From positions 5,714-69,713 of the forward strand of contig JALVQA010000013.1 of NCBI GenBank assembly GCA_027031495.1: a stretch of DNA of 64,000 nucleotides, written 5' to 3'. This document shows, piece after piece, positions 1-64,000 of this stretch. This DNA comes from Candidatus Moraniibacteriota bacterium (lineage in GTDB: Bacteria; Patescibacteriota; Minisyncoccia; Moranbacterales; GCA-2747515). Below the pieces are notes generated by a model. That model was not told the DNA's origin. It saw only the letters and a list, made by a program, of their open reading frames with translations, and did not search any database. Position 1 is the first letter of the stretch. The number at the start of each line of letters is the position of its first letter. Made by a program: the position numbers and the translations under genes.

Positions 1-149
1 TTCTGTGCCAATTCACGTACACAAATACGACACATGTTGAAGAATCGCAGATACCCACGCTTACGGCCACAGCGCCAACAACGCAAGACCTTACGTGTTG
101 AGTATTTTGGTGTTTTCTTTGATCGTGCTATTACTGATTTTTTAGCCAT
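1..149 (-). CDS. rpsZ: 30S ribosomal protein S14 type Z (zinc-binding), C-terminal part cut by the window edge
   Basis: Reverse-strand translation from the ATG at 147-149 gives MAKKSVIARSKKTPKYSTRKVLRCWRCGRKRGYLRFFNMCRICVRELAQ. It has the CxxC...CxxC zinc ribbon and sits after rplE, as in a spc operon. Confidence 0.75.
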   Translation of the reverse strand, partial: MAKKSVIARSKKTPKYSTRKVLRCWRCGRKRGYLRFFNMCRICVRELAQ

Positions 150-181
150 AATCTTTTATGTAGAATAAATATATCTATGAA

Positions 182-742
182 TTATTTTTCATCATCTCTG
201 TGAAGCGGTATACCAAGCGCGCGAAAAAGAGTCTCACCCTCTTCCTTATTACGTGCCGTCGTTTTTACCGTAACTTGCAACCCGAAAATGTGAACAGCTT
301 TCTCCGGCACGATTTCAGGAAATACTGTATGTTCACGGATACCAATATTAAGATTGCCATAACTATCAACTCCTGATAATTTAATACCCTGGAAATCACG
401 TACACGTGGCAATGCTATCACAACCAATCTATCCAAAAAATCCCACATACGGTCACCGCGCAACGTTGCCATCACACCAATATCCTGTCCCTCACGAATT
501 TTAAAACCAGCAATAGATTTTCGTGCTTTTGTTGTTACAGGTTTCTGACCGACGATTGCAGTTATGCCATCAACCACCTCTTTTACAACTGCCCTTTCCT
601 TTGCAAAGCGACCAATGCCGGCGTGTACAACGATACGATCTAGGCGCGGCAAAGCAAGAGGGTTTTTTGTCTTACACAAGGCCTCTAATGCCGGCACAGC
701 ATCTTTTACATACTTCTCTCTTGTACTTGGAATTGCTTTCAT
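182..742 (-). CDS. rplE: 50S ribosomal protein L5
   Basis: 186-aa ORF with a typical L5 sequence; it follows rplX in spc-operon order. Confidence 0.95.
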   Translation of the reverse strand: MKAIPSTREKYVKDAVPALEALCKTKNPLALPRLDRIVVHAGIGRFAKERAVVKEVVDGITAIVGQKPVTTKARKSIAGFKIREGQDIGVMATLRGDRMWDFLDRLVVIALPRVRDFQGIKLSGVDSYGNLNIGIREHTVFPEIVPEKAVHIFGLQVTVKTTARNKEEGETLFRALGIPLHRDDEK

Positions 743-763
743 ATTGCTCTAGAAACGAATAAT

Positions 764-1090
764 TTAAATCTCTTTACCACTTTTCCTTGATATACGTACT
801 TTTTGACCACCATCTGTTATCTTGTATCCTACGCGCGTCGGCTTGTCAGTATGCGGACACACAAGCATTACGTTTGACGCATCAATTTTGCCGGGAAATT
901 GTATGCGCTCACCAGACGTACCGGCACGACGTACTTTTACATGTTTCGTGACAATATTTACACCATCAACAACAACGCGTCCTTCAGCCGGATACACGCG
1001 CAGGATCGTTCCGCGCTTACCTCTATCCTTACCGGCAATTACTTCAACTGTGTCACCTTTTTTAATTCGCATAGGTTTAATTATTGTCAT
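764..1090 (-). CDS. rplX: 50S ribosomal protein L24
   Basis: 108 aa with a KOW motif (MRIKKGDTVEVIAGKDRGKRG); lies between rplN and rplE. Confidence 0.9.
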   Translation of the reverse strand: MTIIKPMRIKKGDTVEVIAGKDRGKRGTILRVYPAEGRVVVDGVNIVTKHVKVRRAGTSGERIQFPGKIDASNVMLVCPHTDKPTRVGYKITDGGQKVRISRKSGKEI

Positions 1091-1092
1091 TC

Positions 1093-1461
1093 TTACAAAA
1101 CTTCTGGTGCCTGCGAAATAATTTTCGCATACCCTCTCTCACGCAACTCACGTGCAATTGGACCAAAAACACGCGTACCGCGTGGCTGCTTTTGCGCATC
1201 AATAATCACTGCAGCATTTTCATCAAAACGGATGTACGACCCGTCCTTTCGGCCAAACGCCTTTTTCTGACGCACGATCACGGCACGAACAACGTCACCC
1301 TTCTTCACAGCAGCACGTGGCTCGGCAGATTTTACAGATGCCACAATTACATCACCGATCTGCGCATAGCGACGTCGTGAGCCACCGAGCACCTTGAAAC
1401 ATTCGATGATTTTCGCACCGGAATTATCTGCAACTTTCAATTTTGTCTCTGCCTGAATCAT
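1093..1461 (-). CDS. rplN: 50S ribosomal protein L14
   Basis: 122 aa starting [17 protein letters not shown], canonical for L14. Confidence 0.95.
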
Positions 1462-1492
1462 AATTTTAAATTAAATTCCTTCTATAAAAAAT

Positions 1493-1738
1493 TTACTCGG
1501 TAACAACAAACTTTTTACGCTTGCTTATCGGCTTTGAGCATGCAAATGTCACAACATCACCCTCCTTATACCGATTATCAGGATCGTGCACAGCATACTT
1601 TTTTGTAACACGATATTTTTTACGATATTTTGGATGTGTTACAAAACGCTCAACAGCGACAACAATCGTTTTATCTGCTTTATCGGATACAACTACGCCC
1701 TGCCATTGACGCGCCTTTTTTACTTCTACTTTCGACAT
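1493..1738 (-). CDS. rpsQ: 30S ribosomal protein S17
   Basis: 81 aa; the QWQGVVVSDKADKTIVVAVERFVTHPKYRK motif is typical of S17. Confidence 0.9.
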   Translation of the reverse strand: MSKVEVKKARQWQGVVVSDKADKTIVVAVERFVTHPKYRKKYRVTKKYAVHDPDNRYKEGDVVTFACSKPISKRKKFVVTE

Positions 1739-1762
1739 AATGATTAGATCATTGAGAGTTAA

Positions 1763-1969
1763 CTATTGATTGCGCTCATCCTGCGCACGTTGTGCTAAAA
1801 CCGTTTTGATGCGAGCGATTGCGCGACGCATCTTGCTGCGAGCACTCGTATCACGTTCTTGCTGAATGGATGTACTAAACCGATGCTCGCGCAACTTACC
1901 CTCCAGCACAGCAAGTTCTTTTACAAGATCCTCACTCGTTTTTTCTCGAATTTCTTGCATTGTAATCAT
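1763..1969 (-). CDS. rpmC: 50S ribosomal protein L29
   Basis: 68-aa helical protein lying between rplP and rpsQ; its stop overlaps the rplP start by 4 nt. Confidence 0.8.
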
Positions 1970-2382
1970 ACACTTTCTCGTTTAACAAACTTTGTTTTTA
2001 CAGCTAATTTGTGAGACGCACGCTCAAATGCGCCACGCGCTACGGTTTCAGGTACACCGTCCACTTCAAAGAGGATTGTTCCTGCTTTTACTCTTGCGAC
2101 ATAGTGATCAACAGATCCCTTACCCTTACCCATCGGAACCTCTGCACCCTTTTTCGTCATTGGATGATCAGGAAAAATGCGAATCCACACCTTACCATCA
2201 CGCTGCATATAGCGAGTGATTGCACGACGTGCAGCCTCAATTTGACGAGCTGATATGAGACCCGGTGTCATTGCCTTAATCCCATAACTCCCAAAACTCA
2301 CTGTAATTCCACGCGTTGCAACACGCTTAATTGGACCTCCGCGGTGCAACTTACGATGTTTAGTTTTTTTTGGCATTAACAT
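1966..2382 (-). CDS. rplP: 50S ribosomal protein L16
   Basis: 138 aa starting [15 protein letters not shown], an L16 signature. Confidence 0.95.
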
Positions 2383-2430
2383 ATGTGTGTAGCAATCAGA
2401 TATTTCTTACTCTTTGGCATCTAGTATAAT

Positions 2431-3093
2431 TTACTTCTTTTCTCGCGTTGTGTCAAATTTTTCACCCTTATAGATCCATACTTTGACACCAATCGCGCCA
2501 TATGTTGTTCGCGCAGTATCCTTCGCATAATCAATAACAGCGCGCAATGTCTGTAGTGGGATACGACCGTCGGACATCCACTCGCGACGACTCATTTCAG
2601 CGCCATCCAGTCGACCGGATACCTCAAGTTTTACACCCTTCACATCACGATTGCGTTTTACACTTTCCAGTGTTGTTTTGAGTGTACGACGAAATGGCAT
2701 ACGCTTCTCAAGAGTTTGTACAATTTGCTGGGCAACTAATGCAGCGTCTTCCTCAACACGACGCACCTCACGCACATCAACTTTCACTTGTGTTGGCTTA
2801 CCAGCAAAAAATATCTTCTTAATCTTTGTTATCATATCCTCAATGCCAGTGCCACCGCGACCGATGAGAACACCGGGACGCCCTGTGCGTACAATAACAT
2901 TGACAAGACCAGGTGCGCGCTCAATGCTCACGCTTGAGATGGCGGCATCTTTCCATGTTTTCTTTACATAATTGCGAATTTTTACATCGGATTCGAGGTT
3001 TTTTGCAAAGTCTTTTTTTGTATCAAACCATCGCGACTGCCAAGTGCGCGTTATACCGATGCGAAATGAACGTGGATCAACTTTCTGTCCCAT
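2431..3093 (-). CDS. rpsC: 30S ribosomal protein S3
   Basis: 220 aa with a KH-domain GRPGVLIGRGG motif and an S3 N-terminus. Confidence 0.95.
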   Translation of the reverse strand: MGQKVDPRSFRIGITRTWQSRWFDTKKDFAKNLESDVKIRNYVKKTWKDAAISSVSIERAPGLVNVIVRTGRPGVLIGRGGTGIEDMITKIKKIFFAGKPTQVKVDVREVRRVEEDAALVAQQIVQTLEKRMPFRRTLKTTLESVKRNRDVKGVKLEVSGRLDGAEMSRREWMSDGRIPLQTLRAVIDYAKDTARTTYGAIGVKVWIYKGEKFDTTREKK

Positions 3094-3106
3094 AGAGCGG
3101 AATTAT

Positions 3107-3640
3107 TTATGATGATTTGCGGCGAAACATACGTTGCTTTTTTGCAGCTGCTGTATCCGCCTTCTTATTACTTACTACATGTGTATCCTGAAAAGTACTG
3201 GATTTTGCGGTAGAACCATCCTCCTGCTTTTTTGTATCACTTACCTTTCCTGCATTCTCCTTTGTGCGCGTTTTTTGCTCAGGTTCTACGCGATTCTTAC
3301 CATCCTCAATCTCTGCAAGCACCATTGTAATGTGAGAAGTTCGTTTAAGAATTTTCGTTGCGCGACCATGTGCACGCGGCATCCACCTTTTGAGCGTCAT
3401 CCCTTCATTAACATACAACTCCGCAATATAGAGATTATCCGCATCAAAACCATAATTATGACGTGCATTTGCAACACCGCTTTTAAGCAGTTTTTCCATT
3501 GGCTGTGCGGAACGCTTTTCCATTACTGCCAGCTGGCGCTGTGCTTCGCGCACGGTTTTGCCTCGTACTGCATCAGCAACCAAGCGCACCTTATATGGCG
3601 AGATACGCAACCGATTCAGTTGTACTTTCAGTGTAGCCAT
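3107..3640 (-). CDS. rplV: 50S ribosomal protein L22 with a roughly 60-aa basic/polar C-terminal extension
   Basis: 177 aa; an L22 core (LNRLRISPYKVRLVADAVRGK) followed by a K/T/S-rich tail. Confidence 0.9.
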   Translation of the reverse strand: MATLKVQLNRLRISPYKVRLVADAVRGKTVREAQRQLAVMEKRSAQPMEKLLKSGVANARHNYGFDADNLYIAELYVNEGMTLKRWMPRAHGRATKILKRTSHITMVLAEIEDGKNRVEPEQKTRTKENAGKVSDTKKQEDGSTAKSSTFQDTHVVSNKKADTAAAKKQRMFRRKSS

Positions 3641-3675
3641 TGCTTTATACTAATAATTAAAATTATACCGTAAAA

Positions 3676-4005
3676 CTATGCCGCCTTGCGAAGACGTGCT
3701 GCCTCCGCCTCACGCTGCTTTGCAGCCATATCAAGCTCCTTCTGCATTTTACCACCATGGCGTATGAAGCGACGTGTCGGTGCAAATTCACCAAGGCGAT
3801 GACCAACCATTTCTTCCGTCACATACACTTCGATGAAATCTTTACCATTATGCACATGAAACGTGAAACCAATCATTTCAGGTGTAATTACACACGCACG
3901 CGACCATGTTTTAATCGGCGTTTTCTTCTTCGCATTTTTCTGAGCAAGGACTTTTTTCAATACCCGCTCGTCTACGTATGGCCCTTTTTTGAGACTTCTA
4001 CTCAT
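3676..4005 (-). CDS. rpsS: 30S ribosomal protein S19
   Basis: 109 aa starting [12 protein letters not shown] ... HNGK, canonical S19. Confidence 0.95.
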
Positions 4006-4034
4006 AAGTCAATCTAGATAAATAATACTTGTAA

Positions 4035-4877
4035 TTATCGACGCTTTCGTTCTTGCCGTCGCTTGAGAATAAACCTGTCACTGAAACGATGTTTGCGACG
4101 TGTTTTTGTGCCAAGCGTTGGCTTGCCCCACGGTGTTTTCGGATATTTCAAACCGATTGGCTGTCGTCCTTCGCCACCACCATGCGGATGGTCAACAGGA
4201 TTCATCGCGCTACCACGTACATGTGGACGACGACGCTTCCATCGACTACGTCCAGCCTTACCAATGCGCTCTGCACTGTGTTCAAAATTACTCATCGCAC
4301 CAATCGTTGCATAGCACTTCTCATTGATGAGGCGAATCTCACCTGATGGCATTTTAATCTGCGCATAACCATTCTCAAGAGCCATAAGGGTCGCACTACT
4401 TCCAGCGCTACGCACAATTTGACCACCTTTGCCAATTTTCATCTCAATATTTGAAATAATCGTACCAGTTGGAATGCGTAGCAACTGGAGACGATTACCC
4501 TGCTCAATCGGTGCATCCGGCCCTGACTGTACAACCTGCCCCTTCTTCATACCGGCACTTGCTAAAATATAACGCTTTTCACCATCTGCATAGTGTACTA
4601 ACGCAATAATCGCTGAACGGTTTGGATCACGTTCAAGCGCAGCAATCGTGCCCGGTATGCCAAACTTATCCTGCTTGAAATCGATTATGCGATACATGCG
4701 CTTGTGTCCACCGCCGCGGTGGCGCACAGATATCTTCCCAGCACTCGTGCGACCAGCACGGTTTTTTATTGGCGCGAGCAAGCTTTTTTCCGGTTTCTTG
4801 TCAGAAACACCATCCGGCTTCACAATAGACATATTGCGTCGCCCCGCCGTATTTCGTTTGTAGATTTTAATTGCCAT
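4035..4877 (-). CDS. rplB: 50S ribosomal protein L2
   Basis: 280 aa with typical L2 motifs, including the [10 protein letters not shown] box. Confidence 0.95.
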
Positions 4878-4901
4878 ATAGGTAAATAATTCTTTATACT
4901 A

Positions 4902-5285
4902 CTATTCAAACAAATCTATTTTCTGCCCCTCTTTTACCGTTACAATCGCTTTCTTCTGCGTCTTCGTTTTACCACTTATACCTCTAAACGATGTGTTTTG
5001 CTTCTTCTTTACCGTCATATTAACCTTTACGACGTCAACACCGAATATATCAGACACAGCCTTTTGTACTTGAGCTTTTGTCGCACGCGTATGTACACGA
5101 AAAACATACTTCCCTTTCTCAGAAAGCGTATATGCCTTCTCTGTCACAACCGGCGAAAGGAGGACATGTGCAAAAACTGATAGTGCAGTCACTTTCTTTT
5201 TCTTCTTCGTCTTTGTAGCGTCAGAAGACTTTGTGTTCTTTGCTTTCGCTACATCTTCCTCTTTTTTTCTACTAAACAATGCCAT
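4902..5285 (-). CDS. rplW: 50S ribosomal protein L23 with a lysine-rich N-terminal extension
   Basis: 127 aa; an L23 core after an approximately 35-aa K-rich leader; operon position agrees. Confidence 0.85.
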   Translation of the reverse strand: MALFSRKKEEDVAKAKNTKSSDATKTKKKKKVTALSVFAHVLLSPVVTEKAYTLSEKGKYVFRVHTRATKAQVQKAVSDIFGVDVVKVNMTVKKKQNTSFRGISGKTKTQKKAIVTVKEGQKIDLFE

Positions 5286-5300
5286 GGCTTATGTACTTTA

Positions 5301-5954
5301 CTAATTCTTTACTGCGCCCGTCTTTTCTGCAAGACGTGCTTCCAATTTTTTTAACGCATCCTTGCTTATCAAAACAATCGCGTGATTAACCATATCATAC
5401 GCATTAACCGTTGATAGCGATCGGCTTTTCACACGTGGAATGTTGCGCGCTGTTAGTGATACAGCACTCTCATCCTCTGAAAGAACCACAACACATGACT
5501 TATCAGCAATTTTCAATGCATTAAGCGCTTGTGCCATATGTTTTGTCTTCATTTCATCGAATGAGAAGCTGTCTACAACTAATAGCTGATCTGCGCGCAC
5601 CTTCTCGGAAAGCGCTACGGCCATTGCCTTACGGCGCATTTTTACTGTCGTTTTCTTTTTAAAATTCTTTTCACTTCGTGGACCAAATACAACGCCACCA
5701 CCGCGCCAGATCGGATTACGAATAGATCCTGTCCGCGCATTACCAGTACCTTTCTGCTTCCACGGTTTACGGCCAGAACCTTTGCGCTCACCACGATCCT
5801 TTGTGTGCGCCGTCGACTGTCGTCTGTTTGCCGCATAGGCCACAACAACCTGGTGAAGCAGTGTCATATTTTCCGGAACAGAGAAAACGGCATCAGACAC
5901 ATCAACTGTGCCAGACTTCTCTCCCTTAATTGTGTATACATTAAGCTGCGTCAT
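5301..5954 (-). CDS. rplD: 50S ribosomal protein L4
   Basis: 217 aa containing the L4 box KGTGNARTGSIRNPIWRGGGVVFGP. Confidence 0.9.
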   Translation of the reverse strand: MTQLNVYTIKGEKSGTVDVSDAVFSVPENMTLLHQVVVAYAANRRQSTAHTKDRGERKGSGRKPWKQKGTGNARTGSIRNPIWRGGGVVFGPRSEKNFKKKTTVKMRRKAMAVALSEKVRADQLLVVDSFSFDEMKTKHMAQALNALKIADKSCVVVLSEDESAVSLTARNIPRVKSRSLSTVNAYDMVNHAIVLISKDALKKLEARLAEKTGAVKN

Positions 5955-5968
5955 ATTCTTCCAATAAA

Positions 5969-6526
5969 CTAATCTTTTACAATAGAAACAATTCTTCCAT
6001 TTACACCAGGTACTGCCCCCTTCACTGCGATTATGTGGTTTTCTGCGTCAACAAGAACAACTGTCAAACCCTTTGTTGTGTGCTGCACACCACCCATGCG
6101 GCCAGCCATTTTTTTTCCCTTTCGCACATGCTGTGGGTATGCGCTACCGATAGAACCTGCTTGACGCAATACATGACGATGACCGTGTGATGCCGGACCA
6201 CCGGCAAATCCATACCTCTTCACAACGCCCTGGAAACCTTTTGCCTTTGTTGTGCCTGTTACCTTAACAGTATCGCCAACCTCAAAAACATCAACCGTTA
6301 TTTCTGTCCCCTCTTCCGGCGTTTCATCTGAACGGAATTCTTTGCGCACCTTCTTTTTTAATGTCTTATCAGCCTCAAGTTGCACGGCAGTATATCCATC
6401 GCGCTCTTGCGTACGCACCATACGTACAACATTCGGCGTGCAACGAATCAGCGTTACATTAAGCGCGCCCTTCTCTGCATCATACAGAGTTGTCATACCA
6501 ATTTTTTTGCCAAGAATTGCTTTCAT
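5969..6526 (-). CDS. rplC: 50S ribosomal protein L3. The start is taken at the internal Met (MKAILGKKIGMT), not at the longer ORF start at 6589.
   Basis: An L3 N-terminal signature appears only from the internal ATG at 6524-6526. The 21 upstream codons are hydrophobic junk. Confidence 0.9.
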   Translation of the reverse strand: MKAILGKKIGMTTLYDAEKGALNVTLIRCTPNVVRMVRTQERDGYTAVQLEADKTLKKKVRKEFRSDETPEEGTEITVDVFEVGDTVKVTGTTKAKGFQGVVKRYGFAGGPASHGHRHVLRQAGSIGSAYPQHVRKGKKMAGRMGGVQHTTKGLTVVLVDAENHIIAVKGAVPGVNGRIVSIVKD

Positions 6527-6842
6527 AAAAAAATAATCAATCCGTATCAAATAAAAATCAGCTCTGAAGCTGACCACATTCTCTTCCATAGTGGAAGCGA
6601 ATTTGCAGGTCGCCCAGTATCCGCAAGATCTGCGGACTTAAACGAGAATACACGTGCAAAAGAAATAAATCTTACAACAACATGGTTTATATTTTAAACC
6701 ATAATGTAAAATATTGCAAATTTTGCACACCCGCATACAGAAATCACTGTAAAACGGATCCTTTGGGAAAGAGTATCTCTCCCCCACAGGATCCGCCCCC
6801 TATCCAGAGACAGGGAGGCACTTTCTTTACAAAGAAGATTGG

Positions 6843-7166
6843 TTACATTTTAATTTCAACGTCAACACCGGCAGGAAGATCAAGATTTGTTAACTCATCA
6901 ATTGTCTTTGGTGTTGGATTCCAGATATCAATCAGTCGCTTATGAACACGCATCTCATACTGATCACGTGCCTTCTTGTGTACGAATGTTGACCTATTGA
7001 CTGTAATTTTGTGAATCTCTGTAGGTAGCGGCACCGGTCCCGAGACCTCAGCACCGCTCCGCAGAGCTGTTTCCACAATTTGCGCAGCTGATCGGTCAAT
7101 GACCTTGTGATCATATGCCTTAATACGGATACGAATACGCGTCTTTGCTTCTTCCTTCTTTGCCAT
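6843..7166 (-). CDS. rpsJ: 30S ribosomal protein S10
   Basis: 107 aa starting [34 protein letters not shown], canonical S10. Confidence 0.95.
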
Positions 7167-7240
7167 AAAAATATAACGATGTTCCTGAAAATGTCGTTAC
7201 ACACAAACATGTACGTAAACAGCCCACACTGACAGGTCAT

Positions 7241-7297
7241 CCCTATTCTTAAAAAATCTCCATCCGCATAGCGAGCGCTATGCAACGCTCGCTATGC
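7241..7297 (-). terminator. Intrinsic terminator downstream of tuf
   Basis: Perfect 12-bp stem (7266-7277 gcatagcgagcg pairing with 7286-7297 cgctcgctatgc) followed on the minus strand by a TTTTTT run (complement of 7244-7249). Confidence 0.5.
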
Positions 7298-7310
7298 AAT
7301 GTAGGTGTAA

Positions 7311-8501
7311 TTACTCAATAATCTTTGTTACAACACCAGCGCCAACAGTGCGACCACCCTCACGAATCGCGAAGCGCATACCATCTTCCATTGCCACAGG
7401 CGCAACAAGTTTTACTTTCAATGTAACAGTGTCACCAGGCATTACCATCTCTGTTCCCTCTGGCAACGTTACATCGCCAGTTACATCCGTTGTACGGATA
7501 TAGAACTGTGGCTTATATCCTTTGAAGAATGGTGTGTGACGACCACCTTCCTCCTTTGTCAAAATATACACCTCACCTTCAAACTCTGTATGTGGTGTAA
7601 TTGACCCTGGTGCAGCGAGAACTTGTCCACGCTCAACATCTTCTTTCTTGATACCGCGAAGAAGAAGTCCTGCATTGTCACCGGCTTCACCACGATCCAG
7701 TTGCTTGTTGAACATCTCAATACCAGTTACAACAGTCTTTTGAGTTTCACGCAAACCAACGATTTCAACTTCATCATTAAGGTTGATTACGCCACGCTCA
7801 ATACGACCTGTTACAACGGTACCACGACCTTCGATAGAGAAGATATCTTCAATAGGAAGCAAGAATGGCTTCTCCGTGTCACGCACTGGTTCAGGAATTT
7901 TTTCGTCAAGTGCTGCAACAAGATCAAGAATTGGCTTTGCATCAGGATCATCAGCGCTTTTTGTCTCAAGTGCCTTAAGAGCACTGCCCTGAATTACTGC
8001 AGCATTGTCGCCATCAAAATCATATTTTGAAAGAAGTTCACGCACCTCTGCCTCTACCAACTCAATAAGCTCAGGATCATCAACCATATCGCACTTGTTG
8101 ATGAATACAACAATCTCAGGCACACCAACCTGACGTGCAAGAAGAATGTGCTCACGCGTCTGTGGCATCGGACCATCTGTTGCAGACACAACAAGAATCG
8201 CACCATCCATCTGCGCTGCACCAGTAATCATGTTTTTGATGTAGTCAGCGTGACCAGGACAGTCAACGTGTGCATAGTGACGCTTTTCTGACTCGTACTC
8301 ACAGTGTGCTGTTGCGATCGTAATCCCGCGCTCTTTCTCCTCCGGCGCGTTATCAATATCATCAACACCACGCTCCTTTGCAAGACCCTTCAAAGAAAGG
8401 ACGTGCAGAATCGCAGCTGTTGTTGTTGTCTTACCATGGTCAACATGACCAATTGTTCCCACATTCACATGTGGCTTTTTTCGTTCAAACTTCTCTGCCA
8501 T
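7311..8501 (-). CDS. tuf: Elongation factor Tu
   Basis: 396 aa with the [10 protein letters not shown]-loop and DCPGHADY motif; full-length EF-Tu. Confidence 0.97.
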
Positions 8502-8841
8502 AGTACTTTAAACTTAAATTGATAACGAAAGAAAGCGGCAACACCTTCTTGTGACTACAGATATCACAATTGAGCACCGCACTATTTTTTCACTATCAAT
8601 CAATAAATTAATTTATTATTACAATTTTTATATGCACAGAGGTCACGCAAAAACTCGTGCACACTCCTGTATACAGATGGCATTATAGCAAACTGATTTT
8701 GTTTGTCAATACTTTACTAAATTCACCAATTTTTCATCACATCTATCCATAAAAACAATCAAGTCCTTCCCTTCAAATGTTTTGATTTTTTTTCATTCTT
8801 TGTAGGTGACTTTATTTGCTCATGCGCAATAACACTGCACA

Positions 8842-9717
8842 TTATCGCAAGCGCCACACATCATTATGGACAGTAATCATTTTTTCCTTACGTAACACCC
8901 TCAGAAGTTCTTCCAACCATATACGATCCTTTGCCATATCCCAGTCTTTTTTAATTCGCTGCCCAATATCGTTGATATCTAGCGCACCATTGCGCAAAAC
9001 ATCAATAATGCGTCCGCGATAAATACGTCGCGGTACATGCACGCCATTCTCAGTACGACCTGGCTCTTTCTTTTTTGTGCGCACATAATCACACGGATCC
9101 GGGTATGATGCACATAGCGTTTTGAGTGGACATGTCGCACACTGCGGTGCTCGTCGCGTGCATACAAGAGATGCAAAATCCATGAGTGCATTGTGCCACT
9201 GCCTGCTTTCTCCTCGCGGCAACATTAACTCAGCGCTGACAGAGGCATTTTTGCCGCCGACATGCCATCGTCGCAGCAATCGCTCAACATTCACATCAAC
9301 AGCAACTGTATCGTCATTGTACCCAAAAACAAGTACAGCATGTGCCGTATATGGCCCGAAACCGGGCAGTGCCATAATTTCTTCTGATGTACGCGGCAAT
9401 TGTCCGTTATGCTCTTTAACAATAATACGCGCACTTCTGTGAAGATTGAGCGCGCGCCGGTTATAGCCGAGGCCACGCCATTGCGTGAGGACACGCGCCT
9501 GCGATGCGCGCGCAAGGTCTTTCCATGTCGGAAACACCTTCAAAAAAGTACTATAGCGCTCAACCACCTTTGGCACATTTGTTTGCTGAAGCATGATCTC
9601 CGCAACAGCAATCGCATACAAGTCGCGCGTATGTCGCCACGGCAGCGCACGACGACCACATTCTTTATACCAAGTAAAAACACGTCGCTGTATCGCTTTT
9701 CGCGTAGCATGATGCAT
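8842..9717 (-). CDS. HhH-GPD base-excision DNA glycosylase of the MutY/endonuclease III family, with a [4Fe-4S] cluster loop
   Basis: 291 aa; HhH-GPD core followed by CTRRAPQCATCPLKTLC (Cx6CxxCx5C). No C-terminal NUDIX-like domain; an approximately 80-aa unknown tail instead. Confidence 0.75.
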   Translation of the reverse strand: MHHATRKAIQRRVFTWYKECGRRALPWRHTRDLYAIAVAEIMLQQTNVPKVVERYSTFLKVFPTWKDLARASQARVLTQWRGLGYNRRALNLHRSARIIVKEHNGQLPRTSEEIMALPGFGPYTAHAVLVFGYNDDTVAVDVNVERLLRRWHVGGKNASVSAELMLPRGESRQWHNALMDFASLVCTRRAPQCATCPLKTLCASYPDPCDYVRTKKKEPGRTENGVHVPRRIYRGRIIDVLRNGALDINDIGQRIKKDWDMAKDRIWLEELLRVLRKEKMITVHNDVWRLR

Positions 9718-9740
9718 AACAGAAATTTACACCACCCACC

Positions 9741-10664
9741 TTAAAGAACGCTTCGCGCCACATCTTGCAAAATGCGCGCACTCTCACGAAGACGACGTTT
9801 TTCATCGTCGCTAAGATTAATGCACAACTTACCAAGCACGCCACCGCGCCCGACAACAACCGGCAAACTTAAGCATATATCGCTTACACCATATTCTCCT
9901 TCCATGAGATGTGAAACAGGTAGCACTGTTCGCTTGTTGTAGAGAATTGTTCTAACAAGATGTTCCGTTCCAGCGCCAATCGCATAGTATGTTGATTGCT
10001 TTCCTTCTATAATAGCGTATGCCGCATTACGCGCCCTTTGTGCAATATCTTCTTTTTCTTCTCGCGAAAGTTCCTCACATGTACCAAGTTTCATATTGCC
10101 AATCGCAGCCGTTGACCACAGTGCAAATTCGCTATCACCATGCTCACCAATCATATAGGCATGTACGCTCTTTGGGTTGATATTCATCTCTTCACCGATG
10201 AGGTGACGCAAACGTGCGCTATCAAGAATCGTTCCCGTGCCCATTATTTGATTCTTTTTGTCCGGATACATACTCACCGCAATATAGGTCAACACATCTA
10301 CAGGATTCGTCACCATTACGATAACGGCATGCGGATTTTTCTCAAAAATGCGCGGCACAATATCTTTTATAATCGCCGCGTTCTTTTGTACAAGATCCAA
10401 ACGCGTCTCGCCCGGCTTTTGCGCGGCACCACATGTAATAACAACAACACTGCTCTCTGCACAATCATCATACGTACCGACCTTTACCGTTGTAGCGCCG
10501 GCAAATGGTACTGCATGTTGCAGATCCATAACTTGTGATGCTACAAGCTTTTCATTGATATCAATGAGCGCGATCTCTTCCGCCGTATCTTTTAGAACAA
10601 GGCTGTACGCAGTTGTGGCGCCAACCATGCCGGCGCCAATAATTGTAACTTTGTTCTTATGCAT
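9741..10664 (-). CDS. ldh: L-lactate dehydrogenase
   Basis: 307 aa with an N-terminal GAGMVG Rossmann motif, the IGEHGDSE signature, and Q in the AAQKPGETRLDL substrate loop, which indicates lactate rather than malate specificity. Confidence 0.85.
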   Translation of the reverse strand: MHKNKVTIIGAGMVGATTAYSLVLKDTAEEIALIDINEKLVASQVMDLQHAVPFAGATTVKVGTYDDCAESSVVVITCGAAQKPGETRLDLVQKNAAIIKDIVPRIFEKNPHAVIVMVTNPVDVLTYIAVSMYPDKKNQIMGTGTILDSARLRHLIGEEMNINPKSVHAYMIGEHGDSEFALWSTAAIGNMKLGTCEELSREEKEDIAQRARNAAYAIIEGKQSTYYAIGAGTEHLVRTILYNKRTVLPVSHLMEGEYGVSDICLSLPVVVGRGGVLGKLCINLSDDEKRRLRESARILQDVARSVL

Positions 10665-10675
10665 ATTTTGAAATT

Positions 10676-11812
10676 TTAAAATAAGTGTAAAATATCACGA
10701 ACAGTAATAATTGCCATTAAGATAATAAGTGCTACGAAACTTATACCATGCACAACTGATTCCACATTTTTGTTAACAGGTTTTCCACCACGTAATTTCT
10801 CAATAAGGATAAAGAAAATGCGCCCACCATCAAGTGCCGGTAACGGCAAGATGTTAATGATAGCAAGATTGACGGAAAGAATAGCGGCGAAATGTGCAAG
10901 TTGTGCAAGACCAAGCGCAGCTACTTCGCCGGTCATCTTTGCAATACCGACAGGACCGGCCACATCAGCACTAAGACCAGCGCCTGTAAGTAGATTCCAA
11001 AAGAGCTCTGCCAGTCCCGTTGTAATGAGTACAAGATATGTCCACGTCTGATACGCTGCCCCGCCGATAATTTCAAGATTATTCAAATCAGCGATGCGTA
11101 CATTTGCAAGCTCAATCCCGAGAGCACCGTTTTTATCGGCATTTTCACCACCGCGCAGAACACCTTTTGTTGTAATTTCTTTGCCACCACGTCGCACGGT
11201 AATTTCTACTTCTTGCCCTTTGTGTGCCGACGTAAACTCAATAAACATGGCACTTCCTGTAATGGGCGCACAACCATTATCGGCACACGCTTTCAGAAGA
11301 ATATCCCCCATCTTTAAGCCCATCTCAGTTGCCGGTGAATGTGCATTGGCACCTGTTGTCTGCACTCGCGTAATTTGCACAAAACTATGTGGCGTTCCGT
11401 CCGGTACCGGCTCCGGCATGCCAAACGACAGCGCAACCGCAAATAATAGAAACGCTGTGATAACATTCATAACTACGCCGGCAACGAGAATTTTAAATCG
11501 CACCCATGCGCTCTGTGCAGCAAAACTGTCTGGATCCTTACTTGTACCATCTTCTCCTTTGATGCGCACAAAACCACCAAGCGGAATCCAGTTTAGTGAG
11601 AAAATCGTATTCTTGTATTTTTTCTTCTGCGTACGCCAAACAATCTCCCACTTCCCTTTGTCATTTTTTACAATGCCGACAATGCGCGGCGGAAAACCAA
11701 AGCCAAACTCGTGTGCCGTCACACCATTCCTAACTGCCGTTATGTAGTGACCAAACTCATGCACGAAAATTAACAGCGCCAAAACGGCAATAAAAATTAG
11801 AATCGTTGTCAT
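10676..11812 (-). CDS. rseP: Site-2 zinc metalloprotease (RseP/M50 family) with a PDZ domain
   Basis: 378 aa polytopic membrane protein with HEFGHY zinc motif and LDGG motif, and a central PDZ-like region. Confidence 0.85.
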   Translation of the reverse strand: MTTILIFIAVLALLIFVHEFGHYITAVRNGVTAHEFGFGFPPRIVGIVKNDKGKWEIVWRTQKKKYKNTIFSLNWIPLGGFVRIKGEDGTSKDPDSFAAQSAWVRFKILVAGVVMNVITAFLLFAVALSFGMPEPVPDGTPHSFVQITRVQTTGANAHSPATEMGLKMGDILLKACADNGCAPITGSAMFIEFTSAHKGQEVEITVRRGGKEITTKGVLRGGENADKNGALGIELANVRIADLNNLEIIGGAAYQTWTYLVLITTGLAELFWNLLTGAGLSADVAGPVGIAKMTGEVAALGLAQLAHFAAILSVNLAIINILPLPALDGGRIFFILIEKLRGGKPVNKNVESVVHGISFVALIILMAIITVRDILHLF

Positions 11813-11850
11813 ATTCTTTAGTAAATACAGTTATATATCATAGACCTCTC

Positions 11851-12408
11851 CTATACTGTCATAATCTCCTCTTCTTTTTCTTTGCGCAAGGACTCAATTT
11901 TTGCATTGTATTCATCAACAACCTCCTGCAAAGCGTCTTTGGCGCTGAATTTTTCATCTTCCGATATATCACCTACCTTTTCTGCTTCCTGAATTGCTTT
12001 CCATATATCCTCACGCACGTTCCGTACCGCCACACGCGCATCTTCTGCGCGACGTCCGAGTACCTTTACAAGTTCTTTGCGCTGCTCCTCAGTAAGGGCC
12101 GGCAACGTAATGCGAATTGTTGCGCCATCATTATTTGGTTGCACACCAATATTCGCCGCCTTAATCGCTTTTTCAATAGCCGGGAGCATACTGTTATCCC
12201 ACGGAGCAATCAGCAACTGACGCGGTTCCGGTACAGAAATATTTGCAATCTGTTTGAGTGGCATCATCGCACCATACGATTCAACTTTTATATCTTCCAC
12301 AAGCATCGGTGTTGCGCGCCCGGTGCGAATGCGCATCATCTCTCTTTTGAAATGCTCAATAGCATTGTTAAACTGTTCTCTTTTTTCTTCAATTAATTCT
12401 TTGTACAT
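11851..12408 (-). CDS. frr: Ribosome recycling factor
   Basis: 185 aa with typical RRF length and sequence (LPALTEEQRKELVK...). Confidence 0.9.
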   Translation of the reverse strand: MYKELIEEKREQFNNAIEHFKREMMRIRTGRATPMLVEDIKVESYGAMMPLKQIANISVPEPRQLLIAPWDNSMLPAIEKAIKAANIGVQPNNDGATIRITLPALTEEQRKELVKVLGRRAEDARVAVRNVREDIWKAIQEAEKVGDISEDEKFSAKDALQEVVDEYNAKIESLRKEKEEEIMTV

Positions 12409-12426
12409 ACTACTTCCTTACTAAAT

Positions 12427-13509
12427 CTACTTACTTGACTTTGTGCCAATATAAATAATGTTTTCATCAACTGTATCGTATTGTATCACAGATGCGGCAC
12501 GCGATGCACTGATTTGTACCGGCGTCCACTTTGTCATTGTATCGTCAGAGCGATAAAGCAAGCGTCCGATACTGTATATAATCTGGTGTGTGTTATGTGG
12601 ATTGACGGCAATCGCTTTGACAGGGATTTTTTCCTGCGACTTGATAATATCAAGTTCGCGCCATGTCACACCATAATCATCACTGCGATAAATCCCGCTG
12701 TCTGTACCAACATACACGACGCCCGGCGTACGAGGATCTGTCTCCAACGAATAAACACTCGTCGACCGCCGATGGCGCACTGCCGTAACAGACTTATCCG
12801 TGCCGGCGAGTTTGCGTGTAAAATCCTGCACGTCTTTGCCAGCGGTACGTGTCTTGAGAAGCCCTTTTTTGTAGAGTGCAAAATACACCGTCTGAGGATC
12901 TTGTACATCAAATGCGATTTTTATCACAGGACCACGTGCTTTGTATACATCTGCCCACGTCTTGCCACCATCCGTCGTTTTGATAATAAGACCGGTACTC
13001 ATACCGACATAGAGCACATTCTGATCACTGGGCTCCATTGCAAGAGCTGTAATCACGGCCTTTTTTACAGGTTCCGTATAAATTTCCTCCCACTCTTCAC
13101 CGCCATCAACGCTTTTGTAGACACGCGCAAGCCCCTGATAAACGCCTGTTGCGTAAATTGTTTGTGCATCATCCACAGCAATGCCATACACACGCTCTGG
13201 CGCAAAGTTAATCGCATGCCAGCTCTCGCCAGCATCATCTGTCATAAAAATACCCTTTTTACGCGTACCGATATAGATCTTTTTTGGATCTTGTGCGCTG
13301 TGTGTCATGGAGAGAATATCAACACCGGCAATAGATTCATCCTTTTTACCGACACGTGGCTCAAATGTTTCACCACCATCAATTGACATCAAAAAACTGC
13401 CGGCTGTAGAACTGCCTTTACCACAGCCACTCAGCAAACCACCGGCAACAATGACTACGAGAGCAAAAAACACACCACGCCTGCAAAAAGTAAAGATTTG
13501 CTTATACAT
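12427..13509 (-). CDS. Lipoprotein with BNR/Asp-box (sialidase-like, Ycf48-like beta-propeller) repeats
   Basis: 360 aa with a signal peptide and LSGC lipobox, and at least six S/TxDxGxxW-type repeats (SIDGGETFE, TDDAGESW, SVDGGEEW, TDGGKTW, DDYGVTW, SDDTMTKW). Confidence 0.6.
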   Translation of the reverse strand: MYKQIFTFCRRGVFFALVVIVAGGLLSGCGKGSSTAGSFLMSIDGGETFEPRVGKKDESIAGVDILSMTHSAQDPKKIYIGTRKKGIFMTDDAGESWHAINFAPERVYGIAVDDAQTIYATGVYQGLARVYKSVDGGEEWEEIYTEPVKKAVITALAMEPSDQNVLYVGMSTGLIIKTTDGGKTWADVYKARGPVIKIAFDVQDPQTVYFALYKKGLLKTRTAGKDVQDFTRKLAGTDKSVTAVRHRRSTSVYSLETDPRTPGVVYVGTDSGIYRSDDYGVTWRELDIIKSQEKIPVKAIAVNPHNTHQIIYSIGRLLYRSDDTMTKWTPVQISASRAASVIQYDTVDENIIYIGTKSSK

Positions 13510-13713
13510 AATTTATAATTTTTACGACTTTTGTTGCCCGCAAGACAGTATTTGGTTACTTTACATATACAGTAATAGTACCATATATTCTTTTTGCTGT
13601 CTTGTTTGTTTACATATGCACAGACATTTTTTTGCATAAATAAAAAGATGCGCCTAAAAACGCACCTCTTTACAATTTTACAATAAATTCATTTTAGCAA
13701 TAGCACTATTATC

Positions 13714-14520
13714 CTATTTTCCAATAATAAGAGCATTCCACATATCACGCAGATATTCCATCGGATACTTGATAGAATTATCGTCATTATCACCCGTTGA
13801 ATTTGAAGTAATTTCCAAAAACTCGTTATCAAAGAAAGCGTTACCATCTTCAGCATTTCTAAAATGAAAAACTAACTCATACTTTTGAACATCAATAGGG
13901 TTTCCATTTTTTGAGAATATTGTTTCCTTTACAACACGTCTTACGCTCTCAAATTCTATAGAGAAAACTTGTCCCAACCGGTCACTGTACACATTGACAG
14001 TATGATATTTTTGAAGTTCCCTGTACTGGTTTGGCGTAACACGTGTTATAAGGCGTGTGCCACTATTGGCAAACATGGAAAAGAGAGTATCTCCTGTATT
14101 CACGGAAGAATCTTTTACTTTTGGAACTTCATCAATAACGCCGTCTTGCGGAACGTAGATTTTGTAATTATCAAGCAAATTATTTAAAATGCTTATTTCC
14201 GTTCGTGCAGAAACATTTTCCTCTGCAAATTCTTCAAGTGTAGCAATACGCTCTCTTATTTTTGTCGCATCAATAAGCACTGCAAGTTCACCCCTCTTTA
14301 CATGCTGACCAGAAGATACAAGAATTTCCTTAATTTTCCCAGAAACCTCAGAAGAAACTGAAACATTTTTTTTATCAACATAAAAGAATATTGGGCTACC
14401 AATTGTTTGAAGTGTATTCATCTTTCGTGCAAGTGCCTGCGTTGACACAAAAAGGACAAATAAAAAGATGAGGATAAAGGCGAAAACATTGAAAAGCGCT
14501 TCTTTTAAATTTTTATTCAT
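13714..14520 (-). CDS. HlyD-family periplasmic adaptor (membrane-fusion protein)-like
   Basis: 268 aa with an N-terminal TM anchor and a biotin-lipoyl-like hairpin (VSGKIKEILVSSGQHVKRGELAVLID). Confidence 0.55.
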   Translation of the reverse strand: MNKNLKEALFNVFAFILIFLFVLFVSTQALARKMNTLQTIGSPIFFYVDKKNVSVSSEVSGKIKEILVSSGQHVKRGELAVLIDATKIRERIATLEEFAEENVSARTEISILNNLLDNYKIYVPQDGVIDEVPKVKDSSVNTGDTLFSMFANSGTRLITRVTPNQYRELQKYHTVNVYSDRLGQVFSIEFESVRRVVKETIFSKNGNPIDVQKYELVFHFRNAEDGNAFFDNEFLEITSNSTGDNDDNSIKYPMEYLRDMWNALIIGK

Positions 14521-14548
14521 AGTAATAGAATACTTATTTGTAAATCGT

Positions 14549-14956
14549 TTACTTAAACCTCCCTCTCAAGAGAAATGAACCGAGGAGAAAAATTGTAATG
14601 ACAACCCATATAGAATTAAAAAATGTTGACCAAAATTCCGGTGGGTTATACCACCCAATTACAAGACTTGTAAATGACAGCAGAATAATAAGCATATGTG
14701 GCCAAATCCACTTCATAATGGGATCAATGTTACTTCTTCTTGATGTTGTTGCGATCCACCTCTCCTCCGTATTAAAAATAACAGAAAAAAGTCCCATAAG
14801 GTAAGGATAAAAACTAGCATACGCTGTTGCCATAGTGGATAAACGCATAGCCTGTCCTAAAAGGAGCCATGTAAGAGAAAAATAAAGAAAAAAGAACGGG
14901 AGGTAATGAACAAAATACCAGAGACACTTGTTTATTATTTGACAAGTGTGCAGCAT
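14549..14956 (-). CDS. Small polytopic membrane protein (about 4 TM helices), hypothetical
   Basis: 135-aa hydrophobic ORF directly upstream (minus strand) of the HlyD-like gene. Confidence 0.4.
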   Translation of the reverse strand: MLHTCQIINKCLWYFVHYLPFFFLYFSLTWLLLGQAMRLSTMATAYASFYPYLMGLFSVIFNTEERWIATTSRRSNIDPIMKWIWPHMLIILLSFTSLVIGWYNPPEFWSTFFNSIWVVITIFLLGSFLLRGRFK

Positions 14957-15060
14957 TTTTGATAAAAAAAGTAACCTATTTGAATACTTTTTATTCTTAG
15001 TGCTTTTTAGTACGGCGCCATACCACTAGAACACCGTGGCAAATAAACATTCTCAATACA

Positions 15061-15089
15061 TTGACTTATGCACACAAAAATGCTACGAT
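15061..15089 (+). promoter_or_regulatory. Candidate sigma70-type promoter for tRNA-Lys
   Basis: TTGACT (15061-15066), a 17-nt spacer, then TACGAT (15084-15089), about 46 nt upstream of the tRNA. Confidence 0.35.
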
Positions 15090-15135
15090 GGCAATCAGTT
15101 ACAACCACTTACACGTTGTCACTTTCAAAATACAT

Positions 15136-15208
15136 GGGCGCATAGCTCAGTCGGTAGAGCAACGGCCTTTTAAGCCGATGGTCGGGGGTTCGAATCCCTC
15201 TGCGCCCA
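15136..15208 (+). tRNA. tRNA-Lys (anticodon UUU)
   Basis: 73-nt cloverleaf with acceptor GGGCGCA/UGCGCCC, D-arm GCTCAGTCGGTAGAGC, anticodon loop cuUUUaa, T-arm GGTTCGAATCC. No CCA is encoded. Confidence 0.9.
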
Positions 15209-15832
15209 CAAAGAAATAAAAACAAGCTCTTGGCTTGTTTTTTAATTATCAATGCTATAAACGCGGTAGTTTATACCTGACTTCACTATTCTTCAGAGGA
15301 ATATAACACTTTACTACTTGCTGTTATCAACCATCACCGCGTTTGAATTTGACATAGATAAATCTGATATCAGCTTACTTAATTTTACCTTACTGCTCCA
15401 TACATTCTAAAAACTTGCCGACAATGACAAGATGTTTATCACTGTCTTTAACTACGACTACATCGTCGTCGGAAGGAATAGCTCTCCTATGGGAATTAAA
15501 AACTCTATAAACCTTCAAAATTCTTGAAAAGCTTAATAAAGCGACTGAGAGAATGCTACTCCCTCAGTCAAAACGTTACTCCACGAGCAAATCCTTTTGC
15601 TCGTGGAAAAAATTTACCCTTCCAAAATCTCCTTCCATGAAGATTGGAAGGGCTTACCAATGACCTTCTTGTCATAGACCAGAGCGTGAGAGCATCAATC
15701 AACCTCCTCAAGGTCGCTCCGTCTGCCCCACGCCCATGAACAAGCACGGCGGAGGGGCTTAGCGCCGATAACTCATCCTCTAAGAGCATCCCTTGCAGAA
15801 AGGAATGCTCTAAATGAATAAGATGGCTACAA

Positions 15833-16966
15833 TCACCACCTATCGGTAGTGATTCCACCGCGAGATGCCGGGTCATTCGGGTCTGGGATATCATACTCTC
15901 TATTGAATATGACTTTCTCTCCCATTGTGGCACATACCCTTATGGTTGTGCCTGAGCCGAAATAAAGGTCCCGATAGCCACCAGCGGGTCTATACCCGTC
16001 AGCGCTCTCGTTGCGAAAGTGATTTCTAACAAATCTTATAGAATCACTTTCCCTTTCGGTTACCTCTACGGACCACTGCTCCCGGGGGATTTCAATCTCT
16101 TCAACTTTTTCCCCCACTGCTACAAAGGTATCAGTGGTTACTTTCAGGACAACATCAAACTTTTCGTCCCTGAAAGTTGTGCCGGCAGGTAACAACTTGC
16201 GCTGTTGTACCTTTTTTTCCATAAAAGCTTTTACGGGAATGTCAATGGAGACATCCTTTCCGTAAACTTTTCTTTTTACTGACTCAGTTTCAATTCTAAC
16301 CTCGTCAGCAATTAGAAATGTTTCATCCTCAGCAGGTCTCCCATAGGAAGCAACCGCCTTTGCGGCGATGTATTCTTCGAGCTGAGAATTACCCACTTTC
16401 CCATCAAAAATAACCTCGGTCGTTTTTGCTGGGGAGAACATCGCCCTTTCCTCAAGGAAAGTGACTGGACCAATATCAAGACTTATCGATCCGTCCATCT
16501 CCCCCTTTGGATCTGGTTTGACCCTAATGTCATAAATATGCGCATCAATCACATGGATGCACCTCTTGGCATCATATCTGCCGGCAGCAAGAATGATTTT
16601 TTCATCATCATTTACCTCCAGCACGATATCCTCCGGAACAAATATCTGACTATTCTCCATGTCAGGAATAATGTCCCCAGACGCCACCATTTCATCTATG
16701 CCATGGTGGCTACTATATCTTATGAGATGTTCCGGATCTATCTTTACCGTCCTTGGTTGAATGACTTCAGCAACCCGCGCTATAACAACCTTGTCAAGTT
16801 CGCGAATTACCTCTAAAACAACCTTGCAATTTGCATGGTTGTTTTTTAGCACGTCCATACCACCGGACACGATAATCCATTTATCATGCCTTCTTTTGAT
16901 AATGCAGTCCCTTGCATTTTTTTTGCTCGGGCTCAACTCCGAGATTTTAAAAATCAGTTCTTTCAT
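15833..16966 (-). CDS. Hypothetical 377-aa cytoplasmic protein of unknown function
   Basis: Long ORF with a GGAG ribosome-binding site 7 nt before the second ATG (MKELIFKIS...); an upstream ATG at 16984 is also possible. No family recognised; there is a C-terminal RFVRNH (R-x4-H) motif. Confidence 0.6.
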   Translation of the reverse strand: MKELIFKISELSPSKKNARDCIIKRRHDKWIIVSGGMDVLKNNHANCKVVLEVIRELDKVVIARVAEVIQPRTVKIDPEHLIRYSSHHGIDEMVASGDIIPDMENSQIFVPEDIVLEVNDDEKIILAAGRYDAKRCIHVIDAHIYDIRVKPDPKGEMDGSISLDIGPVTFLEERAMFSPAKTTEVIFDGKVGNSQLEEYIAAKAVASYGRPAEDETFLIADEVRIETESVKRKVYGKDVSIDIPVKAFMEKKVQQRKLLPAGTTFRDEKFDVVLKVTTDTFVAVGEKVEEIEIPREQWSVEVTERESDSIRFVRNHFRNESADGYRPAGGYRDLYFGSGTTIRVCATMGEKVIFNREYDIPDPNDPASRGGITTDRW

Positions 16967-17079
16967 CTTTACTCCCTGCGCCATGGACGGCGCGTTGAGG
17001 TTGAACCACTACCCTCCATGAGAGGGTAGACTAGACGTCTATGTGCCCGCAACTTGGAAAGTTGCCGGCACAATAAAAG

Positions 17080-17125
17080 TCCCGAGCAAGTGATGTCACC
17101 ACAACATCACCGCTCGGGAAAAAAG
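17080..17125 (-). terminator. Terminator-like hairpin downstream of the DUF1874-like ORF
   Basis: Stem tcccgagc ... gctcggga with an inner stem gtgatgt/acatcac, followed on the minus strand by CTTTTATT. Confidence 0.3.
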
Positions 17126-17233
17126 TGTTTTTTATGTCGTTACCGACTTTCGGGGAACCACCCCTGCGCACGGAACACTAACCGCACGCCCGTGGATAGC
17201 CGCCACGGACTTGGATTGCCTCGCCGGCGACGG

Positions 17234-17548
17234 TTAGGAAACCGTCACGAGGTACCACTTAATGGTGGCACCCTCCGGAAGGCTGGTTGCACCTTCCAGC
17301 AGACGAGGGCCGCGATACTGGCCCACCAGCACCGCCTCGCCTTTCTCAAGGGAGACGGTTACACGCTGGCAAGGCACAGCAACGCCGAGCTGCTCACCAA
17401 GGACGGCGGCAGTCTCGGCGTGACCGACGGCAGAGTCGAAACCCTGCGCGACGGCCTCGCGAGCCTCGTCAAGCGAGACCTCCTTGATCATGACTGACGC
17501 CGGAAAAGACGCCAGCATGTTCAAAGAAAAAGCGTTGAGCAGTTTCAT
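17234..17548 (-). CDS. Small GC-rich ORF resembling DUF1874 (viral AcrIII-1 / host Crn2 cyclic-tetraadenylate ring nuclease family) - tentative
   Basis: 104 aa (MKLLNAFSLNMLASFP ... AVGHAETAAV ... RVTVSLEKGEAVLVGQ...) with a GGAGGA ribosome-binding site 8 nt upstream. The N-terminal NAFSxNML-type motif and a mid-protein His recall the STIV B116 / SIRV1 gp29 family, but this is from memory. One 60-nt stretch counts 70% GC versus about 43% in the neighbouring gene. Confidence 0.45.
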   Translation of the reverse strand: MKLLNAFSLNMLASFPASVMIKEVSLDEAREAVAQGFDSAVGHAETAAVLGEQLGVAVPCQRVTVSLEKGEAVLVGQYRGPRLLEGATSLPEGATIKWYLVTVS

Positions 17549-17599
17549 CGCTCAACTCCTCCGGATTAACGCACCGGGGAACAGGTTCTTATTGTACTC

Positions 17600-19100
17600 G
17601 TTCATACATCACTGCATAAACGAGCGGTCACCAATGACCGACCACTTCACTCTTGGGTAACCAAGAGCTTATAGGCCTTTTTCAAACCTGTACTTTCGCG
17701 TCCGCAATTCACCAAGGCTTGCGGAGGCCCAAATTTGCCACTCTTCCGAGCGGCACGGTGTAGACAAAGCAAGGAGGAATCCTTTGTCCACACGGTGTCG
17801 CCAAGAAGAATTTGTGCGATTGGTTCTGAGAGGTCTGTACTCTCTACCTCCACGCGAGAGGGTTTCTCGTGGGAAGGATAAAGAGGGGGAGAAGTGTGCA
17901 CCACACGCTTCTCCCCGAAATAACCATGCGTGATTTTTTGTTATCCCCCCTCACGCTGGGGGCTTCCCGCTAGGCAGCTTGTTGTTTCTGCCTAGCGAGA
18001 AAAATCAGTTGGGCGGCACGGTGGTGCCGGGTGGCACCCCCGCGATTATTAAGGAAGCGCTGGGCCGTATTCGGCCCAGCTTCCTTTAAAATCTTTTCAA
18101 CCTTGCGCTCAATCCACGTTTTTTGCATATTCTCTCCCTCCCCATTAACTGAGGAGGGCCTCGTTTTGCCCCTCGCCGTGCGGGGCGTTTAATGTGTCCA
18201 ACGGGCGGCGAACTCCCGTTGGAAGAATTCTGTGCTCTCACCCGAGAGCGCTGTGGAGGCAATGCGTGTTGTCTCTACAGCGCTATGGGTGAAAGATTAA
18301 GTTGTTAAAGAGTCCCTCCACCAGGCAACGCTGCGTGCTGTCTGTGTGGGAGAGTCCCGTTTCGTGAGGGAACCGTAACTGGCGAATTTGTACGCCAGTG
18401 AACTGGGGGAAACGCAAAGGGATTGTTATATGACTTCTCTCCCCCTTTCCCCGCAGATCACTGCCACACAAAGCGTCAGTGCTTCTTTGGTAGGTGTCTT
18501 TTCTGCTTTTGGAGCGACCTTTTAGAGTGGCTCACGGCATGAGTGTGTGATACAAAAAAGCGATCGGGAGACGTCCTCTCATGTAATCGTTACCTGCACA
18601 CTGCAGATATTTCTCATCATAAGAAGAGATCTCCCGATCGCTCTGTTATTGACAACGGCCACCTAATGCGCCCGCGTCGTGCTTTCCTGTAGTAAATCAG
18701 AAAGACTCTCTCCTCGCCTGTCACACATCTCGTGTGATTTCTCTCATTACACTGCCTAAAGTGTAGTGAGAGAAGTTTTTTGCAATAAATTGTCTAAAAG
18801 AACGTGCCCTCAGTCCGTGTCCGTGTCTATCTCAGTGTGAGCTTATAATAGCACACATCCACATCTGTGTCAATACCCTTACTGGAGATTTCTGTGTGCT
18901 ATCACTACTTCTGACACGCACTCTATACTACCCTTCATTACTGTACTGGTGAGAGTATAGCACATATATATTATCATGTCAAGTACTTTAGGCATATCTT
19001 TTGTATCGCGCTTTTGATTGGGTGCGTACGTGATGAAGTTGTCAATACCTGCCGTTTTTATCATCTCTACACAAGCGCCGTGCACTGTGCTATAATCAGT
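17600..19100. other. ORF-poor, hairpin-dense, GC-enriched region: candidate large structured ncRNA or degraded mobile-element remnant (class unknown)
   Basis: About 1.5 kb with no ORF over 85 aa on any frame in otherwise gene-dense DNA, and many perfect stem-loops (17970-17995, 18053-18084, about 18135-18165, about 18200-18225). There is a 12-bp perfect long-range complement (18559-18570 with 18631-18642). Confidence 0.25.
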
Positions 19101-19157
19101 AATCACATCTTTTGCGCCTTTTGTGGTAGTATGGAATTATCATAAACAACACAAAGT

Positions 19158-20072
19158 ATGGCACTCAAAACAATCACAACGGATTTCCTTACGTGGATTG
19201 ATGTTGACCAGCCAACGGCGCACGATATTGAAACGCTACGTTCGCTCGTCACAATTCACCCGCACGCATTCAAGGAGTTTTCCATCCCAACATCACGCGC
19301 GCGCGTTACTCAGTACCCTAATGGCATTTTTCTCGCACTCCACATCCCACTCTACAACAAAGACGAGCATGCAACATACCAGGCGGAGTTTGACGCTATT
19401 ATTACGGAAACGCACATCATTACCGGTCATGTTGATGCAATCTACCAGCTTGATGCTTTTTTTGAAAAGTTTCAGCAAAACAAAGAATTGCAAACGGATG
19501 ACATTGGCAAGGGGCCCGCATACCTTTTACATGCGATTCTTACCATTTTGATTGATACGTGTTTTCCGCGCGTTGAGCATATTGCTAAAAAAATTGACGC
19601 TGTTGAGGTTGGTGTTTTTCACAACCACGAAGATCACATGGTGCGCGAAATCTCCAACGTAAAACGTGATATTATTAACTTTCGTCGCGCCATCATGCCA
19701 CAGCGCGCGATTATAGAGTCTCTTATGCGCAAAGATCACCGCTTTATTCCGCGCGAACTTCATCCTTACCTCTATGATCTCGTCGATGCAAATACACATC
19801 TGTGGCACATGCTTGAAAGTCACAAGGAGGCAATTGAGTCATTAGAAGATACGAACGACACACTCCTCTCGCACAAGATTAACGAGAAAATGCGTATTAT
19901 TACGATTTTTTCTGCAATCATTCTTATCCCAACGCTTTACGTAAGCACGCTCGGCATCAGTGCCGATATTCCACTTCATGACCATCCGCATAGTTTCTGG
20001 ATTCATGTCAGTATCATGTTCGTTATCGGTGTACTCACCATGCTTTTCTTCAAGTGGCGACGGTGGATTTAA
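19158..20072 (+). CDS. CorA-family (MIT superfamily) membrane protein, divergent: no canonical GMN motif
   Basis: 304 aa with a CorA-like cytoplasmic domain and two C-terminal TM helices; the loop reads LGISAD where YGMNF is expected. Confidence 0.6.
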   Translation: MALKTITTDFLTWIDVDQPTAHDIETLRSLVTIHPHAFKEFSIPTSRARVTQYPNGIFLALHIPLYNKDEHATYQAEFDAIITETHIITGHVDAIYQLDAFFEKFQQNKELQTDDIGKGPAYLLHAILTILIDTCFPRVEHIAKKIDAVEVGVFHNHEDHMVREISNVKRDIINFRRAIMPQRAIIESLMRKDHRFIPRELHPYLYDLVDANTHLWHMLESHKEAIESLEDTNDTLLSHKINEKMRIITIFSAIILIPTLYVSTLGISADIPLHDHPHSFWIHVSIMFVIGVLTMLFFKWRRWI

Positions 20073-20088
20073 TTTTACAGAAAAACTT

Positions 20089-21537
20089 ATGACACTTCAT
20101 CTCTACAATACGCTTACAAAGAAAAAAGAGGTTTTTGTGCCGTGCAAAGATGCTACCGTAACGATGTATGCGTGCGGACCGACAGTTTACAACTACGCAC
20201 ACATCGGCAATCATAAATCTTTTACAACGGCGGACATTTTGCACCGCACACTCTTGGCGTTGGGGTATAAGGTGCAGTTTGTTATGAACATTACCGATGT
20301 CGGACACCTTACAGATGACGATATTGCGCAAGCCGATAGTGGCGATGACAAAATTGAGGCGGCGGCACAGCGCGAGGGTAAAACACCGCAAGAAATTGCA
20401 CACTTCTATGAAGACGCCTTCGTGCGCGATGCGGCGCGTCTTCATTTTTTGCCACCTACCGTTTCGCCACGCGCAACAGAGCATATTGATGACATGATTG
20501 CAATGATTCAGAAGCTTATTGACAACGGGCATGCCTACGAAGTAAACGGCAATGTGTTCTATGATGTAACGGCATTTCCCCGCTATGGTGCGCTCAGTGG
20601 CAACACATTGGAGAATCTCAAAGTCGGCGCACGCCTCAGTGAGGAACACCCGGATAAGCGCAATCAGTGGGATTTTGCACTCTGGCTCAAAGCACCAGAA
20701 AATCACATTATGAAGTGGTCGTCACCATGGTCTGTCGGTTATCCCGGCTGGCATATTGAGTGTTCGGCGATGAGCACACGCTATCTCGGTGATACCATTG
20801 ACATTCACCTCGGCGGCGAGGATCACGTTTTTCCGCACCATGAGGCGGAGATCGCACAAAGTGAAGGTGCGACGCAGAAACATCCCTTCGCGCGCTATTG
20901 GATACACACGCGCCACATGCTCGTCAACGGTAAGAAAATGGCAAAATCGGCGGGAAATTTCTATACACTTGCCGATATTAAAGAGCGCGGGTTTAGCGCT
21001 GAAGACCTACGTATTCTCTACTTTCTTTCCCACTATCGTTCGCAGATGAACTTTACATGGGACTCTCTCGCACAAGCGCGCAAAAACCGCATGAGCATTG
21101 TCACAACCGCACAACGCCTTCGCACATACAGAGATGCACAGGTTATCGGCACAGAAACAATTGATACGCAGTTTATCTACAGCGACTTTATCACAGTACT
21201 TGCAGATGATCTTAACACACCACAAGCAATAACCGTAACGCTCTCTTTTCTTTCTCAAGTCAACGCAATGATTGACGCCGGCACGCTTGCAAATGCCGAT
21301 GAAGCATATACCCTTCTTGAGAGAATGAATGATATTCTCGGCATCACACTCTTGCCACATGATGCACCTATTCCGGCAGAGATTCTCGCCCTTGTGAGAG
21401 AACGTGATGCGGCGCGTGCGCGCAAAGACTTCGCGCAAAGCGACGCACTTCGCGATCGCATCATTGCAGCCGGCTATACCGTTACAGATACACCTGACGG
21501 CACACACATTACAAAAAACACGCCAGAAGAAGCGTAA
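20089..21537 (+). CDS. cysS: Cysteine--tRNA ligase
   Basis: 482 aa from the internal ATG (MTLHLYNTL ... CGPTVYNYAHIGNH) with a KMSKS-type KMAKS motif; the 44 codons upstream in the ORF track are not CysS-like. Confidence 0.95.
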   Translation: MTLHLYNTLTKKKEVFVPCKDATVTMYACGPTVYNYAHIGNHKSFTTADILHRTLLALGYKVQFVMNITDVGHLTDDDIAQADSGDDKIEAAAQREGKTPQEIAHFYEDAFVRDAARLHFLPPTVSPRATEHIDDMIAMIQKLIDNGHAYEVNGNVFYDVTAFPRYGALSGNTLENLKVGARLSEEHPDKRNQWDFALWLKAPENHIMKWSSPWSVGYPGWHIECSAMSTRYLGDTIDIHLGGEDHVFPHHEAEIAQSEGATQKHPFARYWIHTRHMLVNGKKMAKSAGNFYTLADIKERGFSAEDLRILYFLSHYRSQMNFTWDSLAQARKNRMSIVTTAQRLRTYRDAQVIGTETIDTQFIYSDFITVLADDLNTPQAITVTLSFLSQVNAMIDAGTLANADEAYTLLERMNDILGITLLPHDAPIPAEILALVRERDAARARKDFAQSDALRDRIIAAGYTVTDTPDGTHITKNTPEEA

Positions 21538-21585
21538 GTTTTCCACACCTTTATCACCACAGTAGCGCTGTTTTGTACACAGTGT

Positions 21586-21614
21586 TTGCGTATGCATTAC
21601 GAGCACACTATAAT
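21586..21614 (+). promoter_or_regulatory. Candidate sigma70 promoter for dnaB
   Basis: TTGCGT (21586-21591), a 17-nt spacer, then TATAAT (21609-21614), about 50 nt upstream of the dnaB start. Confidence 0.4.
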
Positions 21615-21662
21615 GGGAAGTGCTCTGTGATATTCTGTCTTATTTTTTACCGCCACAAATCT

Positions 21663-23021
21663 ATGTCACAAAAACACTCAACAGACATTCGTGTGCCACC
21701 ACATAATATAGAAGCTGAACAGTCTGTCCTCGGCGCACTTATGCTTGATAAAGATGCAATTGTCGCCATTGCTGACACGCTCCGTTCCGATGATTTCTAT
21801 AAAGGCACACATAGCACAATCTACGACGCTATTTTGGACCTTTATGAAAAGGGTGAGCCAATTGATGTTCTCTCTCTATCAAATCGCCTTGACGAGAAAA
21901 AGAAACTCTCAGAAGTTGGTGGCGCGACATATCTTGCATCCCTTGCTAACATGGTGCCAAGCGCCTCAAACATTGCGCATTATGCCTCAATTGTCAAGAA
22001 AAAAGCAACACTACGTAAACTGATCGCTGCCGCAACGAAAATCGGCGAACTCGGCTATACAGAGGAAGCCGACGATGTGGAAAAGGTCCTTGATCTTGCC
22101 GAACAAACGCTCTTTGATGTCTCTCAACACACGACAAAGCAAGACTTCATTACGATGAAAGACGCGCTTTCTACCGCTTTTGATCGCATTGATGAGCTTC
22201 ATAAAAATCGTGGTGAGATGCGTGGCGTGCCAACCGGGTTTCCTGATGTTGATAATATCCTCTCCGGCCTGCAAAAATCGGACCTCATCATCCTTGCCGC
22301 ACGTCCGTCCGTTGGTAAAACATCTCTTGCACTTGATATTGCGCGCATGGCAGCAACGCAGTACAAAGTGCCTGTCGGCATCTTTTCGCTAGAGATGAGT
22401 AGCGACCAGCTTGTTGATCGTATGATCGCAGCAGAGGGCGATGTTGATCTCTGGCGTTTGCGTACAGGCAATCTCCACGACAGTGCTGATGACAATGACT
22501 TTGAACGCATCAATACCGCGATGGGCACCCTCAACGATGCGCCAATTTACATTGATGATGCGTCCAGTGTAAATATCATGAGCATGCGTACAATGGCACG
22601 ACGTCTGCAATCACAACACAACCTCGGCCTTATTATTATTGATTATCTACAGCTTATGGAAGGTCGCTCCAGTGAAAACCGTGTGCAAGAGATCTCGGAA
22701 ATCTCACGTGGTCTCAAAACACTTGCAAAGGAGCTCAACATTCCTATTATCGCTCTCTCGCAGCTCTCACGTGCAGTTGAAAGTCGCAATGACCAGCGCC
22801 CAAAGCTCTCAGACCTACGTGAGTCCGGCTCCATTGAGCAGGATGCTGACGTGGTAATGTTTCTCTACCGTGAGGACCGTGTCAAACCGGATACGGAAAA
22901 TAAGGGCATCGCAGAACTTATTATCGCAAAGCATCGCAATGGCCCTATCGGCACAGCAAAACTGTTCTTCAAAGAGGAGTGCGCATCGTACCGTTCCCTA
23001 GAACAACATCACATTGAATAG
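21663..23021 (+). CDS. dnaB: Replicative DNA helicase DnaB
   Basis: 452 aa from MSQKHSTDIRVPPHNIEAEQSVLGALM with an ARPSVGKTS Walker A motif and a DnaB C-terminal domain. Confidence 0.95.
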   Translation: MSQKHSTDIRVPPHNIEAEQSVLGALMLDKDAIVAIADTLRSDDFYKGTHSTIYDAILDLYEKGEPIDVLSLSNRLDEKKKLSEVGGATYLASLANMVPSASNIAHYASIVKKKATLRKLIAAATKIGELGYTEEADDVEKVLDLAEQTLFDVSQHTTKQDFITMKDALSTAFDRIDELHKNRGEMRGVPTGFPDVDNILSGLQKSDLIILAARPSVGKTSLALDIARMAATQYKVPVGIFSLEMSSDQLVDRMIAAEGDVDLWRLRTGNLHDSADDNDFERINTAMGTLNDAPIYIDDASSVNIMSMRTMARRLQSQHNLGLIIIDYLQLMEGRSSENRVQEISEISRGLKTLAKELNIPIIALSQLSRAVESRNDQRPKLSDLRESGSIEQDADVVMFLYREDRVKPDTENKGIAELIIAKHRNGPIGTAKLFFKEECASYRSLEQHHIE

Positions 23022-23625
23022 TAAAATTATGTTTCCGGCACAATTCAAAAAACTCATTGACGCGTTTAGTGCGCTACCTGGCATCGGCCCCAAAATGGCG
23101 GAGCGCCTCGTGCTCTACCTTTTTAAGCAAAGTGATGACGATATCCACGCTTTTGCGCGCGCACTTAAGGATATTAGTACACTCTCACGCTGCAAGCAGT
23201 GCTTTAACATTGCCGACCAAGAACTGTGTACATTTTGTCGTGATCCACATCGCGATAAGACGATCATTTGCGTTGTTCAAGAACCGCTTGACATTATCCC
23301 TATTGAACGTACGCGTACATTTCACGGTCTTTACCACGTTCTCGGCGGAACTATTTCACCAAAAATTGACGCAAAAGAACATGCACACTTAACGATTGCG
23401 CCCCTTCTAGAGCGTATTAAGCGTAATGCTGTAAAGGAGGTCATTCTCGCAACAAATCCAACAACCGATGGTGACGCAACGGCACTCTACCTCAAAGAAA
23501 AACTTTCTCCTCTTGCCATTCACATCTCTCGCCTGGCACGTGGACTGACAACAGGTGCTGATATTGAATATGCTGATGATCTCACACTGCGCAGTGCGCT
23601 TATTAATCGCGAGAAACTTGCCTAA
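23014..23625 (+). CDS. recR: Recombination protein RecR
   Basis: 203 aa with an HhH motif (LPGIGPKMAERL), a C4 zinc finger (CKQCFNIADQELCTFC) and a Toprim domain. An alternative start at the ATG at 23029 would avoid the 8-nt overlap with dnaB. Confidence 0.9.
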   Translation: MNSKIMFPAQFKKLIDAFSALPGIGPKMAERLVLYLFKQSDDDIHAFARALKDISTLSRCKQCFNIADQELCTFCRDPHRDKTIICVVQEPLDIIPIERTRTFHGLYHVLGGTISPKIDAKEHAHLTIAPLLERIKRNAVKEVILATNPTTDGDATALYLKEKLSPLAIHISRLARGLTTGADIEYADDLTLRSALINREKLA

Positions 23626-24189
23626 TTACTTTGTGCTTTTGCTCTCTTTTGCAGCACTTTTTCCTTTTGTCTTTGCACAATAAATTTCATTGATTTTTGC
23701 TCGCGTGCTTTTGAGTACATTACCATTTGCTCTTTTGACACCGTATGGTTCCAAAATATCTTTGCGGTACTTTTCCTGAAAACGTTTTACCGCTGCTTGA
23801 TCCGTACCATCATAAACGCCACCAACGATCAACTTCTCTCCTTCATACGTATTGAGAAATTTTTCAAGCTTAATCACCTCTCGCTTATCATTCGCAGCGT
23901 TCGGTTTGATGTCTTTTGTTATAAACGGTTTGCACGTTATCTTCTCCTTTTTTTCTTCGTCACCATCTTTTTTCTGCACATCCCCCTTCTCTTCTAGTGC
24001 CTTTTCTTCAGTTTCTTTCTTTGCGTTTTCAGCTTTCTTTGCATCACTCTCTTTCTGTGCACGCGCAAGAGCATCATCAATTGTTATACCTTCTTGGTGA
24101 CCACCGCACCACGTATGCGCTTTGCAACTGTAAAACCACCCGCTAAACGTCACAACTGCGATAAAGAAAATAATTGCGATATAGTCCAT
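23626..24189 (-). CDS. Membrane-anchored protein with a C-terminal peptidoglycan-binding-like domain, hypothetical
   Basis: 187 aa with an N-terminal TM segment, a K/E-rich linker, and a C-terminal IKLEKFLNTYEG ... AVKRFQEKY region resembling a PG_binding_1 domain. Its stop abuts the recR stop. Confidence 0.5.
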   Translation of the reverse strand: MDYIAIIFFIAVVTFSGWFYSCKAHTWCGGHQEGITIDDALARAQKESDAKKAENAKKETEEKALEEKGDVQKKDGDEEKKEKITCKPFITKDIKPNAANDKREVIKLEKFLNTYEGEKLIVGGVYDGTDQAAVKRFQEKYRKDILEPYGVKRANGNVLKSTRAKINEIYCAKTKGKSAAKESKSTK

Positions 24190-24260
24190 AGGTTTATTTT
24201 TTCAAAAGTTTTCAATGCTTCTTTTTTTATTCTAACACATCAACTATAGAGCACCCTACA

Positions 24261-25562
24261 CTACACACTTTTCGTATAATTGTGGATAGCACGTGCAATT
24301 GTTTTACATGTGTGTATAAAAGCACCATCATTTAACTCCAAAAGTGTCATGCGAAGACCATGAATATGTGTATTAAAACTTGATAACGGCACTGTACATA
24401 CACCTGTCGCACCCAAAAGATAATATACAAAGCGCGCATCTTTGCGAACACCTTTAACAGCATCCTCAACTAATGCACGCACAGCAACGTTATCAATGTG
24501 CAAAGTTTGCGCATTGTTAAACACAGTATCATCAAAGACAACAGAAAGGTAAAATGCGCCCTGCGGTGGCACGACAGATACACCCGGCACAGTGGAAAGA
24601 ATTGCGCATGCCTGCTGTGCACGTTTTTTATAGAAATCGCATTGCATCGCACAGTGCTCTGCAAACCGCGCATCACCATAAATCTGTGGCAAAACGTATT
24701 GTGGCAATGTTGTGGCACATACCTCAAGCATTTTTGCATCATGAAGCGTTTGTGCGTAACGTGCAAAGTCGACATCTTTGTCGCTATTGTAAAATTCAGC
24801 CCATCCGCATCGTGCGCCAGGCCACGGCACTTCTTTTGAAAGTCCGCGCAGAGCGATGCCCGGCACATCACCAATGACACGCGCAAGTGACACAAATGGC
24901 TCACAACCATATGTTAAATGTGCATAAATTTCATCGGAAATAACAAATAAGTCGTATTCTTTGGCAATCGCCATAATTTCTTCCAAAATCGCACGCGGAT
25001 AGACAACGCCTGTTGGATTATCTGGATTGATAATGAGAATCCCGGCAATCGTCGGGTTATAGCGGACTTTATTGCGAATGTCCTCCACATCGGGCAACCA
25101 CTTGTTTGTCGGATCAAGCTCGTATGTCAAGTGATGCTGATGTGCGTGCGCTCCTTCCGCTGATGAATGTGTTGGATATGCCGGCGATGGTCCGAGAATA
25201 CGCGCAGTTTCGTTAAGGTAAGTATAAATGATAGAAATTGCATCACCAAGACCATTAAAAAAGAGAATATTATCTGACGATAGCGCAACACCACCCTCAC
25301 GCGTCCGCTGTTGCGCAATAAAGTGACGCGCCGCCTCAACGCCACGCGTCGGTGAGTAGCCGAAAGAAAGATCGTCCGCAATAGCGTTGGCAACGATTTT
25401 TTTAATCCACTGCGGCACTGTGTGGCCTTTTGCAATTGGGTCACCAATATTCTCCCATGTAATATTTACACCGTGCGCCGCGATTTCTTGTGCCCGCGCA
25501 ACAATACCACGGATGTCGTATGTTAATTCCTGTGCTCCGCTGTGAATAATGTTTGTTCTCAT
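24261..25562 (-). CDS. PLP-dependent aminotransferase, class I/II (alanine/aspartate aminotransferase-like)
   Basis: 433 aa with the SKEVPWPGARCGW (SK..G.R.GW) PLP-lysine region typical of the fold. Confidence 0.85.
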   Translation of the reverse strand: MRTNIIHSGAQELTYDIRGIVARAQEIAAHGVNITWENIGDPIAKGHTVPQWIKKIVANAIADDLSFGYSPTRGVEAARHFIAQQRTREGGVALSSDNILFFNGLGDAISIIYTYLNETARILGPSPAYPTHSSAEGAHAHQHHLTYELDPTNKWLPDVEDIRNKVRYNPTIAGILIINPDNPTGVVYPRAILEEIMAIAKEYDLFVISDEIYAHLTYGCEPFVSLARVIGDVPGIALRGLSKEVPWPGARCGWAEFYNSDKDVDFARYAQTLHDAKMLEVCATTLPQYVLPQIYGDARFAEHCAMQCDFYKKRAQQACAILSTVPGVSVVPPQGAFYLSVVFDDTVFNNAQTLHIDNVAVRALVEDAVKGVRKDARFVYYLLGATGVCTVPLSSFNTHIHGLRMTLLELNDGAFIHTCKTIARAIHNYTKSV

Positions 25563-25574
25563 AAAATCCTCTTG

Positions 25575-26153
25575 TTACTCTCGTACAATCTCTACTGCGC
25601 CATCTATTAAACGTACAATACGAGACGGTAGTGCACACACGCGCCGGCGCGCACTCACATAAAAATCTACACTACCACCAAAGTACGCACGTGCTTGCCG
25701 TATAGTGCATGCCGGCTGTGCGCCTTGTGGATTCGCGCTTGGCGCTACGAGTGGTCCAACATGACGTATGAGTGCTGTTAAAAGTTTTGTGCGCACAAGT
25801 CGAAATGCAAGCGTATTCGCACCACGATGCAAATAGTACCACTTTCGTGCTGTTGTATGCGCACACGGCATAATAACACTTGTCTTACGACGTTGTCGCG
25901 GTCGCCACAGATCATTAAGAATACGCCTTTCTCTCCCGGTAAGGCGTATGTCAAAGCGTGCAATATCGCTGTATGATGCAATCAATATAATAAGTGGCTT
26001 GTTCTTATCACGAGCACGAACCGCAAAAATACGCTCAACTGTAGATGGTAGCAATGCGCTTCCCACAATACCATAGATCGTGTCAGTTGGAACAACACCT
26101 ATACCACCATTTTCGAGAATGTTGATAATATATGTATACTCCGCCTCATTCAT
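25575..26153 (-). CDS. tsaC: L-threonylcarbamoyladenylate synthase (YrdC/TsaC family)
   Basis: 192 aa; YrdC-domain signature VVPTDTIYGIVG and overall length match. Confidence 0.85.
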   Translation of the reverse strand: MNEAEYTYIINILENGGIGVVPTDTIYGIVGSALLPSTVERIFAVRARDKNKPLIILIASYSDIARFDIRLTGRERRILNDLWRPRQRRKTSVIMPCAHTTARKWYYLHRGANTLAFRLVRTKLLTALIRHVGPLVAPSANPQGAQPACTIRQARAYFGGSVDFYVSARRRVCALPSRIVRLIDGAVEIVRE

Positions 26154-26166
26154 AATTGCATAACTA

Positions 26167-28086
26167 TCACCATACTACCGCCCTATCCCCTTGCTCTTCA
26201 CGGGCATTGGCAATACATGCTTTCAAACCCGCTGTCTGCGTCCATCCACACTGCCCGTCCGCCTGTTGTTCGCATACGGCATCTTTATAACATGCATATT
26301 CAGCACGCCACTCACATGTCGTGTTAAGATCTCTATCAGCACAGATCTGTCCGCTACACCCGGTCGGATGGCATTTTTTCGCTGTTTTCTTTTTATTTTG
26401 CTTATTTTTCGGACACGCACCTTTTCTGATATCGGTTGCTTTATCAGCTTTTGCATAGCACTCATTCTTATATGTTTTCCTACAATATTGTTCCTGTAAT
26501 TTTTTGTCCTCTGCACTATCACCATCAAAAACACATTTTTGGATCATGGCGCATACAGGCTCACGTTTCTGTGGGCACGTACCATGCCCCGGTGCAAACA
26601 CAATGCAACCCGGCTCTTTCTTTTCTTCTTCTCTGCATGCTCGTAGCGTACATATCATAGGTCTACCATTCTCTATACCACATGTGTTACACCCATCAAA
26701 CCACGTTATGCAATCTTCTGGAATTGTCGGCCTTTCTTCATTTTCTTTTTTTCTATCATGCTCAATGCTGTTATTGAGACCAACAATAGTCCATCGATAT
26801 TCACCATTTTGTGTATCAGAACATGCGCCATCTTGCGAACATCCACATTTCCATGCGCCATCCTCATAGATACACATGTAGTACGCAAGATATTGCGTAT
26901 TACCTTTCATATGTTCACGTGATACATCTGCACGCGCAGCACCAACAACCCACTTACCACTCGTATCACGTGGACCGTGCAGACGCACACTATTTTCTTC
27001 TGTAAAGGTTTTACCATCCGTTGTGTAGTACGCGCGATGCCAAATATAGTATCGTTGGTCATGTGGTTCGCTTCCAATAAACACTCTAAAAAGATCCTTA
27101 TCATCTGCACAATTAACATACGCCAATGAGCGATTGTTCCTAAACGGATCAACCGGTTGTACAAAAAGTGAACCTTTCAGTTCCACATCACGCTGACATA
27201 TGTCATTCTTTATGCTTTTTAAATCAGGACACACAAATTCACACTTTTTACCGGAACGACCAACAACCGTGCCATCCGCACAAATCTTCACATCGTCAGG
27301 GCATACCACTTTCTCGCCAAGAACACCAACTTTTATCGTGCGTTTTTGTGACTGCAAAATGCCATAAAAGCATCGTAATGAAAAAGACGCATGCTCAGTA
27401 TCTATATTTTTAACCACCTTTCTTCCACTCTTTTTGCGCAAACCATGCCATCCACCGGAGGCAAAGCACCACTTCGCATCGGGCACATCCCACGCAAGAA
27501 CAACACTTCCACCAGGCGTAACCGTTCGTGGCACTGCCACAAAGAAGAAATCGTCATCATCGTCTTCTTGCCCACTCAAATCATCAACAGAAAAAATCTC
27601 ATTCAGTAGCGCCACTTCCACCTGCGCTTCCTTCGTATTTTCCTTTGTATGTGAACATGATGTTACACGTATAACATCATGATCCTCACTGTCTTTAAGA
27701 ATTACGCCACTACTATCACGTACATGGTTTGCGTAGACAATGTATTCCGTATTTGGTTTAAATGAATAGCCGCAAAGCGACGACGTACCGGGCGTCTCTA
27801 CAGTCACGGTATGCACCGTATTATCAAGACCGGTCCACACCTGCATAACATCAAAGCGAATGAATTTCTTGTCATCAAAAGTAATGCTTGTCACATTATC
27901 ACTCACACTCTCTTTTACACGACCAACAGGGTGTGCTGTGCCCATAAATATAACATCATATCCTCTTATCACATCAGCGGAGAGTTTTGATTTTACGCAT
28001 GAACATGCACGTGCCGTCTGCACATAGACAAAACACAAGCTCATTACAAGTGTGGCTAGTACAAAAAAACGATACGCTTTTGACAT
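26167..28086 (-). CDS. Large secreted cysteine-rich protein, hypothetical
   Basis: 639 aa with an N-terminal signal peptide (MSKAYRFFVLATLVMSLCFVYVQTARA) and about 50 Cys concentrated in the C-terminal third; no recognisable family. Confidence 0.6.
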   Translation of the reverse strand: MSKAYRFFVLATLVMSLCFVYVQTARACSCVKSKLSADVIRGYDVIFMGTAHPVGRVKESVSDNVTSITFDDKKFIRFDVMQVWTGLDNTVHTVTVETPGTSSLCGYSFKPNTEYIVYANHVRDSSGVILKDSEDHDVIRVTSCSHTKENTKEAQVEVALLNEIFSVDDLSGQEDDDDDFFFVAVPRTVTPGGSVVLAWDVPDAKWCFASGGWHGLRKKSGRKVVKNIDTEHASFSLRCFYGILQSQKRTIKVGVLGEKVVCPDDVKICADGTVVGRSGKKCEFVCPDLKSIKNDICQRDVELKGSLFVQPVDPFRNNRSLAYVNCADDKDLFRVFIGSEPHDQRYYIWHRAYYTTDGKTFTEENSVRLHGPRDTSGKWVVGAARADVSREHMKGNTQYLAYYMCIYEDGAWKCGCSQDGACSDTQNGEYRWTIVGLNNSIEHDRKKENEERPTIPEDCITWFDGCNTCGIENGRPMICTLRACREEEKKEPGCIVFAPGHGTCPQKREPVCAMIQKCVFDGDSAEDKKLQEQYCRKTYKNECYAKADKATDIRKGACPKNKQNKKKTAKKCHPTGCSGQICADRDLNTTCEWRAEYACYKDAVCEQQADGQCGWTQTAGLKACIANAREEQGDRAVVW

Positions 28087-28099
28087 AGTTATTCAAAAT

Positions 28100-28654
28100 T
28101 TACTTATCATTTTCGCCCGTAAATACACGATACGCCTCGCGTAGTATGCATGCATCAGCAAGAGCATCATGCTTTGCAAATGCATCAACATCAATACCAA
28201 GCTCACTGAGAAATGCATCACGGTGCGCTGCGCTATGCTTCTCTGGATCAATGCCCAGCGCAAAAAGCATGCTGGCAAAATCTAAAATAATCCGGTGCGT
28301 CAACTCGTCCTCGTAACCAAAAAGTTTATACCAATGATATGAATCATACTTGTACACAAACGTCATTAGATACGGTGTGTGACTCCCGTAGTGTTTTTTT
28401 ATAAATGCGGCAATTTCTGTACGCGCTTGCGCCATACTTATTTTTGGTCCCGTTAGCGTTGTCAGTATATGCTCCTTCACAAAATCACTTGCCTGCGCAA
28501 GCACATCGTCACTTTGTTGAATTTCGCAATAATACTTTTCGCCGGAAAGCGTGACGGCACCAAAAGAGAGAAGAGCGCTCTTTTCGTATTCAAGCGAGGT
28601 GAATTCTGCATCAAAAAAGAGAATTTTATCTGAAAACGGTACGATTTTTCTCAT
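28100..28654 (-). CDS. DEDDh-family 3'-5' exonuclease (oligoribonuclease / DnaQ-like)
   Basis: 184 aa with exo motifs FFDAEFT (Exo I, DxE) and HDALADA (Exo III, H-x4-D). Confidence 0.7.
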   Translation of the reverse strand: MRKIVPFSDKILFFDAEFTSLEYEKSALLSFGAVTLSGEKYYCEIQQSDDVLAQASDFVKEHILTTLTGPKISMAQARTEIAAFIKKHYGSHTPYLMTFVYKYDSYHWYKLFGYEDELTHRIILDFASMLFALGIDPEKHSAAHRDAFLSELGIDVDAFAKHDALADACILREAYRVFTGENDK

Positions 28655-28735
28655 TACATGTATTGTTATGTGATAGTATCATTGTATCACGAAAAATGTG
28701 CTATAGTAAACAAAGAATATTATTATGAAAATTCT

Positions 28736-29485
28736 ATGCTTTCTCTCAAAAATTTCAGTGTATCAGTTGGTGATAAAGAAATTCTCCATAATCTTTCTGT
28801 CGTATTTCATCCCGGAAAAATCTATGCCATTATGGGTCCGAACGGCTCAGGCAAATCAACGCTTGCACGTGCTATTATGGGTGACCCTTCCTTTCATATT
28901 GGCACAGACGCTCTCATGACACTAACATGCGAGAACACAACACATGATCTCAAAGAGCTAAGCACCGACAAACGTGCGCGTCTCGGCATCTTTCTCTCGC
29001 AACAGTCACCGCCAACCATTGATGGCGTTACCGTACGCGATGTACTGCGCGCGTCACTTATGGATGTACGCAAAAAGGCCGGCCACAGTGCCCTTGACCT
29101 TAAAAAGGAGATTGAAAAAACGGCGCGCACACTTGCCATTCCGGTAGAGCTTCTTGATCGGTCACTCAATGACGGTTTCAGTGGTGGCGAGCGTAAAAAA
29201 ATGGAAGTCTTGCAAATGGCACTCCTTGATCCGCACCATATTATTTTGGATGAGATTGATACCGGCGTGGATGTGGATGCGCTCAAAACTATTGCCACAT
29301 TTCTTGCAGATTATATCAAGGATACCACAAAAACACTGATCATCATTACACATTCAACACGCATTCTTCACCACCTTCCACCGGAACAGACAATCATCCT
29401 TCGCAACGGACAGATTGTCGCTACAGGTGATATAACGCTCGCACAGCGCATTGAAGAACATGGCTTTGATGTTATTGCTAGTTAG
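28736..29485 (+). CDS. sufC: Fe-S cluster assembly ATPase SufC
   Basis: 249 aa from the internal ATG, with Walker A GPNGSGKST and an ABC signature FSGGERKK. Confidence 0.95.
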   Translation: MLSLKNFSVSVGDKEILHNLSVVFHPGKIYAIMGPNGSGKSTLARAIMGDPSFHIGTDALMTLTCENTTHDLKELSTDKRARLGIFLSQQSPPTIDGVTVRDVLRASLMDVRKKAGHSALDLKKEIEKTARTLAIPVELLDRSLNDGFSGGERKKMEVLQMALLDPHHIILDEIDTGVDVDALKTIATFLADYIKDTTKTLIIITHSTRILHHLPPEQTIILRNGQIVATGDITLAQRIEEHGFDVIAS

Positions 29486-29494
29486 GCCTCGTTT

Positions 29495-30895
29495 ATGAAT
29501 AACCCATCACGACACAATCAGATCACAGCAAAGCATGACTTTTCCATGCCGGAGGTGTTTGTGGCGAAAACCGAGCGCGGCTTAGATGAGAATGTCGTCG
29601 CAAAAATTAGCGCACTCAAGAAAGAACCGGCGTGGATGCGTGAGCGTCGCATTGCCGCATACAAAATGTTTAAACAGAAAAAGCTTCCAACATGGGGTGC
29701 CGACCTTTCCGGCATCAAATTTGACGATATCATCTATTACTTGCGCGCCACGGATGAACGGAAACACTCCTGGGACGAACTGCCACCGGAAGTCAAAGAG
29801 ACCTATGACCGCATCGGTGTCCCGGCGCATGAAAAAGAGTGGCTCGCCGGTGTAAGCGCCCAGTACGAAAGCGAAGTTGTCTATGAGAACATCACCAAGG
29901 AACTTGCTAAGCAGGGTGTGATTTTTTGTGACATGGATACAGCTGTCAAAAAATATTCCTCACTCGTCAAAAAATACTTTGGTACACTCGTCCCTGATAG
30001 CGATAACACTTTTGCTGCGCTCAATGGTGCGGTCTGGAGCGGTGGCTCTTTTGTCTACGTGCCAAAAGGCGTAAAAGTTACCATGCCGCTACAGGCATAC
30101 TTTCGCATCAACACGGAACGCTTCGGACAGTTTGAGCGCACCATCATCATCGCTGATGAAGGCGCAGATGTGCACTATATGGAGGGCTGCACTGCGCCGA
30201 CGTATGGGAATGCGTCGCTACACGCTGCCGTCGTGGAGGTTTTCGCTCTTAAGAACGCACGCGTGCGTTATACAACTGTGCAAAACTGGAGTACAAATAT
30301 TTACAACCTCGTGACTAAACGCGCACAAGCGGCAGAGAATGCAACTGTCACGTGGGTTGACTGTAACCTCGGCAGCGGTGTAACGATGAAGTACCCGGCG
30401 GTATATCTCATTGGCAAACGTGCGCGTGGCGAGGTTCTCTCTATTGCACTGGCCGGCAAGGAGCAACATCAAGACGCCGGTGCCAAGATGATCCATCTCG
30501 CACCACATACCAGAAGCCGTATTATTTCTAAATCCATCTCTAAGGATGGCGGACGCAGTAGCTATCGCGGACGCGTTTTTATCGCCAACGGTGCAAAGTA
30601 CGCAAAAAACTACGTTCAGTGTGATGCGCTTCTTCTTGATGACCGCTCTCGTTCCGATACATACCCAACAATAGCTGTCCATGAAAAAACGGCGCATGTT
30701 GAGCATGAAGCAAGTGTTGCAACGATTGACAAAGAAAAGCTCTTCTACCTTGTCTCACGCGGTCTCTCAGAAACACACGCGCGCGGCCTCATTGTCAATG
30801 GCTTTATTGATACGGTCGCCAAAGAAATTCCTTTTGAATACGCTGTTGAACTCTACCGCCTCATTAACCTTGAGATGGAGAAAAGTATTGGCTAA
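29495..30895 (+). CDS. sufB: Fe-S cluster assembly protein SufB
   Basis: 466 aa with a SufB-type N-terminus (GLDENVVAKIS ... EPAWMRERR) and a SufBD beta-helix domain. Confidence 0.9.
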   Translation: MNNPSRHNQITAKHDFSMPEVFVAKTERGLDENVVAKISALKKEPAWMRERRIAAYKMFKQKKLPTWGADLSGIKFDDIIYYLRATDERKHSWDELPPEVKETYDRIGVPAHEKEWLAGVSAQYESEVVYENITKELAKQGVIFCDMDTAVKKYSSLVKKYFGTLVPDSDNTFAALNGAVWSGGSFVYVPKGVKVTMPLQAYFRINTERFGQFERTIIIADEGADVHYMEGCTAPTYGNASLHAAVVEVFALKNARVRYTTVQNWSTNIYNLVTKRAQAAENATVTWVDCNLGSGVTMKYPAVYLIGKRARGEVLSIALAGKEQHQDAGAKMIHLAPHTRSRIISKSISKDGGRSSYRGRVFIANGAKYAKNYVQCDALLLDDRSRSDTYPTIAVHEKTAHVEHEASVATIDKEKLFYLVSRGLSETHARGLIVNGFIDTVAKEIPFEYAVELYRLINLEMEKSIG

Positions 30896-30925
30896 TCTTG
30901 TAATTTTTGCATTATACATCTTACT

Positions 30926-32422
30926 ATGGAAAGGAAAACACCAACACACCAATCACATGACAAAAAATCTGATATACCACGCCTTGAGGATACTATCTTT
31001 AAAAAAGAAGATGCGCTGAAGCTTCTTCGCAGTGGGAGCAAAGAAACACACGCGACAAAACAAAGAGATACAGAAAAAGAGATGTATATTGCATCACCTA
31101 CAGAGAATACTCGCAAACGTAGGCGCTCAACCATTATGTCATCAACGCTTAACGCACCGCCACGACGCCGCCAACCACACACAATAAAGAAACATGGCAC
31201 TGTTGTCTCATCAGCACGTTATGGCTTTAATGTAAATGCCTCTGACCAAAGAGCGCGACAAGTACGGGAAGAGATATCTTTACCAAAAGCAAAAGAACAC
31301 GATGAGATACAACAGCATGAAAGAAATGTTGGACGCATTACTAATGAAAAAGTGGAAAATCCAAAACGTCGCGCCTTTTTAAAGAAAACTCTTTACTTTG
31401 GGGGTGGTTTTGCGACTGGTTTACTTGGTGGCTACAAAACACTTGAGACACTTTCTCGAAAAAAAGAACACGAAAAGCGCGAAAAGCGCGAGGCGTCACA
31501 TCCGATTGAATGGTATATTGAAAATGGGAAGATTCCAACCGCAGAGGACGGTCCTCGCCTTGCACAAGCAGCATATGAGCGTCAACTACATCATCTATTA
31601 AGTTATGATGAACGCAACGAAGCTGATGATTTTAAGGCGGCAGTGTATCGTATAGCTGCTGCACAGCCGGAAAGAATTGCGGCCACTTTTGCAGAGAGGG
31701 GGTTTTCTATGAAAGTAGCATTTGGCCTTCCTATTCAGGAGTCGTTTTTCAGAACCGGTATACGGTCGCGATCAGATGCGCTCGGTCCGTATCAGATCAA
31801 AGAGCGCACAGCGCGCGCAATTATTCACCAAGATCCGGATCTTGAAGATTATGCCGCTCTCTCACGCGCAACACTGCGCAAAGAGCTCCTCAATAACCCT
31901 CTCCTTAGCGCAAAAATTTCCGCCGCAATTCTTGCCGCAGAAAAAGAAGCTTATCAAGACGAAAAACTTGCATTGACCGCATATAACACAGGACGCTCCC
32001 TTGGTGGCGTACGAGAAGAGCTTATCAAAAGAAAACTGCCTTTCACTTATGAAAATTTCACAAAGATCATAGCGGAAAGAATTGCAAATGTTATGCAACA
32101 AGAGTACGCGCATGGTTTTTACACAATCAAACGTGGCGATACATTTACACACCTCCACCGCATTTTTCCACAATACTCAAAAGAAAAACTTTTGGAGATG
32201 GTTGGTGGTTCCGTTAATCTCATTGCCGGCGCACAAACAAAAATACCCCTTTCGCAACACATGATCGCAAAGCGCATCAAAGAAAAAGTGAAAAAAGATA
32301 TTGAAATGCTGGAATATGCCGCAAAAGTACGCGCCGCCGGCGATGCACTTGACTATACGCCGCTTTTTCAGGTTGCAAGAGAATTTGCTGAAGAATCAGG
32401 TATAAATATTGCACTAAATTAA
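30926..32422 (+). CDS. Lytic transglycosylase (SLT)-like domain protein with a LysM domain, a long charged N-terminal region and an RR-motif/hydrophobic segment
   Basis: 498 aa; RRAFLKKTLYFGGGFATGLLGG (Tat-like or signal anchor) near aa 150; SLT-like ESFFRTGIRSRSDALGPYQI; LysM (YTIKRGDTFTHLHRIF ... KIPL). Confidence 0.65.
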   Translation: MERKTPTHQSHDKKSDIPRLEDTIFKKEDALKLLRSGSKETHATKQRDTEKEMYIASPTENTRKRRRSTIMSSTLNAPPRRRQPHTIKKHGTVVSSARYGFNVNASDQRARQVREEISLPKAKEHDEIQQHERNVGRITNEKVENPKRRAFLKKTLYFGGGFATGLLGGYKTLETLSRKKEHEKREKREASHPIEWYIENGKIPTAEDGPRLAQAAYERQLHHLLSYDERNEADDFKAAVYRIAAAQPERIAATFAERGFSMKVAFGLPIQESFFRTGIRSRSDALGPYQIKERTARAIIHQDPDLEDYAALSRATLRKELLNNPLLSAKISAAILAAEKEAYQDEKLALTAYNTGRSLGGVREELIKRKLPFTYENFTKIIAERIANVMQQEYAHGFYTIKRGDTFTHLHRIFPQYSKEKLLEMVGGSVNLIAGAQTKIPLSQHMIAKRIKEKVKKDIEMLEYAAKVRAAGDALDYTPLFQVAREFAEESGINIALN

Positions 32423-32445
32423 GAAATGCCTATCGGGAAAAAACC

Positions 32446-32994
32446 ATGACATTACACGACATCACAACTGAAAATAACACAACGTATACCATTACCAGTG
32501 GTGGCACGCACATATTCTACTTTACAAATAAAAGTGAAACTTTGACCTTCCGGATTAAGCATTCTGAGGCACGTGTATACATCTTTGGGTCTTATGATAT
32601 GTCAGACACTCAGAAATGCACGCTTTCAACAATACAACACCACACTGTTCGTGGCGCACAAAGTCACGTACTTATCAAAAGCGTACTGCGTGATAGCGCA
32701 CGCCTCGTATACAACGGTATGATTCGCGTCGATGCTTCCGCAGGTAAAACACGCGCAACACTCGCGCATCATTCACTTCTGTTAAGTAATGACATATTTG
32801 TTAGAACATCGCCACAACTGGAGGTATTGCCATCAACCGTTTCGTGTACACATGCCGCAACAATTACCATGCCAAATCCACTGCATGTATACTATCTGAT
32901 GAGTCGCGGTATAGCAGAAAAAAAAGCGCATGCCATTATCGCAGAAGAATTCCTCAATGAACTTAAACAAAAAATTACAGAATACGCTACATAA
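32446..32994 (+). CDS. Short SufD-like (SufBD-domain) protein
   Basis: 182 aa resembling the C-terminal beta-helix and terminal domain of SufD; lies downstream of sufCB but is separated from them by the SLT/LysM gene. Confidence 0.6.
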   Translation: MTLHDITTENNTTYTITSGGTHIFYFTNKSETLTFRIKHSEARVYIFGSYDMSDTQKCTLSTIQHHTVRGAQSHVLIKSVLRDSARLVYNGMIRVDASAGKTRATLAHHSLLLSNDIFVRTSPQLEVLPSTVSCTHAATITMPNPLHVYYLMSRGIAEKKAHAIIAEEFLNELKQKITEYAT

Positions 32995-32998
32995 AAAA

Positions 32999-33024
32999 AG
33001 CCCTGCATATGCAGGGCTTTTATT
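32999..33024. terminator. Bidirectional intrinsic terminator
   Basis: agccctgcatatgcagggct (perfect 8-bp stem around a CATATG loop) flanked by an A-run upstream and TTTATT downstream; it sits between convergent genes. Confidence 0.6.
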
Positions 33025-33045
33025 CTCTCTCGTCGCATCTACGTA

Positions 33046-34314
33046 CTAGCGAACCGTTACCCTCACAACTCTATCGGCCTTGTTGCCCGCCTTGTCGTAG
33101 GCGCGTACCTCAAGTTTGTATGTACCGCGCGGTGTATGTGCCGGAACAACAAAATATGCATTGCGTGTTTTCACCTTTTTGCCACGCCAGAAATAGCGGT
33201 AGCGTTTTATTTTGTGATTATCCGTCACCTTCCACCAAATTCGCTGCCCGGGACGTTTTGTGAGTTTTCGCGGCAGATCCGTAAATACCGGCTTCTCTGT
33301 ATCCACAAAGATTTTATATGCACCCTTTGTATCTATTTTATTGCCATGTTTGTCGTAGAACCTAAACGTTAATTTATACGACCTTCCATTACGGAATGCG
33401 ATTGTTCCACTCCACTTACCGGTTGCATTTGAGATTGTTGTTTCGCCAATTTTTTCCTTCTTGTTATAGATTTTTACCTTACCGCCTTTAAGATATTCGT
33501 TTGTGCCACTAAATGTTACATGACGCTTTGTGATGTACGTTGTATGATGCTTTGATAATTTAACTTTTTTCTTCTGATTGCTAATTTTTGTTCGCGGTCG
33601 CTCAGCTTCTATATTTGTATTGATACTATATCCCGTTTCGGTTGCTGTTGCACTGCCACCAACATTGTCCACTGCGCGTATTACAAGAGAGCCCTTTCCA
33701 TCAATCGACATTGTGCACGTTACTTTTGTGCTACTTACCTGCGTACAGGAAAAGTCTGTCACTGTTACAGTCGTATCACTGTCCACTGTAACATTTGCTG
33801 CCGCAATAGCCGTATCGTCAGTTACCGTCACAGTTGTGTCCGTAATTGCGACCGTATCCTCCTTTGTGTCCGCATCGATGGTTATAACGGGTGGACGAAC
33901 GATTGTATAACTTTCCGATGTACCAACCGCGTCATCGTAATCATTGCCGGCAAGGTCCTCAATATTATCAACTGCCGTGCGCACGACAAGCGACAATATA
34001 CCGTCCGCCGTTTCCACCTCAACATCGTAAATGCTTTGAGAAATTTCGGTCACACTTTTGATACTGCTCTTTGTAGCGCCTGTGCCTGCAAGTGCAAAGT
34101 CACCGCTACTTACATTCATCACAGCCTCACTGAATGTTATACGAAACGTTACAGTCTCTGCATCTGTTGTTGCGGATGTCGGTGATTGCCGAACAATGCT
34201 CGTGATCGTTGGCGCTGTTGTATCAGCGGCATATGCACTTCCCGTACCACCAAGCAAGCACATTGTCACAAGAAGACCGATGCTTCTGATAAGAATGTTT
34301 TTTCGTACAAACAT
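33046..34314 (-). CDS. Secreted/surface protein with Ig-like repeats, hypothetical
   Basis: 423 aa from the internal Met (MFVRKNILIRSIGLLVTMCLLGGTGSAYA signal peptide; the ORF track extends to 34368). It has a T/V-rich beta-rich repeat region and a basic C-terminal repeat region. Confidence 0.55.
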   Translation of the reverse strand: MFVRKNILIRSIGLLVTMCLLGGTGSAYAADTTAPTITSIVRQSPTSATTDAETVTFRITFSEAVMNVSSGDFALAGTGATKSSIKSVTEISQSIYDVEVETADGILSLVVRTAVDNIEDLAGNDYDDAVGTSESYTIVRPPVITIDADTKEDTVAITDTTVTVTDDTAIAAANVTVDSDTTVTVTDFSCTQVSSTKVTCTMSIDGKGSLVIRAVDNVGGSATATETGYSINTNIEAERPRTKISNQKKKVKLSKHHTTYITKRHVTFSGTNEYLKGGKVKIYNKKEKIGETTISNATGKWSGTIAFRNGRSYKLTFRFYDKHGNKIDTKGAYKIFVDTEKPVFTDLPRKLTKRPGQRIWWKVTDNHKIKRYRYFWRGKKVKTRNAYFVVPAHTPRGTYKLEVRAYDKAGNKADRVVRVTVR

Positions 34315-34383
34315 AATATTATGCTGAAAATAATAAAGGTTGTATACTGTATTCTTAAAGTATAACACATAATAATATACTAT

Positions 34384-35178
34384 TTATTGCAATTTGTCAA
34401 TGTTGCAAACACTATCCTCTCCAAAATCACCAGCAAGAAAACGTGCACGCTGTTGTTGTGGCATGCGTTCAATAGCATAACGAAGCATCGTGCGAGGCAT
34501 ATACTGGTAATTGCGCTCTATAAATGCTTCAACACACTCTTGTGCGCGCGTGCCAGCGTCTGCGTGCTTTTTATTCTCGCCTACTTTCCAGCACTCGCGC
34601 AGCATCCATCCGACCGCTTTGTGAATAAGATCCTCTGTATCCGAAAGAAGATGCTGTGCAAGACTAAGTGTTACACGCACATCTCCCTCTTTAATAAATG
34701 CCCATGACGCGACAATACCAATGCGCCGCTCCCACAAGAGTGGCGACTTTACCAAACGCGTAAGAAGTGCGCGTTCTTTGAGGCTATCATAGACTGCATA
34801 ACCAACAAGTTGCCGTGCCGAGACATCCACCAAATCCCAACTATTAACCCATTGTGTGTTTTTCAAGTAGAAATCGACGCATGCACGCTGGTGTTTGCGA
34901 TCACCTCTTTGTCGCGCGCGCATACTCTGCATAACAACTATAATAATTGCAAGAAGGCGTTCTTCATGTATTGCAGAATGAAGCAAGTGCTCCACATCAT
35001 CTAGAGACATGTTCACATACTGGCGCGCTACACGTCGTACATCAGGTACACGTACACCGATAAATTGATCACCCTCGCCATAGCATCCCTTTCCCGTTTT
35101 GAAAAAACGCTCATTAATTGCTTTACGTTCTTTGTTGACATAAGAATGCAAGAGTCGCCGCACAGAAGAAACATCCAT
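34384..35178 (-). CDS. DNA alkylation repair protein (AlkD/AlkC-like HEAT-repeat glycosylase family)
   Basis: 264 aa, all-helical, with a pattern similar to the DNA_alkylation family (WVNSWDLVD ... WERRIGIVASW). Confidence 0.7.
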   Translation of the reverse strand: MDVSSVRRLLHSYVNKERKAINERFFKTGKGCYGEGDQFIGVRVPDVRRVARQYVNMSLDDVEHLLHSAIHEERLLAIIIVVMQSMRARQRGDRKHQRACVDFYLKNTQWVNSWDLVDVSARQLVGYAVYDSLKERALLTRLVKSPLLWERRIGIVASWAFIKEGDVRVTLSLAQHLLSDTEDLIHKAVGWMLRECWKVGENKKHADAGTRAQECVEAFIERNYQYMPRTMLRYAIERMPQQQRARFLAGDFGEDSVCNIDKLQ

Positions 35179-35198
35179 AAACTTTTAAGAATTATTAG

Positions 35199-36215
35199 TC
35201 ATTTTTTTCCTCTATCCAATGCGCGCGTAATAAGGTGTGTAATAAACGCTGTATACGACACACCGATCGCTGCAAGTGCTTGTGGCACAAAAGACGTCGG
35301 CGTCATGCCCGGCAGTGTATTAACTTCAAGAAAGACAATAGTACCATCATCACCAACAATAAAGTCACTGCGTGAGTAATCGCGCAAACCAAGTGTTGCA
35401 TGTATCGTTATCGCCGCATTAGCGATAGCACGCCTCGTCTGTGCATCTACTCTTGCAGGACATATCTCTCGTGTTTTACCGCTGTATTTTGCATCATAAT
35501 CAAAGAACGGCTGATTTTCATCAAGTACAACTTCTACAAGTGGCAATGCTTGGATATCTTTACCATTTAGCCCTTCCACTACAGCGCATGTTACTTCACG
35601 ACCAGCGCTATAGCGCTCAATAACAGCATCATCTCCATCATCCACAACCACACTAATAGCATCTTCACATTTTTTAATTGTATCAGTAGTTATATCATCG
35701 CGTATAATTGTCACACCCAAAGAGGAGCCGCCATGTACCGGCTTTACCACACACGGAAAACCGACAGTATGCTTTAATGTTGTCATACACATATCTCCTT
35801 GTGTGCGCCACATATCTTGTGCGATGACGTAACGCGGTGCAACTACTACAGGGGACTTTAGCACATCGACTACTTTGGCATGTGTAAGCGCCTTACTCAT
35901 ACCAATGCGCGATGCTGCCGCACCCGTACCTACATATGGTATATTGTTTTCATCAAGAAGCGCTTGAACAGTACCATCCTCTCCATACGTGCCGTGCAGA
36001 CCAATTAATGCGACGTCAACACCATCAAGAGCCTCTTGCGGTGATGCAAACACTCTCCCATTACTTGTCCATGTGATATCTTTACGGATAACAATATCAC
36101 GCACCGCAAAACGCTCTCTATCTATATGCGAGAGCATGCCAGCACCGGTGCGCAGTGAAACGTCGTATTCACTTGATGGCCCGCCGCGCAATACGGCAAC
36201 AAGTGGCTTTGTCAT
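35199..36215 (-). CDS. ddl: D-alanine--D-alanine ligase
   Basis: 338 aa with ATP-grasp architecture and a Ddl-like N-terminus (LRGGPSSEYDVSL) and C-terminal motifs. Confidence 0.9.
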   Translation of the reverse strand: MTKPLVAVLRGGPSSEYDVSLRTGAGMLSHIDRERFAVRDIVIRKDITWTSNGRVFASPQEALDGVDVALIGLHGTYGEDGTVQALLDENNIPYVGTGAAASRIGMSKALTHAKVVDVLKSPVVVAPRYVIAQDMWRTQGDMCMTTLKHTVGFPCVVKPVHGGSSLGVTIIRDDITTDTIKKCEDAISVVVDDGDDAVIERYSAGREVTCAVVEGLNGKDIQALPLVEVVLDENQPFFDYDAKYSGKTREICPARVDAQTRRAIANAAITIHATLGLRDYSRSDFIVGDDGTIVFLEVNTLPGMTPTSFVPQALAAIGVSYTAFITHLITRALDRGKK

Positions 36216-36366
36216 AATATTCCTTGCACTTTAATTACATAATCAATAATAACCATTCACACCTTTCATAATACCATCAAAAACAAAAACTCCCCGCACC
36301 TGTATGGAGGAATTTTTGTCGCATATTACCACTTAGAACAACGAAATAAATACCGATGCTTTCTCA

Positions 36367-38004
36367 TTACTTATCTGCATCATCCTCATCAGACACTTTA
36401 CGTTCTTTGTGTGAACGTGAGCGCTTCGCCTTCTTTCCTTGTGAGGTGCGATGACGCACTGTTGTTATGTACCAAAGAAGTGCGGCAATAAGCGCTAAGA
36501 GTGCAACGACAACAAGTCTGTATACTACAAGTAGCCGAGAGTTCTGCACACTAGAAGATTGTGCACCTTGCGACGTATTTTGCTGCGTATCTGTCACCGC
36601 GCTCGTTGGTGCCGTATGTACAGCACTGTCCTCGGATGACGAACGTGTAGATACGTCATTGGACGCAGACGCATCGCTTCCACCATTGCTATGCGTTACA
36701 TTCTGTTCATTCTCTGTGCTACTACCTGATTCTTCAATAATAAAAGCATGCTCCTCCGTTTGTAACACTTGCTCACCATCACGATATCCAACGAGATACC
36801 ACCGATACCATCGTCCCGGTGTCAACAGCGCACGTGAGAGTGTGTAGCGATCTGCTTCCTTATCCACTTCCGTATCAAAGAACACAACACCTGTCATGTT
36901 TTTCATTGCGAGAACAACTTTATCGAGATGCTCCGTGCCAGCTGCCTGCCAACGAAATGTTGGTGTTACACTATTGATGTGCTCTCCATCCATTGGTGAT
37001 AGCGGCACCAGCTGTACAGTTGATGCCGTCTCATCAGCACTGTCAACGTTATCACTGGCAGTGCTAGATTCATCGTCAGTATCATCACTAGAAGAATCAC
37101 TTTCTTCCTCTTCTGTTAAAGCAGAATCTTCTTCCGGAGCAACGCCATCGTCAGATGCATCAGAACTTTCATCCGCATCATCATCACCAGTTGCATCTTC
37201 GACACTGCCGACGCCCGGCACAATATCCATTATATCACCAAGAAATCTGCCAAGAGGCAATGTATTGCTGTATTCTACCGTAATATACGCTGGTGTCGTA
37301 TTATCATCAATTGCGATGAGCCAACCGGCATCTCTACGACCAAGAGAGAGGCCATTTGACAAATTGACATGCCCATCCAACCATTCTTTTATCAGTGGTG
37401 TAATATCAACAAAATGCCAGCCACTGTCAAATGTTAAAGGCGCTGATATGACATCATGACCAACAACTGAAGCCGGTTGATGTGCCCATGTTACATCAGT
37501 GCCATCACTCCATGGATGTGCGGCCGGTGCGATGCGCAAACGACCATGATCTGTCCCCATATGCGACAGTATACGAAAGTAGAGACGAGCACGCACAACA
37601 TCACTTGATGAGCGACGTTCTATGGCATCGAGATCAAACCGAACATAACTGTGCGCCAGCGTTCGCTCAGATGTGTGTGGATCTGTATAATCCGCAATAA
37701 GAATAAATGGACGCGACGCAAAACTCGTATGTTGGTGTGCAAAATCAATATACGTGCCAGCTACGCGATCTGCGCGGAAGGTTTTCGCGACAGCATCATG
37801 CGCACCAAACAAAAGCACCGCAACAATTATACTGGTGGCTGCAGCGCGTGTAACTGTTTCAATAGACATAGTCGTATGGTGTTTAATAAACAACATGCCA
37901 CTATCTCCACTTTCACGCGCCAACGATCCACAGCCCTTTTTGTCTATTGTATACCTGTTGTCAGGTACTGTCCAGGAATGCCAATGCAGTGACGATGCTT
38001 GCAA
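36367..38004 (-). CDS. Type I membrane/surface protein with an acidic Ser/Asp/Glu-rich linker and a C-terminal TM anchor, hypothetical
   Basis: 545 aa. The signal peptide probably starts at an internal Met (MLFIKHH.../MSIETV..., about 37869-37896). It also has a D/E/S-rich low-complexity stretch and a C-terminal TM helix with a basic tail. Confidence 0.55.
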   Translation of the reverse strand: MQASSLHWHSWTVPDNRYTIDKKGCGSLARESGDSGMLFIKHHTTMSIETVTRAAATSIIVAVLLFGAHDAVAKTFRADRVAGTYIDFAHQHTSFASRPFILIADYTDPHTSERTLAHSYVRFDLDAIERRSSSDVVRARLYFRILSHMGTDHGRLRIAPAAHPWSDGTDVTWAHQPASVVGHDVISAPLTFDSGWHFVDITPLIKEWLDGHVNLSNGLSLGRRDAGWLIAIDDNTTPAYITVEYSNTLPLGRFLGDIMDIVPGVGSVEDATGDDDADESSDASDDGVAPEEDSALTEEEESDSSSDDTDDESSTASDNVDSADETASTVQLVPLSPMDGEHINSVTPTFRWQAAGTEHLDKVVLAMKNMTGVVFFDTEVDKEADRYTLSRALLTPGRWYRWYLVGYRDGEQVLQTEEHAFIIEESGSSTENEQNVTHSNGGSDASASNDVSTRSSSEDSAVHTAPTSAVTDTQQNTSQGAQSSSVQNSRLLVVYRLVVVALLALIAALLWYITTVRHRTSQGKKAKRSRSHKERKVSDEDDADK

Positions 38005-38010
38005 TATACG

Positions 38011-39780
38011 TTAGAATGCACCGATATTACCACCATCTGTCGCCGCACCTTTTGCCGGAGAACCATCCTTGAGATGAAAATCCCCCGCCGCCGGATTGAC
38101 AAACTGCGGATCGCCAACAATCGTGTTAATGCCATCGTACGGCACCATATCACTGTCCCATTTATGTGCACCATTTTGCGGACCATTGATGAGGTTGTTT
38201 TCTATCTTGATATTCTTTGCAAGAAGATCCGCCTCACCGCCACCATATTGATCCTTTGCATAGGCAATCTGAAAGTCTGCACTGTCACTGATAATATTGT
38301 CATGGATTGCAACATTCTTAATATTAGCACTATAGATGTTAAGACCGCCACCAATCCATCCGCCATCTATGCCATGCCCACTGTGCACGATTGTGTTCTT
38401 GTAAATCTTAACATTTTCACGTGGACCATTTGCGCCAAAGCGTGAGATATAGATGCCATTGCCAGCATTGTTATACAGGAGATTATGGTGGAATGATATA
38501 TTTTTTGCAAGATCGGGGTTTTCAGAACTCAGCGCAAATCCCATAAAGCCGCATCCTCGCCCGATGTTGCTGTAAATTTCAATATCATGCAGTCCACCAA
38601 ATCCAGCGTCCACATAGTAACATTGTCGCGCAATATTTTCTACGAGGTTGTGATGCACTTTACCATTGCCACTATTCTCTTTTACGTCAATACCTTCTTT
38701 GTGAGAGTCGTGGATATGATTGTATGCAATTTCAAAATTTTGCACACCCATTGTGCTAATTGCTTCATGCGGCGCTTCTCCACCACCATAACCCGCCATT
38801 GCCATACTGTTGTCCGTCGCGCCGATAATCGTATTGTGTAAGATGCGCACATCATGCGGGTTCTGACAGCCGTTATTGGCAATGCTCAGTGTGTTAATGC
38901 CGGATGAAAAGGTATGTTTGGTTGTATTGCCGATAATATCCACGTGGTGTGCACTGCACACAGAAATGCCACTGCTTTGTGCATTGTGCACCTGCAAATT
39001 CTCAATACGAATATAGCTCACCCCATTGCTGATAAGAATCGCACCATAGTCACGATCATCAAGCGCAACGCTTCTGCCAGAAAAGTCCAGAATTACCGTT
39101 TCCCCTGGATAGCCGGCAAACGTAATCCACGCGTCCGGTGTGCCAGAGTTTTTCGGCTCCACGCGCTCTGTCAACTGGTATGTCCCATCGCGCACATAGA
39201 CGGTCTGCCCCGCTGTTAGTGTTTCTGCTGCATGCTGTAGCGTTGCCCACGGCTTGTCTTTTGTGCCGGGATTGCTATCAGAGCCATTTGGCGCGACATA
39301 AAATGCTCCCGCCACTTCCGGCTGTGGCGTATAGTTCTCCGCACCGTAGATACTCTCATCCATTACAGGCGGCTCTACATTGTCCGTGTCTGCCATAGTA
39401 GATGATGCTGTGCGTTGTGTTGTACCCGTATCAACAACAATCCTGTTTGCGCCGCCAATTGCAACAAGAGAACTACTACTGCCCCCGGTAGAGCTCCTTG
39501 TTGAAATACGAACATTGTTACTGCCGGTCCCTCCTCCGTTCGTTGTTGACGTATCCGTACCCACACTCGTCGTTGTACTTAATGGCGCTGTCGGTGCAAC
39601 TGGCACACCCATTGACTGCACCGTTCTTTGTAACGCCTGGACACGTGCCTGGAGTTGATCGTGCGTTTGCAAATCTGATTGCTGTGGCTGTGTAATAACA
39701 CCCTTCCCCACAAAATACGTCGTGATTAACGCTATGAGCGTAAGAACGATTTTTAATAATTGCTGTAGGATTGCTTGCAT
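38011..39780 (-). CDS. Membrane-anchored right-handed parallel beta-helix (pectin-lyase-fold) repeat protein
   Basis: 589 aa with an N-terminal TM helix, a T/S/G-rich linker, then many NxxI/H-rich beta-helix-like repeats (HNTIIG, HHNLVEN, HHNLLYNN, HDNIISD). Confidence 0.65.
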   Translation of the reverse strand: MQAILQQLLKIVLTLIALITTYFVGKGVITQPQQSDLQTHDQLQARVQALQRTVQSMGVPVAPTAPLSTTTSVGTDTSTTNGGGTGSNNVRISTRSSTGGSSSSLVAIGGANRIVVDTGTTQRTASSTMADTDNVEPPVMDESIYGAENYTPQPEVAGAFYVAPNGSDSNPGTKDKPWATLQHAAETLTAGQTVYVRDGTYQLTERVEPKNSGTPDAWITFAGYPGETVILDFSGRSVALDDRDYGAILISNGVSYIRIENLQVHNAQSSGISVCSAHHVDIIGNTTKHTFSSGINTLSIANNGCQNPHDVRILHNTIIGATDNSMAMAGYGGGEAPHEAISTMGVQNFEIAYNHIHDSHKEGIDVKENSGNGKVHHNLVENIARQCYYVDAGFGGLHDIEIYSNIGRGCGFMGFALSSENPDLAKNISFHHNLLYNNAGNGIYISRFGANGPRENVKIYKNTIVHSGHGIDGGWIGGGLNIYSANIKNVAIHDNIISDSADFQIAYAKDQYGGGEADLLAKNIKIENNLINGPQNGAHKWDSDMVPYDGINTIVGDPQFVNPAAGDFHLKDGSPAKGAATDGGNIGAF

Positions 39781-40345
39781 AAAGTATATTTTTGTTTATG
39801 TAAAAAAGTCTATCTCTATAATACATTAAGATGCACATCTGTGCCACATATACTACAACGTGTATCTAAAATTAAAAGCAATAAAAAGACAGAGCAGCGT
39901 ATCTTATTGTAAGAAAAAAAAGAAAGATAAAAGAAAAAAGTGAAAAGAAGTATAAAAAGCGCTTTCATCAAATCTTACATAGATATCATTATAGTACTTA
40001 CTATAGCTCTGTTTTTTTGTGTATTTTCTGGTTTTTTAAGTAATGCAACCGTTTTTTTGATTTCAAAGATAGAAAAAATCAAAAAATATTGTTGCGTGGC
40101 ACATCACCAGAAAATCTTATTTGCTTTTTTAATGAACTGCTTTTTTATGACAATACAAGTGCGTTGACTTGTTTACTCCTATTATACTACCATCTTTTAT
40201 TTTGTGCAATTTTGCCAAAAATACTTTTTATTGAATATCTTTTTGTGGCATAAATGCGCACACTCCTTTTTTACAAGCTGTCCATTTTGACTTTCATACC
40301 ATACTCACGTACCCTAAAAGTATACATTTGTAACAGTGCAACACC

Positions 40346-41593
40346 ATGTTAGAAAATATACGGCGTGATTTTCCCGTTCTCAGGCATCACAAAAAACTTA
40401 TCTATCTTGATACGGCAGCAAGTGCGCTCACACCACGACCTGTTATCGCGGCGGTGCGTGACTACTATGAGCACTGCAGCGCCAATGTCGCACGTGGCAT
40501 CTATGATCTCAGTGAAGCTGCAACTGCATCTTATGAAAACGCGCGTACGGAAGTTGCCACTTTTCTCGGCACACGTGCTGATAATATTGTTTTTACATCA
40601 GGTACAACCATGTCACTTAACATAGTTGCACACGGCCTTGCCCACACACTTACGCGCCGTGCCAACATCGTTGTAACCGCAATGGATCACCATGCAAATT
40701 TTGTGCCGTGGCAACAACTTGCGCACACCATCGGCTGCGATTTTCGCATTGTTAATATTACGAAGGATGGTGAGATTGACATGAATGACATGCGCGCAAA
40801 AATTGACAGACATACCGCCATTTTCGCATTTCCCTTTGTTTCCAATGTTCTCGGCACCATTACGCCCGCTGCCAACATCATTCAAACTGTCAAAACAATT
40901 AATCCGTCACTCCTTACAGTCGTTGATGCAGCACAAGCAGCGCCCCATATTACACTTGACGTAGAGCGCCTCGGCTGTGATTTTCTCGCATTTAGCGGGC
41001 ACAAACTTTACGGGCCAACCGGCATCGGCGTTCTCTACGGCACATCATCGGCACTTGCAACACTCTCGCCACTCTTTACAGGTGGTGAAATGGTGCACAC
41101 CGTAACGCAAACAGCAAGTACATTTAAAGCACCGCCTCACTGCTTTGAGGCCGGCACGCCACCGATTGCACAAGCGATCGGACTTGGACGCGCTGTGCGC
41201 TACCTCAAAGAAATTGGCATGGAAAATATAGAAGCACATGACCGCACACTTACCACATACGCGCTTACGCGTCTTCACACCACTTTTGATAACGACATTC
41301 TTACGGTCTATGGTCCACAAGCGCCACAGTCACGCAGTGGTCTCATCAGTCTTACACTTGCGCACATTCATCCACATGATATTGCCGATATTCTTAACAG
41401 CACGCACAATATCGCCGTACGTGCCGGCGCGCATTGTGCGCAACCGCTCCATACATGTCTTAATACACATGCAACAGTGCGTATGAGTTTCGGTGTCTAC
41501 ACGACACGCGCCGATATCGATGCGTTTATCGACGGCCTCAAAGATGTGCTAAAAATCTTTCACAGAAATAAATACTCTACTTCTCACTCTTAG
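40346..41593 (+). CDS. sufS: Cysteine desulfurase (SufS/NifS class V aminotransferase)
   Basis: 415 aa with PLP-lysine motif SGHKLYGPTGIG and catalytic Cys in RAGAHCAQP. Confidence 0.9.
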   Translation: MLENIRRDFPVLRHHKKLIYLDTAASALTPRPVIAAVRDYYEHCSANVARGIYDLSEAATASYENARTEVATFLGTRADNIVFTSGTTMSLNIVAHGLAHTLTRRANIVVTAMDHHANFVPWQQLAHTIGCDFRIVNITKDGEIDMNDMRAKIDRHTAIFAFPFVSNVLGTITPAANIIQTVKTINPSLLTVVDAAQAAPHITLDVERLGCDFLAFSGHKLYGPTGIGVLYGTSSALATLSPLFTGGEMVHTVTQTASTFKAPPHCFEAGTPPIAQAIGLGRAVRYLKEIGMENIEAHDRTLTTYALTRLHTTFDNDILTVYGPQAPQSRSGLISLTLAHIHPHDIADILNSTHNIAVRAGAHCAQPLHTCLNTHATVRMSFGVYTTRADIDAFIDGLKDVLKIFHRNKYSTSHS

Positions 41594-42701
41594 AAAGAGA
41601 TGTGTCAATTTCTTTCGCAAGAATATTGTATGTTTGTACACCATCAAAACGTTGCGTCCCAATAAAGAGTACAGGCACCGCTGTTACACCGAATTGATTA
41701 AAGAGATGATCATCTGTGTCAATGTACGCAGAAAGTGTATTTTCATCAGCAAGACATGCATCAAAAGTATTTAGGTCAAGATTGCTAAGACGCGCATACG
41801 TCATACGCACAGCATCAGCATCTTTTACCGCACGCCATGCTACAATACGCGAAAAAATACGCGCCATATACGCTTGCGCTTTTTTCTGCTCATGTGCACA
41901 TATAAGTCCAGCATGGAGTGCGTCAGCTTGTGCTGTCTGCCGTGCAAAGTGGTAGACAATGCGCAGTTTCCGCGCACCGTATTTTTTATAAAGAGCGTTG
42001 AGTACTGTATACTGCGTCGCGCAAAGAGCACAGTCCAATCCCATAAATGCGTGTATGGTGACAGATGCATCATCACTGCCTATGGATATACCACTATCTG
42101 TCGGCGGAGCACTCTTGTAGTGCCGTGGTATAATGCCAGCCATGCTGTATGGATAAAAAGTTGCACTATTACCCTTTCGCATAAAAAATTGACGTGCCCT
42201 TTTGTAGAAATTTGTTTGTACAATCGTATCGTCAAACACAACTGCCGGCGCTGCTACAATACCATGCTCGCGTGCCCACTGAACATCATCCTCTCTTGCT
42301 ATATCACGCACACCAACCACAAAAGCCGTTGGTACGTATACATCAACATACGTGCGCACTTTTTCAAGAAATGCCTTACATTTATCGCACTGCGTGTCTG
42401 TCACAAGCGTCATTGCAACCGGCGATTCATCATAACGTACGAATGTACGCCCATTGTATGTAATAACTTTCTGGTCAGTATGAAAAAGTGCAAATTCTCG
42501 CGTAAGGCGAGTGATTGTGTATATGCTGTAAATAATCCATATAAACGCTACAAGAAAAATTGCACACACTACGCCATACCAAAGATACTTCTGTAGAAGT
42601 CTGTTGTTATTACGCAAGATATCTTTTACTTTTCTGTAGGCATCACAGAAGAAAAGCACTAGCTTTTCTTTTAACGCTATCAATTTTTTATACCTTGCCA
42701 T
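41577..42701 (-). CDS. Membrane-anchored thiol:disulfide oxidoreductase with two DsbA/thioredoxin-like domains
   Basis: 374 aa with an N-terminal TM helix and two CxxC motifs (CDKC, CALC) in thioredoxin-like contexts. Confidence 0.55.
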   Translation of the reverse strand: MARYKKLIALKEKLVLFFCDAYRKVKDILRNNNRLLQKYLWYGVVCAIFLVAFIWIIYSIYTITRLTREFALFHTDQKVITYNGRTFVRYDESPVAMTLVTDTQCDKCKAFLEKVRTYVDVYVPTAFVVGVRDIAREDDVQWAREHGIVAAPAVVFDDTIVQTNFYKRARQFFMRKGNSATFYPYSMAGIIPRHYKSAPPTDSGISIGSDDASVTIHAFMGLDCALCATQYTVLNALYKKYGARKLRIVYHFARQTAQADALHAGLICAHEQKKAQAYMARIFSRIVAWRAVKDADAVRMTYARLSNLDLNTFDACLADENTLSAYIDTDDHLFNQFGVTAVPVLFIGTQRFDGVQTYNILAKEIDTSLSKSEK

Positions 42702-42788
42702 GAAGCTTAAACTAAAACAACACTCTCACGGTACTACACTTTTTACTAGACTGCAATACTATTTATGCTAGGATAGAGAAAGATTTAT

Positions 42789-43415
42789 GTGACATGCGCT
42801 CCTATGAAAAATATGACGTTATATACATTTTTTCTCTTTCTATTTGCTACACTTATTCCATCCATCGTTGGTGCTGCAGCATGGTGGGGTGAAGGGTATA
42901 GACCACCGGCATGGGTTCTGTCACATGGTGGTACAATCATCCGCTACACCATTCACAATGGCAATCCCGATAAATACAAGGCAATAATGTACCGCAATGG
43001 TGCATATGTTGAGATAGAATTTGGCAAGAAAGCAATTTTTGACGATGCAAAAAACGGTCTTTATACAATTGTTTTCTACAAATGCCACGAGAGTTGTCGT
43101 CATCATAAATTTCACAAAAAGCAAAAATTGCGCTCAAAAGATAAGAAAGTTGCGCAACTGTCCGTTTATGCACGCCCCGGTGAAACAATTGACATTTCTT
43201 TTAATGCTAAAGCAAAACGTGCTACCATTATCAGTCGCAGCACACACGCACACCAAAATACAAGGACATCTAACCAAAAGAGAGATATCCTCTCTCTCAA
43301 AGGACGTACGCAACCTATTCATCCAGATAACACATCAAACAAGAGCACACCACATTCCACGACACACGTCCTTCAGCAACACACCTTTCCACACATAATC
43401 CTTACATCAAAATAG
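42789..43415 (+). CDS. Secreted hypothetical protein
   Basis: 208 aa. A signal peptide follows an internal Met (MKNMTLYTFFLFLFATLIPSIVGAAAW; alternative start near 42804). Confidence 0.4.
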   Translation: MTCAPMKNMTLYTFFLFLFATLIPSIVGAAAWWGEGYRPPAWVLSHGGTIIRYTIHNGNPDKYKAIMYRNGAYVEIEFGKKAIFDDAKNGLYTIVFYKCHESCRHHKFHKKQKLRSKDKKVAQLSVYARPGETIDISFNAKAKRATIISRSTHAHQNTRTSNQKRDILSLKGRTQPIHPDNTSNKSTPHSTTHVLQQHTFPHIILTSK

Positions 43416-43418
43416 CTT

Positions 43419-43784
43419 ATGCATGCTTATCAGGACAACATCTTGGATCACTATCACAATCCGCGTTATGCCGGTACACTCACACACCCAACACATGTAG
43501 CCGACGGACATAATGCTCAGTGCGGTGACACAATGCACATTGTCTTGCGCGTTGACAATGGTGTCATTGCCGATGCGGCGTTCAGTGGTGAGGGTTGCGC
43601 CATATCACAAGCGACCGCCTCAATGCTTCTTGAACATGTCGTGCAAAAACCGGTAGATGTTTTGGCAAATATGGATGCGTCTGCTATGCTGGAATTGTTG
43701 GGAGCAGAACTCTCCCCCGCGCGTCTCAAATGCGCTCTCCTTGCGCTCGAGACCGCGCACAAAGCTCTAAAAAATGAAGTGTAA
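43419..43784 (+). CDS. sufU: SufU/IscU-like Fe-S cluster assembly scaffold/sulfur transfer protein
   Basis: 121 aa with the NifU-N-like motifs HYHNPRYAG ... CGDTM ... GEGCAIS. Confidence 0.75.
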   Translation: MHAYQDNILDHYHNPRYAGTLTHPTHVADGHNAQCGDTMHIVLRVDNGVIADAAFSGEGCAISQATASMLLEHVVQKPVDVLANMDASAMLELLGAELSPARLKCALLALETAHKALKNEV

Positions 43785-43789
43785 AAAAT

Positions 43790-44053
43790 ATGAATCCACG
43801 TGATCCACAGAAGCCATTTGGCCCCGTTGTCGTTGGCGACCTTGAAATTACCGTTGATAAAGATGTGTGCATTGGTGCAAGTGCATGTATCGCAATGGCA
43901 GCGCACACATACGCGCTTGATAATGATGGCAAAGCTGTCATTCTCGACTCAGCAGATCAAGATAGCGAAGAAGCTATCATTGATTCTGCACGCGCATGCC
44001 CTGTTCAGGCCATCAAGATTAAACGCGTCTCCACCGGTGAAGAGATTGTGTAA
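43790..44053 (+). CDS. Small ferredoxin-like protein (single [4Fe-4S]-type cluster domain)
   Basis: 87 aa with CIGASAC ... ACPVQAI Cys spacing, consistent with a Fer4_13-type ferredoxin. Confidence 0.55.
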   Translation: MNPRDPQKPFGPVVVGDLEITVDKDVCIGASACIAMAAHTYALDNDGKAVILDSADQDSEEAIIDSARACPVQAIKIKRVSTGEEIV

Positions 44054-44071
44054 TACGTCACGCTTTTTATC

Positions 44072-44404
44072 ATGGACAAAAGAGAGGAAAAAGCTAACAA
44101 AGATACGCTAAAAAAACATGTCCGTGAAGCGCTGGCGCGTGTGATTGATCCGGAGCTTAATATCCCTATTACGGACATGGGCCTTGTTTATGGTATAGAT
44201 ATACGTGATGATACTACCGCTGTCATTACGATTACACTCACAACAATCGGCTGTCCTCTCTACGAGACGATTCATGAAGATATTACGCGTGCTGTCAAAG
44301 CCATACCCGGCATTAAAGATGTTGAGATTGATCTTACATTTGATCCGCCATGGCATCCGGAAATGATGAGTGATAGTGCCAAAGCAGAGCTTGGCCTTAT
44401 CTGA
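44072..44404 (+). CDS. sufT: DUF59/MIP18-family Fe-S assembly protein (SufT-like)
   Basis: 110 aa with RVIDPELNIPITDMGLVYGI ... TTIGCPL, the hallmark of the DUF59 family. Confidence 0.75.
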   Translation: MDKREEKANKDTLKKHVREALARVIDPELNIPITDMGLVYGIDIRDDTTAVITITLTTIGCPLYETIHEDITRAVKAIPGIKDVEIDLTFDPPWHPEMMSDSAKAELGLI

Positions 44405-44433
44405 CGAGAAATGCATACATGACAGCAAAACAA

Positions 44434-44462
44434 AAAACGAATACTGCATGTATTCGTTTTTT
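44434..44462. terminator. Bidirectional intrinsic terminator
   Basis: aaaaaacgaatac tgca tgtattcgtttttt: an 8-bp stem with A- and T-runs on either side, between the convergent sufT and korB. Confidence 0.5.
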
Positions 44463-44479
44463 ATTGAGATAAAATACTT

Positions 44480-45358
44480 CTATCGTTTCATTGCGAGTAG
44501 CGCCTTAACCGCCGCAACCTGTGGCTTGCGCTCATAGAGCGGACGCTTATCATCATCATAAACACCGACTTCATCCTCAAAGACAGCACGTGTATCGGTA
44601 CGATAGAAAATGCCGAGGCCGTAGCGACCCTCTTCCGTTGCACGCGCAAACGCAGCCATACGATCAGTTGGATCATAATCATCGTCGAGAAAATACGTAT
44701 GCTCCTTAAACCATTGATACGTATTTACTTTGTTAAAAACGACACATGGCTGAAATATATCAACAAGCGAGAAACCCTTGTGCGCAATCGCAGCTGCGAT
44801 TGTTTCTCTCATATGTTGCGGTTCTCCCGCACTTGTCCGCGCAACAAACGGCGCATCAAGACTGATCGCAAGTGCAAGCGGATTGATCGGATCAACATAG
44901 ACGCCTCGTGGCTGTATGGGTGTTACAAGACCTTCTTCGGATGTTGGTGACGCCTGTCCTTTCGTTAGTCCGTAAATCATATTGTCATGCACGAGAACAG
45001 TAATGTCAGGATTACGTCGTATTGTGTGAATAAGGTGGTTGCCACCCTCACCGTACACATCACCATCACCGCTTGTAACAACAACCGTCAGGTGGGGATT
45101 GGCAGCTTTGATACCGGTTGCAACAGGCAAGGCACGTCCATGAAGACCATTGAAATAGTGGCACTTGAGATACTGCGGCAGTTTTCCTGCTTGCCCAATA
45201 CCGGAAACAAGTGTCAACATGCGCTGATCAACACCGGCATCAGCCAATGCACCTTTGATAACGCGTAAAATGGGAAAGTTGCCACACCCTGGACACCACG
45301 CAATATCTGTCTGCGGTGGCATGTCAAATACGTTTTCTTGCAATGATTGATTAAGCAT
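44480..45358 (-). CDS. korB: 2-oxoacid:ferredoxin oxidoreductase, beta (TPP-binding) subunit
   Basis: 292 aa starting with CPGCG and carrying a TPP-binding GDG ... N fold (TSGDGD). Confidence 0.9.
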
Positions 45359-45361
45359 ATA

Positions 45362-47101
45362 TTATAGTTGTGTAATATGATTTATAACTTCTTCCACAGT
45401 AAACGGCGCGCCGTTGTACTTTGCGATACGCGTATCAACTTTTATACCCAGATCACGCTCGAGAAGATCCGCAAACTGTCCCGTTACATTATTTTCCATC
45501 ACCGCAATTTTCTCCAAGCCGTCGAGCATTTCTTTTACACGTGGGTTAAGCGGATAGACTTGCGCAAAGTGCACTGCAATCACATCGTCTCTCTCCGTAT
45601 GCGCAAGCGCTTCTTGAGCGACCGCGCGATTTGACCCCCACACAATCAATGCTTTTTTTGCACTCCCATCACACGCGCCGCTACACGACGGCATCAATGC
45701 CTCTTGCGCAAGCGCTTCAAGACGTTTACGTCGCTTCTGCACCATCTGCACACGTACATCAAGGTCCTCCGTTATATGGCCGCTTTCATCGTGCTCGTCA
45801 CTATCTGCACACACAAAACCGTAGCCATAGCCCGGAATGCCACGTGGCGTAATGCCATTTTCCGTCAAAGCATATCGCTTATATCCTTGATCTGTCTCCA
45901 CAATATGCTTCTTGATCGGCATAAACGTAAAATCATCCTCATGTGCAAGCGCAAGTGAATCCATAAAATACTGATCTGTCAAAATAAATGTCGGTATTTG
46001 ATATGCATCTGCCAGCGCAACCGCACGCTGTGTACAGACAAACGCTTCCGCCGTCGTCCCCGGTGCAAAGATTGCACGCGCAAACTCGCCATGTCCCGCA
46101 TGGAGGACGAGATTAAGATCTTCCTGCGCTGTTCGTGTCGGCAAACCTGTTGCCGGTCCCGGACGCTGTGCAATGTGCACTGTCACCGGCGTCTCCGTCA
46201 TCGCAGCAAGGGAAACCGCTTCTTCCATCAGCGCAAAGCCACCACCGCTCGTTGTAATAATCGGTCGTGCACCAGCATACGATGCACCAAGTGACATGTT
46301 TATCGCACCGATCTCATCCGTTGCCTGCTCTACTACAACACCACATTCTTTGCCGTGTTGAGCGATATACGTCAATACACCCGTTGACGGCGACATTGGA
46401 TATGATGTACAAAAATCAACACCACCGGCAAGCGCGCCAAGACCAACCGCCTCATAACCTGCCATAAAAACATGTTTTTTGTTATCTTCTTTTTGCGTAC
46501 GGGCAACAGTGTCAATCTGAATATTTTGCGAGAACACCGCATGAGAACCATGTTTGTACCCACGTTCCAGAGCTGTAATATTATGCGTAATAACATCCTG
46601 CCCCTTACTCACAAAAAGCGTCTGCAACGCGTCACGCGCACCATCTAATGGCACATCAAGTAGCGCAAGAATTGCGCCCGCCGCAACTGTATTTGCATAA
46701 ACACTTCGTCCAATATCACTAGCAATCTCACGTAGCGGAATAGTTACAATGTTTTTACACGCCGCAGAACACTGACACATATCCGCCACATGTTTGTCAC
46801 CGATGATAACTGTCTTATCCGTTAAACGCGAACAATATCGCTCAAATGCGTGTCCATCAAGTGCAACGAACACGTCAACACGCTCCACAGGCGCAGCAAT
46901 CGACGCATCAGCTATGCGAACTTGCGTACTGTTGACACCGCCACGTACGCGTGACATGTACTCTCGCGTCGCAAAAACGGAAAAACCTTCCTCTTTAAAC
47001 GCACGCGTAAGAATCTTCTCAATTGTCATAATACCCTGTCCGGCCTGTCCGGCAAGAAGAATGGAGACGTCGTGAGATTCTTTTTTCGTATAGTTTGTCA
47101 T
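45362..47101 (-). CDS. korA: 2-oxoacid:ferredoxin oxidoreductase, fused gamma/alpha subunit
   Basis: 579 aa with an N-terminal PorG-like domain (LAGQAGQGI) followed by the alpha-subunit core; operonic with korB. Confidence 0.9.
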   Translation of the reverse strand: MTNYTKKESHDVSILLAGQAGQGIMTIEKILTRAFKEEGFSVFATREYMSRVRGGVNSTQVRIADASIAAPVERVDVFVALDGHAFERYCSRLTDKTVIIGDKHVADMCQCSAACKNIVTIPLREIASDIGRSVYANTVAAGAILALLDVPLDGARDALQTLFVSKGQDVITHNITALERGYKHGSHAVFSQNIQIDTVARTQKEDNKKHVFMAGYEAVGLGALAGGVDFCTSYPMSPSTGVLTYIAQHGKECGVVVEQATDEIGAINMSLGASYAGARPIITTSGGGFALMEEAVSLAAMTETPVTVHIAQRPGPATGLPTRTAQEDLNLVLHAGHGEFARAIFAPGTTAEAFVCTQRAVALADAYQIPTFILTDQYFMDSLALAHEDDFTFMPIKKHIVETDQGYKRYALTENGITPRGIPGYGYGFVCADSDEHDESGHITEDLDVRVQMVQKRRKRLEALAQEALMPSCSGACDGSAKKALIVWGSNRAVAQEALAHTERDDVIAVHFAQVYPLNPRVKEMLDGLEKIAVMENNVTGQFADLLERDLGIKVDTRIAKYNGAPFTVEEVINHITQL

Positions 47102-47129
47102 AATAAAATGCGTTTTTAAAACAAAATAA

Positions 47130-48629
47130 CTAATTCATATATATTGAGAAATGTGGCGCTGATATATGATTACCAAGATCATTACCTCTCTTGTCTGTAC
47201 CTATCACATTTTTCCGTGGCACGCCCGCTTTGATAAGCGCCTCAGCCTCTTTCTTAGTTTTAACCTCATACACAGGACGTAAACCAGCTTTTTCTGCGGC
47301 CTCAATAAATTTTTTAATATTTTCCGGTGTTGGTTGCGTCCCACCGGTGAAGTTCGCATCAATGCACGTTCCATTTTGATGACATTTATCATAGTGCTTA
47401 ACTGTCGGTGGCCATGCTTCTGTAATATGCCAATCAATACTCTCTTCGTCTAATTTCATTTCTAAACCCTCAAGACGTGCCGCAAGAACCGAATTGACAG
47501 CACAGTCATTTACGTCACCCTTACATGCACCTCTCTTCACTGGAAGACCATGCTCTGCAAGTTTTGTGCCATTTTCAAGTTGTGTAGAAGGGACCACCGT
47601 ATCACCACCAGTATTGGCATTGCCTGTGCCGCCGGCATTGGCATTGCCTGTGCCGCCGGCAGCTCTCTCGCGACTTATATCATCGGAAACAGCAGTAAGT
47701 TTCTCAAGATTTTCCGCAATACCGACAAGGTCGGGATTGATCGTAAAGAGAATGACCCACGAAAAGAATGCAAGAAGAAGACCAAGTGTTGCATCCGTAA
47801 TCATTTTCTTTGCGCTACCGGCCGTCGCTTGATTGCCGGCGCTAAAAATATACGTAATGCCACCAATCGTCATCATGAAAAGTGCTGCCAAGCCAACAAT
47901 TGCAATACCAACATTAAAGATAAACTTAAGGAAATTTGGCAATTTTGCATTTTCCTTACTGATGAACATACTCTCCAACGGCTCATAATCGTAACGGCCA
48001 TTGAGAATGATTGTTGAATTAACAATGATACCTGTAGCTTTTTCTACACCTTCTCTCAAGTTTTTACTCTTTGAAACATCAACAAACGTGCAATCATTTG
48101 AGTTAAAACCAGTAGTATGAGTCCACCCATAACTTTTACAGCTATCAAGATCCTTAAAACAGTTAATAGCGCTGTCTTCTTTAAAACAATATGCCTCAGT
48201 TTGTTTTACGCACGTTGCTGCTACACCACTGTTTTCACATTCTTTAATAGTGTCAAAACACCTTCCAGAAGCCATAGCATTGTTACACCATACCTCCCCG
48301 GTCGGCTTTCCATACTCCTTAGCATGTGCATCAGCTTCAAATATGTTTATGCATTTGCTATCATTACACAGATCAGCAGATTGATAACACGCAAACCCAT
48401 TGTCTATAAATTTGCAAAATTTCATTCCCTCCTTTTCTGCAAAAGCACGCTGATCATCAACTTTCTGACATGTAGCACTATTACATTGTTCTTTTTGTGC
48501 GTAACAGAACAGTGAAACATCTGTTTTTACACAGTACGCCTCTGCATGTGCACTCTGTGGCACGAGGAACACAAAGCCACTCACAAGCACTGTGAGTGCA
48601 AGAGATAGACTTCCAAGAATGTGACGCAT
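47130..48629 (-). CDS. Secreted cysteine-rich membrane protein with a two-helix hydrophobic hairpin (VirB2/TrbC-pilin-like topology), hypothetical
   Basis: About 500 aa from an internal Met (MRHILGSLSLALTVLVSGFVFLVPQSAHA). It has a Cys-rich ectodomain (about 24 Cys), two adjacent TM helices and a C-terminal globular domain. Confidence 0.55.
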   Translation of the reverse strand: MRHILGSLSLALTVLVSGFVFLVPQSAHAEAYCVKTDVSLFCYAQKEQCNSATCQKVDDQRAFAEKEGMKFCKFIDNGFACYQSADLCNDSKCINIFEADAHAKEYGKPTGEVWCNNAMASGRCFDTIKECENSGVAATCVKQTEAYCFKEDSAINCFKDLDSCKSYGWTHTTGFNSNDCTFVDVSKSKNLREGVEKATGIIVNSTIILNGRYDYEPLESMFISKENAKLPNFLKFIFNVGIAIVGLAALFMMTIGGITYIFSAGNQATAGSAKKMITDATLGLLLAFFSWVILFTINPDLVGIAENLEKLTAVSDDISRERAAGGTGNANAGGTGNANTGGDTVVPSTQLENGTKLAEHGLPVKRGACKGDVNDCAVNSVLAARLEGLEMKLDEESIDWHITEAWPPTVKHYDKCHQNGTCIDANFTGGTQPTPENIKKFIEAAEKAGLRPVYEVKTKKEAEALIKAGVPRKNVIGTDKRGNDLGNHISAPHFSIYMN

Positions 48630-48630
48630 A

Positions 48631-48849
48631 CTACTCTTCATTGATTTGTTTTTTGATTTCTTCAAAAGCATTCTCCACTTCACCAAGGCGCTTCTTGCTC
48701 TGCGCAATCAACTCCGCACCCTTCTTGATCTTCATGAGCCCCTCCTCTACATCCACATCATCGTGCGCCTCAAACCATGCTGCAATTGCATCCAGTTCTT
48801 TAAGTGCTTCTGTCAAATTGATCTTTTTGTTTACTGTTTTATTATTCAT
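48631..48849 (-). CDS. xseB: Exodeoxyribonuclease VII small subunit
   Basis: 72-aa helical protein (LTEALKELDAIAAWFEAHD ... EEGL) directly downstream of xseA. Confidence 0.8.
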   Translation of the reverse strand: MNNKTVNKKINLTEALKELDAIAAWFEAHDDVDVEEGLMKIKKGAELIAQSKKRLGEVENAFEEIKKQINEE

Positions 48850-48852
48850 AGT

Positions 48853-50418
48853 TTACCGCTTGCGACTCACAACTACCACTATTGTACCATCACTCAGTTG
48901 GACATTCAACTCTTCGCCACTATAGACATCTGCAACGTGACGCACAACACCGCGCTGACCGCGCACAATTGCATACCCGCGCGCAAGAAGTCTCTGTGGA
49001 TTATGCATCATAAGCATTTTTTCTATCGTTACTATATGTGCATGCGCACGACGTAGCAGTTGCTTCTGCGCAGTACACAGATACTTCGCTACACGTACAA
49101 TATGCTCTCGCCGTGCACGTATCGCTTGTGCATACACAAAAATACACTGCACAAACCTTTGTTGCACACGTGTATAACGCGCCAGCACATCACTAAAACG
49201 TTGCGTCAATGCTGTCGCGGCATGTGTTATGTGATTGCGCGTATTTGTGAGTACAGTGTCATACGCATTGAACAGATCATATTGTCTTTGCCGTACGTGT
49301 GTGCGTGCCTGTGTCCACGACACACATAGTGCCTTTGCCGCAGCTGTCGGTGTAGAAACACCAACGTCCGCCACAAGCGTTGTCAATGTTTCGTCACGCT
49401 CGTGCCCAATGCCAGCAATCACCGGCACGGGAAAAGTGGCAAGTGCGCGTACGATTTTCTCGTTATTAAACGCTTGCAAACTCTCCAGCGACCCGCCGCC
49501 ACGCGTAACGACAAGTACGTCAATGTCACCACGCTGTGCCAGCGCATGCATCATGCGAATGGCACCTATCAGTTCATGTATTGCATGTTGTCCCTCAACA
49601 GCACTGTGCACAAAACGTATATGCAGGCCGTGTGCGCCGAGATTTGTCATAAAATCACCGATCGCCGCACCATCACGTGACGTAATTAGACCAATGCGTG
49701 TTGCAAAATCTGGTATTGGACGTTTACGTTCAGGTGCAAAAAGTCCCTCTTTGGCGCATTTCTCCTTTAGGGCATCATACGCCTTTTTTAGCGCGCCCTC
49801 ACCGGCAAGTTCTACTGTCTCGCCGATAAAACTAAAGCCGTACTGCGCGTGATGTTGCGGACGTCCCGTCACAATTACTTCCATCCCATCGGCAAGCTCC
49901 ACACCAGAGAGTTCGTAAGCGTTACGAAAGACTGTCACGCGCATCACACCCGTTGCATCTTTGATGTGAAAGTATGCATGCCCCGTATGATTGCGTCTGT
50001 AGTCAACAACTTCGCCACGCACGCGCACGTGTTGAAAATGTGCCGCCATCAACATGTTGAGAGCACCGAGAAAATCACCCACAGAAAATGTTGTTTCTTC
50101 CGGCGACGCAAGAACCTCGCCTGTTTCAGCGTTATGCGCAACCGATTCAAGTGGAACTGTCTGTATATCATCGCACGTGCGCGTCGCACGCATGGGCGAG
50201 GTCATGTTCTCATCATTAAGTAATGCCAAAAGTGCCGCTCCATAGCGACGCACTTTAATCGCACCAATACCCTTTATACCAAGAAGTTCTTGTTCATTGC
50301 GTGGCACAGCATGCGAAAGCTCAACAAGTGTTTTGTATGGCAATACACGAAACGGCTCAACGCCCTCGCGTGCCGCTTGTTGTTGTTGCCATGTCACCAG
50401 TCGCTCTAGAAGTGTCAT
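48853..50418 (-). CDS. xseA: Exodeoxyribonuclease VII large subunit with an N-terminal HhH/HRDC-like extension
   Basis: 521 aa with an OB-fold and XseA catalytic core (RVRGEVVDYRRNHTGHAYFHIKD ... ITSRDGAAIGDF), preceded by about 110 aa containing a GIKGIG-type helix-hairpin-helix. Confidence 0.85.
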   Translation of the reverse strand: MTLLERLVTWQQQQAAREGVEPFRVLPYKTLVELSHAVPRNEQELLGIKGIGAIKVRRYGAALLALLNDENMTSPMRATRTCDDIQTVPLESVAHNAETGEVLASPEETTFSVGDFLGALNMLMAAHFQHVRVRGEVVDYRRNHTGHAYFHIKDATGVMRVTVFRNAYELSGVELADGMEVIVTGRPQHHAQYGFSFIGETVELAGEGALKKAYDALKEKCAKEGLFAPERKRPIPDFATRIGLITSRDGAAIGDFMTNLGAHGLHIRFVHSAVEGQHAIHELIGAIRMMHALAQRGDIDVLVVTRGGGSLESLQAFNNEKIVRALATFPVPVIAGIGHERDETLTTLVADVGVSTPTAAAKALCVSWTQARTHVRQRQYDLFNAYDTVLTNTRNHITHAATALTQRFSDVLARYTRVQQRFVQCIFVYAQAIRARREHIVRVAKYLCTAQKQLLRRAHAHIVTIEKMLMMHNPQRLLARGYAIVRGQRGVVRHVADVYSGEELNVQLSDGTIVVVVSRKR

Positions 50419-50530
50419 ACGTATCTATATTTATGCGTATATCATTATATCATACAAAACTCTTTACAAAATGTACTTTTTATGTTTTTATATAGTAAAG
50501 ACTGTAATATATATTATCATTGCAATTACC

Positions 50531-51769
50531 ATGAAATTTTCACCAGAAGAAGCGCTGTTGTCACCACATAGACAGGAAACGACAGATCCACGTGAGAGAG
50601 AACAGCAGCCAGTCGTAGAAAGAATACGCACAGCTCTTGCAACGATGCGCGAAAACGTTGGGTCATCCTATCACACCGTGTGTGACAGATTGCGTATGTA
50701 CAGACAGCGCATGCTAGATGATAGCAAAAAAGAGGATGTACCAAAAGAAGATCATATTGACGAAGGACGTCGTCGTTTCGTAGGCGCGCTTGGTGCCGCT
50801 GTACTTGTCGGCGCACTTCCAAAGAGTGTGCGCGCATTAGACCGCATTGACAGTAGCAATGAAGGAGAGGTTTGCCCTATTAATTTACTGCGCGGGTACG
50901 TGGAAATATATGTTTGTGATGAAAATGGTAAAAATTGTGAGTTTAAGTACACTGACCCAAAAACCGGTGAAACTTACTCTCGTGATGAAGCACTTCGCCG
51001 TGCCGGCATGTCATCACAAGAACCCACACAGCCAGTAGAGAAAACAGGAGAAAAACAGCAAGATCTTGACAGTGAGACAAGAGCTCGCATGAACACACAG
51101 AGGTACAGAGATGTAAAAGAACGTGAACGATGGCGGAAACCAGTCAGATTGACAGAGCAAGAACGCGCGCTTCTGAGAGAACAATTGGCAAACACTCCCA
51201 TTGATGGATTGAGTGAGAGGGAGCTTGAAAAGCTCTACAGGCGTGCTAACTTAACACAAAAGCGTCTAGAAAAGGATTCTTCCGCTGATTTATTTATCAG
51301 TGTTTTCAGTAAAAAATATGGCATCCCAAAGGATCTCATCCGCGCTGTAATCACGATGGAATCAAATGGTATGCGTACAGCGCTTAATCTTAACAGTGCA
51401 TGCGCCGGATATATGGGTGTCTCACCAATCGCCGCACGTGATGTAGGACGCGGGGTAATGGATCATCTTGTTACAGACAGAGAAACCTTAAAAAAAATTC
51501 ACAGAATTATTGAAACTAACGATAAAAAGGCGATTGCCAGCCTGAGCTACGATGAAAAAACGACACTTAAAACACTTTCTACCATAATGGACACTGCGCT
51601 TAATATCGCTAGCGGTACCGGCTACCTTGCACGCACATTTCATGAGACAGGATCGCTTGTTGATGCGCTTAAAAAGTATAATTATAGCACGGATCCGCGC
51701 GCATACGCTTACCCTGTTATCGCTATTGCTCGCTACTTACGTAAGAAAAGAGAGCGACAGCAAAAATAA
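50531..51769 (+). CDS. Lytic transglycosylase (SLT)-domain protein with an N-terminal charged region and RRRF/hydrophobic segment
   Basis: 412 aa from the internal ATG (MKFSPEE...), with RRRFVGALGAAVLVGALPKSVRA and a C-terminal SLT-like VITMESNGMRTA ... AGYMGVSPIAA region. Confidence 0.65.
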   Translation: MKFSPEEALLSPHRQETTDPREREQQPVVERIRTALATMRENVGSSYHTVCDRLRMYRQRMLDDSKKEDVPKEDHIDEGRRRFVGALGAAVLVGALPKSVRALDRIDSSNEGEVCPINLLRGYVEIYVCDENGKNCEFKYTDPKTGETYSRDEALRRAGMSSQEPTQPVEKTGEKQQDLDSETRARMNTQRYRDVKERERWRKPVRLTEQERALLREQLANTPIDGLSERELEKLYRRANLTQKRLEKDSSADLFISVFSKKYGIPKDLIRAVITMESNGMRTALNLNSACAGYMGVSPIAARDVGRGVMDHLVTDRETLKKIHRIIETNDKKAIASLSYDEKTTLKTLSTIMDTALNIASGTGYLARTFHETGSLVDALKKYNYSTDPRAYAYPVIAIARYLRKKRERQQK

Positions 51770-51775
51770 ACATCA

Positions 51776-52303
51776 TCAGCGTTCTTTTTGGCACGTGCCC
51801 CACAAACCACGTTGTGCGGCGCGTGCATTTTTTTGTGCACTTTCTAAGATACGTGCATATTTTATATCCGGCCTGTATCGCCGCGCCTTAGCAAAACCCT
51901 CTTCTACAAGAGCTTTATTAACAAAAACATTATCCACATAAACATACCGCAAAAGCCGTCCATATTTATCAACATCCGACACATCTCGCTCCAGCGTCAC
52001 ATCTCTACCGCCGACAAGTGCACGATTGCGCGCTGTTGCCTCCTGCGCGTAGCATTCTTTCGTGTGTGTATAGCCAGTGCCAGTCTCCGGTGCATCAATA
52101 CCAATGTAGCGCACACGCCGCCCATCGCGCAAAACGACTGTATCACCATCAATAACGTATGCAACGTGCGCGCGCTCGCGTTGCTGCTGTGCATTTTTTG
52201 CAGTAGGAGAATTATTGAAGAATGATGTGTGTGTGGTGACAAAAACACTCCCTAACACACATACAACACTGACAATAATGATCTTTATGCGCCTAAGGTT
52301 CAT
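51776..52303 (-). CDS. nuc: Secreted/membrane-anchored thermonuclease (staphylococcal nuclease homologue)
   Basis: 175 aa with an N-terminal TM/signal segment and the SNase motif GDTVVLRDGRRVRYIGIDAPE. Confidence 0.8.
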   Translation of the reverse strand: MNLRRIKIIIVSVVCVLGSVFVTTHTSFFNNSPTAKNAQQQRERAHVAYVIDGDTVVLRDGRRVRYIGIDAPETGTGYTHTKECYAQEATARNRALVGGRDVTLERDVSDVDKYGRLLRYVYVDNVFVNKALVEEGFAKARRYRPDIKYARILESAQKNARAAQRGLWGTCQKER

Positions 52304-52318
52304 CTCGTGTATTTCTAT

Positions 52319-53629
52319 TTACACGCTTATTACATCACCGATGTACGGCGTATATATATCACTTGAGACATGCGTACGTGCGTACTGCGCAACGGCATCA
52401 AGCGCGCTATGATCGCCGTGTTGCAAGATCAATTTTTTGTGCGGAATTTTCTCAATTGTTTCATGAATTGCGCTCATGCCGTAGTGTGCGCTAAAATCAA
52501 ACTTTTGCACATCGCATGAAACGGAAAATGCCTTGCCGTGACGATAGAAGAGGCGATCTTCCCACAGTGAACGTCCGCGCGTCCCTTCCACCTGGTATCC
52601 TGTAAGAATAATCGTGCTATCCTGTCGCGTATACATTCTTTCCGTATAAAAGACCGATGGACCACCTTGTAGCATGCCGGATGTTGAAACAATCACAGCA
52701 CCGCGTCCGTCAGCGATTGCCTCGCGTGTTTGGCGTGTCGCAATATTTACACGGTGCATTACTCCTTTGAGTGCGTCACGCGCACGTACGTATGGATCGT
52801 CATCATGTATAATCACCTGTGCAATTTTGCGCGCCATTCCATCAAGATAAATCGGTATATGCTGTGGTAGTTGTGCAAGAATAAGTAAAATCTCCTGCGC
52901 CCGTCCCACGCCAAACGCCGGTATGAGCACATTGCCACCACGTGCATGCGCCGTGCGCACAGCTGTCAAGAATCTCTTTTCTGTTTCTGCACGTGGCGGG
53001 TGTTCACGATTGCCATAAGTTGTCTCTACAATGAGCACATCCAGTGGCGCACCCCATGTGTGCGTCATAGCAATCATCTGTTGCATAATTGTTGATGCAC
53101 TCATCAAGCGCGTCGGCTCAGAGCTCATATCCGCTGTATACAATATGCGCTTTCCTTCAAGTTCAAGCAAGATAGATGCACTGCCCGGGATATGCCCAGC
53201 ATTGAGATAGCGAAAACGCACGTTGCCATCCGGTGTTGTATATTCGTGATCATACTCCACGTTTTTTACGTCGCGTGTTGCACGCCGAATATCACGTTTC
53301 TTGTAGGCAGGATGCATTTTTGACAGCTGTGCGATGTGATACGCATCTTCCAGCAAAAGATTTGCAATCTTCCACGTCATTGGCGTTGTGTAGATGGGAC
53401 AGTCAAGTTTTTTGTGCTCAAAAAACGGTAACGCCCCAGCATGATCCATATGCGCATGTGACAAAAAAACCGCATCCACCTTACTGATACGATCTAAAAA
53501 TTCCGGATAAATAACGCCACCCTGAATAAATTTTACACCGGCATCAAGAAGGTACTGCGCACCGGCACTTTCTATTTCAATGCAACTTTTGCCAACCTCA
53601 TGTGCCGCGCCGTGAAAAATGATATTCAT
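52319..53629 (-). CDS. Metallo-beta-lactamase-fold beta-CASP ribonuclease (RNase J / CPSF-like)
   Basis: 436 aa with HAHMDH motif II and downstream beta-CASP motifs. Confidence 0.8.
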   Translation of the reverse strand: MNIIFHGAAHEVGKSCIEIESAGAQYLLDAGVKFIQGGVIYPEFLDRISKVDAVFLSHAHMDHAGALPFFEHKKLDCPIYTTPMTWKIANLLLEDAYHIAQLSKMHPAYKKRDIRRATRDVKNVEYDHEYTTPDGNVRFRYLNAGHIPGSASILLELEGKRILYTADMSSEPTRLMSASTIMQQMIAMTHTWGAPLDVLIVETTYGNREHPPRAETEKRFLTAVRTAHARGGNVLIPAFGVGRAQEILLILAQLPQHIPIYLDGMARKIAQVIIHDDDPYVRARDALKGVMHRVNIATRQTREAIADGRGAVIVSTSGMLQGGPSVFYTERMYTRQDSTIILTGYQVEGTRGRSLWEDRLFYRHGKAFSVSCDVQKFDFSAHYGMSAIHETIEKIPHKKLILQHGDHSALDAVAQYARTHVSSDIYTPYIGDVISV

Positions 53630-54122
53630 ATTTTTTGATTTTTACATACGGATCATTTTTTCATTGTACCATGTCTATAAAAAACGAGGGCACGTGTTTA
53701 TACGTGCCCTCTGAATTTGTTCTATCTACCAGACATACACAACACATACACCCAGTGTAGTGAAGCACGCTCTCAGCGTCGTACAACGATTAATCGTATA
53801 TACTCCACTGGTAGTCAATATGTGCACACCTGGGTATAGTATTTTTGGCGTTAGTGGCGTCTGCGCTAGTCCAAAAAATTTCACACACCCTATACCGGGC
53901 ATTACAGTAAAGCCGTTTTTGTAACGGCACAATTTTCTGCACGCACACTGCCCCTCTCGCAATTGCGTGAGAAAAAAGAGATTATCTACTTGTACTGACT
54001 CCTCCTGATACAGCGGCAGTATGTTTGTTCCCATCGGCACACCTCCTTGCAAAACAAAAGAACCAGTCGCAGTGTAAAACAAAAAAGCACAAAGATCAAG
54101 TGTAAAAAATAGTACAGCAATG

Positions 54123-55370
54123 TTACTTGGCGTCCACACTGTCAGGTACGCGGTTTTTCTCGCGCGTAGCAATCCAATCCTGCGTCTTGGCAATACCGCG
54201 ATGTGCGCGATTTGTAAGGTCATTGATGATATGGAAGCGACGCTTCTTCTCTTTCCATGGAATTGTATCTTCCATGTCACGCGTCGCCGCCGTACCCGGG
54301 CGCGGCGAATAGCACGCAATAAATGCTTTTACGAAACCAACACGTTTCACCATCGCTACCGTTTCTTGAAAATCCTCTTCCGTTTCATCGGGAAAACCAA
54401 CGATAATGTCCGTAATGAACTGCACACCCGGCACACGCTCCTTTATCTTGTCAGTCAGTGCAATGTAATCATCGCGCGTATACCAGCGGTTCATTTTTTT
54501 GAGGATTTTTGTACTTCCGGCCTGTACCGGTAGATGCAAGAGCCGATCAATATTTTTATGCTGTGCGATTACATCAATCAATTCGTCAGAAAAATCCCAC
54601 GGGTTGGAACTTGTAAATGTCACTTTCTTTATGCCGGGTATTTGTGCAACGTCCGCCAAGAGATACGGAAAAAGCGTTGGAATGCGTGTGCGCCCAAGGT
54701 GTGAAACCCATACCGGCAAAACCGCTGTCCCATTCGGCAAAACATATTGAGCACCCTCCTCCTCCGTCATATTTTTCTTTGTTGCGAGAACAAGATCACT
54801 GCCATAAGAGTTAACATTTTGCCCCAAGAGCGTCACACTCGTGTACCCGTCTTTAACCAATTGCTTCACTTCAGCAATAATTTCATCATATGGACGTGAT
54901 ACTTCACGTCCGCGTGCGAACGGCACAATGCAAAATGTACAGTAATTATTGCAACCGCTTGAAATCACTACCCACGCATGGCGCGTATTATTTTCCTGTC
55001 GCTCCGGTATGTATTCAAAACCAACATCCTCAATCGGTAGAAGCTCTACATCAGGGATGCGTCGCGACAGTTTTCGTGCCAGCTTCCCACTCGGCTCACG
55101 CGCTGCGGCACCAACGATGCATCCCGTAAGCACAAAGTGTGGTTGTGGCCGTCCCTGTTTCGTACGTGTTTTTTTGATGTTGTGAATATAGCCATACACA
55201 CGTTCCTCAGCCATTTCACGCACCATACATGAATTTATTACCACAATGTCTGCAGTATCCACATCATCAGTCGGCATAAAGCCACGCGCGCGGTAATATG
55301 TTACCACGCGCTCAGAATCGGCTACATTTTGTTGACACCCAAATGTGCGTATAAAAAATGTTTTCCTCAT
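54123..55370 (-). CDS. miaB: tRNA methylthiotransferase (MiaB-like radical SAM MTTase)
   Basis: 415 aa from MRKTFFIRTFGCQQN, with an N-terminal MTTase domain, a radical-SAM CNNYCTFC and a C-terminal TRAM-like region. The 12 upstream codons in the ORF track lack a plausible ribosome-binding site. Confidence 0.9.
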   Translation of the reverse strand: MRKTFFIRTFGCQQNVADSERVVTYYRARGFMPTDDVDTADIVVINSCMVREMAEERVYGYIHNIKKTRTKQGRPQPHFVLTGCIVGAAAREPSGKLARKLSRRIPDVELLPIEDVGFEYIPERQENNTRHAWVVISSGCNNYCTFCIVPFARGREVSRPYDEIIAEVKQLVKDGYTSVTLLGQNVNSYGSDLVLATKKNMTEEEGAQYVLPNGTAVLPVWVSHLGRTRIPTLFPYLLADVAQIPGIKKVTFTSSNPWDFSDELIDVIAQHKNIDRLLHLPVQAGSTKILKKMNRWYTRDDYIALTDKIKERVPGVQFITDIIVGFPDETEEDFQETVAMVKRVGFVKAFIACYSPRPGTAATRDMEDTIPWKEKKRRFHIINDLTNRAHRGIAKTQDWIATREKNRVPDSVDAK

Positions 55371-55420
55371 ACCATCCATACTACGCACAAAAAGACAATT
55401 GCACAATATGCATACCTCTC

Positions 55421-56362
55421 TTATGCTTTCTCAGCACCACGCTCTTGCGCACTTACACCGTACAAGACAATGCCACCGCCAGTTATAATGAGACTTCCTA
55501 TAACGAACCACCAATATACACGACAGTTATCAAAGAAATACCATGCCACGAGAGCACCCACAAGTGCTAAAACACTTATCACAAGAGCATTGCGTCGTTG
55601 CATGCGCTTGAGTATGACGGCAGCATTTATACCAAAGAGTGCGCCGAGGAAGAGAACCCATAGCCACCATGGGAGGAGATTGCTACATGACTGTGCGCCA
55701 CGCACTTCCCCGCTCGTACTGTCACTACTCGTCGCCTCGCTACCGGCAACAGTACCATTTGTATCTATCGTCTCTTCGCCGTCACTTTCCGTCTCAGCAC
55801 CAAGCACTTCACCTGCCGGTGCCGGATTACCACCAGCAATCTGACCGGCGCGCAGTGGTAGTGGCGCAGTTGTTGTCGTCGGCTTACCCTTAAAACCAAA
55901 CCTTATATCAAAGGATGTCTTTTGTCGCTGAAACTCATTACCGGCGTCTTCATTAAACTTTATCTTCAAAGTATAGCGATTTTTTTCGCCGGTCTCCAAT
56001 CGCTCCACAAAAACACTGCCTTCCTTATAAAGCTCATCAAGCGTGAATCTGTCGCCACTGCCACCGATATAATATTTTCCGGAGCTCTTATCAATAAGGT
56101 ATACCTTGAGCTGACTTGCAAACTTCTTATTCTTTAGGTCTTCAATTTTGAAATAGAGATCTTGTGGTTCACCAACGTTTTTGACAGTAATATCATGAAC
56201 TATACTGTCACCGGGCTTCATATTCTTCTCATTAACTATCGCATTTTTGTCACCATGCCAATCAACGTCAATGATAACCTCGGCAGACACGGTGGACGCC
56301 ATACCCAACACCATCGCTATAGCCGCAAAAAACGTTACTACTTTTTTGATACCCTGTTGCAT
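55421..56362 (-). CDS. TasA/camelysin-like secreted domain protein with three C-terminal TM helices, hypothetical
   Basis: 313 aa with a signal peptide, a MKPGDSIVHDITVKNVGE motif shared with the two neighbouring paralogues, a G/S/A-rich linker and a polytopic C-terminus. Confidence 0.5.
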   Translation of the reverse strand: MQQGIKKVVTFFAAIAMVLGMASTVSAEVIIDVDWHGDKNAIVNEKNMKPGDSIVHDITVKNVGEPQDLYFKIEDLKNKKFASQLKVYLIDKSSGKYYIGGSGDRFTLDELYKEGSVFVERLETGEKNRYTLKIKFNEDAGNEFQRQKTSFDIRFGFKGKPTTTTAPLPLRAGQIAGGNPAPAGEVLGAETESDGEETIDTNGTVAGSEATSSDSTSGEVRGAQSCSNLLPWWLWVLFLGALFGINAAVILKRMQRRNALVISVLALVGALVAWYFFDNCRVYWWFVIGSLIITGGGIVLYGVSAQERGAEKA

Positions 56363-56411
56363 AAACTACAGTACTATTTTCTTAAATTAGGACGCTTATC
56401 TTTTTTATATA

Positions 56412-59400
56412 CTATACACTCTCTGATCCCGGCGCTACGACGCCGTCAACCAATTTTGGTGCTTGTTGATCGTCACCATCATTTCCATCACGATCCACAT
56501 CACCGTCATCCTTGCTCTCATCAAGACCTTTCTCTTCCTTTTTTTCTGGTGATTTTACCTTTTGACCGGCCTTGTCCTTATTTGACTTATTCTCCTTTCT
56601 TTCATTATCACCGTCTTTTTCTTCTTCTTTCTTTTCTTTTTTCCGAGCCTCTTTCTTATCGCTCTTCTCAGCACCCTTGTCTACCTCCTTCTCGCCATCT
56701 TTCTCTTTCATACTTTCTTGCATTTCTCGTTCATCGTCTTGTGCTTTCTTGTTATCAGCGTCAGTGCCATTCCCGCCATCTTTATCTTTTTTCTCACTGT
56801 TAGCGCTATCACCATATTTACCACCCTCCTTGTCCGCGTCTTCGTCGTCACTCTTCTCATCACCCTTTGTAGCGCCTGTTGCCACACCGCCTTCATCGTG
56901 TGCACCTGCGACGTCAGTACCCTCTTTTTTGTCACCACTTTCTTTATCGCCACCGTTTTTATCATCACTCTTGTCTGTCACATCACCTTTTGTTTCGGTA
57001 TCAGCTACGCCGGCGCTATCTGTCGCATCATGCGTATCACCTGCAACACCGTCATGCTTTTCTTGACCATCTTTTTTCTTATCGTCACTACCAGAAGCAG
57101 ACGCATCTTGCGCACCATCTTCATGCATGTCGCCACCAGCTGCTTCTTTTTCTCCCACTTCATGATCTGCTTGACGCGTCTTCAAGACACGCTGTGTATC
57201 ACCTTCTTCTTGACGCTCATCAAACAAGTCATACTTCTTCATGAAATCTTTGCTACACAGCGGTGCACCACTCTCGTCAAAGCAATGCTCTTTATAGTAC
57301 GCTCGCATCTCATCTTTGTCGTTGCTGATATTATTCTTTTTGCCCGGTGTTGGAATCGGATCTACCCATGCACCATCATGATCCCAGTCGCGTGCAATAG
57401 ACTTTCCTTCCTCTACAGCATCAGCATCGTACTCGTATTCATCAACCAGATTACCCTCATTATCAAAGAGTTTTACAGCATCACCGTTGTTGTTAAGGTA
57501 GAAGCTTCTGTAGTTTTGTATAACAAGACGCTCACCCGGTTCAATAGTTGTTGAACCAGTGTTTGTGTGTTTAACATCAATCACTCTCTGCTGACCATTA
57601 CTATCAGCAATATACCATCCGTCAACGTCAACATTATCATTGCTAATATTGCGAAGCTCTACCCACTCCTTGCCTACTGCCGGCTGTGGCATAAATTCGT
57701 TAAGTACAACCTGTGTATTCTCAATCTCTGTTGGAAAACCGGCATCTACAAGGTCTCGCGTTTCATACTGGCGCGCGTTGCTGACAACATCGCCGAGCCA
57801 CACATCCACAACCGTCCACGTTCCCGGGTAAGACCCCTTTCTTAAGGTAATGCTACCGGTACACTCAACTTCACCACTTGTGCCGGTTGGCGTGCAGTCT
57901 GCTCCATTGATATGCAGAAAACCATCCTCCTCGCCATTTGCTGCTTCTATTTCAACATTCATGCCATCAAGACCAGACATGTCGTCACGTACACGTGCTG
58001 TGAAGGTAATTTCTTTTGCGCCGTCAACCGTATTAACTACTTTTGGCGTAAAGTCAAATGCTTCAAGCACCGGCGCCTCAGTATCAGACACCATCGCTTT
58101 ATTAGTAATTTTCAGATAATCACTATACACCGCCACATTCCCGGCATAATCAGGGAGATAGAACATTAACATCCACTCACCTGATCGCGCACCTCGTGGG
58201 AATGTCACCGTTATGCTGTACGTACCATCCTGATCTGTCCCGCTTGTACGATCATCATCTGTAATTGGATAACGAAGACCGGTGCCACCTCCCACAGGAT
58301 AGAACATAAGATACGGTCGGTATGTGGCATAGCCATCACCGGCAGCAAGGCCTGTTATATTGTCCGTCACACGAAATTGTACAGTTACATCTTGCACATG
58401 ATCTTCTGTATTAATCACCATCGGTGTGACTGTTGTTGCGTCCTCAAGTACCGGGTGCTGTGTATCTGCAGGCGATTCTGCATGATTAGTAACAATTAGA
58501 TCACCAAAGTCGCCCAGGTCACCTACCTCATATCTCCTTGTATTACCCATGTTGTCGGTAAGCGCAATATACGTAAACGTCCATTCGCCTTGTGCTGCCC
58601 ATTGTGGTATATCAACGGTGATTTCATACTTACCATCCTGTTGTGTACCGGAAGTACGATGTTCATCTCTGATAAATTTCTCAACCGCGTTTATTCTGCC
58701 ATCTTGATATGTGCCCGCATTACCAATAATAAACTTTGTTCCAGAGTACGTGCTTGTATCAAGACCTGTTCCTCTATCTGTTATATGCATTCTTACAGTA
58801 ACTGTCTGTGGCCCATAATCAGTATTCACATCATGTGGTGCGATAGAAATACTCTCAAGAATCGGCGCTTCGGTATCCACTGAAGCGGACACGCCATTGT
58901 AAATTGTCACCGGAAGCTCCTGTCGCAAGAGATCATCCGTCAGCCACTGCGCATAATTGCCATTATCATCCACCAAGAAGAAACGACGCAATACCCACTC
59001 ACCTTGCTCAGCATCGCGTGGGAAAGTAACACTCGCCTTATACACACCGTCGCCCTCGGCAGTCGCATCTTGCAAGAGCGCAGTCACAGACTTGTTACCG
59101 GACGGTGATACAAAGAGAATGTATGACGGTACAGAACTTGTGCGAGACGGCCCGCCAATATGACTATCACTTGCGGTCTTAAAGTATACATCAACTGTCT
59201 GCTCACTGTCTGTCGTATCTATTTCGTTTGGATCAAAGCGCAAGATTGCCAAGGCCGGTGCAATGCGCCTGTATGTTATACCTTTTACAATCGGGCTGTG
59301 CTCGCTATTGCCAACGTTATCCGTCGCACTTGCTTTGATGCAGTACGTACCATCTGTCGACGGCGTCCACGAATAACTCCACGTAAAAGATGTGTTGTTA

Positions 59401-61010
59401 TTAGGATCGTCGGCATCTGGATTGGAAATTGTTCCGATGTGCGTGTAACCAACGCCAGAAGGATCGCATGTATCCGTATTCTCATCGTAAGGCGCATACG
59501 ATAGGTCAACATGATCAACACCACTGAGCGCATCCACTGACTGCCCCTGAATAGTAATGCTCGTATTTTGATAGAATACTCCTTCAACCGGTGTGCTAAT
59601 AGTGGATGTTGGCTCCGTAGCATCGTATGTTACTTGACAGCTACCGTCTAGCGACTCGTCACTCACTGCCCATGCTGACTTATTGCCGGCTGTATCCACG
59701 GCGCGCACCGCAAAGCCGTACGTGCCCTCATGTGGCAACCACACACCATTGTACTGGAATATTGAATCAGTGAACACTCTCTTTTCTATGCCAATAGAAC
59801 CGTCCGGCGCATTAAACGACGTGTACTCATAGTGGTCAAAGTCGGGTTCTGTATTATCATCCCAATCAGGCCACATCTTTTGAATCTTTGAGTATACAGG
59901 ACGATCGTCAGTACCACATTCATATACTTTATTACCCTCATGCGGTGCGATGCGACGCAATCCTGTTGGACGTGCCGGCGGACCATCATACGTAATAGAG
60001 CATTCATTACTCCACTCAGAAACGGGCTCATCGGCGTCTACAACGTTGTCATTATCCTCATCAAACCATGCACGTACACGTGAGCCGTATGTCCCATCAT
60101 GTCCAGGGTTACCACCAAATGTTCTGTAATTTGTGTATGGGTGTGTGTAAATCTCGCTACCACGCCAACCATATGCACCTTCCTTCTTATACTGTCGCTG
60201 GTACTTGATCTTCGCATTGCCATGCGCAACATCCGTCCAGTGGATTGATATAGCATTAATATGTGTTACACCACCCATACATGCGAATTCATTCGGATCA
60301 CGTGGCGTTGCAGGATCATCACTACTGCTGTTTTTCTCGTTATATCCTGTCTGAACAGGTGTTGGGATGCCTGTATGAATAGTGTTATCATCAATAGTTT
60401 CTCCATCAACCCATCCACTTGTAGGATTGTCAAATTCTGTCTGCCATGCTGTAAAAGCAAATCTAAAAGAGCACTCTTCGTTTAGAGGTGTATCGTCCGG
60501 TGCGGTGATTGTAAAAATCCACTCATCGTGCGCATCCACCGCCAACATATGCGTCTCACTATCTAAATCAGAAAGGCCTCCATCATACACAACACTACCA
60601 TTCCGCTGCACTTCAACTTTCAGCGCTTCACACAATGCATCATCACCGTCAACTTTCTCAAAGACAACATTGTAATGAAAATCAACGCCACCGACATTCT
60701 CCACTTTTGCCGTTCGCGTAACACTGTCACCCGGCACCATATTCTCGGCAACTGTCGACAATTGCAATCCTGCATCCTGGCTCGTTGCTTTCATATCAAG
60801 ACTGCTGGCACCTATGCTCCCGGTAGCTGTTTCATGATCAATGTATGCTGCGTGCACATCTGTACTCAGCGCACTTACACACACAAAAACAGCAGCGCCA
60901 CTCAGCAGTGTCTTTAACGCCACTTTTAGAAGTTTCTCACAATGTTTTTGACTACAGTATCCTTTCTTCATACTCTTTTTCACATGTCTTATATTATATG
61001 GCACCATCAT
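56412..61010 (-). CDS. Giant (1532 aa) secreted multidomain surface protein: TasA/camelysin-like N-terminal domain, multiple Ig/FN3-like beta domains, a lamin-tail-like domain, and an approximately 340-aa acidic/Lys-rich disordered C-terminus
   Basis: A single uninterrupted ORF with a signal peptide and the MVPGDSVTRTAKVENVGG motif. It has repeated beta-rich modules, an LTD-like segment (VVLNEFMPQPAVGKEWVELRN) and a D/E/K/G-rich tail. Confidence 0.7.
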   Translation of the reverse strand: MMVPYNIRHVKKSMKKGYCSQKHCEKLLKVALKTLLSGAAVFVCVSALSTDVHAAYIDHETATGSIGASSLDMKATSQDAGLQLSTVAENMVPGDSVTRTAKVENVGGVDFHYNVVFEKVDGDDALCEALKVEVQRNGSVVYDGGLSDLDSETHMLAVDAHDEWIFTITAPDDTPLNEECSFRFAFTAWQTEFDNPTSGWVDGETIDDNTIHTGIPTPVQTGYNEKNSSSDDPATPRDPNEFACMGGVTHINAISIHWTDVAHGNAKIKYQRQYKKEGAYGWRGSEIYTHPYTNYRTFGGNPGHDGTYGSRVRAWFDEDNDNVVDADEPVSEWSNECSITYDGPPARPTGLRRIAPHEGNKVYECGTDDRPVYSKIQKMWPDWDDNTEPDFDHYEYTSFNAPDGSIGIEKRVFTDSIFQYNGVWLPHEGTYGFAVRAVDTAGNKSAWAVSDESLDGSCQVTYDATEPTSTISTPVEGVFYQNTSITIQGQSVDALSGVDHVDLSYAPYDENTDTCDPSGVGYTHIGTISNPDADDPNNNTSFTWSYSWTPSTDGTYCIKASATDNVGNSEHSPIVKGITYRRIAPALAILRFDPNEIDTTDSEQTVDVYFKTASDSHIGGPSRTSSVPSYILFVSPSGNKSVTALLQDATAEGDGVYKASVTFPRDAEQGEWVLRRFFLVDDNGNYAQWLTDDLLRQELPVTIYNGVSASVDTEAPILESISIAPHDVNTDYGPQTVTVRMHITDRGTGLDTSTYSGTKFIIGNAGTYQDGRINAVEKFIRDEHRTSGTQQDGKYEITVDIPQWAAQGEWTFTYIALTDNMGNTRRYEVGDLGDFGDLIVTNHAESPADTQHPVLEDATTVTPMVINTEDHVQDVTVQFRVTDNITGLAAGDGYATYRPYLMFYPVGGGTGLRYPITDDDRTSGTDQDGTYSITVTFPRGARSGEWMLMFYLPDYAGNVAVYSDYLKITNKAMVSDTEAPVLEAFDFTPKVVNTVDGAKEITFTARVRDDMSGLDGMNVEIEAANGEEDGFLHINGADCTPTGTSGEVECTGSITLRKGSYPGTWTVVDVWLGDVVSNARQYETRDLVDAGFPTEIENTQVVLNEFMPQPAVGKEWVELRNISNDNVDVDGWYIADSNGQQRVIDVKHTNTGSTTIEPGERLVIQNYRSFYLNNNGDAVKLFDNEGNLVDEYEYDADAVEEGKSIARDWDHDGAWVDPIPTPGKKNNISNDKDEMRAYYKEHCFDESGAPLCSKDFMKKYDLFDERQEEGDTQRVLKTRQADHEVGEKEAAGGDMHEDGAQDASASGSDDKKKDGQEKHDGVAGDTHDATDSAGVADTETKGDVTDKSDDKNGGDKESGDKKEGTDVAGAHDEGGVATGATKGDEKSDDEDADKEGGKYGDSANSEKKDKDGGNGTDADNKKAQDDEREMQESMKEKDGEKEVDKGAEKSDKKEARKKEKKEEEKDGDNERKENKSNKDKAGQKVKSPEKKEEKGLDESKDDGDVDRDGNDGDDQQAPKLVDGVVAPGSESV

Positions 61011-61024
61011 ATACTTTTAGTAGT

Positions 61025-61534
61025 TTACTCCCCTTTTCTTTCACTACCCCTTATTGCTCTCTTTCTTATTTTTAAAATCGCAGAAATCGTGACATACAGC
61101 GCCGGCACCAGAACACATAGAACAACACCCGTCCTCGTCTGCAAAAATGCTATCACATAACCGAGATACGGCAGCGACAACACAACCACCCCCTTTACCG
61201 CACTGTGTGGCACCGCATCCATGTCTGCTGTATTATTCGCATCACCCTTGGTGGTGTACACATCACCATCATTGCGTACAATACGATGTGTCACCAGATC
61301 GCGTTCTTTGTCATGAAAAGTAACAACATCGCCAACCGCATATGTTGCTTGTCTGCGCACAATAACGATGCTCCCTGTCTTTATCGTCGGCTCCATGGAA
61401 CCGGAGCGAATAATGAGTAGGTGATAATCAGAGTGTGGCAGGGCAATCATCGCACCCATAAAGAGTATTAGCCCGCCTGCAAACACAACAACCGTCCACT
61501 CAATAATCTTTCCTACTTTTTTTACACTACTCAT
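61025..61534 (-). CDS. sipW: Signal peptidase I of the SipW (archaeal/ER-type, S26B) class
   Basis: 169 aa with N- and C-terminal TM helices, a SGSMEP catalytic-Ser box, an HR box (THRIV) and GDAN...D. Confidence 0.8.
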   Translation of the reverse strand: MSSVKKVGKIIEWTVVVFAGGLILFMGAMIALPHSDYHLLIIRSGSMEPTIKTGSIVIVRRQATYAVGDVVTFHDKERDLVTHRIVRNDGDVYTTKGDANNTADMDAVPHSAVKGVVVLSLPYLGYVIAFLQTRTGVVLCVLVPALYVTISAILKIRKRAIRGSERKGE

Positions 61535-61655
61535 GCACTAATCACATCATCAAAGAACACTCTCTCCATCAACAATATCCCCTTTGGAAATTCAATCTTT
61601 ACAAGATTCAATCGCCCAAAGAGAAGCGGAAGAGCTCTTCCGCTCCATAAAAATA

Positions 61656-62327
61656 CTAGTTGTTGTGTACTTGATTGTCTACATTTTGTGTTAATGTAGC
61701 TACAAGGTTAACAACCACAGCGTCAGTCATGTAGACGTTGTCATTGCTACTTTCGGGAAGTGACCAATGAACTGTTACCTCAACAGTTTCCCCCTCTCCC
61801 AGTTCAGCAGAAGGAGTAATGCCGCTATCTACAAGTGCCTTGAGGCTCTTATCAGGAAGCGGGTTAACAAATGTTTCCGTTGATGATGTTGAGCCATCAA
61901 ATCTTGTAATATCCACACTGTCAATCATGATGTGCTCTGAAAGCTCGCCATTACCTGGTCCAACAAATTGACTTGGATCTTGTATTGCCTTTGCGGCAGC
62001 ACCATTTAAGGTACATGTCGTATCGCCACCTTCGTTATTCTCCGGTTCTACACAGTAGTTCTCATAATCTATAAGACCTTCGAAACTCACTTCTACAACA
62101 CCATTAACTGCATTAGAGTCATTTGTCACCTCTCTTGTAACAGTACCAGAGTCACCTGGCGCTACATTGGAGATTACAATCTCTTCATCATCTAGCAGAA
62201 GTTCCATGTATCCGCTTTGGATAGAACCGCTTGCACTCTTTGTGCTTGTCCATGCGGCATAGGAGCCAACACCTGCCACAGCTGCCACCGCTGCAACAGC
62301 AAATGCGCTCATAAGAATCTTTTTCAT
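61656..62327 (-). CDS. TasA/camelysin-like secreted protein with a SipW-cognate-type signal peptide
   Basis: 223 aa from the internal ATG at 62325-62327 (MKKILMSAFAVAAVAAVAGVGSYAAWTST), with a VAPGDSGTVTREVTNDSN motif; immediately upstream of sipW. Confidence 0.65.
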   Translation of the reverse strand: MKKILMSAFAVAAVAAVAGVGSYAAWTSTKSASGSIQSGYMELLLDDEEIVISNVAPGDSGTVTREVTNDSNAVNGVVEVSFEGLIDYENYCVEPENNEGGDTTCTLNGAAAKAIQDPSQFVGPGNGELSEHIMIDSVDITRFDGSTSSTETFVNPLPDKSLKALVDSGITPSAELGEGETVEVTVHWSLPESSNDNVYMTDAVVVNLVATLTQNVDNQVHNN

Positions 62328-62735
62328 AAACTTTATATTTATTACATTTGTTACAAATCTTTTGCCACACACATGCAATTTGCGAGGCGACCCGGATATG
62401 CGTAGCGCATATTTCTCGCACGACACTGCCGGCGTGTGGTGAGACTTTATCATCTCACAGAACCTTCCAAAATATGTATTTCCGACGCTTTATTTTGATA
62501 TTGCTTCCGCTGCCTTGGGAAGTTATGTGATGTATAAAGTAGGCACTGATGACTCTCTTTCCCTTAAAGAACATCATTGCATCCAAGACAACCCTATCAA
62601 CTCGTATACTACAGTATACACCTATGCGCATGGTCGTCAAGTATTTTCCACACCACAGCATGCCGCTCTCATTATAGCACTCTCACACATCATGTTATAC
62701 TAAAGGAGCGTAAGTTTTTAATTGAGAATATACTT

Positions 62736-63086
62736 ATGAGTACACTCCACGATGTTTTGGACGCGGCTGTTACGCAGTTGCACACCGACGCCGGCGAGGC
62801 AACTGTAGATACAGCGCTCCTTGAAGCTGTCGCAAAGGGTCTTGGTCCTGCAATCTATAATGATGATGCATCCACTGTGTCATGCTCTGACAAAGATGAG
62901 CTCGCACGTGTGCGTGAAAGTTTTGTTAAAGAAAAACTCGGCGTTGGCGCTCCTGATGAAGAGATTGACGCCGCGATTGCGTCAGTGTGCGAGAAACTCG
63001 GCACAAGCAACCGCAACAAACTGCGCGTTGTTTTCTATTATCTCCTCACACGTTACTTTGGCAAAGAAGATATCTACAAGGCATAG
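62736..63086 (+). CDS. DUF2853-like small protein
   Basis: 116 aa from an internal ATG (MSTLHDVLDAAV ... LLEAVAKGLGPAIYNDDASTVSCSD ... NRNKLRVVFYYLL), resembling the DUF2853 family from memory. Confidence 0.5.
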   Translation: MSTLHDVLDAAVTQLHTDAGEATVDTALLEAVAKGLGPAIYNDDASTVSCSDKDELARVRESFVKEKLGVGAPDEEIDAAIASVCEKLGTSNRNKLRVVFYYLLTRYFGKEDIYKA

Positions 63087-63110
63087 TCTTTGTATGAAAC
63101 GTAAAAAAGA

Positions 63111-63145
63111 AAGCCCTGGTGGTTATTACCGCCAGGGCTTTTTAG
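63111..63145. terminator. Bidirectional intrinsic terminator
   Basis: agccctggtgg ttatt accgccagggct stem, followed by TTTTT and preceded by an A-run, between convergent genes. Confidence 0.55.
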
Positions 63146-63161
63146 TGTGCAGGCCTTCGTC

Positions 63162-64000
63162 CTATTTTGCCCGCACAAAGTTAATGATTGCCGCATGCAC
63201 GTCATCATCCATGATGAGGGCGCGGTGATCAACGCCTGCACTGTTTCGGTACGTCACAAAGCGTGACGCAACAGGAAACGACGCAGAATCCGCTATAACC
63301 ACGCCGTCGCCGTTTGCATACCACACACGCTGCGGCGCGTTTGCAAGGACAACGGAGCGCGGATCACCGTTTGGCCAGCGCGTACGTGCTTTACACGGCA
63401 CGATACCGAGATCACGCACAAGAATTTCTTGTGGCGTCTTTGTGCCCGTGCCTGTAATGTTCAGCACCGTCGCACCATTTGCAAAGAGCGCACCGGCATT
63501 TGCATTAAGATCTTCCAGCCACGTATTGTGACGGCAGAGATCTTCGTATGCGACCGGCTCGGCAATCTTTTTTAGCGGATGCCAGCGACGGATGTAGTCA
63601 AACGTCGGTGTCAGTTTACCAACCGACGGTACATACTCCTGCACGTACTGATAGTCAAACAGCGCAGGACCATTCGTACTGACACCATCAAGAAACGCGC
63701 TGACGTCTTGGTTGATTTGCGCCCACTTCATGACGCCAAGAAGCGTCTCTTTGAGCGCACGTTCACCGCGCGTACCCATGACATCACCACCGTAGAGGTA
63801 GTACGCCTCTACAGCACCACGGTGTGGCGTGCCAACGAAGATGGCTTTTGCCACTTGCGCGCAGAGGCCCTTTTGCATGCATGCACGCACGACGAGACCG
63901 CCGTAGCTGTGCGCAACGATCGCAATAGTGCCACTGTCCGTTTGCTCCGCAAGGGCTCTGACCTGTGCATCAAGATACGGTACCAGCGCATCCGGCGTGT
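63162..64000 (-). CDS. Alpha/beta-hydrolase-fold lipase/esterase (GxSxG AHSYGG); N-terminus lies beyond the window
   Basis: The reading frame stays open upstream of the listed GTG start (... IAIVAHSYGGLVVRACMQ ...) to the window edge, with the nucleophile elbow AHSYGG as in Bacillus LipA-type lipases. Confidence 0.7.
   Translation of the reverse strand, partial: TPDALVPYLDAQVRALAEQTDSGTIAIVAHSYGGLVVRACMQKGLCAQVAKAIFVGTPHRGAVEAYYLYGGDVMGTRGERALKETLLGVMKWAQINQDVSAFLDGVSTNGPALFDYQYVQEYVPSVGKLTPTFDYIRRWHPLKKIAEPVAYEDLCRHNTWLEDLNANAGALFANGATVLNITGTGTKTPQEILVRDLGIVPCKARTRWPNGDPRSVVLANAPQRVWYANGDGVVIADSASFPVASRFVTYRNSAGVDHRALIMDDDVHAAIINFVRAK

Follow-up and report, generated by a model that had tools for sequence, protein, structure and literature searches.

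What lies between the tRNA-Lys(UUU) gene and corA-cysS in a 64,000-nucleotide stretch (the window) of a Candidatus Moranbacteria (Patescibacteria/CPR) chromosome? The tRNA gene was placed by ARAGORN and Rfam (76 bits) at 15136–15209 on the plus strand, as in the first-pass annotation, and forms the edge of a conserved housekeeping block. The 3.9 kb beyond it had been described as an island of abnormal composition, possibly an old or decayed insertion at the tRNA 3′ end. We consider it probable that a shorter segment, approximately 16965–18600, is a horizontally acquired module in which a ring-nuclease gene is accompanied by two cis RNA elements acting on the sense transcript.

Composition and the tRNA-Lys boundary

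Abnormal composition was found over approximately 1.65 kb of the 3.9 kb, and not in the remainder. Positions 16965–18600 have a GC content of 54.8%, compared with a window mean of approximately 45.1–45.2% (s.d. 2.6%), and no other 1636-nt window of the 64 kb is as GC-rich, the runner-up elsewhere reaching 50.4%. Hand-counted GC values for three 60-nt stretches had been nearly right, at 41.7% (given as 43%), 70.0% and 58.3%. Codon usage confirmed that the GC-rich segment is foreign: its DUF1874 gene has a GC3 of 0.69, compared with 0.36–0.52 in 12 host genes (host gene mean 0.43). Hairpins are also dense, with 23 in the interval from 16 to 18 kb compared with approximately 6 per 2 kb across the whole window. 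The region 15210–16984 is host-like (40–44.5% GC), and the foreign-composition part is separated from tRNA-Lys by 1.75 kb of such DNA.

The host-like region contains the 377-aa orphan that had been assigned to the island. It is a true orphan, but its composition is that of the host (GC3 0.45). The ORF occupies 15833–16984 on the minus strand, giving 383 aa from the first ATG; an alternative ATG at 16966, with a better Shine–Dalgarno sequence (SD), gives 377 aa. No family was found for the protein. A search of 5.8 billion clusters returned the protein itself alone, an exhaustive HMMER search added three weak matches to repeat proteins, and the AF2 model was uninformative (pLDDT 34).

A classical genomic island at the 3′ end of tRNA-Lys, with decayed integrase and att sites, is very improbable. 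The foreign composition is consistent with such an island, and additional orphan genes flank the tRNA on both sides. L117, the closest relative (EF-Tu 96%), has a tRNA-Lys identical at 74 of 74 positions, and similarity ends at its 3′ end; in a second relative (L118; 93%) tRNA-Lys is still beside the BNR gene, and similarity to the window changes after the tRNA 3′ end. The two relatives carry different orphans of approximately 600 aa past the tRNA. What lies on this side of the tRNA thus differs between members of the lineage. However, the foreign part does not adjoin the tRNA, and the window ORFs scanned included no integrase, recombinase, CRISPR, phage or conjugation gene. The first-pass annotation had likewise seen no integrase or recombinase, and no direct repeat of the tRNA 3′ end; we found no copy of 12 nt or longer anywhere in the window that could serve as attL or attR. 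The module is not consistently beside tRNAs elsewhere: it adjoins non-tRNA genes in other loci, and tRNAs occur in the fetched flanks of about one-third of loci, which by a rough estimate is the chance level for small CPR genomes. Nor is an old or decayed state supported: the ORF of the module is intact and retains the catalytic histidine, the models of its two RNA elements give 218 and 162 bits, and its composition has not ameliorated. Integration targeted to the tRNA gene is not supported.

The DUF1874 gene and its relatives

The GC-rich ORF noted as DUF1874-like (17234–17548, minus strand, 104 aa) does belong to this family, matching PF08960 with 44.8 bits (cut-off 26). The protein resembles DUF1874, AcrIII-1, Crn2 and Csx16 proteins; it matches PADLOC Csx16 (1.5e-14), and its profile matches include 2x4i/6scf (SIRV1 gp29). 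Its catalytic H47 aligns with the family-invariant H43. It is 47% identical to a protein of phage THSA-485A that has been validated experimentally as AcrIII-1 (bioRxiv 10.1101/778746). There are 613 homologues, of which the best 120 are mostly 59–80% identical and come from CPR MAGs. From these similarities the protein is predicted to be a ring nuclease cutting cyclic tetra-adenylate, with which type III CRISPR systems signal alarm. The GC-rich patch would then carry a foreign gene for an anti-CRISPR-type enzyme, whose activity we infer to be degradation of a cyclic-nucleotide alarm signal.

Compared with the AcrIII-1/Crn2 ring nucleases of SIRV1 (gp29), THSA-485A and STIV (B116), the protein is of the same Pfam family and size, and keeps the NAFS.NM box at its N terminus, the catalytic GH and the loop region. 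Unlike them, it comes from the chromosome of a CPR bacterium, with neither virus genes nor type III CRISPR among the window ORFs scanned, and belongs to a tight CPR clade carrying its own RNA elements. These ORFs also include no CARF effector, and the ring nuclease is therefore without a visible partner or target among them. A TrmB-like regulator lies upstream in approximately 21 loci of the CPR DUF1874 clade and is absent from the window locus.

The gene and its RNA elements recur together in other CPR contigs at 72–92% nucleotide identity, with quite different neighbours, for example tig/nusA in L002 and rplJ/rplL in L015. The module is GC-rich in hosts of 34–45% GC. An assembly from a different run (L013) is 100% identical over 18329–15626. 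Conservation of an RNA gene in related genomes had been named as a result that would make the segment ancestral; conserved structured RNAs do exist, but they travel with the gene and are not ancestral here. The orphan ORF is a variable gene downstream of the module. In L014 the sequence is 92% identical to the window up to and including the SD and start codon of the following ORF, and differs from there on.

Structured elements on either side of the gene

The stretch 17549–19157, described earlier as having no credible ORF, indeed has no convincing one; it is not featureless, however, as it contains a conserved structured RNA and dense strong hairpins. The RNA is a structured 5′ leader of approximately 190 nt (17540–17737, minus strand), a long form of the DUF1874 motif. 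The fold consists of P1, an internal loop, P2, a second internal loop (UAUAAG/UGAAGU) and a P3 hairpin (core 17690–17625). In the window two extra hairpins are inserted in the P1–P2 junction, and in a last helix UCCC pairs with the SD GGAGG immediately upstream of the AUG, a pairing preserved in all five long forms. Model R1 scored 218 bits here (174–218 bits across five loci), and 58 bits ahead of a different ORF in L023. In alignment A4 of the leader, 93% of positions were paired and 24 of 49 pairs showed compensatory changes; the core model R3 gave 40.5 bits at the window leader.

When 19 instances of the motif from 14 loci were folded individually, all gave the P1/loop/P2/loop/P3 architecture. 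In alignment A9, 88% of cells were paired, compared with 49% after shuffling, and all 16 pairs showed compensatory changes. The covariation score was 0.988, compared with 0.249, and was reached by none of 500 shuffles; slid controls gave at most 0.27. The pairs include 16 G-U and no A-C, and the fold is therefore specific to the sense strand. All 19 matches are on the gene strand. Short forms stop 8–21 nt upstream of the AUG, and the distance from the preceding stop codon varies from 178 to 610 nt.

No family for this motif was found in Rfam 15 for the window or 26 DUF1874 loci at the gathering threshold, or when the window region and L024, a locus with two motif copies, were scanned by E-value. 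The motif was not found adjoining DUF1874 genes on 55 IMG/VR contigs. Judged by the verbal description in the paper, the window leader is very probably the published DUF1874 motif, an "orphan" RNA for which an attC-like role was proposed (Weinberg et al. 2017, Nucleic Acids Res 45:10811, PMC5737381). That motif occurs in 5′ UTRs, those of DUF1874 genes among them, as does the window element; further points of agreement are its recurrence, in loci related to that of the window, in consecutive intergenic regions before successive ORFs, and the lack of an integrase nearby. Unlike the published form, the window copy is long, with its two extra hairpins and SD-pairing helix, and is single. Strand-specific G-U pairing, an end at a fixed short distance before start codons, and hammerheads at comparable positions in sister loci are additions to the published description; the first two are contrary to the attC reading in PMC5737381.

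In that reading the structured elements would be DNA recombination sites of an integron-like cassette array lacking its integrase. The motif does precede unrelated orphan ORFs in consecutive intergenic regions of L018, L023, L024 and L107, repeats are present between genes inside L003, L015 and L023, the ORF after the 3′ element has been swapped between the window and L014, and a hairpin of the 3′ element (hairpin H, below) recurs beyond the swapped segment. With tRNA-linked islands and cassette arrays the region shares its foreign composition, orphan cargo, variability next to the tRNA gene and hairpin-rich intergenic DNA. However, attC sites recombine via the bottom strand and come after the ORF. 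The fold described above is on the wrong strand for this, and the motif is tied to the start codon that follows it rather than to the preceding stop. There are no R′/R″ boxes (GTTRRRY/RYYYAAC) beside the hairpins, or other att or attC consensus. The window has one motif copy, no array and, among the ORFs scanned, no tyrosine recombinase, the sole Xer-like one being 3.5 kb off in one locus. An attC-like function is thus unlikely, and the strandedness, the spacing and the hammerheads favour a cis element acting at the RNA level.

The hammerheads are same-strand Hammerhead_3 matches between genes around DUF1874 in L008 (five), L021, L022 (two) and L025, where they hold the equivalent site in the arrays; none was found in the window. 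Hammerhead ribozymes are also known from between the genes of bacterial and phage arrays, and RNase III sites lie between the T7 early genes. The motif resembles both, in that irregular hairpins or ribozymes occur on the sense strand between small same-strand ORFs; it differs in being a putative processing site with no similarity to Rfam ribozyme classes. By this analogy, intercistronic mRNA processing or stabilisation together with translation control is the most likely role of the motif. Its position near the ribosome-binding site, and the SD helix of the long form, suggest that it would govern how the downstream cistron is translated, stabilised or processed.

The A-rich internal loops (UAUAAG, GAAAU, GAnAUAA) are conserved and framed by covarying stems, which suggests a specific ligand or protein partner. 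The motif could then be a riboswitch for a nucleotide signal such as a cyclic oligoadenylate, or a site of autorepression by the DUF1874 protein, and the 5′-UTR position, the SD-pairing helix of long forms and the binding of all-adenosine cyclic RNA by the cognate protein (bioRxiv 10.1101/778746) agree with this. We regard it as distinctly unlikely, given that short forms have no obvious expression platform, with the SD just beyond P1, and that the motif also precedes unrelated orphan ORFs.

The second element follows the DUF1874 gene (16985–17245, minus strand, approximately 150–250 nt) and doubles as the leader of the next ORF. Its hairpins run in the order CCGUGG/CCACGG, GCGUGCGG/CCGUGCGC, GGGG/CCCC and GUCG-GUAA-CGAC, then hairpin H (17122–17075) and two further ones, and the element stops at the SD of the 377-aa ORF. 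Its folding z was −6.4. In alignment A5, 88.5% of cells were paired and 9 of 33 pairs were compensatory, compared with 0–2 such pairs in slid controls. Model R2 scored 162 bits at the window element and also matched L014, L001, L015, L002 and, with E = 1e-4, L027. Thus both elements recur with compensatory changes around DUF1874 genes of other CPR genomes, in unrelated contexts.

The hairpin field and the predicted transcript

Upstream of the leader, 17741–18800 contains 11 strong hairpins that are mutually unrelated and mostly GC-rich, with 7–15 Watson–Crick pairs each. The predicted structure exceeds what GC content explains. Within it lies a doubtful 52-aa ORF (18128–17970, minus strand), with its SD in a hairpin arm and no Pfam match; this ORF and an 85-aa ORF are singleton clusters. 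The field, alone or with the motif, might be a large structured non-coding RNA in its own right, with the DUF1874 gene merely downstream. Two strong predicted promoters face it, it has no credible ORF, and hairpin-dense fields surround DUF1874 genes in at least nine other loci. On the other hand, neither nhmmer nor BLAST matched the field in any locus or in phages or plasmids, and no Rfam family matched at E ≤ 5. The hairpins are local and near-perfect, requiring no long-range pairing, and their wobble pairs show no strand bias (7 compared with 5). An independent RNA is accordingly a poor candidate. Lacking both homologues and wobble bias, the field may have nothing to do with the module, or may function as DNA.

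The acquired module, as we picture it, would be one minus-strand transcription unit. Transcription would start at two host-type promoters, at about 18950 and 18840, and continue through a hairpin-rich leader of approximately 1 kb, the approximately 190-nt 5′ element, the DUF1874 gene, the second structured element and the 377-aa ORF to terminator hairpins by the tRNA. The protein would be a small dimeric ring nuclease cutting cyclic tetra-adenylate. Both conserved elements would function in cis on the sense transcript, at the RNA level; the 5′ motif, stopping a few nucleotides upstream of the ribosome-binding site and in its long form adding the SD-pairing helix, would serve as an intercistronic processing or stabilising and translation-control site, the role to which motifs or hammerheads between small same-strand ORFs in sister loci point.

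The promoters are tandem, sigma-70-like consensus matches with extended −10 elements, in AT-rich host-like DNA (18845–18982, minus strand). The upstream one is TTGACA-17-TGnTATACT (18982–18954) and the second TTGACA-17-TGnTATTAT (18873–18845); each matches 11 of 12 hexamer positions and has the TG, and both are directed into the hairpin field and module. A TGTGCTAT-type −10 is also present at the divergent corA promoter (19068–19096). At the other end, a terminator scan and the hairpin list gave a hairpin of 10 bp between runs of A and T at 15218–15242, a probable bidirectional terminator for the tRNA and the minus-strand operon as judged from its sequence. Two strong terminator-like hairpins of 12 pairs each lie at 15543–15607 on the minus strand, approximately 230–290 nt downstream of the orphan ORF stop codon (15833), the first followed by a T-rich tail; they have a z of about −5 and wobble pairs on the minus strand only.

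The GC-rich segment beside tRNA-Lys

The segment 16965-18600 has a GC content of 54.8%, compared with 45.2% for the window as a whole, and is the most GC-rich of all stretches of 1636 nt, for which the mean is 45.1% (sd 2.6%); the highest value elsewhere is 50.4%. Predicted folding energy beyond the expectation from GC content was concentrated in 16950-18600. The first-pass annotation had described an island of about 3.9 kb with abnormal composition, adjoining tRNA-Lys. Its hand-counted GC values for three 60-nt stretches were essentially correct (41.7, 70.0 and 58.3% when computed), and the composition is indeed abnormal in 16965-18600, but 15210-16984 is host-like, with 40-44.5% GC and a GC3 of 0.45 in the orphan ORF against a host mean of 0.43. 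The stretch said to hold no credible ORF contains no convincing one, but its DNA is structured and partly conserved. A regression of structure excess trained on the window was also tried, and failed on other loci because of strand composition effects. The DUF1874 gene within the segment has a GC3 of 0.69, whereas 12 host genes range from 0.36 to 0.52. GC3 of the DUF1874 gene is also raised in four of the compared loci (L002, L005, L015 and L023), and is ameliorated in L008, L012, L024 and L025. L013, an independent assembly derived from a different run, matches the window at 100% identity over 18329-15626, which rules out an artefact of assembly at the boundary of GC-rich and host-like DNA on that side.

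The tRNA-Lys(UUU) gene lies at 15136-15209 on the + strand, and the flanks carry housekeeping genes: EF-Tu, LDH, RseP and RRF before the tRNA, and CorA, CysS, DnaB and RecR after it. EF-Tu is 86-89% identical to Candidatus Moranbacteria proteins and 93-96% identical to those of closer relatives. Relatives were retrieved via EF-Tu with 10-kb flanks ending just beyond the tRNA, and the comparison thus covers the tRNA side of the locus; a search for synteny via CorA in GTDB genomes found no relative. The order EF-Tu ... RseP-RRF-BNR-tRNA-Lys is kept in two of these closer relatives, L117 and L118. The tRNA of L117 matches that of the window at 74/74 positions, and the promoter region of the gene is conserved in part (TTGAC box and AAAAATGCTAC); similarity to the window ends at the tRNA 3′ end. 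In L118 the BNR gene adjoins tRNA-Lys, as judged from gene order, base-level alignment having been done for L117 only. Beyond the tRNA the two relatives carry different orphan ORFs of about 600 aa, indicating that in this lineage the tRNA-distal side is variable. Another variable patch, rich in AT, is present on the other side of tRNA-Lys, where a 268-aa HlyD/biotin-lipoyl-like gene and a 135-aa orphan (13714-14956; 31-38% GC) lie between the BNR gene and the tRNA; this gene pair is absent from the same position in L117 and L118.

Of the marks of a tRNA-integrated island, foreign composition (GC and GC3) and presence/absence polymorphism among relatives (L117 and L118) were found, and the integrase and the direct repeat of the tRNA 3′ end were not. 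The first pass had seen neither of the latter two; no copy of that end of 12 nt or longer occurs anywhere in the window, and there is no integrase or recombinase among the ORFs scanned, which comprised most ORFs of at least 180 aa from 7 to 64 kb and smaller ones near the module. A search for a flanking target-site duplication yielded one 11/12-nt repeat only (17008/18927), by estimate at about chance level. The earlier proposal of an old or decayed integrase island is not borne out: the module is recently acquired and intact, and consists of a DUF1874 gene of the ring-nuclease family with two conserved structured RNA elements. For the annotation of CPR genomes, this means that 'gene-free' GC-rich patches can be compact gene-plus-RNA modules and not decayed islands.

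A predicted ring nuclease

The DUF1874 ORF (17548..17234, minus strand) encodes a protein of 104 aa that scores 44.8 bits against PF08960, above the curated threshold for the AcrIII-1/Crn2 family (cut-off 26), and is called Csx16 by PADLOC. The family profile matches the solved structures 2j6b, 2x4i, 2j85 and 6scf, which include those of SIRV1 gp29, STIV B116 and AFV3-109, at 1e-9 to 1e-12. Catalytic His47 of SIRV1 gp29 aligns with H43, which is invariant across 29 aligned homologues. The closest protein from a cultured phage, at 47% identity, is that of THSA-485A, which has been experimentally shown to be an AcrIII-1 (bioRxiv 10.1101/778746). The family match, the catalytic histidine and the identity to a validated AcrIII-1 together make it a well-founded prediction that the protein is a cA4 ring nuclease. 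The ORFs scanned across the 64 kb contained no Cas or CARF domains, and among them neither a type III CRISPR-Cas locus nor a CARF effector, the neighbours by which a Crn2 is recognised, lies near the gene.

We found 613 homologues, the best 120 of which are 59-98% identical, mostly 59-80%. In species-representative genomes they come overwhelmingly from Patescibacteria MAGs (Paceibacterota, Saccharibacteria, Campbell-, Nomura-, Kaiser- and Vogelbacteria), and a metagenome scan with a single protein gave at least 11 loci. More distant homologues (≤60% identity) are encoded on 55 IMG/VR contigs. Phage genes were not found among the ORFs scanned in the window, and DNA searches of phage and plasmid collections gave no match. 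CRISPR is rare in CPR bacteria, which live attached to other cells. The presence among them of a widespread and highly conserved close relative of a validated anti-CRISPR ring nuclease therefore raises the question of whose cyclic-oligoadenylate signal it would destroy.

Structured elements on both sides of the gene

When the locus was compared with contigs carrying the closest DUF1874 genes, nucleotide similarity extended past the ORF on both sides. Upstream lies a structured leader (17737-17540, minus strand; 218 bits with R1, a model of its long form). Its core is a long hairpin, in which P1 (8-10 bp), P2 (4-5 bp) and P3 (6-8 bp) are separated by two internal loops: GAAUAC-like on the 5′ side and GAnAUAA on the 3′ side between P1 and P2, and UAUAAG and UGAAAU, respectively, between P2 and P3. 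Each of 19 instances from 14 loci individually folds into P1/P2/P3 at minimum energy; their stem sequences are quite different, and the loops UAUAAG, GAAAU and GAnAUAA are conserved across them. With the stems defined by these loop anchors, P2 pairs at 4/4 positions in 18/18 instances (2.0 when strands were swapped between instances) and P3 at 5.7/6 (3.5 when swapped). The 19 copies recovered with R3, a core model of short and long forms, are all on the gene strand; one is in the window and none is in housekeeping loci. In their alignment 88.4% of cells pair, compared with 49.4% in shuffles, all 16 of the 16 pairs show compensatory changes, and the covariation is 0.988, compared with 0.249 in shuffles (0/500 reach the observed value) and at most 0.27 in slid controls.

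The window copy is of the long form, with two additional hairpins between P2 and the 3′ loop. Alignment of five such loci gave 49 pairs, with 93% of cells paired and 24 pairs compensatory, against 2-7 such pairs in slid controls. The terminal helix of the long form pairs UCCC with the Shine-Dalgarno sequence GGAGG, and is kept in 5/5 long forms. The window copy ends at the DUF1874 AUG; in short forms 8-21 nt separate the end of the motif from the AUG, and the distance to the preceding stop is variable (about 180 to 610 nt).

The 3′ element is a chain of hairpins following the gene (17245 to about 16990, minus strand; model R2). The spacer 16985-17233 (249 nt) has a folding z of -6.4; the aligned element has 88.5% of its cells paired, with compensatory changes in 9/33 pairs, compared with 0-2 such pairs in slid controls. 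Matches to R2 follow the DUF1874 gene in L014, L001, L015, L002 and the distant L027. In L014, which is 92% identical, similarity covers the Shine-Dalgarno sequence and the start codon of the following ORF but goes no further; a different sequence comes next, behind which hairpin H (17122-17075) recurs.

The leader fits the published description of the DUF1874 RNA motif, a known but unexplained element, and very probably represents it in a new long form. In its passages on the motif, the report of Weinberg et al. 2017 (PMC5737381) describes a multistem structure supported by covariation, in which an internal loop carries highly conserved nucleotides, located in 5′ UTRs of protein genes, notably DUF1874 genes; the element in the window shares all of these features. 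The same passages call consecutive intergenic copies (motif-ORF-motif-ORF) frequent, though not obligatory. The window has a single copy, whereas consecutive copies before unrelated orphan ORFs were seen in L018, L023, L024 and L107. Rfam 15 yielded no family for the motif, either at the gathering threshold in the window and 26 DUF1874 loci or with E-value cut-offs in the region examined here (E≤5) and in L024 3300-4010 (E≤10). No mention of the motif was found in the literature searched after Weinberg et al. 2017, and R1 had no match on the 55 IMG/VR contigs with DUF1874 genes.

The sole published idea for this motif, an orphan since 2017, is that of an exotic DNA recombination site: in the passages cited it is tentatively compared with attC sites, although no integrase was seen. 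In our instances, 180 anchor-defined pairs include 16 G-U and 0 A-C, so that the complementary strand would carry 16 mismatches. This bias marks the sense strand, whereas attC sites fold on the bottom strand; the motif keeps its position relative to the following AUG, whereas attC sites follow an ORF. Other marks of an integron or attC array (CALIN) were not found either: R″/R′ boxes are lacking, and there is no IntI among the ORFs scanned. We therefore favour a sense-strand RNA element, on the grounds of the G-U bias, the fixed distance to the AUG and the presence of hammerheads on the same strand. The locus and its relatives thus provide testable reasons to treat the motif as an mRNA element, a further one being the helix of the long form that pairs with the Shine-Dalgarno sequence.

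These hammerheads are type III ribozymes, placed in successive intergenic spacers and on the same strand in DUF1874 arrays of small same-strand ORFs on several Patescibacteria contigs. There are five in L008 (3564-3619, 6883-6920, 7327-7383, 7906-7962 and 9312-9368), one of which ends 38 nt before the DUF1874 AUG, one in L021 (3766-3820), two in L022 (5076-5130 and 5415-5469) and one in L025 (3483-3537), which also has the DUF1874 motif. Most score just under the Rfam gathering threshold (39-47 versus 48.5 bits). The occurrence of both hammerheads and the motif between small same-strand ORFs indicates that structured sense-strand RNA devices are a general feature of DUF1874 arrays. The neighbouring ORFs in these arrays are orphans with no PHROG or Pfam match.

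The motif would act in processing or stabilisation at the level of the cistron and in translation control, by analogy with the RNase III sites of T7, and its conserved A-rich loops point to a specific partner, be it a protein, a ligand or a tertiary contact. A more specific reading, which we regard as unlikely, is that the motif, and perhaps the 3′ element too, belongs to a new class of RNA devices that serve processing or sensing in accessory or anti-defence arrays of Patescibacteria, either self-cleaving or RNase-guiding and functionally interchangeable with the hammerheads at comparable intergenic sites of sister arrays, or a leader answering cyclic oligoadenylate or the ring nuclease. If that were true, destruction of a CRISPR alarm signal would be a regulated enzymatic activity in an episymbiotic CPR bacterium.

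A TrmB-like regulator of about 250 aa is encoded 0.15-3 kb upstream of DUF1874, often divergently, in about 21 distinct CPR loci (L005 7098-7856; L008 5165-5908; L012 2474-3220; L024 417-1151; L025 1264-2028; and about 16 further loci). In the L005 type the regulator is accompanied by a repeated, AT-rich sequence that resembles an operator and lies over a TTGACA-N14-TGTGCTATAAT promoter. The regulator has no homologue in the window. As far as the literature was searched, the 3′ element, the sense-strand evidence, the co-occurrence with hammerheads and the link to TrmB are new. Intergenic repeats distinct from the DUF1874 motif, with 78-99% identity within each locus, were also observed in L003 (1860-1998, 3142-3335 and 4006-4104), L015 (3-58/1665-1720 and 981-1062/2080-2160) and L023 (659-905/5690-5936 and 1973-2033/3064-3124); they may be additional undescribed intercistronic elements.

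Hairpin field, orphan ORF and other features of the window

Upstream of the leader, 17741-18800 contains 11 strong hairpins that are mutually unrelated. Neither BLAST nor nhmmer found homologues of this field in the approximately 118 loci fetched, nor in collections of phages and plasmids. The hairpins have no shared flanking motif, their wobble pairs show no strand bias (7 versus 5), and at the protein level the field resembles none of the neighbours of DUF1874 genes elsewhere; its ORFs of 52 and 85 aa are singletons. A degraded TrmB gene was considered here and rejected, tblastn matches being at chance level only. Hairpin-dense fields also surround DUF1874 genes in L001, L002, L003, L014, L015, L018 and L023-L025, and hairpins are nearly absent from the housekeeping DNA of relatives. 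Rfam 15 scans of 15000-19300, at the gathering threshold and at E≤5, detected no known large non-coding RNA, intron, riboswitch or ribozyme (GOLLD, ROOL, OLE, HEARO and group I and II introns were among the families). The matches obtained were tRNA-Lys and chance-level ones (E 0.02-3.5, far below gathering) at or beside the tRNA and in the 383-aa ORF, and there was nothing at E≤5 in the GC-rich 16965-18800.

Consensus matches at 18982-18954 and 18873-18845 predict two strong promoters, sigma-70-like and each with an extended -10 box, that point into the hairpin field. In the divergent region between corA and the module (18840-19100), TGTGCTAT/ATAGCACA occurs four times; the best reading is that these copies are extended -10 boxes (TGnTATAAT-like) of putative promoters, two in each direction. 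Host-type promoters would thus drive the module through the hairpin field. Promoters of other CPR loci (L005 type) carry this extended -10 box as well.

On the other side of the module, the ORF of 377 or 383 aa (15833..16966/16984, minus strand) is a genuine orphan. It had no match in Pfam, NCBIfam, PADLOC or PHROG, an exhaustive HMMER search returned weak repeat matches only, and AlphaFold2 run without an alignment gave the 377-aa form a pLDDT of 34.

Several further features were observed in the window. Between the genes for S10 and L3, a 340-nt spacer (6590-6931, minus strand) has an excess of predicted structure (z about -3 to -5), with a 17-pair hairpin and no Rfam match, and may be an S10-operon leader or attenuator-like element. 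Between EF-Tu and a HhH-GPD glycosylase gene, L117 (8000-9751) and L118 (8111-9835) encode a Pel9A-like beta-helix protein of about 580 aa; the window has no such gene at 8502-8841, and a similar beta-helix protein of 589 aa is encoded at 38011-39780. There is a second stretch of locally high GC at 63000-64000, truncated where the window ends (53.6% over the last kb, 58-60% in places), with a strong terminator-like hairpin at about 63140-63100 and a 242-aa ORF (63162-63890, minus strand) without a Pfam match. An ORF of 1532 aa (56412-61010), with lamin-tail and DUF7035/DUF7743 domains and strong negative GC and AT skew, probably encodes a giant surface protein of a kind common in CPR genomes.

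Follow-up and report, generated by a model that had tools for sequence, protein, structure and literature searches.

A stand-alone ring nuclease gene of the DUF1874/AcrIII-1/Crn2 family is located in a bounded, hyper-structured island of about 3.4 kb in a Moranbacteria-like bacterial chromosome. In RNA structure, the gene and the island far exceed every normal gene in the vicinity. A conserved, covarying RNA leader precedes the gene, and the extreme mRNA structure of the reading frame, and of most homologues tested, is selected and written into synonymous codon choice. On balance the unit is best explained as a mobile anti-defence cassette of AcrIII-1 type and of mobile-element or phage origin, which would combine a dimeric cA4 ring nuclease, a leader that probably gates translation and a structured transcript.

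The window is the whole 64-kb stretch of DNA that was analysed, and L numbers denote related loci. An initial annotation had named the gene as an orphan candidate ring nuclease. The conserved leader motif and trailer, the hyper-structured coding sequence and the bounded island go beyond it.

The ring nuclease gene and its active site

The gene and its ribosome-binding site are positioned as follows.

17234..17548, minus strand: DUF1874/AcrIII-1-Crn2-family ring nuclease gene, 104 aa, ATG start
17562-17557, minus strand: GGAGGA ribosome-binding site, 8 nt from its end to the ATG

The initial annotation described a 104-aa frame with GGAGGA 8 nt before the ATG and a downstream hairpin, and the sequence bears out each of these; several hairpins follow the stop codon. 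The peptides that it quoted, NAFSLNML, AVGHAETAAV, EKGEAVLVGQ, and RLLEG, are all present in the translation, and its histidine is residue 43. The NCBI gene call on the contig is 94 aa.

The DUF1874 assignment of the initial annotation was confirmed by Pfam, with a match to PF08960 over residues 2–77 (44.8 bits, E = 1.4e-11) well above the 26-bit gathering cut-off. The protein also matches PHROG 5063 (E = 3.6e-17), the PDB entries 2j6b, 2x4i, 6scf, and 2j85, and, directly by sequence, AFV3-109, SIRV1 gp29/AcrIII-1, and STIV B116. An AF2 model (pLDDT 97, pTM 0.88) was compared with known structures using Foldseek. All 17 matches at E ≤ 0.1 were DUF1874 structures, and the 16 at E ≤ 0.001 (6scf, 2j85, 2x4i, 2j6b, 8y7f, 8y7g) had query-normalised TM-scores of 0.72–0.83. 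Scores were 0.75–0.83 against AcrIII-1/B116-type viral structures and 0.72–0.79 against the Csx1-Crn2 structures 8y7f and 8y7g.

The catalytic His and C-terminal Glu, which the initial annotation expected to align with the known enzymes, do so. H43 aligns with His47 of SIRV1 gp29, the absolutely conserved catalytic histidine (bioRxiv 10.1101/778746), and with the Ala of the H47A crystal form 6scf, and it is invariant in an alignment of 34 homologues. R82, in the lid, and E85 align with Arg85 and Glu88 of gp29 in invariant columns. The side chains of gp29 that contact cA4 are N8, S11, N13, S49, T50, R66, Q81, and lid R85, plus E88 (bioRxiv 10.1101/778746). Their equivalents N5, S8, N10, T46, R62, and Q77 are all invariant in the 34-sequence alignment, so that six of seven further contact side chains are kept; the exception is gp29 Ser49, replaced by Glu45 at a site where family members vary. 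The 104-aa protein is a genuine member of the ring nuclease family. It is 47% identical to the DUF1874 (AcrIII-1) protein of phage THSA-485A, which abolished cA4-based but not cA6-based immunity (bioRxiv 10.1101/778746).

The family is large: homologues of similar length (about 104 aa) number more than 613, and 2157 cluster representatives match the protein at E ≤ 1e-3. Third codon positions take most of the substitutions between the reading frame and its relatives (24/15/62 at positions 1/2/3 for L008). The frame is a real gene rather than a chance one.

The reading frame has a GC content of 0.60 (GC3 0.69), and its flanks 0.44. The initial annotation called this GC-rich codon usage alien to the host; the GC-richness stands, but its reading as foreign needs correction. 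Homologous frames exceed their own flanks in GC by more than 0.05 in 46 of 70 loci, so recent transfer does not by itself account for the high GC. At least in part, the whole family shares this property, which is linked to RNA structure.

The larger ORFs in the 64 kb gave no match to cas10, csm/cmr, CARF, or SAVED, and no CRISPR repeat array was detected in the window. Across the window, the gene is an orphan as first described, with no type III CRISPR locus or type III effector next to it or fused to it.

RNA structure of the leader, coding sequence and trailer

The following elements surround the gene, and all are on the minus strand.

17549..17727: structured 5′ leader, most likely an extended form of the DUF1874 motif (RNAalifold, covariance models, MFE)
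17727-17701: 5′ hairpin of the leader
17700-17691: second 5′ hairpin of the leader, GCGAAAG
17691-17684 with 17588-17581: leader stem P1 (P2 is also part of the leader)
17673-17668 and 17649-17644: leader internal loop, UAUAAG / UGAAGU
17667-17650: leader P3 hairpin
17639-17597: two inserted hairpins
17595-17588: leader junction, ACAAUAAG
17557..17579: Shine-Dalgarno (SD)-sequestering hairpin, GGAGGA (17562-17557) paired with an upstream CCCC(GG) run; candidate translational gate
17009..17233: structured 3′ trailer, MFE −113.9 kcal/mol, z = −5.8, ending ahead of the next ORF
17208-17136: four conserved trailer hairpins
17118-17081, 17071-17043 and 17029-17009: further strong trailer hairpins
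17741..18850: about 1.1 kb of hairpin-dense upstream sequence without a convincing gene
18649-18552: 98-nt hairpin plus U-run in the upstream region
18128-17970: possible 52-aa ORF with a GGAGG site in the upstream region

The leader is a conserved, covarying structured RNA. RNAalifold on the leaders of the window, L010, L007, and L015 gave 47 pairs, 28 of them with compensatory changes. The single-sequence MFE structure has the same fold (z = −5.05), and folding is stronger on the minus strand (−75.8 kcal/mol) than on the plus strand (−58.6 kcal/mol). Covariance models were built only from other loci and run on the whole 64-kb window. The sole match at E < 0.1 was 17638–17678 (E = 2e-4), directly upstream of the DUF1874 gene; with filters off it extended to 17620–17695 (E = 5e-6), and model R2 gave E = 1.5e-3. 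Covariance scoring with filters off detected no second copy in the island or the window. In the motif, P2 and P3 are paired in 92% and 86–90%, 10 of 11 pairs have compensatory changes, and the internal loops UAUAAG / YGAARU are conserved. As judged by the verbal description of the published DUF1874 motif, the leader is most likely an extended form of it. L021 and L008 have a short form of 73 nt.

The last hairpin of the leader sequesters the ribosome-binding site, which makes translational gating at the RNA level probable. This hairpin is present in both the MFE and centroid structures, and its consensus pairs (columns 174–195) have compensatory changes in L015 and L007. Its stretch is the most conserved of the unit, with 88–95% identity between the window and L010. 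On the other side of the gene, the proximal trailer is conserved, with compensatory changes, in L010, L007, L015, and L018.

The reading frame itself folds at z = −9.7 against dinucleotide shuffles (host gene median −0.3) and at z = −8.9 against synonymous-codon permutations (host gene median −0.7). A hyper-structured coding sequence is common to most homologues tested. We know of no reported case of such extreme selection for mRNA structure in the coding sequences of bacterial or phage genes. As read from the alignment, an in-frame hairpin at the Phe15-Pro16 codons is in different registers in different lineages.

The upstream region is also strongly folded (z = −12.3 for 17741–18553 and −6.8 for 18545–18845), and over 17741–18553 the plus strand folds slightly better than the minus strand. 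Its ORFs have no Pfam or PHROG match. Searches with tblastx and nhmmer found no similarity to the region in 119 related loci, where nothing matched beyond the cassette core, and the upstream 1.4 kb had no blastn match in phages. No Rfam family was assigned to the leader, trailer, or upstream region, at the gathering threshold or at E ≤ 10, in the window and 34 related loci.

The island, its boundaries and related loci

The island and its landmarks were defined using sliding fold z-scores and scans for promoters, terminators, and tRNAs.

15500..18950, minus strand: whole hyper-structured island, about 3.4 kb, putative single transcription unit (sliding z-scores)
18982-18954, minus strand: sigma-70-like promoter match TTGACA-17-TATACT with extended −10 TG, 11/12 matches (promoter scan)
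18873-18845, minus strand: sigma-70-like promoter match TTGACA-17-TATTAT with extended −10 TG, 11/12 matches (promoter scan)
15570-15542, minus strand: terminator-like hairpin at the island end (terminator scan)
15833..16984, minus strand: second island gene, 383-aa ORFan of no known family, likely start ATG 16966 with a GGGAG site
15136..15209, plus strand: tRNA-Lys (UUU), about 300 nt outside the island (ARAGORN; Rfam, 76.1 bits)

In sliding 240-nt segments scored against dinucleotide shuffles, z ranges from −3.4 to −10 within the island and is about 0 outside it. Of 17 island segments compared, 15 fold more stably as the minus strand. Both promoter matches are at the upstream edge as set by the z-scores. 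The predicted minus-strand transcript would run from about 18,838 to about 15,540. The 383-aa ORFan is also over-structured (z = −3.8; synonymous permutation −3.7, −4.9, and −3.2). It has no Pfam, PHROG, or PADLOC match and, among 5.8 billion proteins, matches only itself.

The DUF1874 gene is chromosomal and lies among housekeeping genes. The tRNA-Lys is a possible integration landmark for the island. An att search detected no second copy of the tRNA 3′ end as a direct repeat, and Pfam and PHROG detected no integrase or phage structural gene in the island, so the case for a mobile origin is circumstantial. An empty-site comparison used two close relatives (EF-Tu 96% and 93% identical), in which synteny breaks off, or the contig stops, before the island is reached.

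In related loci the leader, reading frame, and trailer are conserved together as a cassette, and the flanks share nothing with other loci. The cassette DNA is about 77% identical to its nearest relative and recurs in unrelated genomic contexts. Plasmids, conjugative ones among them, and 25 IMG/VR contigs carry DUF1874 homologues. The family is found much more often in phages (36 genomes) than in CRISPR loci (7). The leader motif occurs in consecutive intergenic regions in L040 and L091 and precedes other small genes in L025, L028, and L034, and repeated leaders and trailers flank consecutive small ORFs in related loci.

Several related loci have same-strand hammerhead ribozymes near or flanking the homologous gene, and these are close to it in L025, L041, and L048. 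Candidate hammerhead cores number 37 on the gene strand and 1 on the other. Rfam matches in the other loci were tRNAs and Hammerhead_3 only. No hammerhead was detected by Rfam in the 64-kb window, even at E ≤ 10, and two crude pattern matches there are within coding regions and were taken as chance. The repeated 3′ element of L040 contains a twister-like signature (CCGGAUAAAAGUGG) that Rfam did not confirm.

Function, alternative explanations and known systems

From these data, and by analogy with SIRV1 gp29 and the THSA-485A protein, we infer cA4 cleavage, an anti-defence role, translational gating, and a purpose for the RNA structure as follows. The 104-aa protein would be a dimeric, metal-independent ring nuclease that binds cA4 at the dimer interface. 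The lid loop with Arg82 would close over cA4, and His43 would act as general acid to cut the ring to A2>P, switching off cA4-activated CARF effectors. The gene would be the payload of a small cassette of structured leader, reading frame, and structured trailer, with translation probably gated by the SD-sequestering hairpin. The sense-strand-specific structure most likely acts on the transcript, through stability or through inaccessibility to ssRNA-specific nucleases or RNA-guided targeting, and the transcript could thus be protected while the enzyme is being made. The recurrence of the cassette in unrelated contexts and the lack of a cOA system within 64 kb make an anti-defence role the most likely one, and the action of the THSA-485A relative supports a cA4 role. 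The prevalence of the family in phages and its presence on plasmids and IMG/VR contigs also favour this explanation, as do the same-strand hammerheads near homologues, which recall the hammerhead-flanked ardA of prophages. A study in a native virus counts against this explanation, as the SIRV2 homologue gp37 had no anti-CRISPR action there and had a second role in inhibiting a host lysine methyltransferase (bioRxiv 10.1101/2023.01.10.523387). Glu45 in place of gp29 Ser49, the single leader copy, the lack of a hammerhead in the window, and the better plus-strand folding of part of the upstream region also weigh against it.

Four other explanations were weighed. The gene may be a host-domesticated Crn2-type ring nuclease that clears cA4 made by a cOA system elsewhere in the genome and keeps self-damage in check once an immune response has run. 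A cellular Crn2 role is accepted for DUF1874, with the same family and active site, and the chromosomal setting among housekeeping genes is compatible with it. Crn2 is however rare (7 loci) and defined by adjacency or fusion to type III systems; cas10, CARF, SAVED, and CRISPR arrays are all absent within 64 kb, and the cassette recurs in unrelated contexts and here has an ORFan as its neighbour in an island that stands out in composition and structure. We regard this explanation as unlikely. It is likewise unlikely that the main role is something other than cA4 degradation, such as binding of a host protein or action on another cyclic or 2′,3′-cyclic-phosphate RNA connected with the ribozyme-processed cassette transcripts of related loci. 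Hammerhead products carry 2′,3′-cyclic phosphates, and the strand bias of the hammerhead cores, the leader motif before other small genes, and the SIRV2 gp37 result all point this way. Yet cA4-binding and catalytic residues that are invariant across the subfamily are hard to explain without cA4, and a 47%-identical phage protein blocks cA4 signalling.

The structure could instead serve DNA recombination, replication, or packaging if the island were the remnant of an element with an ssDNA stage. That element could have been an integrated ssDNA replicon or a cassette of integron type whose attC is unusual. The published account of the motif proposed attC or ssDNA, as the motif is in consecutive intergenic regions (Weinberg et al. 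2017, NAR 45:10811), and the repeated leaders and trailers around consecutive small ORFs in related loci fit that proposal. The island structure has one polarity. A single polarity is also that of the packaged strand of ssDNA phages. Against this, searches found no integrase, Rep, or capsid genes, and the motif immediately precedes the ribosome-binding site, with a sequestering hairpin at its end, as would be expected of an mRNA leader. A promoter-like and a terminator-like site mark the edges of the island, and the hammerheads of related loci act on RNA. An ssDNA-stage remnant is quite improbable. A chance frame inside a structured non-coding RNA, the possibility raised with the initial annotation, is extremely improbable. 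The region is as structured as non-coding RNA and has conserved structured RNA on both sides. This reading is refuted by the strong Pfam, PDB, and fold matches, retention of the frame in thousands of homologues, dominance of third-position substitutions, and invariance of functional residues. In relatives the frame is intact and under protein-level selection while the flanking RNA-like sequence is also conserved, so the frame is not spurious.

The protein alone is one more confident member of a known family, and with it the family reaches a Moranbacteria-like CPR host without a cOA system within 64 kb. A conserved leader before a predicted cA4-degrading enzyme is a candidate for ligand or protein control of anti-defence expression. 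More broadly, a large, mostly metagenomic DUF1874 clade might be carried in multi-kb ‘stealth’ units, with sense-strand RNA selected for near-complete local pairing through synonymous and co-varying codons and punctuated by leaders or self-cleaving ribozymes. Such units would resist cA4-activated, ssRNA-specific collateral RNases and/or type III targeting, and their leader-gated translation might conceivably respond to a signalling nucleotide. This proposal is tentative and possible rather than probable. To our knowledge an RNA-level anti-defence layer of this kind has not been described. If true, shielding of transcripts by structure from collateral RNases or RNA-guided targeting would add a new principle to the arms race between phages and hosts, and bounded islands of strongly negative folding z-scores would be a practical signature for anti-defence loci in uncultured lineages.

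Among known systems, integron gene cassettes differ in that no integrase-like protein was detected in the island by Pfam or PHROG. Hammerhead-flanked gene cassettes are known from prophages, for example with the anti-restriction gene ardA in Agrobacterium (Perreault et al. 2011; PMC3088659). Related loci resemble them, with same-strand hammerheads upstream and downstream of a homologous anti-defence-type gene, whereas the cassette in the window has no detectable hammerhead and is bounded by other structured elements. The published DUF1874 RNA motif is described as a multistem structure in the 5′ UTR of genes such as DUF1874, with internal-loop nucleotides that are highly conserved (Weinberg et al. 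2017, NAR 45:10811). By that description the leader is alike in its multiple stems, conserved internal loop, and 5′ UTR position. It differs in its additional hairpins, two of them inserted in the 3′ junction and others on the 5′ side, and in being a single copy, whereas the motif is described from consecutive intergenic regions.

Marinitoga Csx1-Crn2 (PDB 8y7f/8y7g) has the same domain and active site (TM 0.72–0.79), but the protein in the window has neither a Csx1 fusion nor an adjoining type III locus, the defining contexts of Crn2. The gene differs from AcrIII-1 (SIRV1 gp29, PDB 6scf/2x4i; THSA-485A) in its location in a bacterial chromosome island without recognisable phage genes, in the Glu at gp29 Ser49, and in its conserved structured leader and trailer. 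Its coding sequence is far more strongly folded than that of the THSA-485A gene (z = −9.7 against −2.9). AcrIII-1 shares the Pfam family, the fold, a single domain of about 100–115 aa, the catalytic His, the lid Arg and Glu, six of seven further cA4-contact side chains, and a setting with no CRISPR locus adjoining.

A DUF1874 ring nuclease gene with an intact active site

The minus-strand ORF at 17234–17548 encodes 104 aa from an ATG start, and GGAGGA at 17562–17557 ends 8 nt upstream of the start codon, as the initial annotation described. A protein search returned >613 homologues of 103–105 aa with 59–98% identity. Across 1.84 billion cluster representatives searched exhaustively, 2157 matched at E ≤ 1e-3, of which 1075 reached E ≤ 1e-10. 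Differences from related locus L008 number 24/15/62 at codon positions 1/2/3; the third position dominates across same-length relatives, and synonymous codon changes equal or exceed non-synonymous changes in four of five comparisons. With this bias and many homologues, the ORF is a real gene, not the frame-disrupted ORF in a conserved noncoding RNA that the initial annotation had raised as an alternative. The source record annotates a 94-aa protein (P0124) starting at Met11. The 104-aa reading is correct because the Met11 start removes the invariant N-terminal NAFSLNM motif, which holds cA4-contact residues.

The protein matches PF08960 (STIV_B116-like, formerly DUF1874) at 44.8 bits against a cut-off of 26. 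Searches of PDB sequences using phmmer recovered AFV3-109 (9e-9), SIRV1 gp29 (7e-7), STIV B116, and 6scf, the H47A form of SIRV1 gp29 complexed with cA4. AlphaFold2, given a 34-sequence alignment, produced a model with a pLDDT of 97. All 17 Foldseek matches in the PDB at E ≤ 0.1 are DUF1874 structures, and the 16 at E ≤ 0.001, Csx1-Crn2 among them, have query-normalised TM scores of 0.72–0.83. HMMER alignment to gp29 places H43 on His47 (Ala in 6scf), R82 on Arg85, and E85 on Glu88. The cA4-contact side chains of AcrIII-1 are N8, S11, N13, S49, T50, R66, and Q81, with lid residue R85 (bioRxiv 10.1101/778746). The equivalents N5, S8, N10, T46, R62, Q77, and R82 are all invariant in the 34-sequence alignment; the sole differing contact position, Ser49 of gp29, is Glu45 in the window protein and lies in a variable column. 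Among cultured homologues, the nearest is the DUF1874 protein from Thermoanaerobacterium phage THSA-485A (47% identity, E = 2e-19), which abolishes type III immunity when it depends on cA4 but not when it depends on cA6 (bioRxiv 10.1101/778746).

Based on the Pfam, PDB, fold, active-site, and THSA-485A matches, the protein is assigned with high confidence as a DUF1874 ring nuclease. It adds a further member to a well-known family, is encoded by a bona fide DUF1874 gene with an intact active site, and likely degrades cA4. The initial annotation had proposed this family, a fold like STIV B116 and SIRV1 gp29, a catalytic His at residue 43, and a conserved C-terminal Glu; each agrees with the ORF, Pfam, fold, and active-site evidence. 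Some family representatives are tandem doubles of 214–259 aa with two matched stretches, and in others the domain is C-terminal within ~540-aa proteins that may be Csx1-Crn2-like fusions (both kinds from the list P0127, P0128, P0129, P0143, P0149 and P0202, P0240).

Hyper-structured coding sequence and island

The ORF folds at -176.6 kcal/mol vs -122.3 ± 5.6 for dinucleotide shuffles (z = -9.7). Under synonymous-codon permutation, which keeps the protein and codon set, z is -8.9, and the structure therefore lies in codon placement. Among host genes in the window, the median z is -0.33 (minimum -3.8, 46 genes) by dinucleotide shuffling and -0.66 (minimum -3.2, 36 genes) by synonymous permutation. 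For 91 homologous ORFs the dinucleotide median is -4.55, with 67% below -3; the synonymous median is -3.7, with 61% below -3. Coding-sequence hyper-structure is thus family-wide, and cultured examples are moderate (z = -2.9 for the THSA-485A ORF and -3.3 for a Nitrosomonas plasmid ORF). Some in-ORF hairpins are conserved with compensatory changes, such as alignment columns 282–305. In an alignment read by eye, others keep their place with lineage-specific registers, such as a hairpin centred on the Phe15-Pro16 codons with co-varying flanking codons. We know of no description of comparable selected mRNA structure in bacterial or phage genes. The only other window gene with clear excess RNA structure, a 242-aa ORF far from the island (63162–63890, minus strand), has z of -3.8 (dinucleotide) and -3.2 (synonymous) and no PADLOC match.

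The ORF has a GC of 0.60 and GC3 of 0.69 vs 0.44 GC in the flanking 7 kb. The GC-rich codon usage that the initial annotation called alien is real; it does not cleanly mark recent transfer, because GC enrichment recurs across family loci (ORF >0.05 richer than flanks in 46/70). The enrichment probably belongs to the same phenomenon as the hyper-structure.

Sliding 240-nt windows from ~18,950 to ~15,500 all have z between -3.4 and -10, and host flanks are near 0. The island edges are sharp. Features of the island and its edges are as follows.

18982–18954: strong promoter-like site, at the upstream island edge
18873–18845: strong promoter-like site, at the upstream island edge
17549–17727, minus strand: leader
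17234–17548, minus strand: DUF1874 gene
17009–17233, minus strand: trailer
15833–16984, minus strand: 383-aa ORFan, likewise over-structured
15570–15542: terminator-like hairpin, at the downstream island edge
15136–15209: tRNA-Lys, beside the island

This ~3.4-kb unit beside tRNA-Lys is bounded, hyper-structured, and of single polarity. Comparable bounded islands surround homologues in L010, L021, L008, L037, L040, and L025. Gene-sense folding beats antisense in 70/77 windows (mean 10–13 kcal/mol per 240 nt); one exception is 17741–18553, where the plus strand is slightly better (-367.5 vs -341.5 kcal/mol, 40 G-U pairs). The pervasive RNA structure may stabilise or shield the transcript, for example from cA4-activated ssRNA-specific HEPN RNases or crRNA-guided recognition. 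Region 17741–18553 is hairpin-dense without a convincing gene and may contain a structured RNA that is antisense or independent; a 52-aa ORF with a GGAGG site lies at 18128–17970 (minus strand).

Leader, trailer, and cassette

Conservation in L010, L007, and L015 extends over the 180 nt 5′ of the start codon, and the stretch nearest the start codon has 88–95% identity to L010, exceeding coding-sequence identity. RNAalifold predicted 47 pairs, with compensatory changes in 28, and the window leader folded alone gave the same structure (z = -5.05). Many more distant loci have a shorter, ~73-nt form directly 5′ of the ribosome-binding site, ordered P1, internal loop AAUAC / GAnAAUAAG, P2, internal loop UAUAAG / YGAARU, and P3 hairpin. 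P2 is 92% and P3 86–90% paired (13, then 19 sequences), far above shuffled and slid controls, with both-side changes in 10/11 pairs. P1 is real by eye and scores 55–59% paired because its register shifts in the alignment. A covariance model from short forms only has a single window match at E < 0.1 (17638–17678 / 17620–17695), so the window leader is a variant carrying two hairpin insertions in its 3′ junction. Covariance-model searches of 100 loci gave 22 matches, every one on the gene strand, and the folding energy of the window leader is -75.8 kcal/mol for the minus strand vs -58.6 for the plus strand. The final leader hairpin pairs the Shine-Dalgarno sequence and covaries. The leader is a conserved, cis-acting element and may gate translation.

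No Rfam 15 family matches the leader. Weinberg et al. (2017), in the passage on their 'DUF1874 motif', describe a multistem RNA of 5′ UTRs whose internal loop is highly conserved and which often recurs in successive intergenic regions. The leader fits this verbal description, on which the match is based. The leader motif occupies consecutive intergenic regions in L040 and L091, and lies directly 5′ of the DUF1874 gene in ~19 of ~85 loci having enough upstream sequence. It also precedes other small genes, including one for a conserved Cys-rich protein of ~85–94 aa (C..C plus a later Cys, motif VHKPCGEKL); this gene adjoins the DUF1874 gene in L028 and L034 and shares its locus in L025.

L025:1099–1353: Cys-rich protein
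L028:4071–4340: Cys-rich protein
L034:1189–1473: Cys-rich protein

Three loci without the motif have another, locus-specific leader of 55–168 nt, duplicated almost identically. Copy 1 is directly 5′ of the DUF1874 gene (the L076 copy includes the start codon); copy 2 is 65–190 nt 3′ of its stop codon, presumably 5′ of the next ORF.

L032:3821–3987 and 4646–4813: leader repeats
L022:3935–4000 and 4499–4564: leader repeats
L076:925–979 and 1357–1411: leader repeats

The initial annotation's downstream hairpin is one of several 3′ of the stop codon: the whole 250-nt spacer ahead of the next ORF consists of seven consecutive hairpins (z = -5.8). Conservation with compensatory changes covers about 95 nt 3′ of the stop codon in L010, L007, L015, and L018, and the trailer is a conserved, cis-acting element. 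Leader, ORF, and trailer travel together as a ~600–860-nt cassette, because similarity is confined to this core (~17,726–17,140), beyond which no DNA or protein similarity to any other locus was found.

Origin and role

The window is chromosomal DNA from a CPR bacterium resembling Moranbacteria: its EF-Tu shares 86–89% identity with proteins labelled Candidatus Moranbacteria, and the island is surrounded by ribosomal, suf, dnaB, and cysS genes. The cassette is likely of mobile-element or phage origin, serving anti-defence. A host Crn2-like role, serving a distant type III locus, is unlikely. PADLOC scans of the larger ORFs of the 64-kb window revealed no cas10, csm/cmr, CARF, SAVED, or CBASS components, only generic matches (ATPase, HhH-GPD, exonuclease, SNc+LTD nuclease-domain, and DpdF C-terminal region), and no CRISPR-like array was found there; the orphan status first proposed holds within 64 kb. 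Orphan copies are the norm for the family, which is found in 36 phage genomes vs 7 type III loci. Plasmids also carry homologues (a conjugative one from Nitrosomonas and others from Thermus and Thermoanaerobacterium), as do 25 IMG/VR contigs. A role other than on cA4, as reported for SIRV2 gp37 in the native virus (bioRxiv 10.1101/2023.01.10.523387), is quite improbable beside the invariant cA4-contact residues.

The pervasive structure could also reflect a ssDNA/attC-type element, since an unusual attC is a speculation in the passage of Weinberg et al. (2017) on the motif; we consider this very unlikely. An anti-defence cassette whose structure acts at the RNA level remains our preferred reading. 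The locus is worth further work for its uncharacterised conserved leader combined with extreme selected mRNA structure, and also because hyper-structure is common to a large, mostly metagenomic clade.

A ~250-aa TrmB-like HTH regulator recurs 5′ of the DUF1874 gene in six loci, mostly separated from it by 1–2.4 kb of gene-poor structured sequence (only ~140 nt in L028).

L040:417–1151: TrmB-like regulator
L041:1264–2028: TrmB-like regulator
L028:2601–3377: TrmB-like regulator
L048:6–743: TrmB-like regulator
L049:2196–2978: TrmB-like regulator
L011:3165–3908: TrmB-like regulator

A repeated 74-nt element directly 3′ of two consecutive ORFs (L040:3753–3826 and 4326–4399) contains CCGGAUAAAAGUGG, which resembles the twister ribozyme core; Rfam did not confirm this identity.

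Intra-locus repeats near homologues comprise leader copies, duplicated 3′ elements, and, in many cases, hammerhead ribozymes. Rfam detected Hammerhead_3 in L011, L024, L025, and L041 and no hammerhead in the window. In L025, six copies reach E ≤ 1e-4 and one of them exceeds the gathering score. A crude descriptor found 37 candidate hammerhead cores on the gene strand vs 1 opposite in 108 loci. Copies are often near-identical repeats both upstream and downstream of the DUF1874 gene.

L025:1757–4780: same-strand type III hammerhead array
L041:3483–3537 and 4421–4498: same-strand type III hammerhead array
L048:1300–4526: same-strand type III hammerhead array
L011, L019, and L024: same-strand type III hammerhead arrays

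In prophages, single genes flanked by hammerheads are known, the anti-restriction gene ardA among them (PMC3088659), and hammerhead placement in the related loci matches this arrangement.

Follow-up and report, generated by a model that had tools for sequence, protein, structure and literature searches.

A conserved 5' leader of a predicted ring-nuclease gene in an ORF-poor, hairpin-dense interval of a Patescibacteria chromosome

Genes and genomic setting of the interval

Within the 64-kb window (the whole stretch of Patescibacteria DNA analysed), the interval 17549-19157 is bordered on the left by a gene of the DUF1874 family and on the right by a CorA gene, and the locus lies between tRNA-Lys (15136-15209) and the gene run corA-cysS-dnaB-recR (Table 1). 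The DUF1874 protein matches the PDB entries 2j6b, 2x4i (SIRV1 protein 114), 6scf and 2j85 with an aligned GH motif ('avGH' on 'siGH'), has 613 homologues in the database, and carries a histidine, H43, which is invariant in 31 homologues. The family comprises the AcrIII-1/Crn2 ring nucleases, and a functional role has been described for H47 of SIRV1 gp29, the conserved His of the family in the GH motif (doi 10.1101/778746). By sequence comparison, the gene in the window is a member of this AcrIII-1/Crn2-type family and a predicted ring nuclease.

Table 1 Features in and around the interval 17549-19157 of the 64-kb window
Feature	Position	Strand	Basis
Orphan ORF, 383 aa, 3' of the DUF1874 module	15833-16984	minus	same lineage-specific stretch
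Long hairpin followed by ACUUUUAUU, terminator-like, closes the DUF1874 module	17075-17122	minus	z = -6 to -6.7
Cloverleaf-like element, closing stem and three hairpins, from the DUF1874 stop codon	17128-17236	minus	alignments A8, A9
DUF1874 / STIV_B116-like gene, 104 aa, AcrIII-1/Crn2 ring-nuclease family (predicted)	17234-17548	minus	Pfam PF08960, E = 1.4e-11
DUF1874 leader, 195-nt multi-stem 5' element	17546-17740	minus	alignment A4, model R1
SD-pairing helix, GGAGGAG (17556-17562) with UCCCC (17576-17580), right after P1'	17556-17580	minus	A4 helices 6, 7
Motif core: P2, cUAUAAg, P3 hairpin, uGAArUg, P2'	17628-17693	minus	model R2, 52.5 bits, E = 5e-13
GC-rich lineage-specific long-hairpin array	17741-18460	none	z = -3 to -5.7
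Hairpins of the array	17758-17793, 17886-17916, 17963-18002, 18059-18080, 18136-18158, 18197-18223, ~18240-18292, 18378-18399
Possible 52-aa basic micro-ORF (MQKTWIERKVEKILKEAGPNTAQRFLNNRGGATRHHRAAQLIFLARQKQQAA)	17970-18128	minus	singleton cluster, Logan contig
Candidate ORF-less transcript or attenuated 5' leader	18548-18947	minus	predicted promoters and terminator
Predicted intrinsic terminator, ~84-94-nt branched hairpin, 13-bp perfect base (AGCGAUCGGGAGA / UCUCCCGAUCGCU), then UUUUUUG	18548-18647	minus	inverted repeat I1
15-bp hairpin followed by GUUUUUUG, terminator-like	18741-18783	plus	z = -5.7 plus vs -2.3 minus
Second predicted sigma-70 promoter, TTGACA, 17-nt spacer, TGnTATTAT	18845-18873	minus	11/12 matches, extended -10
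Predicted sigma-70 promoter, TTGACA, 17-nt spacer, TGnTATACT	18954-18982	minus	11/12 matches, extended -10
Predicted CorA promoter, TACACA, 17-nt spacer, TGnTATAAT	19068-19096	plus	10/12 matches, extended -10
CorA gene	19158-20072		Pfam PF01544, E = 4e-49

On the 3' side of the DUF1874 gene, the cloverleaf-like element keeps 26 pairs across six loci, four of them compensatory, in a highly conserved sequence, and matches no Rfam family. The terminator-like hairpin that closes the module is present in two copies (85% identity) in the related locus L002, where such a hairpin recurs after successive ORFs, and the similarity between the window and L002 ends at 16963, at the start of the next ORF. 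The 383-aa ORF had itself as its sole match among 5.8 billion proteins, and exhaustive HMMER searches returned weak repeat-like matches to proteins of 1872-2155 aa only; on these grounds it was rejected as a candidate integrase.

The module has a GC content of 0.52-0.60, compared with 0.42-0.47 in its flanks. The nearest relative (CysS 70% identical) retains corA-cysS-dnaB-recR, with a 61-nt spacer and other genes upstream of corA; as its left neighbourhood differs, it showed neither an empty site nor the ends of the island, and a CorA-based scan of GTDB genomes yielded no relative. Sister DUF1874 modules on other Patescibacteria contigs have tRNA or tmRNA genes and housekeeping genes as neighbours. 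At the island itself, no second copy of the 3' 23 nt of tRNA-Lys was found with up to 3 mismatches, the island is not enclosed by direct repeats, and Pfam identifies no recombinase among ten ORFs between 13714 and 21537; neither an att repeat nor an integrase marks the module as a mobile element. An apparent tendency of contigs to end always ~1.1 kb upstream of DUF1874 disappeared when more loci were added.

Coding content, base composition and folding

A first-pass annotation of this DNA had described about 1.5 kb of hairpin-dense sequence with few ORFs, and the scarcity of ORFs is borne out: the longest start-to-stop ORFs in 17549-19157 encode 85 aa (17647-17904, minus) and 75 aa (18879-19106, minus), and stop-to-stop frames reach a maximum of 97 codons. 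No gene is called here in the NCBI annotation of the source contig, and the Logan gene call alone lists ORFs of 52 and 85 aa, each a singleton cluster. An alternative genetic code was considered and dismissed because the recoded frames are never gene-sized; after recoding of TGA, TAG or TAA nothing gene-like appears in the interval, the maximum of 202 codons being reached by one frame only. The elevated GC content also reported there holds from ~17000 to ~18550 (0.52-0.60), whereas 18600-19157 is flank-like (0.41-0.46), with a drop near 18500 that splits the interval.

All hairpins listed in that annotation were recovered (17964-18001 with 14-15 bp, 18059-18080 with an extension to 18053-18084, 18136-18158, 18197-18223 and 18741-18775), as was its long-range complement (18554-18583 with 18618-18647). 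In 120-nt windows across 16960-18460, the MFE z-scores lie mostly between -3 and -6.7 on both strands, against a background in the rest of the 64-kb window of mean -0.24 and sd 1.09 (2 of 88 windows below -3 and none of 88 below -4), and the 825 nt of 17736-18560 fold with z = -9.5. The hairpin-dense block extends beyond the ORF-poor interval: it starts past the DUF1874 gene, at 16960, and stops near 18460. Tandem or CRISPR-like repeats were not found.

At gathering thresholds, cmscan of the whole window returned tRNA-Lys only, and a search of 16800-19400 at E up to 10 gave five chance-level matches to unrelated eukaryotic or plastid families. The large ornate RNAs and introns suggested for the interval therefore receive no support, since no Rfam 15 family among GOLLD, ROOL, HEARO, raiA, group I/II introns, RNase P and tmRNA was returned at E = 10; the reported absence of RNase P, tmRNA and SRP agrees with the lack of matches to their Rfam models.

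A conserved, covarying leader precedes the DUF1874 gene

The proposal of a structured RNA is upheld for ~195 of the 1609 nt (17546-17740, minus strand), where it is supported by covariation, but not for a single RNA of 1.5 kb: this element is the 5' leader of the adjacent DUF1874 gene and not a free-standing giant RNA. The leader is laid out as a 5' hairpin, a GNRA-capped hairpin, the long-range helix P1, P2, the internal loop UAUAAG/UGAARU, P3, two inserted hairpins and the junction ACAAUAAG, and the copy in the window forms seven helices. Across six aligned homologues, 49 pairs are kept, 26 of them with compensatory changes, and 93.5% of cells are paired; none of 500 shuffles matches the observed values, and slid controls show 2-8 compensatory pairs. 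The model R1 scores the window leader with 212 bits. The structure belongs to the sense strand, as seen from its pair types (48 G-U vs 3 A-C) and from a sense fold 12-35 kcal/mol stabler than the antisense fold.

The ~70-nt core of the leader was found with 20 matches to the core model R2 in 444 kb of DUF1874 loci from Patescibacteria. This element or its sisters are also present in the Logan runs SRR13622960 and SRR13622958. Its loop cUAUAAg/uGAArUg, enclosed by P2 and P3, is near-invariant, and together with a second conserved loop, GAAWA/RAAAUAA, it is present in 20 sequences. The core alignment has 94.8% paired cells and a covariation score of 0.976 (shuffles 0.229), and a strict descriptor gave 17 matches vs 0-1 in shuffles. 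Every one of the 20 R2 and 17 descriptor matches is on the sense strand and directly before a start codon, and in most cases this codon opens a DUF1874 homologue; in the window, where no second copy was found, the motif runs up to the ATG at 17548. The top R2 score in 879 kb of control viral DNA was 22 bits, and 107 IMG/VR contigs that match a loose sequence pattern were set aside as chance hits because none fits the structure and the best R2 score is 22 bits.

The helix that buries the SD sequence follows immediately on the rod. Its positions are 96-100% paired (helices 6 and 7 of the leader alignment) and the pair 178-192 covaries (GC n=4, CG n=2), with the helix documented in six closely related large variants only. 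The leader co-diverges with the DUF1874 gene downstream, whereas the upstream neighbours are unrelated among loci; at loci homologous to the leader this applies to the upstream sequence in general, ORFs included.

Judged against the published text description, the leader is probably the DUF1874 motif, an orphan structure of function not known that was described from uncultured-organism sequence (Weinberg et al. 2017, Nucleic Acids Res 45:10811; PMC5737381), and the window copy is probably an expanded variant of this type of RNA. Rfam 15 returned no family of that name or shape (E = 5-10; window and 26 related loci), and searches with the 301-nt leader and the 26 related loci also gave no relevant family (gathering thresholds and E up to 10).

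Hairpin array and candidate transcript upstream of the leader

The array that adjoins the leader folds without strand preference (17736-18560: plus -369.5, minus -347.1 kcal/mol). Homologues of it were sought among related loci, phages and plasmids without success: 17740-19157 had no counterpart in phage and plasmid collections by distant-mode BLASTN, and a tblastx comparison of the region with ~60 loci picked up the leader only. With no homologue found for 17741-19157, this part could hold a lineage-specific RNA. In four sister loci (L003, L004, L060 and L062), the motif is immediately preceded by long hairpins of a similar kind whose sequences are unrelated, and the G-U richness of the spacer hairpins of L003 and L062 on the sense strand suggests selection for structure. 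The 52-aa ORF within the array has a strong ribosome-binding site, GGAGGGAGAG (GGGGAGGGAGAG), located within the hairpin 18136-18158, and itself contains a perfect 9-14-bp hairpin; it matches no family and is not similar to the 75-aa ORF at the equivalent position in L003. This ORF might be a real gene, in which case the non-coding part would shrink.

Further to the right, predicted signals on the minus strand delimit a candidate transcript. Sites with 11/12 promoter matches number only four in the 64-kb window, and two of these are the leftward promoters of Table 1; a transcript would be ~290 nt long from the proximal promoter (TSS near 18838) and ~400 nt from the distal one (TSS near 18947). 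Its internal ORFs have at most 8-19 codons and no SD sequence, and it has no Rfam match. The minus-strand fold of 18545-18838 reaches z = -7.3, the 120-nt window at the terminator scores -5.9 on the minus vs -2.0 on the plus strand, and the hairpin that is terminator-like on the plus strand (18741-18783) is also a stem-loop within the minus-strand fold. These promoters and terminators are consensus matches, from which we infer transcription. As a strong predicted terminator separates the DUF1874 gene from the two leftward promoters, the gene would need a promoter of its own, and its mRNA is predicted to begin at 17740 or further upstream.

Discussion

With moderate confidence, we read the interval as a mosaic of four parts, which together form the leftward-transcribed non-coding portion of a small GC-rich module that a Patescibacteria chromosome acquired horizontally. 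In the first of these, an AT-rich block with divergent promoters, two tandem promoters would drive transcription leftward and one would drive it rightward into corA; the leftward product would be an ORF-less transcript or leader of 290-400 nt, stopped by the intrinsic terminator. The most likely role of the ~700 nt of lineage-specific hairpins, with at most one micro-ORF, is that of terminators, attenuators, stabilisers or insulators placed between units of expression, as seen in sister modules. Finally, the 195-nt leader is most likely a cis-acting mRNA element of the DUF1874 gene, in which the conserved rod (P1, GAAWA/RAAAUAA, P2, UAUAAG/UGAARU, P3) may be where a ligand or protein is recognised, and the SD-burying helix next to it would set the translation of the ring nuclease.

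The first-pass annotation had instead proposed that most or all of the 1.5 kb is one large ornate ncRNA of a new class, comparable to GOLLD, ROOL or HEARO, and the combination of few ORFs with exceptional predicted structure, two very strong predicted promoters aimed into the stretch, and a mobile-element-like island with a tRNA gene nearby would suit such an RNA. We consider this very improbable, because no Rfam family is found at E = 10, a predicted intrinsic terminator lies inside the stretch only ~290-400 nt from the promoters, the GC content shifts near 18500, the hairpins of 17736-18560 fold as well or better on the opposite strand, the predicted structure consists chiefly of independent local hairpins with little long-range architecture, and loci sharing leader and gene carry unrelated upstream DNA with ORFs of 75-179 aa. 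Folding without strand preference and the lack of homologues would also be expected if 17741 to ~18550 were decayed coding DNA, that is, degraded mobile-element pseudogenes with leftover terminator hairpins and functionless today, and orphan genes without integrase or att sites fit such a remnant. Yet searches of Pfam, NCBIfam and PHROGs with the stop-to-stop frames gave nothing significant, this part finds no tblastx match in 60 related loci, and the proteins that the nearest relative encodes upstream of corA match nothing here (tblastn), which leaves the pseudogene alternative raised in the earlier annotation unsupported. Moreover, the hairpin density (z to -5.7) far exceeds that of the coding DNA of the window, and sister loci have comparably hairpin-packed spacers of unrelated sequence before the motif, including the G-U-rich ones, so that we regard decay as improbable.

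A different role for the conserved element and its flanking hairpins follows from an idea floated by Weinberg et al. (2017), namely that they are attC-like single-stranded DNA recombination sites bounding the cassettes of an integrase-less array. According to the published description, the motif is frequent in consecutive intergenic regions in the order RNA-ORF-RNA-ORF (PMC5737381), and in our set L007, L012, L013 and L050 each carry two consecutive copies with an unrelated ORF in between. The ORFs after the motif are mutually unrelated 'dark matter' (no homology among 20 cassette proteins), the similarity between the window and L002 breaks at an ORF start and is accompanied by a repeated terminator-like hairpin in L002, and one RYYYAAC...GTTRRRY pair occurs at 16931-17006. 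attC sites, however, recombine as the folded bottom strand and travel with the upstream ORF of their cassette, whereas the element described here folds on the sense strand and is tied to, and co-diverges with, its downstream gene. In addition, the structure of the large variants takes in the SD sequence in a covarying helix, no tyrosine recombinase is found within ~5 kb, and the window has only one copy of the motif; the core-site pair is no more than chance would give (0.36 expected per 2.3 kb), falls outside the motif and off the similarity breakpoint, and has no counterpart in 17007-19200. Together, we judge a recombination site unlikely and favour a role at the mRNA level for the leader.

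After the motif had been described, the DUF1874 protein was shown to be the AcrIII-1/Crn2 ring nuclease that destroys the cA4 alarm of type III CRISPR (doi 10.1101/778746); a follow-up paper linking the motif to the ring nuclease was not found in the literature searched, and here what is probably this orphan RNA motif is tied to a predicted ring-nuclease gene. The window and its relatives add that the fold is strand-specific (mRNA sense), that the motif moves together with the downstream gene, that it abuts a helix burying the ribosome-binding site, and that it occurs in small foreign modules beside tRNA or tmRNA genes of Patescibacteria, which together turn control of an anti-defence gene at the mRNA level into a hypothesis that can be tested. 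It is a far more speculative idea, to which we attach little weight, that the leader is a sensor RNA (riboswitch or protein-responsive) set by Patescibacteria mobile elements before anti-defence genes, and that before the ring-nuclease gene it may respond to a defence-related signal, for example cyclic tetra-adenylate or its breakdown products, such that the ring nuclease is translated only when needed. If true, a cyclic-oligoadenylate signal would for the first time have an RNA sensor, no such riboswitch being reported in the literature searched, and an anti-CRISPR gene would for the first time be under riboswitch-type control. For genome scanning, the locus illustrates how promoters, terminators, spacer hairpins and a single short RNA motif may together make up a long ORF-free, hairpin-packed stretch without there being a giant RNA.

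Comparison with known systems

With the large ornate ncRNAs (GOLLD, ROOL, HEARO, raiA), the interval shares an ORF-free, highly structured sequence in a mobile-element-like setting near a tRNA gene, but differs from them in having no covariance-model match, conservation limited to 195 nt, an internal terminator, and local hairpins that lack strand bias. Like integron attC sites and cassette arrays, the loci present a structured element repeated between short, unrelated, promoter-less-looking ORFs in a modular mosaic with breakpoints at ORF boundaries; unlike attC, the element folds on the sense strand, is linked to the downstream gene, has neither R/L core sites above chance nor IntI nearby, and forms a structure that exceeds a bulged hairpin. 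Similar in layout are SD-sequestering riboswitches and protein-binding leaders (e.g., ribosomal-protein leaders), in which an aptamer-like rod closed by P1 is likewise followed by an SD-burying helix, with the start codon here 8-40 nt downstream; the likeness comprises a putative aptamer-like core and an SD helix seen in six related sequences, and the downstream genes here are diverse mobile-element genes and not those of one metabolic pathway. Compared with the DUF1874 motif by its text description, the window copy is single and adds a 5' hairpin, a GNRA hairpin, two inserted hairpins and the SD-sequestering helix, while it shares with the motif the multi-stem architecture, the internal loop of highly conserved nucleotides, and the position before an ORF start on the sense strand.

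Results

The interval 17549-19157, which the first-pass annotation had proposed to be one large structured ncRNA, is a mosaic of unlike parts: a block of promoters, a short candidate transcript unit lacking ORFs, spacer hairpins restricted to this lineage and an RNA motif of ~195 nt. Structured RNA is retained for this motif, the covariation-supported leader of the DUF1874 gene, and not for the remaining ~1.4 kb as one RNA.

Coordinates of the features in and around the interval
Feature	Position	Strand	Remarks
tRNA-Lys(UUU)	15136-15209		One boundary of the stretch containing the interval
383-aa ORF	15833-16984	minus	Essentially orphan
Long terminator-like hairpin	17075-17122	minus	CCCGAGCGGUGAUGU...ACAUCACUUGCUCGGG then ACUUUUAUU; closes DUF1874 module
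Cloverleaf-like element, ~105 nt	17128-17236	minus	Closing stem and three hairpins, from DUF1874 stop codon
DUF1874/STIV_B116-like gene, 104 aa	17234-17548	minus	Pfam E = 1.4e-11
Hairpin array	17741-18460		GC-rich; independent long hairpins
Possible 52-aa basic ORF	17970-18128	minus	Strong ribosome-binding site embedded in hairpin
Long hairpin, predicted terminator	18548-18647	minus	13-bp perfect base, then UUUUUUG
Terminator-like hairpin	18741-18783	plus
Promoter, predicted	18873-18845	minus	11/12 consensus matches, extended -10
Promoter, predicted	18982-18954	minus	11/12 consensus matches, extended -10
Promoter for corA, predicted	19068-19096	plus	10/12 consensus matches
corA	19158-20072		Other boundary; cysS next

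The leader alignment covered the six closest members (the window and the fetched loci L002, L003, L004, L060 and L062) over ~195 nt. RNAalifold returned seven helices with 49 pairs, 26 showing compensatory changes; 93.5% of cells pair in this structure, and the observed values were reached by none of 500 column shuffles. Compensatory pairs dropped from 26 to 2-8 with partners slid by 1-3 columns, and G-U pairs outnumbered A-C pairs by 48 to 3. The predicted fold is strand-specific, the sense strand exceeding the antisense in stability by 12-35 kcal/mol in all six leaders. In the last helix, which shows covariation, UCCCC (17576-17580) pairs with the Shine-Dalgarno sequence GGAGGAG (17556-17562).

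A 70-nt core, in the order P1, GAAWA, P2, cUAUAAg, P3 hairpin, uGAArUg, P2', RAAAUAA and P1', recurs far more widely than the full leader. Across 444 kb of DUF1874 loci a strict descriptor picked out 17 instances (0-1 in shuffles), and R2, a covariance model of the core, picked out 20. All 20 lie in sense orientation immediately 5' of a start codon; 94.8% of their cells are paired, the covariation score is 0.976 (0.229 in shuffles) and P1 differs in sequence in almost every member. Most members score 47-62 bits, compared with at best 22 bits in 879 kb of viral control DNA preselected for the conserved letters of the core. Two copies flank an unrelated ORF in each of four loci (L007, L012, L013 and L050); the window holds a single copy. 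At L050, a copy at 195-263 precedes a 175-aa ORF (275-802) with DEDDh-exonuclease-like motifs (FDAETNGL ... HNPLFDSE) and no Pfam match, and the second precedes the DUF1874 gene at 1214. Other core-preceded ORFs (L007 3348-3740, L012 1211-1744, L013 3399-3740) are mutually unrelated.

The DUF1874 protein of the window aligns, catalytic GH motif included, with PDB 2j6b, 2x4i, 6scf and 2j85. Its family, AcrIII-1/Crn2, comprises ring nucleases that degrade cyclic tetra-adenylate (doi 10.1101/778746). Among 613 database homologues, contigs were fetched for the closest, and nucleotide similarity to the window spans ~130-180 nt 5' of the start codon and ~100-270 nt 3' of the stop, then ends. The cloverleaf-like element has counterparts at L002 497-605, L003 1410-1521, L004 1428-1538, L060 910-1020 and L062 676-788; its sequence is highly conserved, four of its 26 predicted pairs show compensatory changes, and Rfam gave no match to it. 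The DUF1874 gene is therefore flanked on both sides by conserved structures, the leader and this element. The terminator-like hairpin beyond them suggests a reusable end-of-cassette element, because L002 carries it twice (~610-660 and 968-1013), the latter copy following the adjacent 63-aa ORF, which is unrelated. The DUF1874 start codon itself lies in a hairpin loop (17534-17556, minus; GUUGAGC-gAUGaaac-UGCUCAAC), conserved in sequence in L003, L060 and L062, with a U-rich run after it only in the window.

Every hairpin listed in the first-pass annotation was found, and the hairpin density is statistically exceptional: 120-nt windows across 16960-18460 mostly had MFE z-scores of -3 to -6.7, 88 windows elsewhere in the 64 kb averaged -0.24 (sd 1.09; none below -4), and the 825-nt stretch 17736-18560 reached -9.5. 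The dense block begins earlier than proposed, at ~16960, and crosses the neighbouring DUF1874 gene, while the elevated GC applies to ~17000 to ~18550 (0.52-0.60) and not to 18600-19157, which is AT-rich like the host. Searches of the fetched loci, phages and plasmids yielded no homologue of the hairpin array, and its folding favours neither strand (-369.5 kcal/mol on plus, -347.1 on minus). Such hairpin-packed spacers look like a trait of DUF1874 modules, since L003, L004, L060 and L062 also have long hairpins of unrelated sequence immediately 5' of the motif (z -5.5 to -9.3), those of L003 and L062 being rich in G-U on the sense strand. These spacers may act as terminators, stabilisers or insulators.

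The poverty in ORFs was borne out, the longest start-to-stop ORFs being of 85 aa (17647-17904, minus) and 75 aa (18879-19106, minus). Recoding any single stop codon gave no gene-sized frame in 17549-19157, and the NCBI annotation of the source contig places zero genes there. The 52-aa and 85-aa ORFs are called only in the Logan gene call, each as a singleton cluster. The former, an orphan with a perfect hairpin inside, is counted here as a possible gene.

Towards corA, 18548-19157 has host-like GC. In the whole 64 kb, an 11/12 match to the sigma-70 consensus occurs at four sites only, and the tandem minus-strand pair here accounts for two of them. Counting both strands, TGTGCTAT recurs four times in a 250-nt span; 18845-18982 and 19068-19096 form a compact putative divergent promoter block between island and corA. 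Starting from the two minus-strand promoters, the predicted terminator hairpin is reached after ~290 and 400 nt. The predicted 294-nt RNA from the proximal one has z = -7.3 and ORFs of at most 19 codons, and the unit 18548-18947, to which Rfam gave no match, looks like a candidate separate small-RNA gene or attenuated leader.

The host belongs to the Patescibacteria (CPR), and its best named CysS relatives are Moranbacteria (~57% identity). Between tRNA-Lys and corA lie, on the minus strand, a 121-aa ORF, the 383-aa ORF and the DUF1874 gene. The entire stretch is lineage-specific, because the nearest relative fetched (L065; CysS 70%) retains the order corA-cysS-dnaB-recR and has, upstream of corA, a 61-nt spacer and then genes unrelated to the window's, with no remnants of them in the window. 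Its GC content marks it as presumably foreign. A search for an att repeat drew a blank, and Pfam revealed no recombinase among ten ORFs between 13714 and 21537. Sister DUF1874 modules on other Patescibacteria contigs also adjoin tRNA, tmRNA or housekeeping genes, which looks like a recurrent small-island lifestyle. The module lies directly beside two tRNA genes in L005 (819-990) and a tmRNA gene in L061 (1253-1606), and adjoins trigger factor and NusA in L004 (2197-5916; a GC-rich patch, whole contig 0.44 GC) and ribosomal proteins L10 and L7/L12 in L062 (3397-4487). An independent assembly (L001, Logan SRR13622960) carries a 2704-bp contig 100% identical to 15626-18329, ending inside the 121-aa ORF and the hairpin array, perhaps through population variants or coverage.

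The 383-aa ORF matched only itself among 5.8 billion proteins. Exhaustive HMMER search gave only weak multi-stretch matches to giant proteins of 1872-2155 aa, which suggest a putative repeated beta-type domain. Similarity between the window and L002 stops exactly at its start (16963).

Discussion

A single large ornate ncRNA across the interval is unsupported, and we consider one giant RNA highly improbable. Decayed coding sequence in the middle part is also improbable, protein-family signal being absent from all frames of 17741-18460.

Compared with the text description of the DUF1874 motif (Weinberg et al. 2017; PMC5737381), the leader is most probably a member of that published class. The description gives multiple stems and an internal loop with many conserved nucleotides, places the motif in possible 5' UTRs and frequently in successive intergenic regions, and offers an attC-like role as speculation. 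Rfam 15 returned no family of this kind when the window and 26 related loci were scanned at thresholds as loose as E = 5-10. The literature searched contained neither a later discussion of the motif nor a report of a cyclic-oligoadenylate riboswitch.

That the leader is an attC-like DNA site, as that speculation would have it, is unlikely: attC core sites are not above chance, and the leader keeps its linkage to the DUF1874 gene downstream and diverges along with it, while its upstream neighbours are unrelated. The only attC-core-like pair (RYYYAAC...GTTRRRY) in 16900-19200 lies at 16931-17006 (chance expectation 0.36 per 2.3 kb), spanning the 383-aa ORF start near the L002 breakpoint. We favour a cis-acting mRNA element because of the sense-strand fold, the linkage to the downstream gene and the helix sequestering the Shine-Dalgarno sequence in the large variants. 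Translational cis-regulation of the ring-nuclease gene is, on the modelled structure, the most likely mechanism: a ligand or protein would recognise the conserved purine-rich internal loops and govern the sequestration. It is very doubtful that the leader senses a defence signal for the anti-CRISPR enzyme.

These findings bear on the open question of whether the DUF1874 motif acts as RNA or DNA. Integron attC sites fold on the bottom strand and move with the upstream ORF; the leader differs in both respects, being sense-stranded and tied to the gene downstream, and the window and its relatives fit the description of the DUF1874 motif.
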